From Bacilli bacterium (lineage in GTDB: Bacteria > Bacillota_I > Bacilli_A > RF39 > UBA660), in assembly GCA_036657555.1 (NCBI GenBank), contig JAVXGE010000001.1, positions 1 through 33,657 on the forward strand: a stretch of 33,657 bases of DNA. Reading direction: 5' to 3'. The notes beneath the pieces are model-generated. The model did no database searches, was not told the DNA's origin, and saw only the letters and a program-made list of their open reading frames with translations. The stretch's first letter is position 1. Every line of letters starts with the position of its first letter. The position numbers and the translations under genes are program-made. Positions 1 through 33,657 of the stretch are shown here, piece after piece.

Positions 1-82
1 AACTTGAGACATTTTCAAAAGTTAATACTTAAGACATTATCATAAATTAATCATACAATATATAAGGCCAATTCAATTTTTA

Positions 83-111
83 TTGTATAAATTTTCATTA
101 TTTGATATAAT
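83..111 (+). promoter_or_regulatory. Candidate sigma-A promoter of the 138..1085 bicistron
   Basis: -35-like TTGTAT (83-88), 17-nt spacer, extended -10 TGaTATAAT (103-111), about 25 nt upstream of the SD AGGAGG (125-130). Confidence 0.4.
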
Positions 112-137
112 TAAGTTGAATAATAGGAGGTGTAATT

Positions 138-665
138 ATGAATAAAGCAAATGTTTTTGATTTTTCAAAATGGTTTTTAGATAATAACCTTGATACACCT
201 AGAGATACTTTTAAAGGAAATATGAAACTTCAAAAATTATTATTTTTTGCTCAATTAATCAGTTTGGCAAAGAATGATGAATTATTATTTGATGATACTT
301 TTTGTGCGTTTGAAAATGGTATGGTATTAGAAGATATAAGGCTTAAATATAAAAATAATCTTAATGAATTATTAGAATACCACGCAAAAGATTTAACTCA
401 AAAAGAAAAAGAAGTATTAGAATTAACAAAAAATATATATGGAAATGAAAATGCTGATGCATTGTCAAAAATGTCTCATCAATTTGATTTTTGGACAAAA
501 TATTTTGAATCATCAACTGATAAAAATAATTTTAAAAATAAAGATAAGGCAAAGGTTCCTAATGAAGAATTAAAAAAAGAGTTATATGTGATTAAGGATG
601 TTCTAGATGCTTATGAAATCATGAATTCTGATGAATACAAAAATGTAGAAGATATGGATTACTGA
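138..665 (+). CDS. Panacea / DUF4065-domain protein (SocA/GepA/PanA-like putative antitoxin)
   Basis: 175-aa ORF with SD AGGAGG 7 nt upstream of the ATG. The protein carries the DUF4065 core by eye: GNMKLQKLLFFAQLISLAKNDELLFDDTFCAFENGMVLEDIRLKY. The C-terminal region is variable and acidic. Confidence 0.85.
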   Translation: MNKANVFDFSKWFLDNNLDTPRDTFKGNMKLQKLLFFAQLISLAKNDELLFDDTFCAFENGMVLEDIRLKYKNNLNELLEYHAKDLTQKEKEVLELTKNIYGNENADALSKMSHQFDFWTKYFESSTDKNNFKNKDKAKVPNEELKKELYVIKDVLDAYEIMNSDEYKNVEDMDY

Positions 666-668
666 TTT

Positions 669-1085
669 ATGGTCGATATTGGTATGTTGTTGTATTTTAT
701 TCCACCATATTTTGCCAGTGGATGTAAAAATACAAAAAGAAAAAAAAGATTAATGCTCGTCATTGACAAATGCATGCAAGACAATACTTTGTTATTGATA
801 AATATATCTAAAGTTGCTGGAAAACCAAATTGTTTCACATATCCATTTAATGTTTTAATTAGGAAATACAATCCGCCTTTACCAAGATTATCTTTTGCAA
901 AAATTAACGATAACTATATTGTGGACAATTTTCAAGGGCTAAATGATTATTTGTATAAAAGTGGACAAAAATTGGCTGTCGGAGAATTAGCAAATATTAC
1001 ACAAAGATACAACAACTATAAAAGTAAAAATAAAATTGAATTAATATCATTGACTAAAGCAGAATTCATGACAATAAATATATAA
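669..1085 (+). CDS. Hypothetical 138-aa protein with no recognisable family; candidate toxin/effector partner of the Panacea protein
   Basis: The ATG lies 3 nt after the TGA stop of the upstream gene and has no SD of its own, which suggests translational coupling. The reading frame is open for 417 nt in AT-rich DNA. The N-terminal ~60 aa is rich in Cys/Pro/aromatics and has a basic patch KNTKRKKR. G/C-ending codons are more frequent than in neighbouring genes. Coding status is not proven. Confidence 0.5.
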   Translation: MVDIGMLLYFIPPYFASGCKNTKRKKRLMLVIDKCMQDNTLLLINISKVAGKPNCFTYPFNVLIRKYNPPLPRLSFAKINDNYIVDNFQGLNDYLYKSGQKLAVGELANITQRYNNYKSKNKIELISLTKAEFMTINI

Positions 1086-1136
1086 AGTGCCTTATTATTT
1101 TTGGCCTATAAAATCATTATGGTAAGGGGTGTCATA

Positions 1137-1223
1137 ATGAAAGATGCAGTTCTAAACAAAGTTATCGAAATGGTTTGCAATGATTATTATTTAATAAAAA
1201 AAAGACTAAACTTTAATTCTTAG
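1137..1223 (+). CDS. Possible 28-aa small ORF (MKDAVLNKVIEMVCNDYYLIKKRLNFNS)
   Basis: Not in the ORF track because it is too short. A strong SD AAGGGG lies 7 nt upstream of ATG 1137. The stop TAG (1221-1223) sits inside the terminator hairpin. No homology recognised. Confidence 0.25.
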   Translation: MKDAVLNKVIEMVCNDYYLIKKRLNFNS

Positions 1224-1227
1224 TCTT
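1202..1227. terminator. Bidirectional intrinsic terminator between the TA-like module and the convergent ferredoxin operon
   Basis: 8-bp stem AAGACTAA (1202-1209) / TTAGTCTT (1220-1227). An A-run lies upstream and T-rich sequence downstream, so the minus-strand reading gives the stem followed by TTTTTTTT. Confidence 0.6.
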
Positions 1228-1710
1228 TTCTTTATTAATTAATTTCAACAAAGCTTCTACTTTTTCTTTTGGAAAATCAGCCGAAGCATTAGTTAATAAA
1301 TCCTTTAAAAAAGCGTTAACATTTTCACTTTGTGGAATCATAAAACCTGCTTCACGATAAATATCTTCAGCCATAATATGATTTGATTTAGCAATAGCTT
1401 TTGCTAAGATTTTTAAATTGTTATTATCTTCATTTTTTAAAACATTTAAAGCTATAGCTTCTTGTTCAATTTTGCTTTTAGCTAATGAACGCATTAAGGT
1501 GGTTATTTTTTCACTTTTTTCTAGTTCCTTAGGATATATTTTAGGAACCATTGTTATTGCATGTGAAGGACAAGCCTGCACACATTTCCCACAACCAATA
1601 CATTTGTCCTTATCAATAACACCATTTTCAGTATCAGCCGCTCCGTTAGGACAAACAAATAGACATAAACAATCTTTAGTACATAATTTAATATTTCTAA
1701 CCGCGTACAT
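1213..1710 (-). CDS. 4Fe-4S dicluster ferredoxin-domain protein with a ~110-aa helical C-terminal extension
   Basis: The N-terminus has one canonical CxxCxxCxxxCP motif (CIGCGKCVQACP) plus an atypical Cx3CxCx3CP (CTKDCLCLFVCP). Its SD AAGGAG lies in the last codons of the upstream gene, with a 2-nt gap to it. Confidence 0.8.
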   Translation of the reverse strand: MYAVRNIKLCTKDCLCLFVCPNGAADTENGVIDKDKCIGCGKCVQACPSHAITMVPKIYPKELEKSEKITTLMRSLAKSKIEQEAIALNVLKNEDNNNLKILAKAIAKSNHIMAEDIYREAGFMIPQSENVNAFLKDLLTNASADFPKEKVEALLKLINKEKTKN

Positions 1711-1712
1711 AC

Positions 1713-2375
1713 TTATGCTCCTTTCACTTGTAATATTTTTAAACTTGGTACTTTACATATAGGACAAACAGAAGGAACATCATCTCCTATATAAATAAAA
1801 CCACATATATCACATACATAAACATTAGTATTTTCTAAAAAAGATGACCCTTCTTTTTGAAATCGTTCCATTAAAGACTTTAACATAATTGTAGTTTTCT
1901 CACCCCAAGTAATAGCCCGTAAGGTTGCCCGATCATTATTTTCTAGGCATAATTCTTTAAGACGAGAATAATCTTTTTCTAAATTAATATTTACTTTTTC
2001 CAACAAATCATCATAGTTTTTATTTTCATTTAAGTTTCTTTTACTATCAAAATAATTTGCTAAATCATTAAATAAATTACTTTCTTCATCTAAATATTGT
2101 TTTTCACAACCTTTAGCTAAATTAGAACATATAGCCCCTAATTCACCGTAAGAAATCTCTCTTAATTCTTCATCATTTTCAGTAGGAATTACAACTTCCT
2201 TAACCGTTTCTTTTATTTCCTCAAAAGTATCTTTAGGAACTCCACAAATAGGACATTTCCAATCATTAGGTAAATCACTCCATTTTGTTCCTGGAGCAAT
2301 ACCTTTTTCAGGAATTCCTTTTTCTTCATCATATATATATCCACATATAGGACATTTGTATTTTTTCACAAACAT
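1713..2375 (-). CDS. Rubredoxin-domain / rubrerythrin-like protein (N-terminal rubredoxin, central helical domain, C-terminal rubredoxin-like CxxC..CxxC)
   Basis: N-terminus KCPICGYIY...[10 protein letters not shown] (rubredoxin); C-terminus [11 protein letters not shown]...CPICKVP (rubrerythrin-type C-terminus). I place the start at ATG 2375 ([12 protein letters not shown]) with SD AGAAAGAAGG, not at the ORF-track start of 2408. Confidence 0.8.
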
Positions 2376-2470
2376 ACGCCTTCTTTCTATAATTAAATTA
2401 TAGCACATTTATCATCTTTTGAATTAAAAAAATAATTACCGTGTTATAATATAAATGTAAGGAGTTTTTT

Positions 2471-3328
2471 ATGAAAAAATTATTATTAATTGTTAAAGGT
2501 TTTATTATGGGTATTGCTAATGTTATACCTGGAGTTAGCGGGGGGACCTTAGCTATTATTTTAGGAATATATGAGCAATTTATTAGTTCAATTAGCCATT
2601 TCTTTTCTAACTTTAAAGAAAACATAAGATTCTTAATTCCACTTTTTATTGGCCTAGGCCTAGCTATTATTACAATGAGTGGCGTTATTGATTACTCATT
2701 TACACATTTTCCAATTCCAACCACCATGTTTTTTGTCGGATTAGTAATAGGAGGAATCCCACTATTATACAATAAAGTTAAAGGAAAAAAGACTAATAAA
2801 GTAACCAGCTTATTAATAGCTTTATTTACTTTTTCATTAGTTATTTTTGTTGCTTTAGCCGATAAAATATTTGGTCACAGTCTTGCCGTAAACCTAACAT
2901 CTTTAAACCTAACCGGCTATATAACTTTATTTGTTGTTGGTGTTGTCGCAGCAGCAACAATGGTTGTCCCAGGTATTAGCGGTTCTTTAGTTTTAATGTT
3001 ATTAGGTTATTATTACCCTATTTTAGCTTTAATTAAAAGCATCATTCATTTTGAAAATCTAACAACTAATTTATTAGTAGCTACCGTTTTTGGACTTGGC
3101 GTTATTTTAGGTATTGTTCTTGTTTCTAAATTAATTGAATACTTATTTAAAAAGTATGAAGTAAAAACCTATTATGGGGTTTTAGGCTTTATTTTTGCAT
3201 CAATTATTGCAATTCCTATTTCAACTTTTAGTACAATAACAATATCAGCTGACATTTTAAATATTGTAATAGGTTGTTTTGTTTTAGGAATAGGTATGGT
3301 TATATCATATCAGTTAGGTAAAAAATAG
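2471..3328 (+). CDS. DUF368-family polytopic membrane protein (PopT-type polyprenyl-phosphate transporter candidate)
   Basis: Hallmark N-terminal motif GIANVIPGVSGGTLAIILGIYE with an internal repeat VPGISGSLVLMLLGYY; multiple TM segments; SD AAGGAG. Confidence 0.85.
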   Translation: MKKLLLIVKGFIMGIANVIPGVSGGTLAIILGIYEQFISSISHFFSNFKENIRFLIPLFIGLGLAIITMSGVIDYSFTHFPIPTTMFFVGLVIGGIPLLYNKVKGKKTNKVTSLLIALFTFSLVIFVALADKIFGHSLAVNLTSLNLTGYITLFVVGVVAAATMVVPGISGSLVLMLLGYYYPILALIKSIIHFENLTTNLLVATVFGLGVILGIVLVSKLIEYLFKKYEVKTYYGVLGFIFASIIAIPISTFSTITISADILNIVIGCFVLGIGMVISYQLGKK

Positions 3329-3420
3329 ATAAACTCTATTTTTTTTAAAAATAAAAGTTTTCAAGCTTTCACGTTTACTTTATCTAAAAAAAATGTTAAA
3401 ATTAATACAAGGTGATAGGT

Positions 3421-4513
3421 ATGGAAGATAGTGACTTATTAAATATATATAAGAATTATCAAAAAAAAATAACTGAATTATTGGTGTTACTTTGAAGTCG
3501 CTAAAAAAGAAGAAAAAATTAAACAATTAGAAATCATAATGAATGAATCTAATTTTTGGAATGATAGCTCTTTTGCTAATCACATTATTGAAGAAGTAAA
3601 TAGTTTAAAAAAGACCATTAAAAATTTTATCGAATTAAATAATAAAATAACTAGTAATTTGGATTTAATTAATTATCTAGATGATGAAATAAAAACTTTA
3701 TTAGAAAATGATATAGTTTTAATTGATAAAAGTTTAGAAGAATTAGAAATAGCCGTTTTATTAAATGGTAATTATGATAAATATAATGCCGTTTTAGAAA
3801 TACACCCCGGTGCGGGGGGAACTGAAAGCTGTGATTGGGCCAATATGTTATACCGGATGTACACAAAATGGTGCAATAATAAAAATTATAAATATGAAAT
3901 TATTGAAGAACAAAAAGGTGAAGAAGCAGGCATTAAAAGTGTTACCATGATTATATATGGCATGAATGTTTTTGGATATTTAAAAAATGAAAAAGGCGTT
4001 CATCGCTTAGTAAGAATAAGCCCTTTTGATACTAATGCAAGAAGGCACACATCATTTGCTTCTGTTGACGTCACCCCTTATATTGCTAATAGTGAAATTG
4101 AAGTTGATATTAAACCTAATGATTTAAAAATAGATGTTTATAGGAGTACTGGTGCCGGTGGTCAAAGTGTCAATACCACTGATAGTGCTGTTAGAATAAC
4201 CCATTTACCAACTAAAACCGTTGTTACATGTCAAAATGAAAGAAGTCAAATTCAAAATAAAGAAAAAGCTTTAGAAATTTTAAAAAACAAATTATATCAA
4301 TTAGAAATAGAAAAAAAAGAACAAGCCTTAAAAAATTTAAAAGGTCAACCAAGTGATATTAATTTTGGCTCTCAAATAAGAAGCTATGTTATGCATCCTT
4401 ATAGTATGGTTAAAGATCATCGAACGAACGTTGAAACAAGTAATGTTTCAAAAGTTCTAGACGGCGATATTGATATGTTTATTACAGCTAATTTAAAAAG
4501 GACGGTGAAATAA
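3421..4513 (+). CDS. prfB: Peptide chain release factor 2, requiring a programmed +1 ribosomal frameshift
   Basis: ATG 3421 (SD AAGGTGA) opens a 24-codon frame ending CTT TGA (3490-3495). The +1 frame (GAA at 3494) is continuous with ORF 3539..4513. RF2 motifs SPF (RISPFD) and GGQ (GAGGQSVN) are present. Confidence 0.9.
3484..3496 (+). other. prfB +1 frameshift site (internal SD-like GGTG, slippery CTT, in-frame TGA)
   Basis: The sequence tt GGTG tta CTT TGA a is the same architecture as the autoregulatory RF2 site conserved in bacteria. Confidence 0.85.
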
Positions 4514-5350
4514 ATGAAAATATATAGTTCTAAATTAATGAAAGCAGCCCTTTTCTTAGCCGGTTCTTTACTAAGTGCTTTAGCCTTTAACTTATTTTTA
4601 TTACCAAATAATATTGTCACAGGCTTTAGCGGAATAGCCGTTATTTTAAATAACTTGTTTGGCTTAAGACCTTCACTTATTTTATTAATTATGTATATCA
4701 TTATTTTAATCTTAAGCTTTATTTTAGTCGGCAAAGAAAAAACTAAAAATTCTATTGTTGGTTCCTTTTTATTCCCATTATTTATCGAAGCAACAGCCTA
4801 TATGACACCATATATAGATTTGAACAATATCGAACCAATCGTTATGATATTGTGTGGAGCCGTCATGAGTGGAGTGGGATTAGGACTAGTATATAAAGTC
4901 GGTTATACAACTGGCGGCAGTGATGTTTTAAATCAAATATTAAGCATCAAACTAAAAAAACCAATGGGAGCATGTACCGTTATATCTAACATCTTTATTA
5001 TTTTAGGTGGGTTATTTTTCTTTGGTTTTGCAAGTGCCATATATTCCATTATCGTTATAGCCGTAATGAGTGTTGTCATCGACAAAGTAATGATTGGTAT
5101 ATCTCAGTCTAAATCATTTTATGTTATAACCGAACATGAAACAACCGTTAAAAAGTTTTTATTAAGTAAATTAAGTCATGGTGTAACCATTATTCCTGCA
5201 CGAGGAGGATATACCGGTAATGAATTAAAACTTATCATGTGCATTATTCCTACCAAAGAATATGTAACAGTTAAAGAAGGCATTTTAGCAATTGATGATA
5301 ATGCAATGATATTAGTTTCTGATGTTTATGAAATAGTAGGAGGAAAGTAA
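4514..5350 (+). CDS. YitT-family membrane protein (C-terminal DUF2179-like domain)
   Basis: The ATG abuts the prfB stop. The N-terminal half is multi-TM with TTGGSDVLNQIL, and the soluble C-terminal domain is typical of YitT/YpjC-type proteins. Confidence 0.75.
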   Translation: MKIYSSKLMKAALFLAGSLLSALAFNLFLLPNNIVTGFSGIAVILNNLFGLRPSLILLIMYIIILILSFILVGKEKTKNSIVGSFLFPLFIEATAYMTPYIDLNNIEPIVMILCGAVMSGVGLGLVYKVGYTTGGSDVLNQILSIKLKKPMGACTVISNIFIILGGLFFFGFASAIYSIIVIAVMSVVIDKVMIGISQSKSFYVITEHETTVKKFLLSKLSHGVTIIPARGGYTGNELKLIMCIIPTKEYVTVKEGILAIDDNAMILVSDVYEIVGGK

Positions 5351-5352
5351 AA

Positions 5353-6048
5353 ATGGATTTAATACAAGCTAAAAATGTAAAAAAAACCTATAAAACTGGT
5401 GTTACCGCCGTTTTTGACATCACTTTAAACATTAAAAAAGGTGAATTTGTTTTTATTATTGGTTCAACCGGTTGTGGGAAATCAACATTAATTAAAATGT
5501 TCTACCGCGAAGAAAAACCAACCAGTGGTTCAATCAACATTGGTGGAATTGAAGTAAGCAAATTAAAAAACCGTAAAGTTTATAAAATAAGAAGAAAAAT
5601 CGGAGTCGTTTTTCAAGACTTTAAATTATTACCTAAAGCCACCGTTTATGAAAATGTAGCCTTTGCTTTAGAAATATTTGGTTTACCAAACTCCGAAATT
5701 CACCTTAAAGTTTTAAAAGCTTTAGAACTAGTTGGTTTAAAAAATAAAGCTAAAAGTTATCCCAACCAATTATCCGGTGGCGAACAACAAAGAGTTGCTA
5801 TAGCTAGAGCCATTGTAAATGGTCCCAAACTTATCATTTGTGATGAACCAACCGGTAACTTAGATGAAGTAACAAGTATGGATATTATGCGTGTTTTAGA
5901 AGAAATTAACAAACTAGGAACCACCGTTATTATGGTTACCCATGATACAGAAATAGTCAATAAAATGAAAAAAAGAGTCATTTTATTAGACGCTGGAAGA
6001 ATTGTAAAAGATTACAAAGAAGGGGAGTATGTACATGTCGGGGCTTAG
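5353..6048 (+). CDS. ftsE: Cell-division ABC ATPase FtsE
   Basis: Walker A GSTGCGKST, ABC signature LSGGEQQRV and Walker B LIICDEPTGNLD; it sits immediately upstream of ftsX. Confidence 0.9.
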   Translation: MDLIQAKNVKKTYKTGVTAVFDITLNIKKGEFVFIIGSTGCGKSTLIKMFYREEKPTSGSINIGGIEVSKLKNRKVYKIRRKIGVVFQDFKLLPKATVYENVAFALEIFGLPNSEIHLKVLKALELVGLKNKAKSYPNQLSGGEQQRVAIARAIVNGPKLIICDEPTGNLDEVTSMDIMRVLEEINKLGTTVIMVTHDTEIVNKMKKRVILLDAGRIVKDYKEGEYVHVGA

Positions 6049-6937
6049 AATATTAGGACGTGATGTTCGGGATTCCTTTAAAAGTGTTTTTCGTAATTTC
6101 TCTCTTTCCTTAGCCAGTATTATCTGTATTGTTATAACCTTAATTGTCGTATCAATAGCCATTATTCTTTCCTTTAATGTCAATAATTTTACGACGGAAG
6201 TAGAAAAAGATATGACAATTGTTGCCTTTTTAAATAAAGATGTCAGTTTAGAAAGAATTGAAAAAATTAAAGATGAAATTAATGTTTTAAACAATATTGA
6301 AAGCTTTATTTTTAAAGATAAAATGGATATATCTAAAGAAATGATGGCTGGTAGTGAAGACTATAAACTGGTTTTAGAAAAATATACAACTAGAGAAACA
6401 AACCCTTTATCGGATACCTTCCATATTAAAGTAACCAACGTTGAAGCTATGGAAAGTGTTGCTAAAGAAATTAGTAAAATTAAAGATATAACCAGCGTTA
6501 AATACGGCGAAGGAATGGTTAAACAATTAGTTTCCGTATTTGATACCGTTAGAACCGTTAGTATTGGTGTTGTTATAGCTTTAGTCATCGTAACCGCTTT
6601 CTTAATTGCTAATACAATTAAAATAACTATTTTTTCACGCAAAAGAGAAATTGAAATTATGCGTTTAGTAGGAGCCTCTAACTTAAACATTAAAATACCT
6701 TTTATATTTGAAGGATTATTTTTAGGATTAATAGGATCTGTACTACCCGTATTATTAACTATAATTGGTTATAATGCTTTATATACAAAATTTAATGGTC
6801 AAGTAATATCACCATTTATTCAGTTAATACCACCCCTTCCTTTTAGCTACCTTGTATCCTTAGTACTAGTATTAATCGGTATCATTGTTGGTATGTTTGG
6901 AAGTTGGCGTGCTGTTAGAAAATATTTAAAAATATAA
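6035..6937 (+). CDS. ftsX: Cell-division permease-like protein FtsX
   Basis: N-terminal TM segment, extracellular domain and a C-terminal 3-TM FtsX fold. I place the start at ATG 6035 (MSGLRILGRD), 7 nt after SD AGGGGAG; the ORF-track ATG at 6029 is too close to the SD. Overlaps the ftsE end. Confidence 0.85.
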   Translation: MSGLRILGRDVRDSFKSVFRNFSLSLASIICIVITLIVVSIAIILSFNVNNFTTEVEKDMTIVAFLNKDVSLERIEKIKDEINVLNNIESFIFKDKMDISKEMMAGSEDYKLVLEKYTTRETNPLSDTFHIKVTNVEAMESVAKEISKIKDITSVKYGEGMVKQLVSVFDTVRTVSIGVVIALVIVTAFLIANTIKITIFSRKREIEIMRLVGASNLNIKIPFIFEGLFLGLIGSVLPVLLTIIGYNALYTKFNGQVISPFIQLIPPLPFSYLVSLVLVLIGIIVGMFGSWRAVRKYLKI

Positions 6938-7004
6938 TAATATCTTTAAATTAGGATGGAGATTATACTAAAAAAGATTCAAAATTAAGTGTGAATTTTA
7001 AAAA

Positions 7005-7030
7005 TAAAACGACAGATTTCTGTCGTTTTT
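7005..7030. terminator. Bidirectional intrinsic terminator between ftsX and the convergent lipoprotein gene
   Basis: Stem ACGACAG (7009-7015) / CTGTCGT (7020-7026), loop ATTT, flanked by an A-run (5') and a T-run (3'). Confidence 0.7.
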
Positions 7031-7120
7031 AAGTATCATAATTATAAATAAAATAAATTTTAATCTTTCTACATAATTTATAAAGTCTTTTGTTAGAAAA
7101 ACTATTTTTTCATAAAAAAC

Positions 7121-7564
7121 TTATTTTTGTTTAATAGTTTCTAAAACCTTCTCATTATCGTGAGAAACAATATAAACTAAATAATCACCTATTTTTGTTT
7201 CTTTCATATCAGTTACCAACTTTTCCTCAGCTGGAAAATAACCCATTGACCACCCAGCTTTATACTTTTTAATAAAGTTTGTAATATCTTCATTTGCTTG
7301 CTCATTTTTCGGTAAGAAAATAGCATACATACTACTAGTAGTAACATTATTTGACATACAAACAACAAATTCCTCAATATTTTTAGTATCAAAACCATAT
7401 TTATCATTTAATAATGTACTATCAATATAAGTATTAGCAAACATTTTATCATCGTTATAAGTTAAATTATTTAAATTAGTTTTCACTTTTTCAAGGTCTA
7501 TTTTTGTAGAACCACAACCTGTTATACATAATAAAGTAATAATAAATAATAATATTTTTTTCAT
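7121..7564 (-). CDS. Lipoprotein, DUF4358-like
   Basis: Signal peptide with lipobox MKKILLFIITLLCITGC; SD GAGGGA. The mature domain resembles DUF4358 lipoproteins of Clostridia/Erysipelotrichia; this is recognition by eye only. Confidence 0.7.
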   Translation of the reverse strand: MKKILLFIITLLCITGCGSTKIDLEKVKTNLNNLTYNDDKMFANTYIDSTLLNDKYGFDTKNIEEFVVCMSNNVTTSSMYAIFLPKNEQANEDITNFIKKYKAGWSMGYFPAEEKLVTDMKETKIGDYLVYIVSHDNEKVLETIKQK

Positions 7565-7649
7565 ATTTCCCTCTTTTTCTTTTGTTAATAAATTATATCA
7601 AACATCTTGTTTTATGTCAATAATATGGTATAATTAAAACGGTGATAAT

Positions 7650-8660
7650 ATGAGAAAGAAAAAAACAAAATTAAACATTAAAAACATAGTTATTTTTATC
7701 CTAATAATTTTACTTATTATATTTTGTTTAGTAAAACTATTTACTAAGAAAAATATTAAAGATAAGGAAGCACCAATTTTGACTTTAACAGGTAGTGATA
7801 TAACTATTTTTATAAATAGTCAATATAAGGAACCAGGGTTTAAAGCTATTGATAAAATAGATGGCGATTTAACCAATAAAGTAAAAGTTGAAGGACAAGT
7901 TGATTATAAAAAAGCCGGTCTTTATGAATTAAAATATACTGTTAGTGATAAAAGTAAAAATAAAGTAACTAAGACTAGAAAAGTTACCGTGAGCAAGGAT
8001 TCACCACTTGATATGAGTATAAAAGATTTTAAACTTAGTGGTTTATTTCCTGATGTTTTATTAAAAGAAACAACAAATTTAGGTAGTAATTATAGTGATG
8101 AATTTATTTATATGGGTGATTCTGTACCTTTATATTATGTTATTAATGATATAATTCCAGGTACCAAATTATGGCATAAAGAAGGCATAAATCCCGAAAC
8201 AGCATTAACTAATTCAATATACATTAATCATCAAGAAACTAACAAAACTTTTATTGAAAATATAGCAATAAAAAAACCCAAAAAAGTTTTATTAACTTTA
8301 GGAAGTAATAGTGCTGCTTATATGGAAAGTGCTTTCTTCATTAAAAATTATAAAAAATTACTTTTAGGGATGCAAGAAGTAAGTAAAGATACGATTTTTA
8401 TTGTTCAAAGTATTCCACCCGTTTCTAAAAATATCGACGAAACTAGTGCTTTAACAAATAAAAAAATTAACAATTTAAATTATTATCTTTTAGAAATGTG
8501 CAATGAATTAAATATTCCCTTTTTAAATTCGGCTGAAGTTTTAAAAGATGAAGAAGGTCATTTAAAAGAAGGCTATTATATTAAAGATGGAATTCATTTG
8601 ACAGCTAATGCTAATGAATTAATTATGAAATATTTTCAAAATCATACTTATAAAAAGTAA
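7650..8660 (+). CDS. Membrane-anchored Ig-like (DUF5011-type) plus SGNH/GDSL hydrolase-domain protein
   Basis: N-terminal TM anchor, then a DUF5011-like segment DKEAPILTLTGSDITIFINSQYKEPGFKAIDKIDGDLTNKV...YELKYTVSDKSKN. SGNH block I is YMGDSV and block V is DGIHLT. Confidence 0.7.
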   Translation: MRKKKTKLNIKNIVIFILIILLIIFCLVKLFTKKNIKDKEAPILTLTGSDITIFINSQYKEPGFKAIDKIDGDLTNKVKVEGQVDYKKAGLYELKYTVSDKSKNKVTKTRKVTVSKDSPLDMSIKDFKLSGLFPDVLLKETTNLGSNYSDEFIYMGDSVPLYYVINDIIPGTKLWHKEGINPETALTNSIYINHQETNKTFIENIAIKKPKKVLLTLGSNSAAYMESAFFIKNYKKLLLGMQEVSKDTIFIVQSIPPVSKNIDETSALTNKKINNLNYYLLEMCNELNIPFLNSAEVLKDEEGHLKEGYYIKDGIHLTANANELIMKYFQNHTYKK

Positions 8661-8681
8661 TCTTAAAAGATTATTTTTTTT
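8658..8681 (+). terminator. Weak intrinsic terminator after the SGNH gene
   Basis: Short A/T-rich stem TAATCT / AGATTA overlapping the stop codon, followed by an 8-T run. Confidence 0.4.
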
Positions 8682-8762
8682 AATTATTTATCATTTTTAA
8701 CAATTCTTGCAGGAATTCGACCTAGTTATGGCATATATAACTAGTAGGAGATAAAATAAATA

Positions 8763-8791
8763 TAGACAAACGAATTTTCGTTTGGTATAAT
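8763..8791 (+). promoter_or_regulatory. recG promoter with an embedded 18-nt near-palindrome (possible operator)
   Basis: -35 TAGACA (8763-8768), 17-nt spacer, extended -10 TGgTATAAT (8783-8791). The spacer is almost entirely the palindrome CAAACGAAT/TTTCGTTTG (8767-8784). Confidence 0.45.
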
Positions 8792-8809
8792 GTTAGAAGA
8801 AGGTGGCTT

Positions 8810-10786
8810 ATGGAATTAGAACAAATAAAAGGGATTGGTCCTAGGACAATTAATACATTAAGACGATTAGGAATTAATGATAGTTATGATTTAATGACTT
8901 ATTACCCTTATCGATTTAATATAATTGAAAAAAGTGATATAGCATTATTAAATAATGATGATAAAATAACAATGGACGGAATTATTGAAAGTATTCCTAC
9001 CTTATGTTATTTACGAGGTCATAAAGATAAAATGGATTTTCGATTAAATACCGGCAAATCAATTATGAATATAATGATTTTTAACCGTGGTTTTTTAAAA
9101 TCAAAATTAAATATTGGAACTAAAGTAAGTATTTTTGGTAAATATGATAAAAAGAAAAATACCATAATTGCTAGTGATATTAGACTCGGTTTAATTAGTA
9201 GTCTTCCTAAAATTGAACCGGTTTATCATGTCACAACAGGCATTAATAGTAATGGTTTAAATGGATTAATTAAAGCCACTTTTAATGATGATATTATTGA
9301 TTATATTCCTAATTATTTAAATGAAAAATATGATTTTTTAAGTAAAAAAGAAAGTTTAAAAGAAATTCATAATCCTAAAAATTTCAGTATTTTAAAACAA
9401 GCTATGAGTAAATTAAAATATGAAGAATTATTTATTTTTATGTTAAAAATGAATTATTTAAAAGAAAAAAAGGGTACAGATGGTTTGAAAAGAGATGTTC
9501 CTAAAATAAAAGTAGATGAATTTATTACAAAATTGCCTTTTATTTTAACGAGTGATCAAATTAAAAGTATTAATGAAATATATAAAGATTTAATAAGCTC
9601 TAAAAGGATGAATCGTTTATTACAAGGTGATGTTGGAAGTGGGAAAACGGTTGTGGCTTTTGCTAGTTTATATATTAATTATCTAGGTGGTTATCAAGGT
9701 GCTTTAATGGCACCAACAGAAATATTAGCTAAACAACATTATTTAAATATTAAAAAGACCTTGCCGGATTTGAAAATTGTTTTATTAACTGGCAAATTAA
9801 AAACAAAAGAAAAAAGAGAAATATATAAAGGTTTAAAAGATAATTCTATTGATATTGTTATTGGAACTCATGCTTTAATTAGTCAAGATGTTAAATATAA
9901 TAATCTTGGTTTAGTTATAACTGATGAACAACATCGGTTTGGCGTTAATCAAAGAAGTGAACTTAAAAATAAAGGTTTAATGCCAGATATTTTATACATG
10001 AGTGCTACTCCTATTCCAAGAACTTATGCAATAACTTTATTTGGTGATATGGATATTTCTAATATTAAAACAAAACCTGTGGGTCGAAAAGATGTTATTA
10101 CAACTTTAAAAATGGAAGCAGATATGAAAGATGTTTTAAAAAGTATGTATCAAGAATTACAAAATAATCATCAAGTCTATGTTATAGCTCCTTTAATTGA
10201 AGAAAGTGAGAAAATAGTTTTAGAAAATGTTAATAAATTAAAAGAAAAGATGGAACGAGCTTTTGGTAAATTATATAATATTGGGGTTATGCATGGTAAA
10301 TTAAGTGGTCTTGAAAAAGAAGAAGTTATGACAAAATTTCAAAATAATGAACTTCAAATTTTAATTAGTACGACTGTTGTTGAAGTAGGAGTTGATGTTA
10401 GTAATGCTACTTTGATGGTTGTTTTCGACAGTTATCGTTTTGGATTATCGGCGCTTCATCAATTAAGGGGTCGGGTTGGTCGAAGTTGTATTCAATCTTA
10501 TTTTATTATGATAAGTAATAATGAAGCCGAGCGTTTAAATGTTTTAACAAAAACTAATGATGGTTTTTTAATTAGTGAGGCTGATTTTAAATTACGTGGT
10601 AGTGGGGATTTATTTGGAATTAAACAAAGTGGGGATATGCAGTTTAAAATAGCTGATTTAAAAAAAGATTTTCAAATGTTAGTTAAAGCTAAAGAAGATA
10701 GTAAAGAGTTTTTAGATAAATATATAATTGATGTTAGATATAAACATATTAGTGATACTTTAAAACAGTTAACTAATTTAGATTAA
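8810..10786 (+). CDS. recG: ATP-dependent DNA helicase RecG
   Basis: 658 aa with an N-terminal wedge region, helicase motifs GDVGSGKT and DEQHRFG, and the C-terminal QLRGRVGR / TRG-type motif. Confidence 0.9.
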   Translation: MELEQIKGIGPRTINTLRRLGINDSYDLMTYYPYRFNIIEKSDIALLNNDDKITMDGIIESIPTLCYLRGHKDKMDFRLNTGKSIMNIMIFNRGFLKSKLNIGTKVSIFGKYDKKKNTIIASDIRLGLISSLPKIEPVYHVTTGINSNGLNGLIKATFNDDIIDYIPNYLNEKYDFLSKKESLKEIHNPKNFSILKQAMSKLKYEELFIFMLKMNYLKEKKGTDGLKRDVPKIKVDEFITKLPFILTSDQIKSINEIYKDLISSKRMNRLLQGDVGSGKTVVAFASLYINYLGGYQGALMAPTEILAKQHYLNIKKTLPDLKIVLLTGKLKTKEKREIYKGLKDNSIDIVIGTHALISQDVKYNNLGLVITDEQHRFGVNQRSELKNKGLMPDILYMSATPIPRTYAITLFGDMDISNIKTKPVGRKDVITTLKMEADMKDVLKSMYQELQNNHQVYVIAPLIEESEKIVLENVNKLKEKMERAFGKLYNIGVMHGKLSGLEKEEVMTKFQNNELQILISTTVVEVGVDVSNATLMVVFDSYRFGLSALHQLRGRVGRSCIQSYFIMISNNEAERLNVLTKTNDGFLISEADFKLRGSGDLFGIKQSGDMQFKIADLKKDFQMLVKAKEDSKEFLDKYIIDVRYKHISDTLKQLTNLD

Positions 10787-10843
10787 CATATTTACTTTGA
10801 TTATTTTAAATGTTATACTAGATAAGAAATTTGAGGTGGATAT

Positions 10844-11944
10844 ATGAGCTTAACAGCTGGGATTGTTGGATTACCTAATGTTGGTAAAAGCACTTTATTT
10901 AATGCAATAACAAAACAAAATATTTTGGCCGCTAATTATCCTTTTGCTACGATTGAACCCAATGTAGGAGTCGTTATCGTACCGGATAAAAGATTAGATT
11001 TTTTAAATGATCTATATAAACCTAAGAGTTTAGTTCCGACAACTTTTGAATTTACAGATATTGCGGGTTTAGTCAAAGGAGCTTCAAAAGGTGAGGGCTT
11101 AGGTAACAAATTCCTTAGTCATATTCGAGAAGTTGATGCCATTGTTGAAGTTGTTCGTTGTTTTGAAGATAAAAATATTATCCATGTTGAAAACAATATT
11201 GATCCAATTAGAGATATTGAAATTATTAATGTCGAACTTATTTTAGCTGATATAGAAGTTATTGAAAATAGAATTAATCGAGTTGGTAAGAAAGCTAATC
11301 AAAGTCATGATAAAGATAGTTTAAAAGAAGTGACTTTGCTAGAAAAAGTTAAAGAAAATCTCCTTAAAGATTTTCCAATCCGACGAATGGAATTAACTGA
11401 AGAAGAAATAAAAATATTAAAACCTTTTAATTTTTTAACTTTAAAACCAATAATTTATATGGCTAATGTTAGTGAAAGTGATTTATTAAAAAAAGATAAT
11501 ATATATGTTGACCAAGTAATTGGTTATGCCCAAAGTGAAAATGCTAAAGTTATTAAAGTGTGTGCTAAAATTGAAGAAGAATTAAGTGAATTAACCGAAG
11601 AAGAAAAAGCTTTATTTTTAGATGACTTAGGTATTAGTGAAAGTGGTTTAAATAAATTAATTAAGGCCACTTATTCTTTACTTGGCTTAGCAACTTTTTT
11701 TACATCTGGAACTGATGAAGTTCGCGCTTGGACTTTTATTAATGGTATGAAAGCCCCACAATGTGCCGGCATTATTCATACGGATTTTGAAAGAGGTTTT
11801 ATTAGAGCTGAAGTAATGAGCTATTATGATTTAGAAAAATATGGTAGTGAAAAGCTTGTAAAAGAAGCCGGCAAAACACGCTTAGAAGGTAAAGAATATT
11901 TAATGAAAGACGGCGACATTTGTTATTTTAGATTTAATGTTTAA
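10844..11944 (+). CDS. ychF: Ribosome-binding ATPase YchF (Obg-like GTPase family)
   Basis: GIVGLPNVGKSTLFNA, DIAGLVKGAS, and a C-terminal TGS-like GFIRAEV...DGDICYFRFNV. Confidence 0.9.
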   Translation: MSLTAGIVGLPNVGKSTLFNAITKQNILAANYPFATIEPNVGVVIVPDKRLDFLNDLYKPKSLVPTTFEFTDIAGLVKGASKGEGLGNKFLSHIREVDAIVEVVRCFEDKNIIHVENNIDPIRDIEIINVELILADIEVIENRINRVGKKANQSHDKDSLKEVTLLEKVKENLLKDFPIRRMELTEEEIKILKPFNFLTLKPIIYMANVSESDLLKKDNIYVDQVIGYAQSENAKVIKVCAKIEEELSELTEEEKALFLDDLGISESGLNKLIKATYSLLGLATFFTSGTDEVRAWTFINGMKAPQCAGIIHTDFERGFIRAEVMSYYDLEKYGSEKLVKEAGKTRLEGKEYLMKDGDICYFRFNV

Positions 11945-12416
11945 TTATAAAAGTTAAAATTATATCCCAAATAAAAATAAATATTAAAATAATTATTGCC
12001 CAATTAGGAATATATTTAATTATTTTATCCGTTAAAGGCTTTAAAAAACAAACTAATAAAATAGAACATAAGCCCCATATTAAAGCCATTTCTAAGGCAA
12101 TATATTTACCAATATTAAATTTATAAGCACTATAGTCCCAAAAAGTAATATGAAAAATATATTCAATTAAATACCCACCAAGTGCTTCTATAAAAGAAAG
12201 TAAAAGGAAGCCGATTAAAAAAATTATAAAAAATTTGGTCACTTTACTTAAGGACCATTTTTTATTTATAAAATTATATATAAAAATAATAATAACAGCA
12301 CCCAATCCATAAATAGGAGTCCAATAACTTAATAGAATTCCACTTTTATTAAATAAAAAAATTTCTAAACCATGTCCTAAAATTGCATATAAGAAAAAAC
12401 AAATTAAATAATACAT
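11934..12416 (-). CDS. Small polytopic membrane protein (PF06541-like 'putative ABC-transporter type IV' family)
   Basis: 160 aa with 4-5 TM segments. The N-terminus MYYLICFFLYAILGHGLEIF resembles that family. SD AAAGGTGA. The 3' end overlaps the ychF 3' end by 11 nt in convergent orientation. Confidence 0.6.
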   Translation of the reverse strand: MYYLICFFLYAILGHGLEIFLFNKSGILLSYWTPIYGLGAVIIIFIYNFINKKWSLSKVTKFFIIFLIGFLLLSFIEALGGYLIEYIFHITFWDYSAYKFNIGKYIALEMALIWGLCSILLVCFLKPLTDKIIKYIPNWAIIILIFIFIWDIILTFIIKH

Positions 12417-12560
12417 AATTTCACCTTTAGTATTATGGCTTATTTAATTAAAAGTAATCGATTTAGTGGTACAATTATATTGTATAGTTAAGTTTTATAA
12501 AATATATAATAATATTTTAAGTTGAAAATAATTAGTATATATACAAAAGTATCTGTTTTT

Positions 12561-12662
12561 TTGATATAATAGTGATAAGAAGTTCCATGAAAGTTATATT
12601 GATGAGTATAACTATATCGTGAAACTACAAAATATTTTATTTATAAGAAAGAAGGAATATTT
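12561..12662 (+). promoter_or_regulatory. Promoter and ~90-nt structured leader of the glycosyltransferase operon
   Basis: Extended -10 TGATATAAT (12562-12570). The leader contains a perfect 7-bp hairpin AGTTATA (12592-12598) / TATAACT (12607-12613) and a possible 11-codon uORF (12587..12622). Confidence 0.35.
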
Positions 12663-13622
12663 ATGAAAACCCCTATTTTATATCTTGTCGTTCCTTGTTA
12701 CAATGAAGAAGAAGTTTTATTAGAAACAACCAACCAATTACGTCTTAAAATGAACACTTTAATTAAAAATAAAAAGATTTCTAAGGAAAGTCATGTTGTT
12801 TTTATTAATGATGGTTCGAAAGATAATACTTGGGAAATGATTGAAGAAATACATGCCAATGATTCTTTATTTTCAGGTATAAAATTATCCCGTAATTGTG
12901 GACATCAAAATGCCGTTATGGCAGGATTGATGACTTGTCGTGATAAAGCTGATGCCATTATATCTTTAGATGCTGATTTACAAGATGATATTAATGCTAT
13001 TGATAGTATGGTTGAAAAATATAAAGAAGGTAATGAAATTGTTTATGGCGTTCGTTCTTCCCGCAAAAAAGACACTTTTTTCAAGCGGACAACAGCACAA
13101 GGATTCTATAAATTTGCTAAAAAAATGGATGTCGAAATGGTTTACAACCATGCTGATTATCGTTTATTAAGCAAGAAAGCTTTAGAAGCTTTATCAGAAT
13201 TCAAAGAGGTTAATTTATTTTTAAGAGGTATGGTTCCAATGCTTGGATTTAAACAAGATGTTGTTTATTACGAAAGACAAGAAAGATTTGCTGGGACATC
13301 TAAATATCCGTTAAAAAAAATGCTTGCTTTAGCAATGAATGGAATTACAGGTTCTTCAATAAAACCGGCTTTAATAATTACAAAATTAGGATTTCTTACT
13401 TTAATTATTAGTTTTATTTTAATTTTAATTTTTTTAGTCAAGTTTTTTATGGGCTTAACCGTAGCTGGTTGGCCAACAATCGTTATTTCCATTTGGTTAT
13501 TAGGTGGCCTTAATTTAACGGCCATCGGCATACTAGGACAATATGTTGGAAAAACATATATGGAAACAAAACATCGACCATTATATATAATTGAAAAAAT
13601 TGTTCATAAAAAGGGTGATTAA
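12663..13622 (+). CDS. GT2-family polyprenyl-phosphate glycosyltransferase (GtrB/CsbB-like)
   Basis: N-terminal GT-A domain (LYLVVPCYNEEEVL, INDGSKDNT, LDADLQDD) and two C-terminal TM helices, the typical GtrB/CsbB architecture. Confidence 0.85.
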   Translation: MKTPILYLVVPCYNEEEVLLETTNQLRLKMNTLIKNKKISKESHVVFINDGSKDNTWEMIEEIHANDSLFSGIKLSRNCGHQNAVMAGLMTCRDKADAIISLDADLQDDINAIDSMVEKYKEGNEIVYGVRSSRKKDTFFKRTTAQGFYKFAKKMDVEMVYNHADYRLLSKKALEALSEFKEVNLFLRGMVPMLGFKQDVVYYERQERFAGTSKYPLKKMLALAMNGITGSSIKPALIITKLGFLTLIISFILILIFLVKFFMGLTVAGWPTIVISIWLLGGLNLTAIGILGQYVGKTYMETKHRPLYIIEKIVHKKGD

Positions 13623-13624
13623 AT

Positions 13625-15121
13625 ATGCTTAATAAAAATAAAAATAAAATATGTTTTTTTGTTATAATAGCTTTCATAATAACTTTAATACCTTTATTTA
13701 TTTTATCTTTTTATAATCATCCTTCCAATGATGATTTTTACTACGGGTCAAAAACATATCATACCTACCAAGAAACTGGTTCTATTTTAAATACTTTATC
13801 ATCAGCTGTTGATCAAGTAAAAGAAACTTATATTAATTGGCAAGGAACTTATAGTGCAGTTTTCTTATTTTCTTTACAACCAGCAATATTTAGCGAAAAT
13901 GTATATTGGATAGGAACATTTATTCTCTTATTTAGTTTAATAATAACAACTTTATTTTTGTCATTTGTTTTATTAAAAAAGTATTGTCATAGTTCAACCG
14001 TTATGTGGTTATTAGTTAGCATCCCTATTTTATTTTTAGAAATTCAATTGTTAGTATCACCATTACAAGGCTTTTATTGGTGGAACGGGTCCATTTATTA
14101 TTTGTTTTTCTATTGTTTATCCCTTATTTTATATGCATTACTATTACTTTATTTAAAAAGTTCTAATAAAATTAAAAATGGTTTCTATTTAATTATAAGT
14201 TTTATTTTAGCTTTTATAATTGGCGGTGGTAACTATGTAACAGCTTTAATAACAGCTATTTTATTATTTTTCTTAACTATTTATACCTTTTTTAAAAAAA
14301 GAAATAAAGCGTTACCATGTTTATTATTACTATTATTTTTCTTAGGATGCTTCGCTATTAGTATAACAGCTCCTGGTAATGCAGTTCGAGCTTTATCATA
14401 TCCATCTAGCCCTTCACCCATTTTAGCAATTTTAGAATCTTTCTATTTTGCCTTTCATTTTATTGGTAAATGGACTAATTTAACAATTATCTTTTTTATG
14501 TTTTTATTAAGTTTAGGATTTTATAAAATAGTTAATAATACTAAATTAAGCTTTAAATATCCTTTATTAGTTCTTATTATTTCATTCGGTATTTTTGCAG
14601 CTTGTTTTACGCCGCCTTGTTATGCCATGGGTTCTTTTGGGGCTGATCGTATTTTAAATATAATATATTTTAGTTATTATTGGTTTTTAATAATTAATAC
14701 CTTTTATTTTATTGGCTGGTTGAAAAATAAAAAAATTAAGTTTATTGATACTTCATATGACAAAATAATGAAAAGTAAAAAAAGTTGTTGTTATTTATTA
14801 ATTTTAACGGGTTTCTTTTTGTTTTTACCATTAACAAGTATTGAAGATTTAACGACTTGGCAAGGAAAACCTTATACAAGTATTAATGCTATATATTCTT
14901 TAACAACTTCTGAAGCTTCGCGATATAATCAGGAATGCTTAAAAAGAATTGAAAGCTTTCAAAATAAAGAATTAAAAAATGTTGTTTTAAATCCTTTTAC
15001 AGTTCATCCTTATTCTTTATATTATTCGGATTTAACAGGTGATAAAGATTATCAATGGTCGAATGATCCAATTAGAAAATATTATGATAAAGAATCAGTT
15101 ATTGTAAACTGGGATAGATGA
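13625..15121 (+). CDS. Large polytopic membrane protein, probable GT-C-type glycosyltransferase (GtrC/YfhO/DUF6056-like partner of the GT2)
   Basis: 498 aa with about 11-13 TM segments and a soluble C-terminal domain. It starts 2 nt after the GT2 stop. The function is inferred from architecture and synteny only. Confidence 0.55.
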   Translation: MLNKNKNKICFFVIIAFIITLIPLFILSFYNHPSNDDFYYGSKTYHTYQETGSILNTLSSAVDQVKETYINWQGTYSAVFLFSLQPAIFSENVYWIGTFILLFSLIITTLFLSFVLLKKYCHSSTVMWLLVSIPILFLEIQLLVSPLQGFYWWNGSIYYLFFYCLSLILYALLLLYLKSSNKIKNGFYLIISFILAFIIGGGNYVTALITAILLFFLTIYTFFKKRNKALPCLLLLLFFLGCFAISITAPGNAVRALSYPSSPSPILAILESFYFAFHFIGKWTNLTIIFFMFLLSLGFYKIVNNTKLSFKYPLLVLIISFGIFAACFTPPCYAMGSFGADRILNIIYFSYYWFLIINTFYFIGWLKNKKIKFIDTSYDKIMKSKKSCCYLLILTGFFLFLPLTSIEDLTTWQGKPYTSINAIYSLTTSEASRYNQECLKRIESFQNKELKNVVLNPFTVHPYSLYYSDLTGDKDYQWSNDPIRKYYDKESVIVNWDR

Positions 15122-15176
15122 TTTCCTAATTAATAGTGAATAGTTACATTTAATTACATATAATTTATAAAAAGTG

Positions 15177-15272
15177 TTTACAAAAGAAAGAAAGCTTGTT
15201 ATAATCAAAAGTGAGTAAGAGATTTACTCCTTGCTTTTTAAGTAAAGCCAAAGACCATAAGGAGGTGGAAAA
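15177..15272 (+). promoter_or_regulatory. rpsF promoter and 5' leader (candidate S6:S18-binding autoregulatory leader)
   Basis: -35 TTTACA (15177-15182), 17-nt spacer, extended -10 TGtTATAAT (15197-15205). Leader hairpin GAGTAA (15213-15218) / TTACTC (15224-15229) lies upstream of SD AAGGAGGTGG. Confidence 0.5.
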
Positions 15273-15563
15273 ATGCGTAAATATGAAATTATGTTTATTG
15301 CTAGACCAACATTAAGTGAAGGTGAATATAAAGCTTTAGTAGCTAAATTTACAACAATCTTAAAAGATAATGGTGCTAGTATAACTAATGAAAAAGACAT
15401 GGGTCAAAGAGAATTAGCTTATGAAATTAAGAAATTCAAAACCGGTTTTTATTATTTAGTAAATATTGATGCTGAAAATGATACTGCTATTAATGAATTT
15501 GATCGTCAAGCAAGAAATAGCTCTGATGTTGTTCGTCATTTAATTACAAGAATTGAAGATTAG
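15273..15563 (+). CDS. rpsF: 30S ribosomal protein S6
   Basis: MRKYEIMFIARP... is a typical S6 N-terminus, in the canonical rpsF-ssb-rpsR arrangement. Confidence 0.95.
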   Translation: MRKYEIMFIARPTLSEGEYKALVAKFTTILKDNGASITNEKDMGQRELAYEIKKFKTGFYYLVNIDAENDTAINEFDRQARNSSDVVRHLITRIED

Positions 15564-15575
15564 GAGATAAAGTAT

Positions 15576-16022
15576 ATGAATAAAGTAATATTAATTGGTC
15601 GTCTTACGGCTAAACCAGAACTAAAATATTCGAATACAAATATTCCATATGCACGTTTTACGGTAGCAGTTAATCGTAATTTTACCGGCACAGATGGTAA
15701 AAGAGAAGCCGATTTTATCGGAGTTATCGTATGGCGTAAACAAGCTGAAAATTTATGCAACTATTTAAATAAAGGTAGTCAAGTTGCACTTGATGGCCAT
15801 ATTCAAACAGGCAGTTATACTGATAAAGAAGGAAATAAAAAATACACTACTGATATTGTTGCTGAAAACGTAACTTTTCTAGATTCAAAATCACAAACTA
15901 AAGGTAGTGATACAACAACACCTTATGATTTTCAAAAACCAACTAATGATATTAATGTTAATGGTGATCCTTTTGCCGATTTCGGTGATAGTGTTGCAAT
16001 TGATGACAACTTTTTAGATTAA
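15576..16022 (+). CDS. ssb: Single-stranded DNA-binding protein
   Basis: [20 protein letters not shown]-fold N-terminus and a Gly/Asp-rich tail. The C-terminus IDDNFLD differs from the usual DDDLPF tip. Confidence 0.9.
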
Positions 16023-16035
16023 GGAGGATTTAATA

Positions 16036-16254
16036 ATGGCTGAATTTTATCGTAAAAAAAAGAAAGTATGCCAAATGTGTACTGGTCGAACAATCGATTA
16101 TAAAGATGTTGAAACGATGAAGAGATGTGTTAGTTCTGATAAAGGTAAAATTTTACCTCGAAGAATTACTGGGGCATGTGCTAAACATCAAAGACATATT
16201 GCTGAAGAAGTTAAAAAAGCTCGTTTTATAGCTTTAATACCATTTACTAAATAG
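16036..16254 (+). CDS. rpsR: 30S ribosomal protein S18
   Basis: [50 protein letters not shown] is the S18 signature. Confidence 0.95.
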
Positions 16255-16266
16255 TAAGTGGTTTTT

Positions 16267-16578
16267 TTAACCCTTTTTTTTAAGGATAGACATTTCTTGT
16301 TGTAAAGAATTAATAACTTTTTGCATCATAATAATTTGTGAATCATTATCATTTAAATTATTATTAATAAGGTGACTATTACTAGCATTAGAAGTCTTAT
16401 TAAAATTATTTATAACTTGTTGTTGACTAGCATTAGTACATAAAGTTTGACCAATCATCATAAACCAATTACCAACAGAGTTTTGTTCGGCGGGTGTTAA
16501 ATCATCAATTAAAAGTAATCCAACAGCAACAGCACTAATAGTAAAAGTCGGAGCTTTTATATTGGGTAAAAAATTCAT
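16267..16578 (-). CDS. Hypothetical 103-aa protein (hydrophobic N-terminus, Asn-rich linker, C-terminal helix)
   Basis: SD AAGGTGA. Contains the motif DDLTPAEQNSVGNWFMMIGQTL, which I have seen in small uncharacterised Clostridia-type proteins but cannot name a family for. Confidence 0.55.
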   Translation of the reverse strand: MNFLPNIKAPTFTISAVAVGLLLIDDLTPAEQNSVGNWFMMIGQTLCTNASQQQVINNFNKTSNASNSHLINNNLNDNDSQIIMMQKVINSLQQEMSILKKKG

Positions 16579-16661
16579 AAATTATCACCTTATTTAAATA
16601 TATGTTATAAATGTATATTATTTTTAAAATAAACCATGTATAATGAAAAAGAGGTGTTTAT

Positions 16662-18854
16662 ATGAAACCAGAACTTTTATGCCCAGCAGGTGATTTTGAA
16701 AGCTTAAAAGCAGCCATTTTAGGCGGCGCTGATGCTGTATATTTAGGTGGAGAAATCTTTGGAGCTAGAACATTTGCTAATAACTTTACTAAGGATGAAT
16801 TAATCAAAGCGATTAATTATGCCCATCTCTACGGCGTTAAAATATATGTAACCGTTAATACTTTAATATATGAAAATGAAGTTGCTTCTTTTATGGATTA
16901 TATTGATTTTTTATACAAAAATAATGCTGATGCCGTTATTGTTCAAGACATAGGCATGATTGATTTAATTAGAAAAACTTATCCATTATTAGAAATTCAC
17001 GTTTCAACACAAGCCCATATTCATAATTTAGACGGTATTAAATTATGCGAAAGCTTAGGCTTAAAAAGAGCCGTTATCGCTCGAGAAACCGATTATAAAA
17101 CCATTGCCGAAATTAAAAAAAATACCCAACTAGAATTAGAAGTATTTGTTCATGGAGCACTATGCATTAGTTATTCCGGTCAATGTTTAATGAGTAGTTT
17201 AATTGGAGGTCGTAGCGGTAATAGAGGTAGTTGTGCTGGAAGTTGCCGCCAGAAATATAGTTTATTTTCAAATAAAAAAATAATTGATACAAACTATTTA
17301 TTAAGCACAAAAGACTTAAATAGTTTAGATGATATTGGTAAATTAATTGATATTGGTATTAACAGCTTTAAAATTGAAGGTCGCATGAAAAGCCCTAACT
17401 ATGTTTATATTGTAACTTCTTTATATAGAAAAGCTATTGATTCTTATTTAAAACTAGGCAAAGTTAATATAACCGCCGATGAATTAAAAGACTTAAAAAA
17501 GATTTTCAATCGAGGCTTTACAAAAGGTTTTTTATTTAACGATACCAATAAAAATATAGCTAACGGTTTTAGACCTAATCATTTAGGAATTGAAATTGGT
17601 AAAGTTATTGATTATAAAGATGGTTTTATGAAAATAAAATTAAATGATAACTTAAATTTACAAGACGGTATTAGAATTATTGGTAATCCTGATAAAGGAT
17701 GCACCGTTATTAGCATGTTTAAAAATAGACTTAAAATAACTAATGCAACATCAGGCGATATCATTGATATTCCTTTTAAAGATGAAGTATATAAAGATAA
17801 TATCGTTTTAAAAACAACCGATTACTTACTAAATAAAGAAATTGATAACATCTTAAAAGTCAAAAAAAGAAGGGTTTTAATAAATGGCTTAGTCGAAGCT
17901 TATCTTGATAAACCTTTAAAACTAACAATTAACGATGGTATAAATGAAATAATAGTAAATGGTAATTTAGTTTCCAAATCTTTAAATTGCCCAATTGAAG
18001 AACCAAAAATAAAAGAACAAATATCTAAAATAGGGGACACCGTTTATGAATTTGAAAATCTTAAAATAAACAAAGATGAAAATATTTTTATTTCAATTAA
18101 AGAATTAAATGATTTAAAAAGACATGCAACTGATTTATTAAATGAAAAAAGAATATATAAACTTCCTTATAAAAAAGAAATATATAAAACAGAAGTTCCT
18201 AATTTTATTAAAGAAGAACAATATTGTGCTTTAATAAATGATTTAGAACAATATAAAAAAATTAAAAAATGTAACTTAAAAAACATCTATTGTGATTTAG
18301 ACATTTATGACACTAGAAAAGTTTTAAAATTAGAACGCGTTATTAATGAACATAAAGAATATGATGAACCTTTATTAGTTGGTGAACTAGGAAGCGTAAT
18401 TAATGACTGTATAACCGATTTTTCTTTAAACGTCGTTAATTCATATAGTGTTGCTTTCTTACATAACTTAGGCGTCAAAAAAGTAACATTATCTTACGAA
18501 CTAAACATAGACCAAATAAAAGAATTAATAGACAATTATAAAACAAGATATGAAGCATTGCCTAATTTAGAACTTATCGTTTATGCTAAAGAAGAAATAA
18601 TGATTAGTAAATTTAATTTAAATGATTTTTATAATATTCAAGATCAAACTTATTTAATGGATCGCTTTGAAAATAAATATCCTATCATTATTAAAAATTC
18701 ATTAATGCATATATATAACTATAAATTTCGTAATTTAGACAATTATAACGCTTATTTCAAACTAGGTATTAATAGCTTAAGGTTTAACATTTTAGACACT
18801 GAAGACTTAGATAATTGTTTAGAAATAATGAAAAAGATTAAACTACATGAATAA
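16662..18854 (+). CDS. Long-form peptidase U32-family protein (RlhA/TrhP/UbiU-like Fe-S hydroxylase family)
   Basis: N-terminus MKPELLCPAGDFESLKAAILGGADAVYLGG. An exact CX6CX15CX3C cysteine motif is present (C168, C175, C191, C195; nt 17163-17246). 730 aa with an extended C-terminal region. Confidence 0.85.
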   Translation: MKPELLCPAGDFESLKAAILGGADAVYLGGEIFGARTFANNFTKDELIKAINYAHLYGVKIYVTVNTLIYENEVASFMDYIDFLYKNNADAVIVQDIGMIDLIRKTYPLLEIHVSTQAHIHNLDGIKLCESLGLKRAVIARETDYKTIAEIKKNTQLELEVFVHGALCISYSGQCLMSSLIGGRSGNRGSCAGSCRQKYSLFSNKKIIDTNYLLSTKDLNSLDDIGKLIDIGINSFKIEGRMKSPNYVYIVTSLYRKAIDSYLKLGKVNITADELKDLKKIFNRGFTKGFLFNDTNKNIANGFRPNHLGIEIGKVIDYKDGFMKIKLNDNLNLQDGIRIIGNPDKGCTVISMFKNRLKITNATSGDIIDIPFKDEVYKDNIVLKTTDYLLNKEIDNILKVKKRRVLINGLVEAYLDKPLKLTINDGINEIIVNGNLVSKSLNCPIEEPKIKEQISKIGDTVYEFENLKINKDENIFISIKELNDLKRHATDLLNEKRIYKLPYKKEIYKTEVPNFIKEEQYCALINDLEQYKKIKKCNLKNIYCDLDIYDTRKVLKLERVINEHKEYDEPLLVGELGSVINDCITDFSLNVVNSYSVAFLHNLGVKKVTLSYELNIDQIKELIDNYKTRYEALPNLELIVYAKEEIMISKFNLNDFYNIQDQTYLMDRFENKYPIIIKNSLMHIYNYKFRNLDNYNAYFKLGINSLRFNILDTEDLDNCLEIMKKIKLHE

Positions 18855-18900
18855 TGTATTTTTTCTTTATAAAAAACTTTAAAGAAAGTTCTAAAAAGGC

Positions 18901-19063
18901 TTGCTTTTCATATAATATCTATGGTATAATTTTAAATGTGTGACATGCACAGATGTGTAAGGTTGCCGATACGCCAGGTTAAGTTGAAAGACAAAACAAG
19001 GGTAAAACGGGTTATTTACACGGAGCAAGTCTATACCAGATATAGACGAAGGGAGGATATTAT
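18901..19063 (+). promoter_or_regulatory. S10-operon promoter and ~130-nt structured leader
   Basis: -35 TTGCTT (18901-18906), 18-nt spacer, extended -10 TGgTATAAT (18922-18930). The leader is visibly more G+C-rich than other intergenic DNA. It contains hairpin GTCTATA (19029-19035) / TATAGAC (19041-19047) and a long-range pairing GTGTAA (18955-18960) / TTACAC (19016-19021). Confidence 0.5.
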
Positions 19064-19372
19064 ATGTCTAAAGAAAAAGTTCGTATTAGGTTAAAAGCAT
19101 TTGAACACAAGAGTTTAGATAAAGCTTGTGCTAAAATTGTAGAAACAGTAAAGAGAACTGGTGGCGAAGTAAGCGGACCAATTCCATTACCAACTGAAAT
19201 CGAAAAAATCACTATTTTAAGAGCTGTTCATAAGTACAAAGATTCTCGTGAACAATTCGAAAAAAGAACACACAAAAGACTAATTGATATCAAAAATCCA
19301 AGCAAGGAAACTATCGAAGCGTTAACACACTTAGATATTCCAAGCGGTGTTGATATTCAAATTAAAATGTAG
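19064..19372 (+). CDS. rpsJ: 30S ribosomal protein S10
   Basis: [14 protein letters not shown]...GPIPLPT signature; first gene of the S10 operon. Confidence 0.97.
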
Positions 19373-19383
19373 GAGGAAAAATT

Positions 19384-20178
19384 ATGAAAGGAATCTTAGG
19401 TCGCAAAATTGGAATGACGCAAGTATTCACAAAGACTGGTAAATTAGTTCCAGTAACAGTAGTTTCAGTTGAACCAAATGTGGTAACACAAATTAAAACA
19501 AAAGAAACTGACGGTTACGAAGCAATTCAACTAGGCTTTGATACAAAACGTGAAAAGTTAGCGACAAAAGCTTCTATTGGTCAAACCAATAAAGCAAACA
19601 CTACACCTAAGCGCTTCTTTAGAGAATTTAGAGGCACAAACGTTAATGACTATTCACTTGGTCAAGAAATCAAAGTAGATATTTTTGAAGAAGGAGAAGT
19701 CGTTGATGTAACGGGAACCACTAAAGGTAAAGGGTTCCAAGGCGTTATTAAACGTCATCATCAAAGTAGAGGACCAATGGGTCATGGATCACATTATCAT
19801 AGAAGACCAGGTTCAATGGGAACAATGTTACCAATGCGTGTCTTCAAAGGTAAAAATTTACCAGGCCATATGGGCAGTTTAACAGTAACTGTTCAAAACT
19901 TAGAAATTGTTGCCGTTGATTTAGAAAACAACTGCTTATTAGTAAGTGGAAATGTACCAGGCTGTAAAAACAGCTTAGTTATTATCAAATCAGCCGTTAA
20001 AGCAAATGGTAAAATTAATGCAAGAGAAGAATTAATTTCTTACGAAACAGAAAAACCAGTTGTTGAAACAGTAGAACCAATTGAAGAAACAAAAGTAGAA
20101 GAACCTGTTACAGAAGTAGCAGAAACTGTTGAAGCCCAAAGCACTTTAGAAGAAACTAAAGAAAGCGAGGAGGCATAA
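19384..20178 (+). CDS. rplC: 50S ribosomal protein L3 with a ~57-aa acidic C-terminal extension
   Basis: [15 protein letters not shown]...[11 protein letters not shown] core. The conserved end ...IIKSAVKA is followed by an extra Glu/Thr/Val/Pro-rich tail up to the stop at 20178. Confidence 0.95.
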
Positions 20179-20179
20179 T

Positions 20180-20803
20180 ATGAAAAAATTAGATATTATA
20201 AATCTTAAAGGCGAAAAAGTTAGCGACATTAAATTAAACGAAGAACTTTGGGGCATTGAACCAAACGATGCCGTTTTATATGATGCATTAAGATTAGCTA
20301 GAAATAATTACCGTCAAGGAACAGCTGATACTAAAACACGTAGTGAAGTACGTGGCGGTGGTAAAAAACCATGGGCTCAAAAAGGTACTGGCCGTGCACG
20401 ACAAGGAAGTACAAGATCACCACAATGGGTTGGCGGCGGAGTTGTTTTCGGACCACATCCTAAAAGCTTTGCAATTAAGATGAACCGTAAAGAACGTCGT
20501 TTAGCTTTAAGATCAGCACTAGCTTATAAAGCTTTAGAAAGCAAATTAATCGTTGTTGAAAATTTTAATCTTGAAAGTGGTAAAACAAAAGAAGCTAAAA
20601 CAATCTTAGAAACATTAAAAATCGATAAGAAAGTTTTAATCGTTGTTGATGAACTAACAGATAACTTAATTTTAGCAACACGTAACTTATCAAAAATCTT
20701 ATTAGCAACTGTTAATGAAGTTAACACTTATGACATAATTGCTGCCGATACAATGATAATTACACAAACAGCAATGCAAAAGTTAGAGGAGGTGCTTGTT
20801 TAA
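20180..20803 (+). CDS. rplD: 50S ribosomal protein L4
   Basis: [20 protein letters not shown] signature; operon position. Confidence 0.97.
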
Positions 20804-21084
20804 TGGATAACTATAGAGATATAATTAAAAGTCCTATTTTGACAGAAAAGTCATCAACTTTACAACAAAACGCTAACACATACACATTTAGCGTTGATAC
20901 TAAAGCAAACAAGACACAAATCAAACAAGCTATTGAAGCTATTTTCAATGTTAAAGTTGAAGAAGTAAATACAATTAATGTAAGAGCCAAATATAAGAAG
21001 GTTGGCAAATATGCTGGAAAAACTAACAAAGTTAAGAAAGCTATTATTAAATTAAAAGAAGGAAGTTCAATCGAACTTAACTAA
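20803..21084 (+). CDS. rplW: 50S ribosomal protein L23
   Basis: IIKSPILTEKS...YTFSVD signature; TAATG overlap with rplD. Confidence 0.95.
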   Translation: MDNYRDIIKSPILTEKSSTLQQNANTYTFSVDTKANKTQIKQAIEAIFNVKVEEVNTINVRAKYKKVGKYAGKTNKVKKAIIKLKEGSSIELN

Positions 21085-21101
21085 TCTAAAAGGAGGAAAT
21101 T

Positions 21102-21932
21102 ATGGCAGTCAAGACATATAGAGCAATGACACCTGGAACAAGAGGGATGTCAACCATTATTAATGATGAAATTACCAAAACGGTTCCAGAAAAATCATTG
21201 ACTGTAACTCTTACCAAAAATGGTGGACGTAATAACCAAGGTAGAATTACGATAAGACACCGTGGTGGTGGAGCAAAAAGAAAATATCGAATAATTGACT
21301 TCAAACGTGATAAAACTGATATTATTGGAACTGTTTCAAGTATTGAATATGATCCAAATAGAACAGCTAATATTGCTTTGATTAATTATGCCGATGGTGA
21401 AAAAAGATATATTTTAGCTCCTAAAGGTTTAAAAGTTGGGGATAAAGTAGAAGCAGGTATTAATGCTGATATTAAAGTAGGTAACAGCCTACCACTTAAC
21501 AAAATTCCTGAAGGAACAACTATTCATAATGTAGAATTAAAACCCGGTAAAGGCGGTCAAATGGCTCGCTGTGCTGGTTCTAGCATTCAAGTATTAGGAT
21601 TTGAAGATAAATATGCTTTACTTAGATTAAGTAGTGGTGAAGTAAGAAAAGTTTTATCTGTAAATCGTGCTACAATCGGTGAAGTAGGTAATGGTGATCA
21701 TGAATTAGTAAAATTAGGTAAAGCCGGTCGTAAAAGACATTTAGGCATCAGACCTACAGTTCGTGGTTCTGTTATGAACCCTAACGATCACCCTCATGGT
21801 GGTGGTGAAGGACGCGCACCTATTGGTAGAAAATGTCCAGTTACACCTTGGGGCATACCAACCCTTGGTTTCAAAACTCGTGATAAGAAAAAGGCTAGCG
21901 ATAAACTTATAGTTCGTCGTAGCACAAAATAA
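21102..21932 (+). CDS. rplB: 50S ribosomal protein L2
   Basis: [18 protein letters not shown] signature. Confidence 0.97.
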
Positions 21933-21948
21933 AAGAAAGGATGATTAT

Positions 21949-22218
21949 ATGGCTAGAAGTTTAAAAAAAGGCCCTTTCATTGATGAACATTTATTAAAAA
22001 AAGTAAAAGCCGTTAGTGAAACAGGTAAAAAAGAAGTTATTAAAACATGGTCTCGCCGTTCAACAATTTATCCTGAATTTATTGGACACACATTTGCTGT
22101 TCATAATGGTAAAGAATTTATTCCTGTCTATGTAACAGAAGATATGGTAGGACATAAATTAGGTGAATTCGTTCCAACTCGTAAATTTGGTGGACATACA
22201 GATGGTAAAAAATCTTAG
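21949..22218 (+). CDS. rpsS: 30S ribosomal protein S19
   Basis: [12 protein letters not shown]...[23 protein letters not shown] signature. Confidence 0.97.
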
Positions 22219-22233
22219 GAAGGAGTGTATTAA

Positions 22234-22569
22234 ATGGAAACAAGAGCAATTGCTAAAAATGTTAAAATAGCGCCTCGTAAAGCTCGTTTAGTTATAGATT
22301 TAGTACGCGGCAAAAGCGTTATTGAAGCAGATAAAATATTAAAAAATGTTAATAAAGAAGCTGCAAGATTAACTAGCAAAGTTTTAACTAGTGCTACAGC
22401 TAATGCTGAAAATAATTTAAGCTTAAACAAAGAAAATTTATATGTTAAAGAAGCTTATATCGATGAAGGTATAGTTTTAAAGAGAATGAAATTTGGTTCT
22501 CGTGGGCATGTTAATCCAATTAAAAAGAGAACAAGTCACATTACAATCGTTGTAAGTGAAAAAAATTAA
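22234..22569 (+). CDS. rplV: 50S ribosomal protein L22
   Basis: [16 protein letters not shown] signature; operon position. Confidence 0.95.
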
Positions 22570-22586
22570 AGAAAGGTGGGAAATTC

Positions 22587-23261
22587 ATGGGTCAAAAAGT
22601 TAGTCCAATAGGACTTCGTATTGGTATCAATAAAGATTGGCAATCTAGCTGGTATGCAGAAAAAGATTTTGCAAAATACTTAAATAATGATTATAAAATT
22701 CGTCATTACTTAGAAAAAAAACTAAAAGATGCCTCTTTAGCTAGTATCTTAATTGAAAGAACAGCTACCAAGACCGATGTAATTATCAATACTGCTAAAC
22801 CGGGTGTCGTAATTGGCCACGGTGGTGAAGAAATTGAAAAATTAAAGAAAGAATTAAATAAACTAGTTGGTGAAAATATTCAAATATCAATTATGGAAAT
22901 TAGAAATCCAGATGTTGTAGCTGCTTTAGTAGCAGAAAATATTGCTCATCAAATAGAAGGTCGTGTTTCATTTAGAATTGCTCAAAAAAGAGCTATTAGA
23001 AACACAATGAGAGCAGGAGCAAAAGGAATCAAAACAGCTGTTTCTGGACGTTTAGGTGGAGCCGATATGGCAAGAACTGAAGGTTATAACGAAGGAATGA
23101 TTCCACTACATACTTTAAGAGCTGATGTTGATTATGCTCATAAAGAAGCCAACACTGCTTACGGTAAAATTGGCGTAAAAGTATGGATTTTTAAAGGTGA
23201 AGTTTTAGCTTCCAAAAATAAGGGAGGTAATAAAGATGGCAGTAATACCAAAGAGAACTAA
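22587..23261 (+). CDS. rpsC: 30S ribosomal protein S3
   Basis: [20 protein letters not shown] signature and a KH domain. The short Lys/Asn/Gly C-terminal tail overlaps the rplP start by 26 nt. Confidence 0.97.
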
Positions 23262-23667
23262 ATATCGTCGTCCACATCGTTTACCTTATGATGGCTTAGC
23301 TAGAGGAAATACCGAATTACATTTTGGAGAATATGGTTTACAAGCTTGTGAAGGAGCTTGGATTACCCAACAACAAATAGAAGCAGCTCGTGTTGCAATG
23401 ACCCGTTATATGAAACGTGGCGGAAAAGTATGGATTAATATTTTCCCTCATCTATCATTAACGAAAATTCCATTAGAAACTCGTATGGGTAAAGGAAAAG
23501 GTCAACCAGAAGTATGGGTTGCTGTTGTAAAACAAAACAAGATTATGTTTGAAATTGCTGATGTTGATGAAGCTACAGCTCGTGAAGCATTACGTCTTGC
23601 TATGCATAAACTTCCAATCAAATGTAAATTTGTGAAAAAAGAAAGTGGTGAAGCAAGTGAAAAATAG
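23236..23667 (+). CDS. rplP: 50S ribosomal protein L16
   Basis: [15 protein letters not shown]...ETRMGKGKG signature; SD AAGGGAGG lies inside the rpsC 3' end. Confidence 0.95.
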
Positions 23668-23851
23668 TGAAATAAGAAACATGACAACTGAAGAATTAAC
23701 TAAGAAAATTAGTGAATACAAAGAAGAATTATTTAACTTGCGTTTTAGCCAAGCAACTGGTAGTTTAGAAAAACCATCAAGAATTAAGGAACTAAGAAAG
23801 TTAGTCGCACGTATGAAAACAATAATTCATGAACGCGAACTAAACAATTAG
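23657..23851 (+). CDS. rpmC: 50S ribosomal protein L29
   Basis: Starting at GTG 23657, the product (M)[29 protein letters not shown] aligns end to end with typical L29 (MKANEIR..T.EL). The ORF-track start at 23645 would add 4 non-conserved residues. Overlaps the rplP end. Confidence 0.85.
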
Positions 23852-23860
23852 GAGGAAAGT

Positions 23861-24118
23861 ATGGAAAAAAGCAAACGTGAATTAATCGGAAAAGTTGTTG
23901 GAGCATCTTGTGATAAAACAATAACTGTTCGTATTGATACATATAAAATAGACACTAAATATGGTAAACGTGTTAAATATTCTAAAAAATATGCAGCACA
24001 TGATGAAAAAAATGAAGCAATCGTTGGCGATACTGTCCGTATTGCAGAAACTAGACCACTATCTAAAACTAAACGTTATTGCTTAGTTGAAGTAGTAGAA
24101 AAAGCAATTATTTTATAA
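23861..24118 (+). CDS. rpsQ: 30S ribosomal protein S17
   Basis: [18 protein letters not shown]...[26 protein letters not shown] signature. Confidence 0.95.
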
Positions 24119-24143
24119 TTGTTAAGCATAAGGAGGATTAATT

Positions 24144-24512
24144 ATGATTCAACAAGAAAGTCGTCTTAAAGTTGCTGACAATTCAGGAGCTCGAGAACTT
24201 ACTGTTATTAGAGTTCTTGGTGGTAGTAAAGTTAAGACTGGTAATATTGGTGATATAGTTGTTGGAGCTGTTAAAAAAGCTACTCCTAACGGTACAGTCG
24301 ACAAAGGAAACGTTGTTAGAGCTGTTGTCGTTAGAACTAAATTCGGCCAAAGAAGAGCTGATGGTTCTTATATTAAATTTGATGATAACGCTTGTGTAAT
24401 TATTAAAGATGATAAAAGTCCAGTTGGAACTCGTGTCTTTGGACCGGTAGCACGTGAATTGCGTGATAGAGATTTTATGAAAATTGTATCACTAGCTAAA
24501 GAAGTGTTATAG
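24144..24512 (+). CDS. rplN: 50S ribosomal protein L14
   Basis: [18 protein letters not shown] signature. Confidence 0.97.
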
Positions 24513-24521
24513 GAGGAAATT

Positions 24522-24830
24522 ATGAACTTTAAAAAAGGCGATAAAGTCGTTGTCATAGCTGGAAAAAGCAAAGGCAAAGAAGGATCTATTATCGACATTT
24601 TAAGAAATGAAAATAAAGTTGTTGTTGAAGGCGCAAATATGATTAAAAAGCACCTTAAACCAAATGGTGAAGCTCAAGGTTCAATCGTTGAAACAGAAGC
24701 ACCAATTCATGCTTCAAATGTTATGATCTTAGATACAAAAACAAAAAAACCAACTCGTATTGGTCATACAACTAATAAAGATGGTAAAAAAATAAGATGT
24801 ACAAAAAAATCTAACGAAAAACTCGATTAA
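24522..24830 (+). CDS. rplX: 50S ribosomal protein L24
   Basis: [21 protein letters not shown] motif; operon position. Confidence 0.95.
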
Positions 24831-24847
24831 GGAAGGGAGGGTAATTT

Positions 24848-25387
24848 ATGAACCGCCTAAAAGAAAAATATAATAATGAAATTAAAAAAGAATTACAAAC
24901 AAAATATAAATACAAAAGTGTCATGGAAGTTCCTAAATTAGACAAAATTGTTGTTAATATTGGTGTTGGTGACGCTACTCATAACAGTAAAATGTTAGAA
25001 GCTTCATTAAATGAATTAGCAATCATTACAGGTCAAAAACCCGTTGCTACAAAAGCTAAAAAAGCTATAGCTGGGTTTAAAGTAAGAGAAGGGCAACCAA
25101 TCGGTTGTAAAGTAACTCTTCGTGGCGAAAATATGTATAATTTTTTAGACAAACTAGTTAGTATAACATTACCACGTGTTCGTGACTTTAGAGGTTTATC
25201 TAATAAAGCATTTGATGGCCGTGGTAACTATACTTTAGGTTTAACTGAACAATTAATCTTTTCAGAAATTGAATTTGATAATGTTATCAAAGTTAGAGGA
25301 ATGGATATTGTTTTCGTTACAACGGCTAAGACTAATGAAGAAGCTCATGACTTATTATTAGGTTTTGGAATGCCGTTTAAGAAATAG
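24848..25387 (+). CDS. rplE: 50S ribosomal protein L5
   Basis: [12 protein letters not shown]...[13 protein letters not shown]...VRDFRGL signature. Confidence 0.97.
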
Positions 25388-25396
25388 GAGGAAATT

Positions 25397-25582
25397 ATGG
25401 CTAAAAAAAGCATGATTATTAAAGCTAGTCGTAAACCTAAATTTCAAGTTCGTAAATACACAAGATGTAGCATATGTGGAAGACCACATGCTGTTTTACA
25501 AAAATATGGTATTTGCCGAATTTGTTTTAGAGAATTAGCTTACAAAGGACAAATACCAGGAGTTACAAAATCAAGTTGGTAA
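25397..25582 (+). CDS. rpsN: 30S ribosomal protein S14, type Z (zinc-binding, 61 aa)
   Basis: [23 protein letters not shown] has CxxC...CxxC; the short 61-aa length is typical of S14 type Z. Confidence 0.95.
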
Positions 25583-25598
25583 GAAAAGGAGGATTTAT

Positions 25599-25994
25599 AT
25601 GGTAACAGATCCAATTGCCGATATGCTAACGCGTATTAGAAATGCTAATGCTATGCGGTATAAAGAAGTCGAAATACCATCTTCAAAATTAAAGATTGAA
25701 ATTGCTAGAATCTTAAAAGATGAAGGTTTTATTCACGATTATAAAATTAAAAAGAATAACGTTCAAGATGTTATTGTCTTAAATTTAAAATATGGCGAAA
25801 ACAAAGAAAGAGTTATTACAGGATTAAAAAGAATATCAAAACCAGGCTTAAGAGTTTATGCTAAAGAAGCAGAAGTTCCAAGCGTTTTAAACGGTTTAGG
25901 TATTGCTATTATGTCAACTTCCAAAGGAATTATGACAGGAAAAGAAGCTAAAGCTTCATCACTTGGTGGCGAAGTACTAGCTTATATTTGGTAG
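25599..25994 (+). CDS. rpsH: 30S ribosomal protein S8
   Basis: [13 protein letters not shown] signature. Confidence 0.97.
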
Positions 25995-26007
25995 AAAGGG
26001 TGAAAAT

Positions 26008-26538
26008 ATGAGTCGTATTGGCAACAGAATTTTAGAACTTCCTGAAAAAGTAAGTTTAAATATTGATGGCAATGTTATTTCAGTTAAAGGCCCTAAAGGT
26101 GAACTTTCTACTGAAATTAATGAAAACATAACCGTTTCATTAAATGATAACAAAGTGGAAGTAACTAGAAGAAATGATAATTACAAAAATTTCCACGGAA
26201 CTGCCAATGCTAACATTCTTAATATGATTGTTGGTGTAACAGATGGTTATGAAAAAAAATTAGAAGCAGTTGGTGTTGGCTATCGTTTTGCTTTAAAAGG
26301 AAACACTTTAGTCGTAACAGCTGGCTACTCACTTCCTGTTGAAGTTATAATTCCTACTGGTATTACTTTGGAATGTCCAAGTAATACAGAATTAACTATT
26401 CGTGGAATTGATAAGCAACAAGTTGGCGAATTTGCAGCAAATGTTCGTAAAATTAGAAAACCAGAACCATATAAAGGTAAAGGTATTCGTTATAATGATG
26501 AACATATTGTTCGTAAAGTTGGTAAAAAGGCTGCTTAA
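26008..26538 (+). CDS. rplF: 50S ribosomal protein L6
   Basis: MSRIGNRILELP...PEPYKGKGIRY signature. Confidence 0.97.
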   Translation: MSRIGNRILELPEKVSLNIDGNVISVKGPKGELSTEINENITVSLNDNKVEVTRRNDNYKNFHGTANANILNMIVGVTDGYEKKLEAVGVGYRFALKGNTLVVTAGYSLPVEVIIPTGITLECPSNTELTIRGIDKQQVGEFAANVRKIRKPEPYKGKGIRYNDEHIVRKVGKKAA

Positions 26539-26562
26539 TAATAAAGTAAAGGAGACGTTATA

Positions 26563-26925
26563 ATGATTAAAAAAGAAGCACGTAATGATGTACGTGTTGC
26601 TAGACATAAACGTGTTAGAAATAAAGTAGTTGGCTCAACCACTACACCACGACTAAACGTATTTAGATCTAACAGCAATATTTTTGCTCAAATTATTGAT
26701 GATACTACTGGTACGACACTAGTTAGTGCTTCATCAATTGAAAAAGAATTAAAATTAACGAATGGTAGTAACGTTTTAGCTGCTACTAAAGTTGGTGAAG
26801 AATTAGCTAAAAGAGCAAAAAAAGCTAAAATTACAAATGTAATCTTTGATAGAGGTGGTTACCTTTATCATGGACGTGTTAAAGCCTTAGCTGAGGCTGC
26901 ACGTGCTAACGGATTAGAATTTTAA
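26563..26925 (+). CDS. rplR: 50S ribosomal protein L18
   Basis: RHKRVRNKV...PRLNVFRSN...[26 protein letters not shown] signature. Confidence 0.97.
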
Positions 26926-26937
26926 GGAGGGAGTATT

Positions 26938-27441
26938 ATGGAAAGAACAAGAAGAGAACCACGCCCAAAACAATTTGATGAAGAAGTAATCAATATTGGT
27001 CGTGTTACGAAAGTAACTAAAGGTGGTCGTCATTTCCGCTTTTCGGCAACGATGGCAGTCGGAGATCACAAAGGTCGGATTGGAATTGGAACTGGTAAAG
27101 CTAATGAAGTTCCAGATGCTATTAAAAAAGCAGTAGCAGCAGCTACTAAAAATGTTATCAACGTAAGTATCGTTGAAGGAACAATTCCACACGAAGCAAT
27201 TGGTGTAAGAAGTGCTAGTAAAATTCTACTTAAACCTGCTCACAAAGGTACTGGCGTTAAAGCTGGTGGTGCTGTCAGATCAGTTGTTGAATTAGCTGGT
27301 ATTAGCGATATTTTATCAAAATCACTTGGCTCAAGCACTAAAATAAACATGGCATATGCTACTTTAGAAGCTTTGAAATCACAAAGAACAATTGAAGAAG
27401 TTGCTAAACTTCGTGGTAAAAAAGTGGAGGAGATAAGATAA
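26938..27441 (+). CDS. rpsE: 30S ribosomal protein S5
   Basis: [21 protein letters not shown] signature. The stop TAA overlaps the ATG of rplO (TAATG), leaving no room for rpmD. Confidence 0.97.
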
Positions 27442-27884
27442 TGAAACTACATACAATGACACCAAATATTGGTGCAACTCAAATTAGAAAACGCGTTGGA
27501 CGCGGCGTTGGTAGTGGACTTGGAAAAACAAGTGGTAAAGGACAAAAAGGACAAAATTCTCGTTCAGGCGGTGGCGTAAGACCAGGCTTTGAAGGCGGAC
27601 AAATCCCACTTTTCCGTAGATTACCAAAAAGAGGATTTTCAAATGCTCGTTTCAAAATTAGATATGCAACACTTAACTTAAGTGATTTAAATAATTTTGA
27701 AGATGGTTCAGTTGTAACACCTGAATTATTAAAAGAAATGGGCTTAATAAAAAATCAATTAGACGGCATCAAAGTTTTAGGAAATGGTACTTTAGAAAAA
27801 AAATTAACAGTGAAAGCTAGTAAATTTTCCGATAAAGCCCAAAGAGAAATAGAGAGCCTTGGTGGAAAAATAGAGGTGATGTAA
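27441..27884 (+). CDS. rplO: 50S ribosomal protein L15
   Basis: [19 protein letters not shown]...[18 protein letters not shown] signature. Confidence 0.97.
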
Positions 27885-27885
27885 G

Positions 27886-29151
27886 ATGTTTGCAACAATT
27901 AAGCAAATGTTTAGTTCTAAAAATAAAGATATTCGTAAAAGGATTTTATTTACTTTAGGATGTTTATTCATCTTTATTCTTGGTAAAGCTATTATTGTTC
28001 CAGGCATTAACAAAGAAGCATTAGGTACTAGTACCTTAGGTTTCCTTGATTTAATTAATGTTATGGGTGGTGGAGCTTTAAGCCAATTCTCAATTTTTGC
28101 CCTTGGCGTTATGCCTTATATTACCGCTTCAATTATTATTCAGATTTTAGCTATGGATATTGTTCCATATTTATCTGAATTACAAAAACAAGGTGGAACA
28201 GGTCGTAATCAATTAAATAAAATTACCAGAATTACCGGAATTGCTTTAGCCTTTGTACAAGGTTATGTTTATTCATTTGCCTTTTTAGGTAAAGGTGGTT
28301 CGATTGTTAATTTAGATTATGTTTTATTTGCTCTAATCCTAACAGCAGGTACTTGTTTGTTATTATGGATTGGTGATCAAATCACAGCTAAAGGAATAGG
28401 AAATGGTATTTCATTAATTATCATGGCCGGTATTATATCAAGCTTACCTACTATGTTTGCAACAGCATTTACACAATTAACAGCTGGAGCTAGCATTGGT
28501 GGTATCTTAATGTTTGTTTTATATGTAATTGTTTATATTTTAATTATTCTTGGTGTTATTTATGTTGAAGGAGCTGAACGAAGAATTAGCGTACAATATG
28601 CTAATAAATCAAATAACAGTTTCGGAGGAAAACAAAATTATATTCCTTTTAAACTAAATTCAGCTGGGGTTATTCCCGTAATATTTGCTTCAACTTTAAT
28701 TTCAATACCATCATTTATTGGTAGTATTGTTAACAAACCAGGTTTTACAGACTTTATTAATAAGTACCTTGCAATGACTTCACCAACAGGATTTATATTA
28801 TATGTTATTTTAATCTTTGTTTTTGCTTATTTTTATACATTTATGCAAATTAAACCAAAAGAAATGAGCGATAATTTAAATCAAAATGGTGGCTTTATTC
28901 CTGGCGTTAGACCAGGTGAAGATACTAATAATTATATTAGTCATGTTTTAAGTAGAATAACAATTGTTGGAGCTTTCTTTTTAGTTATCTTAGCCGGATT
29001 ACCAGTCGTATTTGGACTTGTATCAGGTTTACCAGGTAATGTAACAATCGGAGGTACAGGATTATTAATTGTCGTAGGTGTCGCATTAGAAACTTATAAA
29101 CAATTGGAAAGTCAATTACAAAGTCGAAGTTATCAAAAAGGAAGAAGATAA
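27886..29151 (+). CDS. secY: Preprotein translocase subunit SecY
   Basis: 421 aa, 10 TM segments, GVMPYITASIIIQIL signature; operon position. Confidence 0.97.
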   Translation: MFATIKQMFSSKNKDIRKRILFTLGCLFIFILGKAIIVPGINKEALGTSTLGFLDLINVMGGGALSQFSIFALGVMPYITASIIIQILAMDIVPYLSELQKQGGTGRNQLNKITRITGIALAFVQGYVYSFAFLGKGGSIVNLDYVLFALILTAGTCLLLWIGDQITAKGIGNGISLIIMAGIISSLPTMFATAFTQLTAGASIGGILMFVLYVIVYILIILGVIYVEGAERRISVQYANKSNNSFGGKQNYIPFKLNSAGVIPVIFASTLISIPSFIGSIVNKPGFTDFINKYLAMTSPTGFILYVILIFVFAYFYTFMQIKPKEMSDNLNQNGGFIPGVRPGEDTNNYISHVLSRITIVGAFFLVILAGLPVVFGLVSGLPGNVTIGGTGLLIVVGVALETYKQLESQLQSRSYQKGRR

Positions 29152-29155
29152 TAAA

Positions 29156-29818
29156 ATGCAAAGTATAATTTTAATTGCCCCACCAGCTGCTGGTAAAGGG
29201 ACACAATCAAAATTACTTACTGATAAATACAATATACCCCATATATCAACGGGGGACTTACTTAGAAAAGCATCTAATGATAATACTAAGATTGGTTTAG
29301 AAATTAAAGATATAATGAATAAAGGTTTATTAGTAACCGATGAAATTGTATTAACTTTACTTAAAGACCGCCTTAAACAAGATGATTGTTCTAAAGGTTA
29401 TATCTTAGATGGTTTTCCTAGAAATTTAGACCAAGCTACCGCTTATTTAAATATTTTAGCAGAAATAGGTAAACCCCTTGGTGATGTTATTTATTTAGAT
29501 ATAGATTATGAAACAGCTCGCAAAAGAATTGTTGGTCGCTTAAGTTGCACTAAGTGTGGAGCAATTTACAACGATCAATTTGAAGACAGTAAACCATTAC
29601 ATTTTGGAACTTGTGACAAATGTGGTAGCTCTTTAATGAAAAGAGCCGATGATAATGATGAAACATTTAAAGAAAGATTTAATATTTATTTAAAACAAAC
29701 TTATCCATTATTAGACTTTTTTACTAAAAAAGGTTGTTTATATCGGATTGGCAGCGGAATAAATAAAGAAAGAACTTTTAAAGAAATTGAAAAGATAATT
29801 AATCGAGGTAATTTATGA
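29156..29818 (+). CDS. adk: Adenylate kinase (zinc-lid type)
   Basis: P-loop APPAAGKGTQ; lid CTKCG...CDKCG (CxxC..CxxC). Confidence 0.95.
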   Translation: MQSIILIAPPAAGKGTQSKLLTDKYNIPHISTGDLLRKASNDNTKIGLEIKDIMNKGLLVTDEIVLTLLKDRLKQDDCSKGYILDGFPRNLDQATAYLNILAEIGKPLGDVIYLDIDYETARKRIVGRLSCTKCGAIYNDQFEDSKPLHFGTCDKCGSSLMKRADDNDETFKERFNIYLKQTYPLLDFFTKKGCLYRIGSGINKERTFKEIEKIINRGNL

Positions 29819-30555
29819 TAAAAGATGAATTAGAAATATCTTTATTAAGAATAGCTGGTTTGATTGTCGGAGATACTCATAATTATTTAAAACCATATAT
29901 TAAACCAGGTATTACAACTAAAGAACTTGATAAATTAGCTTATGATTATATTATAAGTAGAAATGCAACCCCATCTTTTTTAAACTACGAAGGATTTCCT
30001 GCTACATTATGTACATCAATAAATGAACAAGTTGTGCATGGTATTCCAAGTAATCGTAAACTTAAAAATGGTGATATTATATCTATTGATATTGGGGCTT
30101 GTTATAAAGGCTACCATGGCGATAGTGCATGGACTTATGAGGTTGGAACGGTTAGTGATGAAAAAAAATATTTAATGGAACATACTGAAAAATCTTTATT
30201 TAAAGGTTTAGAGCAAGTAAAAGCTGGTAACCGTATCGGTGATATTGGTAATGCCATTGCTACTTATGCTCATCAATTTCATTTGGGTGTAGTTAAGGAA
30301 TTAGTTGGTCATGGTGTTGGGTTATGTTTACATGAAAAACCAGATGTTCCTAATTATGGTAATCCTAATACAGGATTATTATTAAAGGAAGGTATGGTTA
30401 TAGCTGTTGAACCAATGCTTAATGCTGGAATGGCTAAAATCTATATTTTAGATGATGATTGGACAATTATAACAGCCGATAATAAACCATCAGCTCATTA
30501 TGAACATACTGTTCTAGTAACAAAAGATGGTTATGAAATATTGACAAAGAGGTGA
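29815..30555 (+). CDS. map: Type I methionine aminopeptidase
   Basis: Metal ligand context ISIDIGACYKGYHGDSAWTY, VGHGVG, VIAVEP and HYEHTV. ATGA overlap with adk. Confidence 0.95.
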   Translation: MIKDELEISLLRIAGLIVGDTHNYLKPYIKPGITTKELDKLAYDYIISRNATPSFLNYEGFPATLCTSINEQVVHGIPSNRKLKNGDIISIDIGACYKGYHGDSAWTYEVGTVSDEKKYLMEHTEKSLFKGLEQVKAGNRIGDIGNAIATYAHQFHLGVVKELVGHGVGLCLHEKPDVPNYGNPNTGLLLKEGMVIAVEPMLNAGMAKIYILDDDWTIITADNKPSAHYEHTVLVTKDGYEILTKR

Positions 30556-30560
30556 TATAA

Positions 30561-30776
30561 ATGGCTAATAATGACGTCATAGAAGTTGAAGGTAAAGTAA
30601 CAGATATTTTACCAGGCAACGAATATAAAATTGAACTAGAAAATAAACATACTGTTGTAGCTCGCGTTTCTGGTAAAATCCGAATGAATAAGATTCGCAT
30701 CTTACCAGGTGATACAGTAGTTATAGAACTTTCACCATATGATTTAACACGCGGGCGGATAACCTATCGGAGATAG
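30561..30776 (+). CDS. infA: Translation initiation factor IF-1
   Basis: [25 protein letters not shown]...[33 protein letters not shown] signature. Confidence 0.97.
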
Positions 30777-30790
30777 TAGGAGGAATATTT

Positions 30791-30904
30791 ATGAAAATTA
30801 AACCATCAGTCAAAAAAATGTGTGATAAATGCAAAATAATTAGACGTAAGGGCAGAGTATATGTAATATGTTCTAACCCTAAACATAAGCAAAGACAAGG
30901 TTAA
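30791..30904 (+). CDS. rpmJ: 50S ribosomal protein L36 (zinc-binding form)
   Basis: Not in the ORF track because it is too short. I translated it manually as [45 protein letters not shown]; canonical infA-rpmJ-rpsM position. Confidence 0.93.
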
Positions 30905-30918
30905 TAGGAGGTGAATTA

Positions 30919-31284
30919 ATGGCACGTATTAAAGGGGTAGATATACCCGATAATAAAAGAATTGAAATTGCATTAACTTATATTTATGGTGTTGGTAGAA
31001 ATTTATCACTACAAGTTTTAAATGCTACTAATATTGATATTAATAAAAAAGCTGGCGATTTATCAAATGATGAATTAGCAGCTATCCGTGATGAATTAAA
31101 TAATCATATGACTGAAGGGGATCTTCGTCGTGAAGTTAATATGAATATTAAAACTAAAATGGAAATTAATTGTTATCAAGGTATTCGTCATAGAAAAGGA
31201 TTACCAGTAAGAGGACAAAGAACTAGTCGTAATGCTCGTACCCGTAAAGGTAAGGGTAAAACAGTAGCTAATAAGAAAAAGTAA
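30919..31284 (+). CDS. rpsM: 30S ribosomal protein S13
   Basis: [26 protein letters not shown] signature. Confidence 0.97.
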
Positions 31285-31304
31285 ATTTAAAAGGAGGTTA
31301 ATTT

Positions 31305-31688
31305 ATGGCTTACAAAGCAAGAAAGAGAAAAGTTAAAAAGAATATTCCAGAAGGAAAAGCATTTATTCATTCAACTTTTAATAATACAATTGTAACACTT
31401 TGTGATAATGATGGTAATGCTATTAGTTGGGCTTCGGCTGGAACTTTAGGTTTTAAAGGAAGTAAAAAATCAACACCATTTGCAGCTGGTATGTCGGCAG
31501 AAGCTGCTGGACGTGCTGCTTGTGATATGGGCATGAAAAAAGTTGAAGTATTCGTTAAAGGACTAGGTTCTGGGAGAGAAACAGCCATTCGTTCATTACA
31601 AACGGCCGGTTTAGAGATTACAACAATTACCGATATTACACCTATTCCACATAATGGATGCCGTCCACCAAAACGCCCAAGGGGATAA
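31305..31688 (+). CDS. rpsK: 30S ribosomal protein S11
   Basis: [18 protein letters not shown]...[18 protein letters not shown] signature. Confidence 0.97.
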
Positions 31689-31707
31689 TAAAGGAGGTTT
31701 TTAAACT

Positions 31708-32658
31708 ATGCTAAATTTTGAAAAACCAGCATATAAAATAACAGAATATGTTGAAAATAATAATTATGGTAAATTTGAACTTGAACCACTCGAAAGAGGA
31801 TTTGGAACCACTTTAGGAAATGCTTTAAGACGCGTTATGTTGTCAAGCATGCCAGGTAGTGCTATTGTAGCTGTTAAAATAGATGGCGTCATGCATGAAT
31901 TCCAAACTTTAGATGGTGTCGTTGAAGATGTAACAACAATTGTTTTAAATTTAAAAAGCGTTGTTGTTAAAAATTATACAGAAGAAGATAAATTGATGCA
32001 TTTATTTTGTGATAAAGAAGGCGTCATTACGGCTGGTGATATTGATTGTGATGCTGATGTTGAAATAATTAATAAAGATCAAGTAATTGCAACCTTAGCC
32101 AAAGGTGGAAAACTTGACATGGAAATGATCGTTTCTAATGGTCGCGGATATGTTCCTGCCACTGAAAATAAAAAACATGTTGAAAATAACAAAATTGGTT
32201 TTATTCCAATTGATGCATTATATTCACCAGTTGATAGAATCAGTTATGAAGTTGAAAATGCTCGTGTTGGTCAAGATGCTAATTACGATAAATTAATTTT
32301 AAATGTTTATACAAATGGTTCATTAAGACCAGAAGAAGCAATTGCTTTAGGTTCTCGTATTTTAATTGAACATTTTAATATTTTAATTAATTTAAGTGAT
32401 ATTTCTGATATGACTGGTATCATGACAGCTAAACAAGAAGACAGTAAATTAAAAAAATTAGAAACAACAATTGAGGATTTAGATTTCTCAGTAAGAGCTT
32501 ATAATTGTTTAAAAAGAGCTGATGTCAATACTTTAGGTGATTTAACGGATAAAACCGAACTAGAAATGATGAAAATTCGTAATTTAGGTAAAAAATCATT
32601 AAAAGAAGTTCTTGACAAGATTAAAGAAATGGGACTTCGATTCCATGATGAAGACTAG
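31708..32658 (+). CDS. rpoA: DNA-directed RNA polymerase subunit alpha
   Basis: [28 protein letters not shown]-terminal domain and C-terminal domain [22 protein letters not shown]. Confidence 0.97.
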
Positions 32659-32669
32659 GAGGTAGTTTA

Positions 32670-33020
32670 ATGTATAGAAAATTAGGACGCGATAATAAAC
32701 ATCGTAGAAGTATGTTAGCTAATTTAACTAAAGATATGATTATGAATGAAAAAATTCAAACAACAGAAACAAGAGCTAAAGAAACTCGTAAATTTGTTGA
32801 TAAAATGATTTCATACGGTAAAGATGGTTCTTTAGTTGCTAGAAGAAAAGCTTTAGCATTTTTAGAAAATGATAGTGTTGCTGTTAAAAAAGTTTTTGAT
32901 GATCTTGCGGTTCGTTTTGCAAAACGAGATGGTGGATATACAAGAATTCTTAAATTAACAGAACGTCGTGGTGATGATGCTTTAATGGTTATTTTAGAAT
33001 TAGTGGAGAAAGATGCATAG
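32670..33020 (+). CDS. rplQ: 50S ribosomal protein L17
   Basis: [19 protein letters not shown]...GGYTRILKL signature; last gene of the alpha operon. Confidence 0.97.
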
Positions 33021-33036
33021 TTGTATCTTTTTTTTT
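33010..33036 (+). terminator. Intrinsic terminator of the S10-spc-alpha super-operon
   Basis: 8-bp stem AAGATGCA (33010-33017) / TGTATCTT (33022-33029) with one G-U pair. The loop TAGT contains the rplQ stop, and a T-run extends to 33036. Confidence 0.6.
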
Positions 33037-33178
33037 GACTATAATATGGTGTGTACTTTTCTTTGATTTTCAAAGAACATAAAGCTAACCATGTCAAAAT
33101 GAATTTTACCGTAGTTTTTAGTATATAAGCTTAAACTAACCTTTAATAATAAAAAAACCTTTATCTACTAAAAGTAGC

Positions 33179-33207
33179 TTGTTAAAAATAATAATAAGGG
33201 GTACAAT
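33179..33207 (+). promoter_or_regulatory. Candidate promoter of the XRE-family gene
   Basis: -35 TTGTTA (33179-33184), 17-nt spacer, -10 TACAAT (33202-33207). Confidence 0.35.
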
Positions 33208-33230
33208 TTAAATAGAAAGTTGGTAAGATT

Positions 33231-33657
33231 ATGGATTATGACAAAATAGGAAAGTTTATTTGTTTAAGAAGAAAAGCATTAGGTTATACGCAAGAAGAAC
33301 TCGGTTTAAAAGTAGGCGTGACAAATAAAGCTGTGTCTAAATGGGAAAACGGGTTAGGTTGTCCGGATATTTCTATTTTAGAACCATTAGCTAAAATATT
33401 AAAAGTTAATGTTATTGAATTATTAAAAGGTCAGGATTATGACGATAATTTATTTTCTAAAGAAGAAACAAGTAATTTTATAATTGAAATGTTTAAAATT
33501 TCTAATTTAAAAACAAAAGAAAAAATAAAAAAAATAGTATCAAGTTTAATTATTAGTTTTGTTACTATTTTAACAGTCTTTTTAATTATTTTAAATGTTT
33601 TAAATATGGTTTATGTAAATAAATATGAAAAATTTGATATTGTTTCAAACAATCAAG
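33231..33657 (+). CDS. XRE-family helix-turn-helix protein with a downstream TM segment (3'-truncated by the window end)
   Basis: Not in the ORF track because no stop codon falls inside the window. I translated it manually as MDYDKIGKFICLRRKALGYTQEELGLKVGVTNKAVSKWENGLGCPDISILEPLAKILKVNVIELLKG, a classic Cro/C1 HTH. A hydrophobic stretch follows: IVSSLIISFVTILTVFLIILNVL. The frame is open to nt 33657. Confidence 0.8.
   Translation, partial: MDYDKIGKFICLRRKALGYTQEELGLKVGVTNKAVSKWENGLGCPDISILEPLAKILKVNVIELLKGQDYDDNLFSKEETSNFIIEMFKISNLKTKEKIKKIVSSLIISFVTILTVFLIILNVLNMVYVNKYEKFDIVSNNQ

Follow-up and report, generated by a model that had tools for sequence, protein, structure and literature searches.

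Positions 83 to 1243 of the window, the whole 33,657-nt stretch of DNA that was analyzed, likely constitute a bicistronic PanAT type II toxin-antitoxin module, in which a Panacea antitoxin (PanA) is paired with a toxin (PanT) that has a divergent MazF/PemK fold and is probably an RNase. The earlier note had proposed a PanA-PanT-type two-gene module with a Panacea antitoxin as its first product, and this reading is borne out by a PF13274 match, by the linkage of the two genes in all 33 related loci, and by their dN/dS ratios. The same note had presented the second product as an unclassifiable, novel partner, which has to be given up: the protein has a MazF/PemK fold and sequence-profile homology to that superfamily, and a phage homolog is already listed as a member of PanT cluster T23. 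The pairing of PanA with a MazF-like PanT was cataloged in 2022, and the module represents neither a new toxin fold nor a new kind of system. The analysis instead gives an identity to an open reading frame (ORF) that is labeled “hypothetical” in gut Bacilli metagenome-assembled genomes (MAGs) and carries the mistaken name “xkdS-like” in phages of Clostridium tetani. It is now placed in a predicted MazF-fold PanT family that is related to T23 and, throughout this sample, occurs with a single-domain PanA as its partner. With 106 clusters at 50% identity, the family is compact; it is strictly coinherited with PanA and has clear near-invariant residues, and it would therefore be convenient for studying how a standalone Panacea protein neutralizes a MazF-type RNase.

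Both genes lie on the forward strand. panA (ORF1, positions 138 to 665) encodes 175 amino acids between an ATG start and a TGA stop at 663 to 665, and panT (ORF2, positions 669 to 1085) also starts with ATG and encodes 138 amino acids. The coupling junction (663 to 671, forward strand) consists of the TGA, the 3-nt spacer “ttt,” and the ATG of panT, and reading the sequence upstream of ATG 669 reveals no AGGAGG-like Shine-Dalgarno sequence, so that the tight, SD-less arrangement described earlier is present as claimed. By the criteria of Kurata et al. (2022), PanAT partners lie within 100 nt of each other on the same strand, and the gap in the window is 3 nt. Among 14 related loci, the two genes either meet in a TAATG or ATGA overlap or are separated by 0 to 3 nt. 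ORF1 and ORF2 share one reading frame, and a PanA-PanT fusion produced by TGA read-through or genetic code 4 was considered and rejected. In this genome, TGA does act as a stop codon, as prfB is present with its CTT-TGA frameshift site, TGA terminates 4 of 40 ORFs, and the Trp codon is TGG; relatives with TAA or overlapping junctions likewise led us to discard the fusion.

The unit begins with a promoter-like element read from the sequence (83 to 111, forward strand), which comprises the -35 hexamer TTGTAT (83 to 88), a 17-nt spacer, and the extended -10 element TGaTATAAT (103 to 111). The Shine-Dalgarno sequence of panA, AGGAGG (125 to 130, forward strand), follows and lies 7 nt 5' of ATG 138. 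This arrangement recurs in most related loci, where the -10 element GATATAAT (with an optional preceding T), then AGGAGGTG, and then ATG are found 5' of panA, in agreement with the earlier claim that the unit has a promoter-like element of its own. A consensus promoter and terminator scan called neither the promoter nor the terminator of the panA-panT unit. The promoter escaped this simple scan because its -35 element matches the consensus at only 3 of 6 positions, and the criterion of the terminator scan was a GC-dependent consensus. We established the promoter by comparison between loci and the terminator by folding. The latter is a bidirectional, intrinsic-terminator-like hairpin at 1186 to 1243 (both strands), with an A-tract on its 5' side, a T-tract on its 3' side, and 24-nt arms that are 92% complementary. 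Its folding energy is -14.8 kcal/mol on the forward strand (z = -5.7) and -19.5 kcal/mol on the reverse strand (z = -6.5), which places a terminator at the end of the unit as anticipated, and the hairpin is common to the unit and to a convergent ferredoxin-like gene (1213 to 1710, reverse strand). A 25-nt inverted repeat (62 to 86 and 1071 to 1095, 76% complementary) was also considered as terminal repeats flanking the module and was dismissed: 31 such repeat pairs occur within 1.4 kb of this AT-rich DNA, and this one is therefore probably due to chance. An Rfam search of positions 1 to 3600 returned no match.

The Panacea (DUF4065) identity of ORF1 is confirmed by its match to PF13274 (SocA_Panacea), which scores 47.5 bits against a gathering cut-off of 25.7 (E = 4.1e-12) and aligns residues 31 to 119 with positions 1 to 112 of the 113 in the profile. 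ORF1 also matches phrog_1281 (E = 1.4e-27) and has 163 homologs, and the corresponding NCBI name is “Panacea domain-containing protein.” PanA is a single-domain protein, in which the Panacea core is accompanied by a long helix (residues 142 to 162) and by no additional N-terminal domain. Its AlphaFold2 model has a pLDDT of 91.4, with low confidence in the tail at residues 165 to 175. Within this acidic C-terminal tail (...EDMDY), E171, D174, and Y175 are each at least 90% conserved. No relative of PanA was found in the PDB, either by sequence or by structure. The dN/dS of panA ranges from 0.07 to 0.16, indicating purifying selection.

To assess linkage, we gathered related loci with the profiles A1 and A5 and counted only those with upstream DNA, which yielded 19 cellular loci and 14 viral loci from IMG/VR. 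A panA gene lies directly upstream of panT in all 33, and the flanking genes differ between loci; the recurrent adjacency to Panacea genes that the earlier note had proposed as a check is thus observed throughout. The two proteins also diverge together, as identities to the window ORF1 and ORF2 drop in step across loci (71 and 70%, 49 and 56%, and 36 and 34%, respectively). Conserved homologs of ORF2, which had likewise been asked for, amount to 70 close homologs, with the 50% identity clusters noted above. The panT gene is itself under purifying selection, with a dN/dS of 0.09 to 0.27, as the proposed check on ORF2 had sought.

The AlphaFold2 model of ORF2 (pLDDT 87.6, pTM 0.84) has the features that define the MazF fold, namely an SH3-like beta-barrel and a C-terminal helix. 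A Foldseek search of the PDB with this model returns MazF, EndoA, PemK, or MoxT structures as hits 1 to 39 (E down to 1.7e-4, probability 1.0, TMt 0.6 to 0.73), and PemK-like phage proteins rank first in a structural search of BFVD. An HTH-like stretch had been noted in ORF2 together with a possible DNA-binding role. We rejected this alternative, since the stretch falls within the long C-terminal helix (residues 104 to 120) of the predicted MazF fold. At the sequence level, ORF2 by itself has no Pfam match at E ≤ 1, PF02452 included, and no useful NCBIfam match, and it matches phrog_13386 (E = 1.6e-16). Two family profiles were built, A1 from close homologs and A2 from a broader set of 85 members. 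A1 returned only chance hits among PDB sequences and no MazF, and A2 matches the MazF sequences of Staphylococcus aureus, Bacillus cereus, Bacillus anthracis, and Bacillus subtilis with E values of 3e-6 to 1.4e-4, the best being S. aureus MazF (E = 3e-6). PF02452 is matched by 8 of the 85 family members at E ≤ 0.01. An hhalign comparison with B. subtilis MazF, in which the template is a single sequence, gives E = 4.7e-4 and a probability of 33%. Taken together, the predicted structure and the profile matches indicate that PanT probably belongs to the MazF/PemK/EndoA superfamily, as a strongly diverged member.

The DNA gyrase poison CcdB also has an SH3-like barrel fold, and one rival reading is that the same PanA:PanT pair carries a CcdB-like gyrase poison rather than an RNA cutter. 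CcdB structures do appear in the Foldseek list (E = 0.16 to 0.44, TMt about 0.6), and the catalytic Thr of MazF is not kept at its aligned position in ORF2. The 39 best structural hits, however, are MazF-type with E values about 1000-fold better than those of CcdB, the sequence-profile matches are to MazF, EndoA, and PemK only, and the MazF-type Arg in an “RP.LV” motif is retained in 81 of 85 members. The pair in Clostridium phage phiCT19406B (YP_009276959/YP_009276960) bears on the same question, as it is listed under PanT cluster T23 in Dataset S1 of Kurata et al. (2022; PMC8832971), where the HHpred annotation gives MazF at 99.67% and also lists CcdB at 99.03%. On balance, we regard a CcdB-like activity as very improbable and retain the MazF-type reading.

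Both proteins of the window are homologous to this phage pair. ORF2 shares 34% identity with YP_009276960 by tblastn (E = 7e-8), the family HMMs match the same protein with E values of 3.5e-15 and 7.7e-44, and ORF1 is 36% identical to the PanA of this T23 member (E = 1.8e-25). GenBank names the product YP_009276960 an “xkdS-like protein,” which would make ORF2 a phage structural protein. We give this reading next to no credence, as neither the phage protein nor ORF2 matches any Pfam family, the predicted fold of ORF2 is that of MazF, and the phage gene follows the lysis genes and is not part of the structural module.

The MazF-type catalytic residues are an Arg (R25 in B. subtilis MazF and R29 in E. 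coli MazF) and, where strand beta-3 ends, a Thr or Ser (T48 in B. subtilis MazF). The key residues of PanT are R27, S47, K52, N61, P70, and S75. R27 pairs with the catalytic Arg (R25 of B. subtilis MazF) in both HMMER and hhalign alignments, and S75 pairs with S73 of B. subtilis MazF in hhalign. Of the 85 family members, 81 keep R27, 79 keep S/T47, 79 keep K52, and 84 keep S/T75. The basic patch KNTKRKKR that the earlier note had pointed out is present, and it terminates in R27, the residue aligned with the catalytic Arg. The column of the catalytic Thr48 is occupied in ORF2 by the variable A50, which is neither Ser nor Thr, in both HMMER and hhalign alignments; S47 lies three residues upstream, at the end of a predicted strand (residues 40 to 48). 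We propose R27 and the hydroxyl residue S47, at the end of beta-3, as candidate catalytic residues of PanT.

The lack of a conserved Thr at the aligned column also invites the reading that PanT is a catalytically dead, nontoxic MazF-fold protein, such as an RNA-binding regulator, and that the pair does not form a toxin-antitoxin system at all. ORF2 falls under every curated family threshold, and T23 is a predicted cluster that is marked “NoTest” in Dataset S1 (PMC8832971). This reading is nevertheless improbable in our estimation. The strong purifying selection, the near-invariant polar residues typical of an active site (R27, S/T47, K52, N61, and S/T75), and the strict linkage, through overlapping stop and start codons, to a dedicated antitoxin-family gene in all 33 loci argue against it. 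Other MazF-like PanTs moreover proved toxic in assays: two of them, from P. moraviensis (cluster T6) and B. ruminantium (cluster T25), have been validated, with toxicity, PanA rescue, and translation inhibition demonstrated for both, and a pull-down showed that the P. moraviensis toxin forms a complex with PanA (Kurata et al. 2022, PNAS, PMC8832971, with clusters as in Dataset S1).

In low-GC Bacillota and in the prophages of these bacteria, panA and panT move together as a unit. Neighboring genes differ in every lineage, and some copies lie within prophages: the phiCT19406B pair is situated between the endolysin gene and attR, the IMG/VR copies adjoin tail, lysis, and anti-repressor genes, and another copy (L021) lies in a prophage early region. 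The clade of the window consists of gut MAGs labeled “Bacilli bacterium,” and no relatives of the A1 clade were found in IMG/VR. Downstream of panT, positions 1086 to 1223 (forward strand) hold a third-gene remnant, recognized by DNA alignment with the closest relative (L037), which includes a leader, an SD-like AAGGGG (1124 to 1129), and a 28-amino-acid ORF (1137 to 1223). This ORF is homologous to a 76-amino-acid ORF of L037 over approximately its first 18 codons only, and in L037 the longer ORF precedes a serine recombinase/DNA invertase gene (phrog_125, E = 1e-45). The remnant is absent from the related loci other than L037. The window copy is probably the remaining stump of a recombinase-bearing mobile element. 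On the upstream side, three independent assemblies are interrupted at window position 1. Horizontal origin had earlier been suggested from an excess of G/C-ending codons in ORF2, and this argument stands only in part. The GC3 of ORF2 is weakly raised (0.237, compared with 0.160 ± 0.032 in the 38 other ORFs of the window; z of about 2.4), but its total GC of 0.269 is under the window mean of 0.308, and the GC3 of ORF1 is ordinary at 0.142. Codon bias is too weak as proof of horizontal transfer, and the differing flanks and the recombinase beside the closest relative are better evidence for it.

The role of the module may lie in maintenance of the element that carries it or in anti-phage defense. 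Defense or superinfection exclusion by abortive infection, in which the Panacea core would sense a phage cue and release or activate the RNase, is possible as the main role instead of simple addiction, but we consider it less likely than not. Relatives travel as prophage cargo (phiCT19406B, the IMG/VR loci, and L021), and the copy in another locus (L001) has Fic and a type I restriction-modification system as neighbors. Panacea has also been hypothesized to act as a sensor (Ernits et al. 2023, PMC10440598), although mainly in multidomain PanAs. Against a defensive role, no PADLOC model matches ORF1 or ORF2, and the window pair adjoins housekeeping genes, with no further defense genes in its vicinity.

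We propose that the module operates as follows. A single extended -10 promoter would drive panA and, by translational coupling, panT. PanT would be an endoribonuclease that is sequence-specific, works independently of the ribosome, and stops growth through RNA cleavage, and PanA would bind PanT directly and hold it inactive, in line with the direct neutralization by standalone Panacea proteins (Ernits et al. 2023, PMC10440598). By analogy with MazE, the acidic C-terminal tail of PanA, which is predicted to be disordered alone, may occlude the RNA groove of the toxin. A stronger version, in which this tail (...EE-L/M-DY) is the neutralizer, as a MazE-like “linear” plug that leaves the Panacea core free as a sensor of phage cues, seems unlikely to us. 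If true, it would make the module an abortive-infection switch that prophages carry in gut Bacillota, and a minimal single-domain test case for the hypothesis of Panacea as a sensor.

Among known systems, the module is closest in kind to PanAT pairs with a MazF-like PanT. As in those, a single-domain Panacea gene comes first and is followed 0 to 3 nt downstream by a partner of approximately 135 to 155 amino acids with a MazF/PemK fold, and the module is mobile and partly phage-borne. The clade of the window differs from the T23 phage member in being only about 34% identical to it, and the PanT of this clade has RL in place of the usual RP at the conserved Arg and has K48 at a position that is Ser in most family members. 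The module shares with MazEF, PemIK, and EndoAI (YdcDE) the predicted toxin fold, an Arg that is conserved in the beta1-beta2 region, a Ser that is conserved in a “DSV/PSF” strand, the C-terminal helix, an antitoxin-first coupled operon, and an acidic antitoxin C terminus that ends in an aromatic residue. Unlike in those systems, the antitoxin is a Panacea protein without an AbrB/SpoVT or RHH DNA-binding domain, and the toxin is approximately 20 to 25 residues longer, falls under the PF02452 threshold, and lacks the catalytic Thr at the aligned column. The Panacea gene found upstream in all 33 loci represents the known swap of PanA for MazE as the partner.

Two further systems share one component each. 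SocAB of Caulobacter, a type VI toxin-antitoxin system, includes the founding Panacea protein, SocA, with which ORF1 shares its domain; SocB inhibits the DnaN sliding clamp, and SocA is a ClpXP adaptor. ORF1 scores 24.6 bits against the NCBIfam SocA equivalog NF047745, under the cut-off of 190, its partner has a MazF fold and is not SocB, and validated PanAs act by direct binding rather than as ClpXP adaptors. CcdAB has a toxin of the same SH3-like barrel superfold (Foldseek TMt of about 0.6), but the similarity is far weaker than that to MazF, and its antitoxin is unrelated to PanA.

The 33.7-kb contig (29% GC), labeled "Bacilli bacterium" MAG by NCBI, carries at its left end two genes on the forward strand, ORF1 (138..665; 175 aa) and ORF2 (669..1085; 138 aa), with a junction of TGA plus 3 nucleotides, which bears out the two-gene layout described in the earlier note. 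ORF1 had been recognized there as a Panacea/DUF4065 gene, and its match to PF13274 (SocA_Panacea) confirms this assignment, with 47.5 bits against a gathering cutoff of 25.7 over nearly the full profile length. It also matches phrog_1281 (E 1.4e-27) and is already named "Panacea domain-containing protein" at NCBI. We refer to the two genes as panA and panT. In the structural model of PanA (pLDDT 91.4), the Panacea core is accompanied by a long helix (142-162) and by a tail modeled at low confidence (165-175), in which E171, D174, and Y175 are nevertheless at least 90% conserved. PDB searches found no solved structures similar to PanA. This acidic tail is a candidate toxin-binding element, given the parallels with MazE and with the "linear neutralisation" that Ernits et al. 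2023 (PMC10440598) report.

ORF2 alone matches no Pfam, NCBIfam, or PADLOC model, and its match to phrog_13386 (E 1.6e-16) is to a family of unknown function. Its 70 close homologs are 130-150 aa long and 54-82% identical, and an exhaustive search with its profile across 1.84 billion representatives returned 106 clusters, ranging from about 110 to 155 aa. The partner had been considered novel and unclassifiable, a view that its predicted structure and its family profile do not support. Foldseek comparison of the AlphaFold2 model (28 input homologs; pLDDT 87.6, pTM 0.84) with the PDB places only MazF/EndoA/PemK/MoxT toxins at ranks 1-39 (best E 1.7e-4 and best TM 0.73, with probability 1.0), with CcdB appearing only at E 0.16 or worse, and phage "PemK-like" proteins rank first in BFVD. 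The sequence evidence agrees with a MazF fold: the 85-member family profile matches MazF of Staphylococcus aureus, Bacillus cereus, Bacillus anthracis, and Bacillus subtilis (E 3e-6 to 1.4e-4), 8 of the 85 members individually match PF02452, and hhalign pairs the family with B. subtilis EndoA (sequence identical to PDB chain 4me7_A) at E 4.7e-4.

Five positions are near-invariant in the family: R27 (81/85), K52 (79/85), N61 (74/85), P70 (80/85), and S/T75 (84/85). In both the family-profile and hhalign alignments, R27 pairs with the catalytic Arg of MazF, and S75 pairs with the conserved Ser of the MazF "DSV" strand. The catalytic Thr of MazF falls opposite the variable A50, but S/T47, located where the predicted strand beta-3 ends, is kept in 79/85 members. 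The basic patch previously described in ORF2 is present and ends in R27, the equivalent of the catalytic Arg, while the stretch read as HTH-like falls, in the model, within residues 104-120, which form the C-terminal helix of the MazF fold. ORF2 is a new, divergent MazF-like PanT related to cluster T23 in the numbering of Kurata et al. 2022 (PMC8832971).

Besides the window, upstream DNA is available for 33 related loci, 19 cellular (L001-L004, L006-L014, L016, L017, L019, L021, L022, and L037) and 14 from IMG/VR (L023-L036), and a GenBank phage locus (L005; NC_030947.1) was examined in addition. The proposed recurrent adjacency to Panacea genes holds throughout: a PanA homolog ends 0-3 nucleotides before the ORF2 homolog, or overlaps it, in 33/33 loci and in L005. 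Identities of ORF1 and ORF2 to the window pair drop together across loci (71/70, 49/56, and 36/34%). Both genes are under purifying selection, with dN/dS from the least saturated pairs of 0.07-0.16 for PanA and 0.09-0.27 for PanT. The flanks are not the same from locus to locus: Fic accompanied by type I restriction-modification genes, AsnRS, Ldh and AAA_14 ATPases, HtrA, rpsF-ssb-rpsR with DnaC-like genes after it, the early region of a prophage, and phage tail and lysis modules. This variation in neighbors indicates that the pair is a mobile two-gene unit. Linkage, purifying selection, and the predicted MazF fold support its interpretation as a putative toxin-antitoxin system. From the MazF and PanAT literature, PanT would be a translation-blocking endoribonuclease, which PanA would neutralize through direct binding.

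ORF1 and ORF2 share a reading frame, with TGA TTT between them; the junction is TAA TTA in the closest relative and a frame-shifted TAATG overlap in most others. A fusion reading of the in-frame arrangement is ruled out because UGA is a genuine stop in this organism: TGA terminates 4/40 ORFs, Trp is encoded by TGG, and prfB (RF2; 3421-4513) carries a canonical programmed +1 frameshift. Its short ORF runs from ATG 3421 to CTT (3490-3492) TGA (3493-3495) and contains an SD-like GGTG at 3484-3487. For the long PCRF/RF-1 ORF the mechanical listing is 3539..4513, but the +1 frame has no stop as far back as 3494. Stop-codon read-through would yield a PanA-PanT fusion; nothing points to its occurrence.

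Upstream of panA lie AGGAGG (125-130) and the promoter-like element noticed earlier (-35 TTGTAT, 83-88; 17-nt spacer; extended -10 TGaTATAAT, 103-111). The consensus promoter scan did not list this promoter, and the pattern GATATAAT...AGGAGGTG...ATG recurs 5' of panA in most related loci. The suggested terminator is real, an A-tract/hairpin/T-tract at 1186-1243 (dG -14.8 and -19.5 kcal/mol on the two strands; z -5.7 and -6.5), and it is common to the module and the convergent 4Fe-4S ferredoxin-domain gene (1213..1710, reverse strand). The next gene (1713..2408, reverse strand), also convergent, encodes a protein that combines an N-terminal rubredoxin domain with one C-terminal domain of the rubrerythrin-type rubredoxin-like kind. 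The other scanned genes are housekeeping (RF2, FtsE/FtsX, RecG, YchF, SSB, and U32 peptidase), consistent with the pair being the accessory element of the window. The claimed excess of G/C-ending codons is weak: GC3 of ORF2 is raised (0.237 versus 0.160 +/- 0.032 for other window ORFs), but in total GC it lies below the average. An imperfect 25-nt inverted repeat (62-86/1071-1095; 76% complementary) brackets the module and is probably due to chance, as 1.4 kb of this AT-rich DNA holds 31 inverted pairs.

The closest relative (P0002; 82% identity), at locus L037, has the same stop, 3-nt, and ATG layout with TAA as the stop. Downstream of the pair there come a terminator, a 76-aa ORF, and then a gene for a serine recombinase/DNA invertase (phrog_125, E 1e-45). 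Window positions 1086 to ~1197 share homology, within L037 613-910, with the leader of the 76-aa ORF and roughly its 18 initial codons, and the homology ends at the terminator of the ferredoxin gene. On this homology, the 28-aa ORF (1137..1223; SD-like AAGGGG) is a remnant of that 76-aa gene. The interval 1086-1223 thus resembles a scar left by a mobile element that has decayed, and the module itself is probably what persists of an element that carried a recombinase. Three independent assemblies (the window contig and two others of the same sequence, L038 and L039) stop within ~140 nucleotides upstream of panA or inside it, suggesting that a repeat, or a junction that varies among strains, lies immediately to the left of the module.

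Related pairs are already catalogued. In Clostridium phage phiCT19406B, a "SocA family protein" (YP_009276959) and an "xkdS-like protein" (YP_009276960) lie between endolysin and attR, and the latter is an ORF2 homolog (tblastn E 7e-8; family HMMs E 3.5e-15 and 7.7e-44). The GenBank product name "xkdS-like protein" for this homolog in the C. tetani phages phiCT19406B and phiCTC2B is backed by neither Pfam nor any other profile, and the protein is a member of the MazF-fold PanT family. Entries so named are NC_030947.1 (36600-37067), KM983331, KM983334, and NC_030951. We found no later study of T23-type pairs. Dataset S1 of Kurata et al. 2022 (PMC8832971) assigns the phiCT19406B pair to T23, whose nine entries include Domibacillus, Virgibacillus, Enterococcus faecium, Lachnospiraceae, Thermoanaerobacterales, and two C. 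tetani phages, with the HHpred annotation "Endoribonuclease MazF (99.67%)" and the mark untested. Two other MazF-like PanTs were validated experimentally in that study, one from P. moraviensis (T6) and one from B. ruminantium (T25): both are toxic, PanA-rescued, and translation inhibiting, and pull-down of the P. moraviensis pair demonstrated a complex with PanA (PMC8832971). T23-type pairs could serve as a compact system in which to see how Panacea, as a standalone domain, neutralizes a MazF-type toxin. The window pair is a divergent PanA:MazF-like PanT pair related to this cluster.
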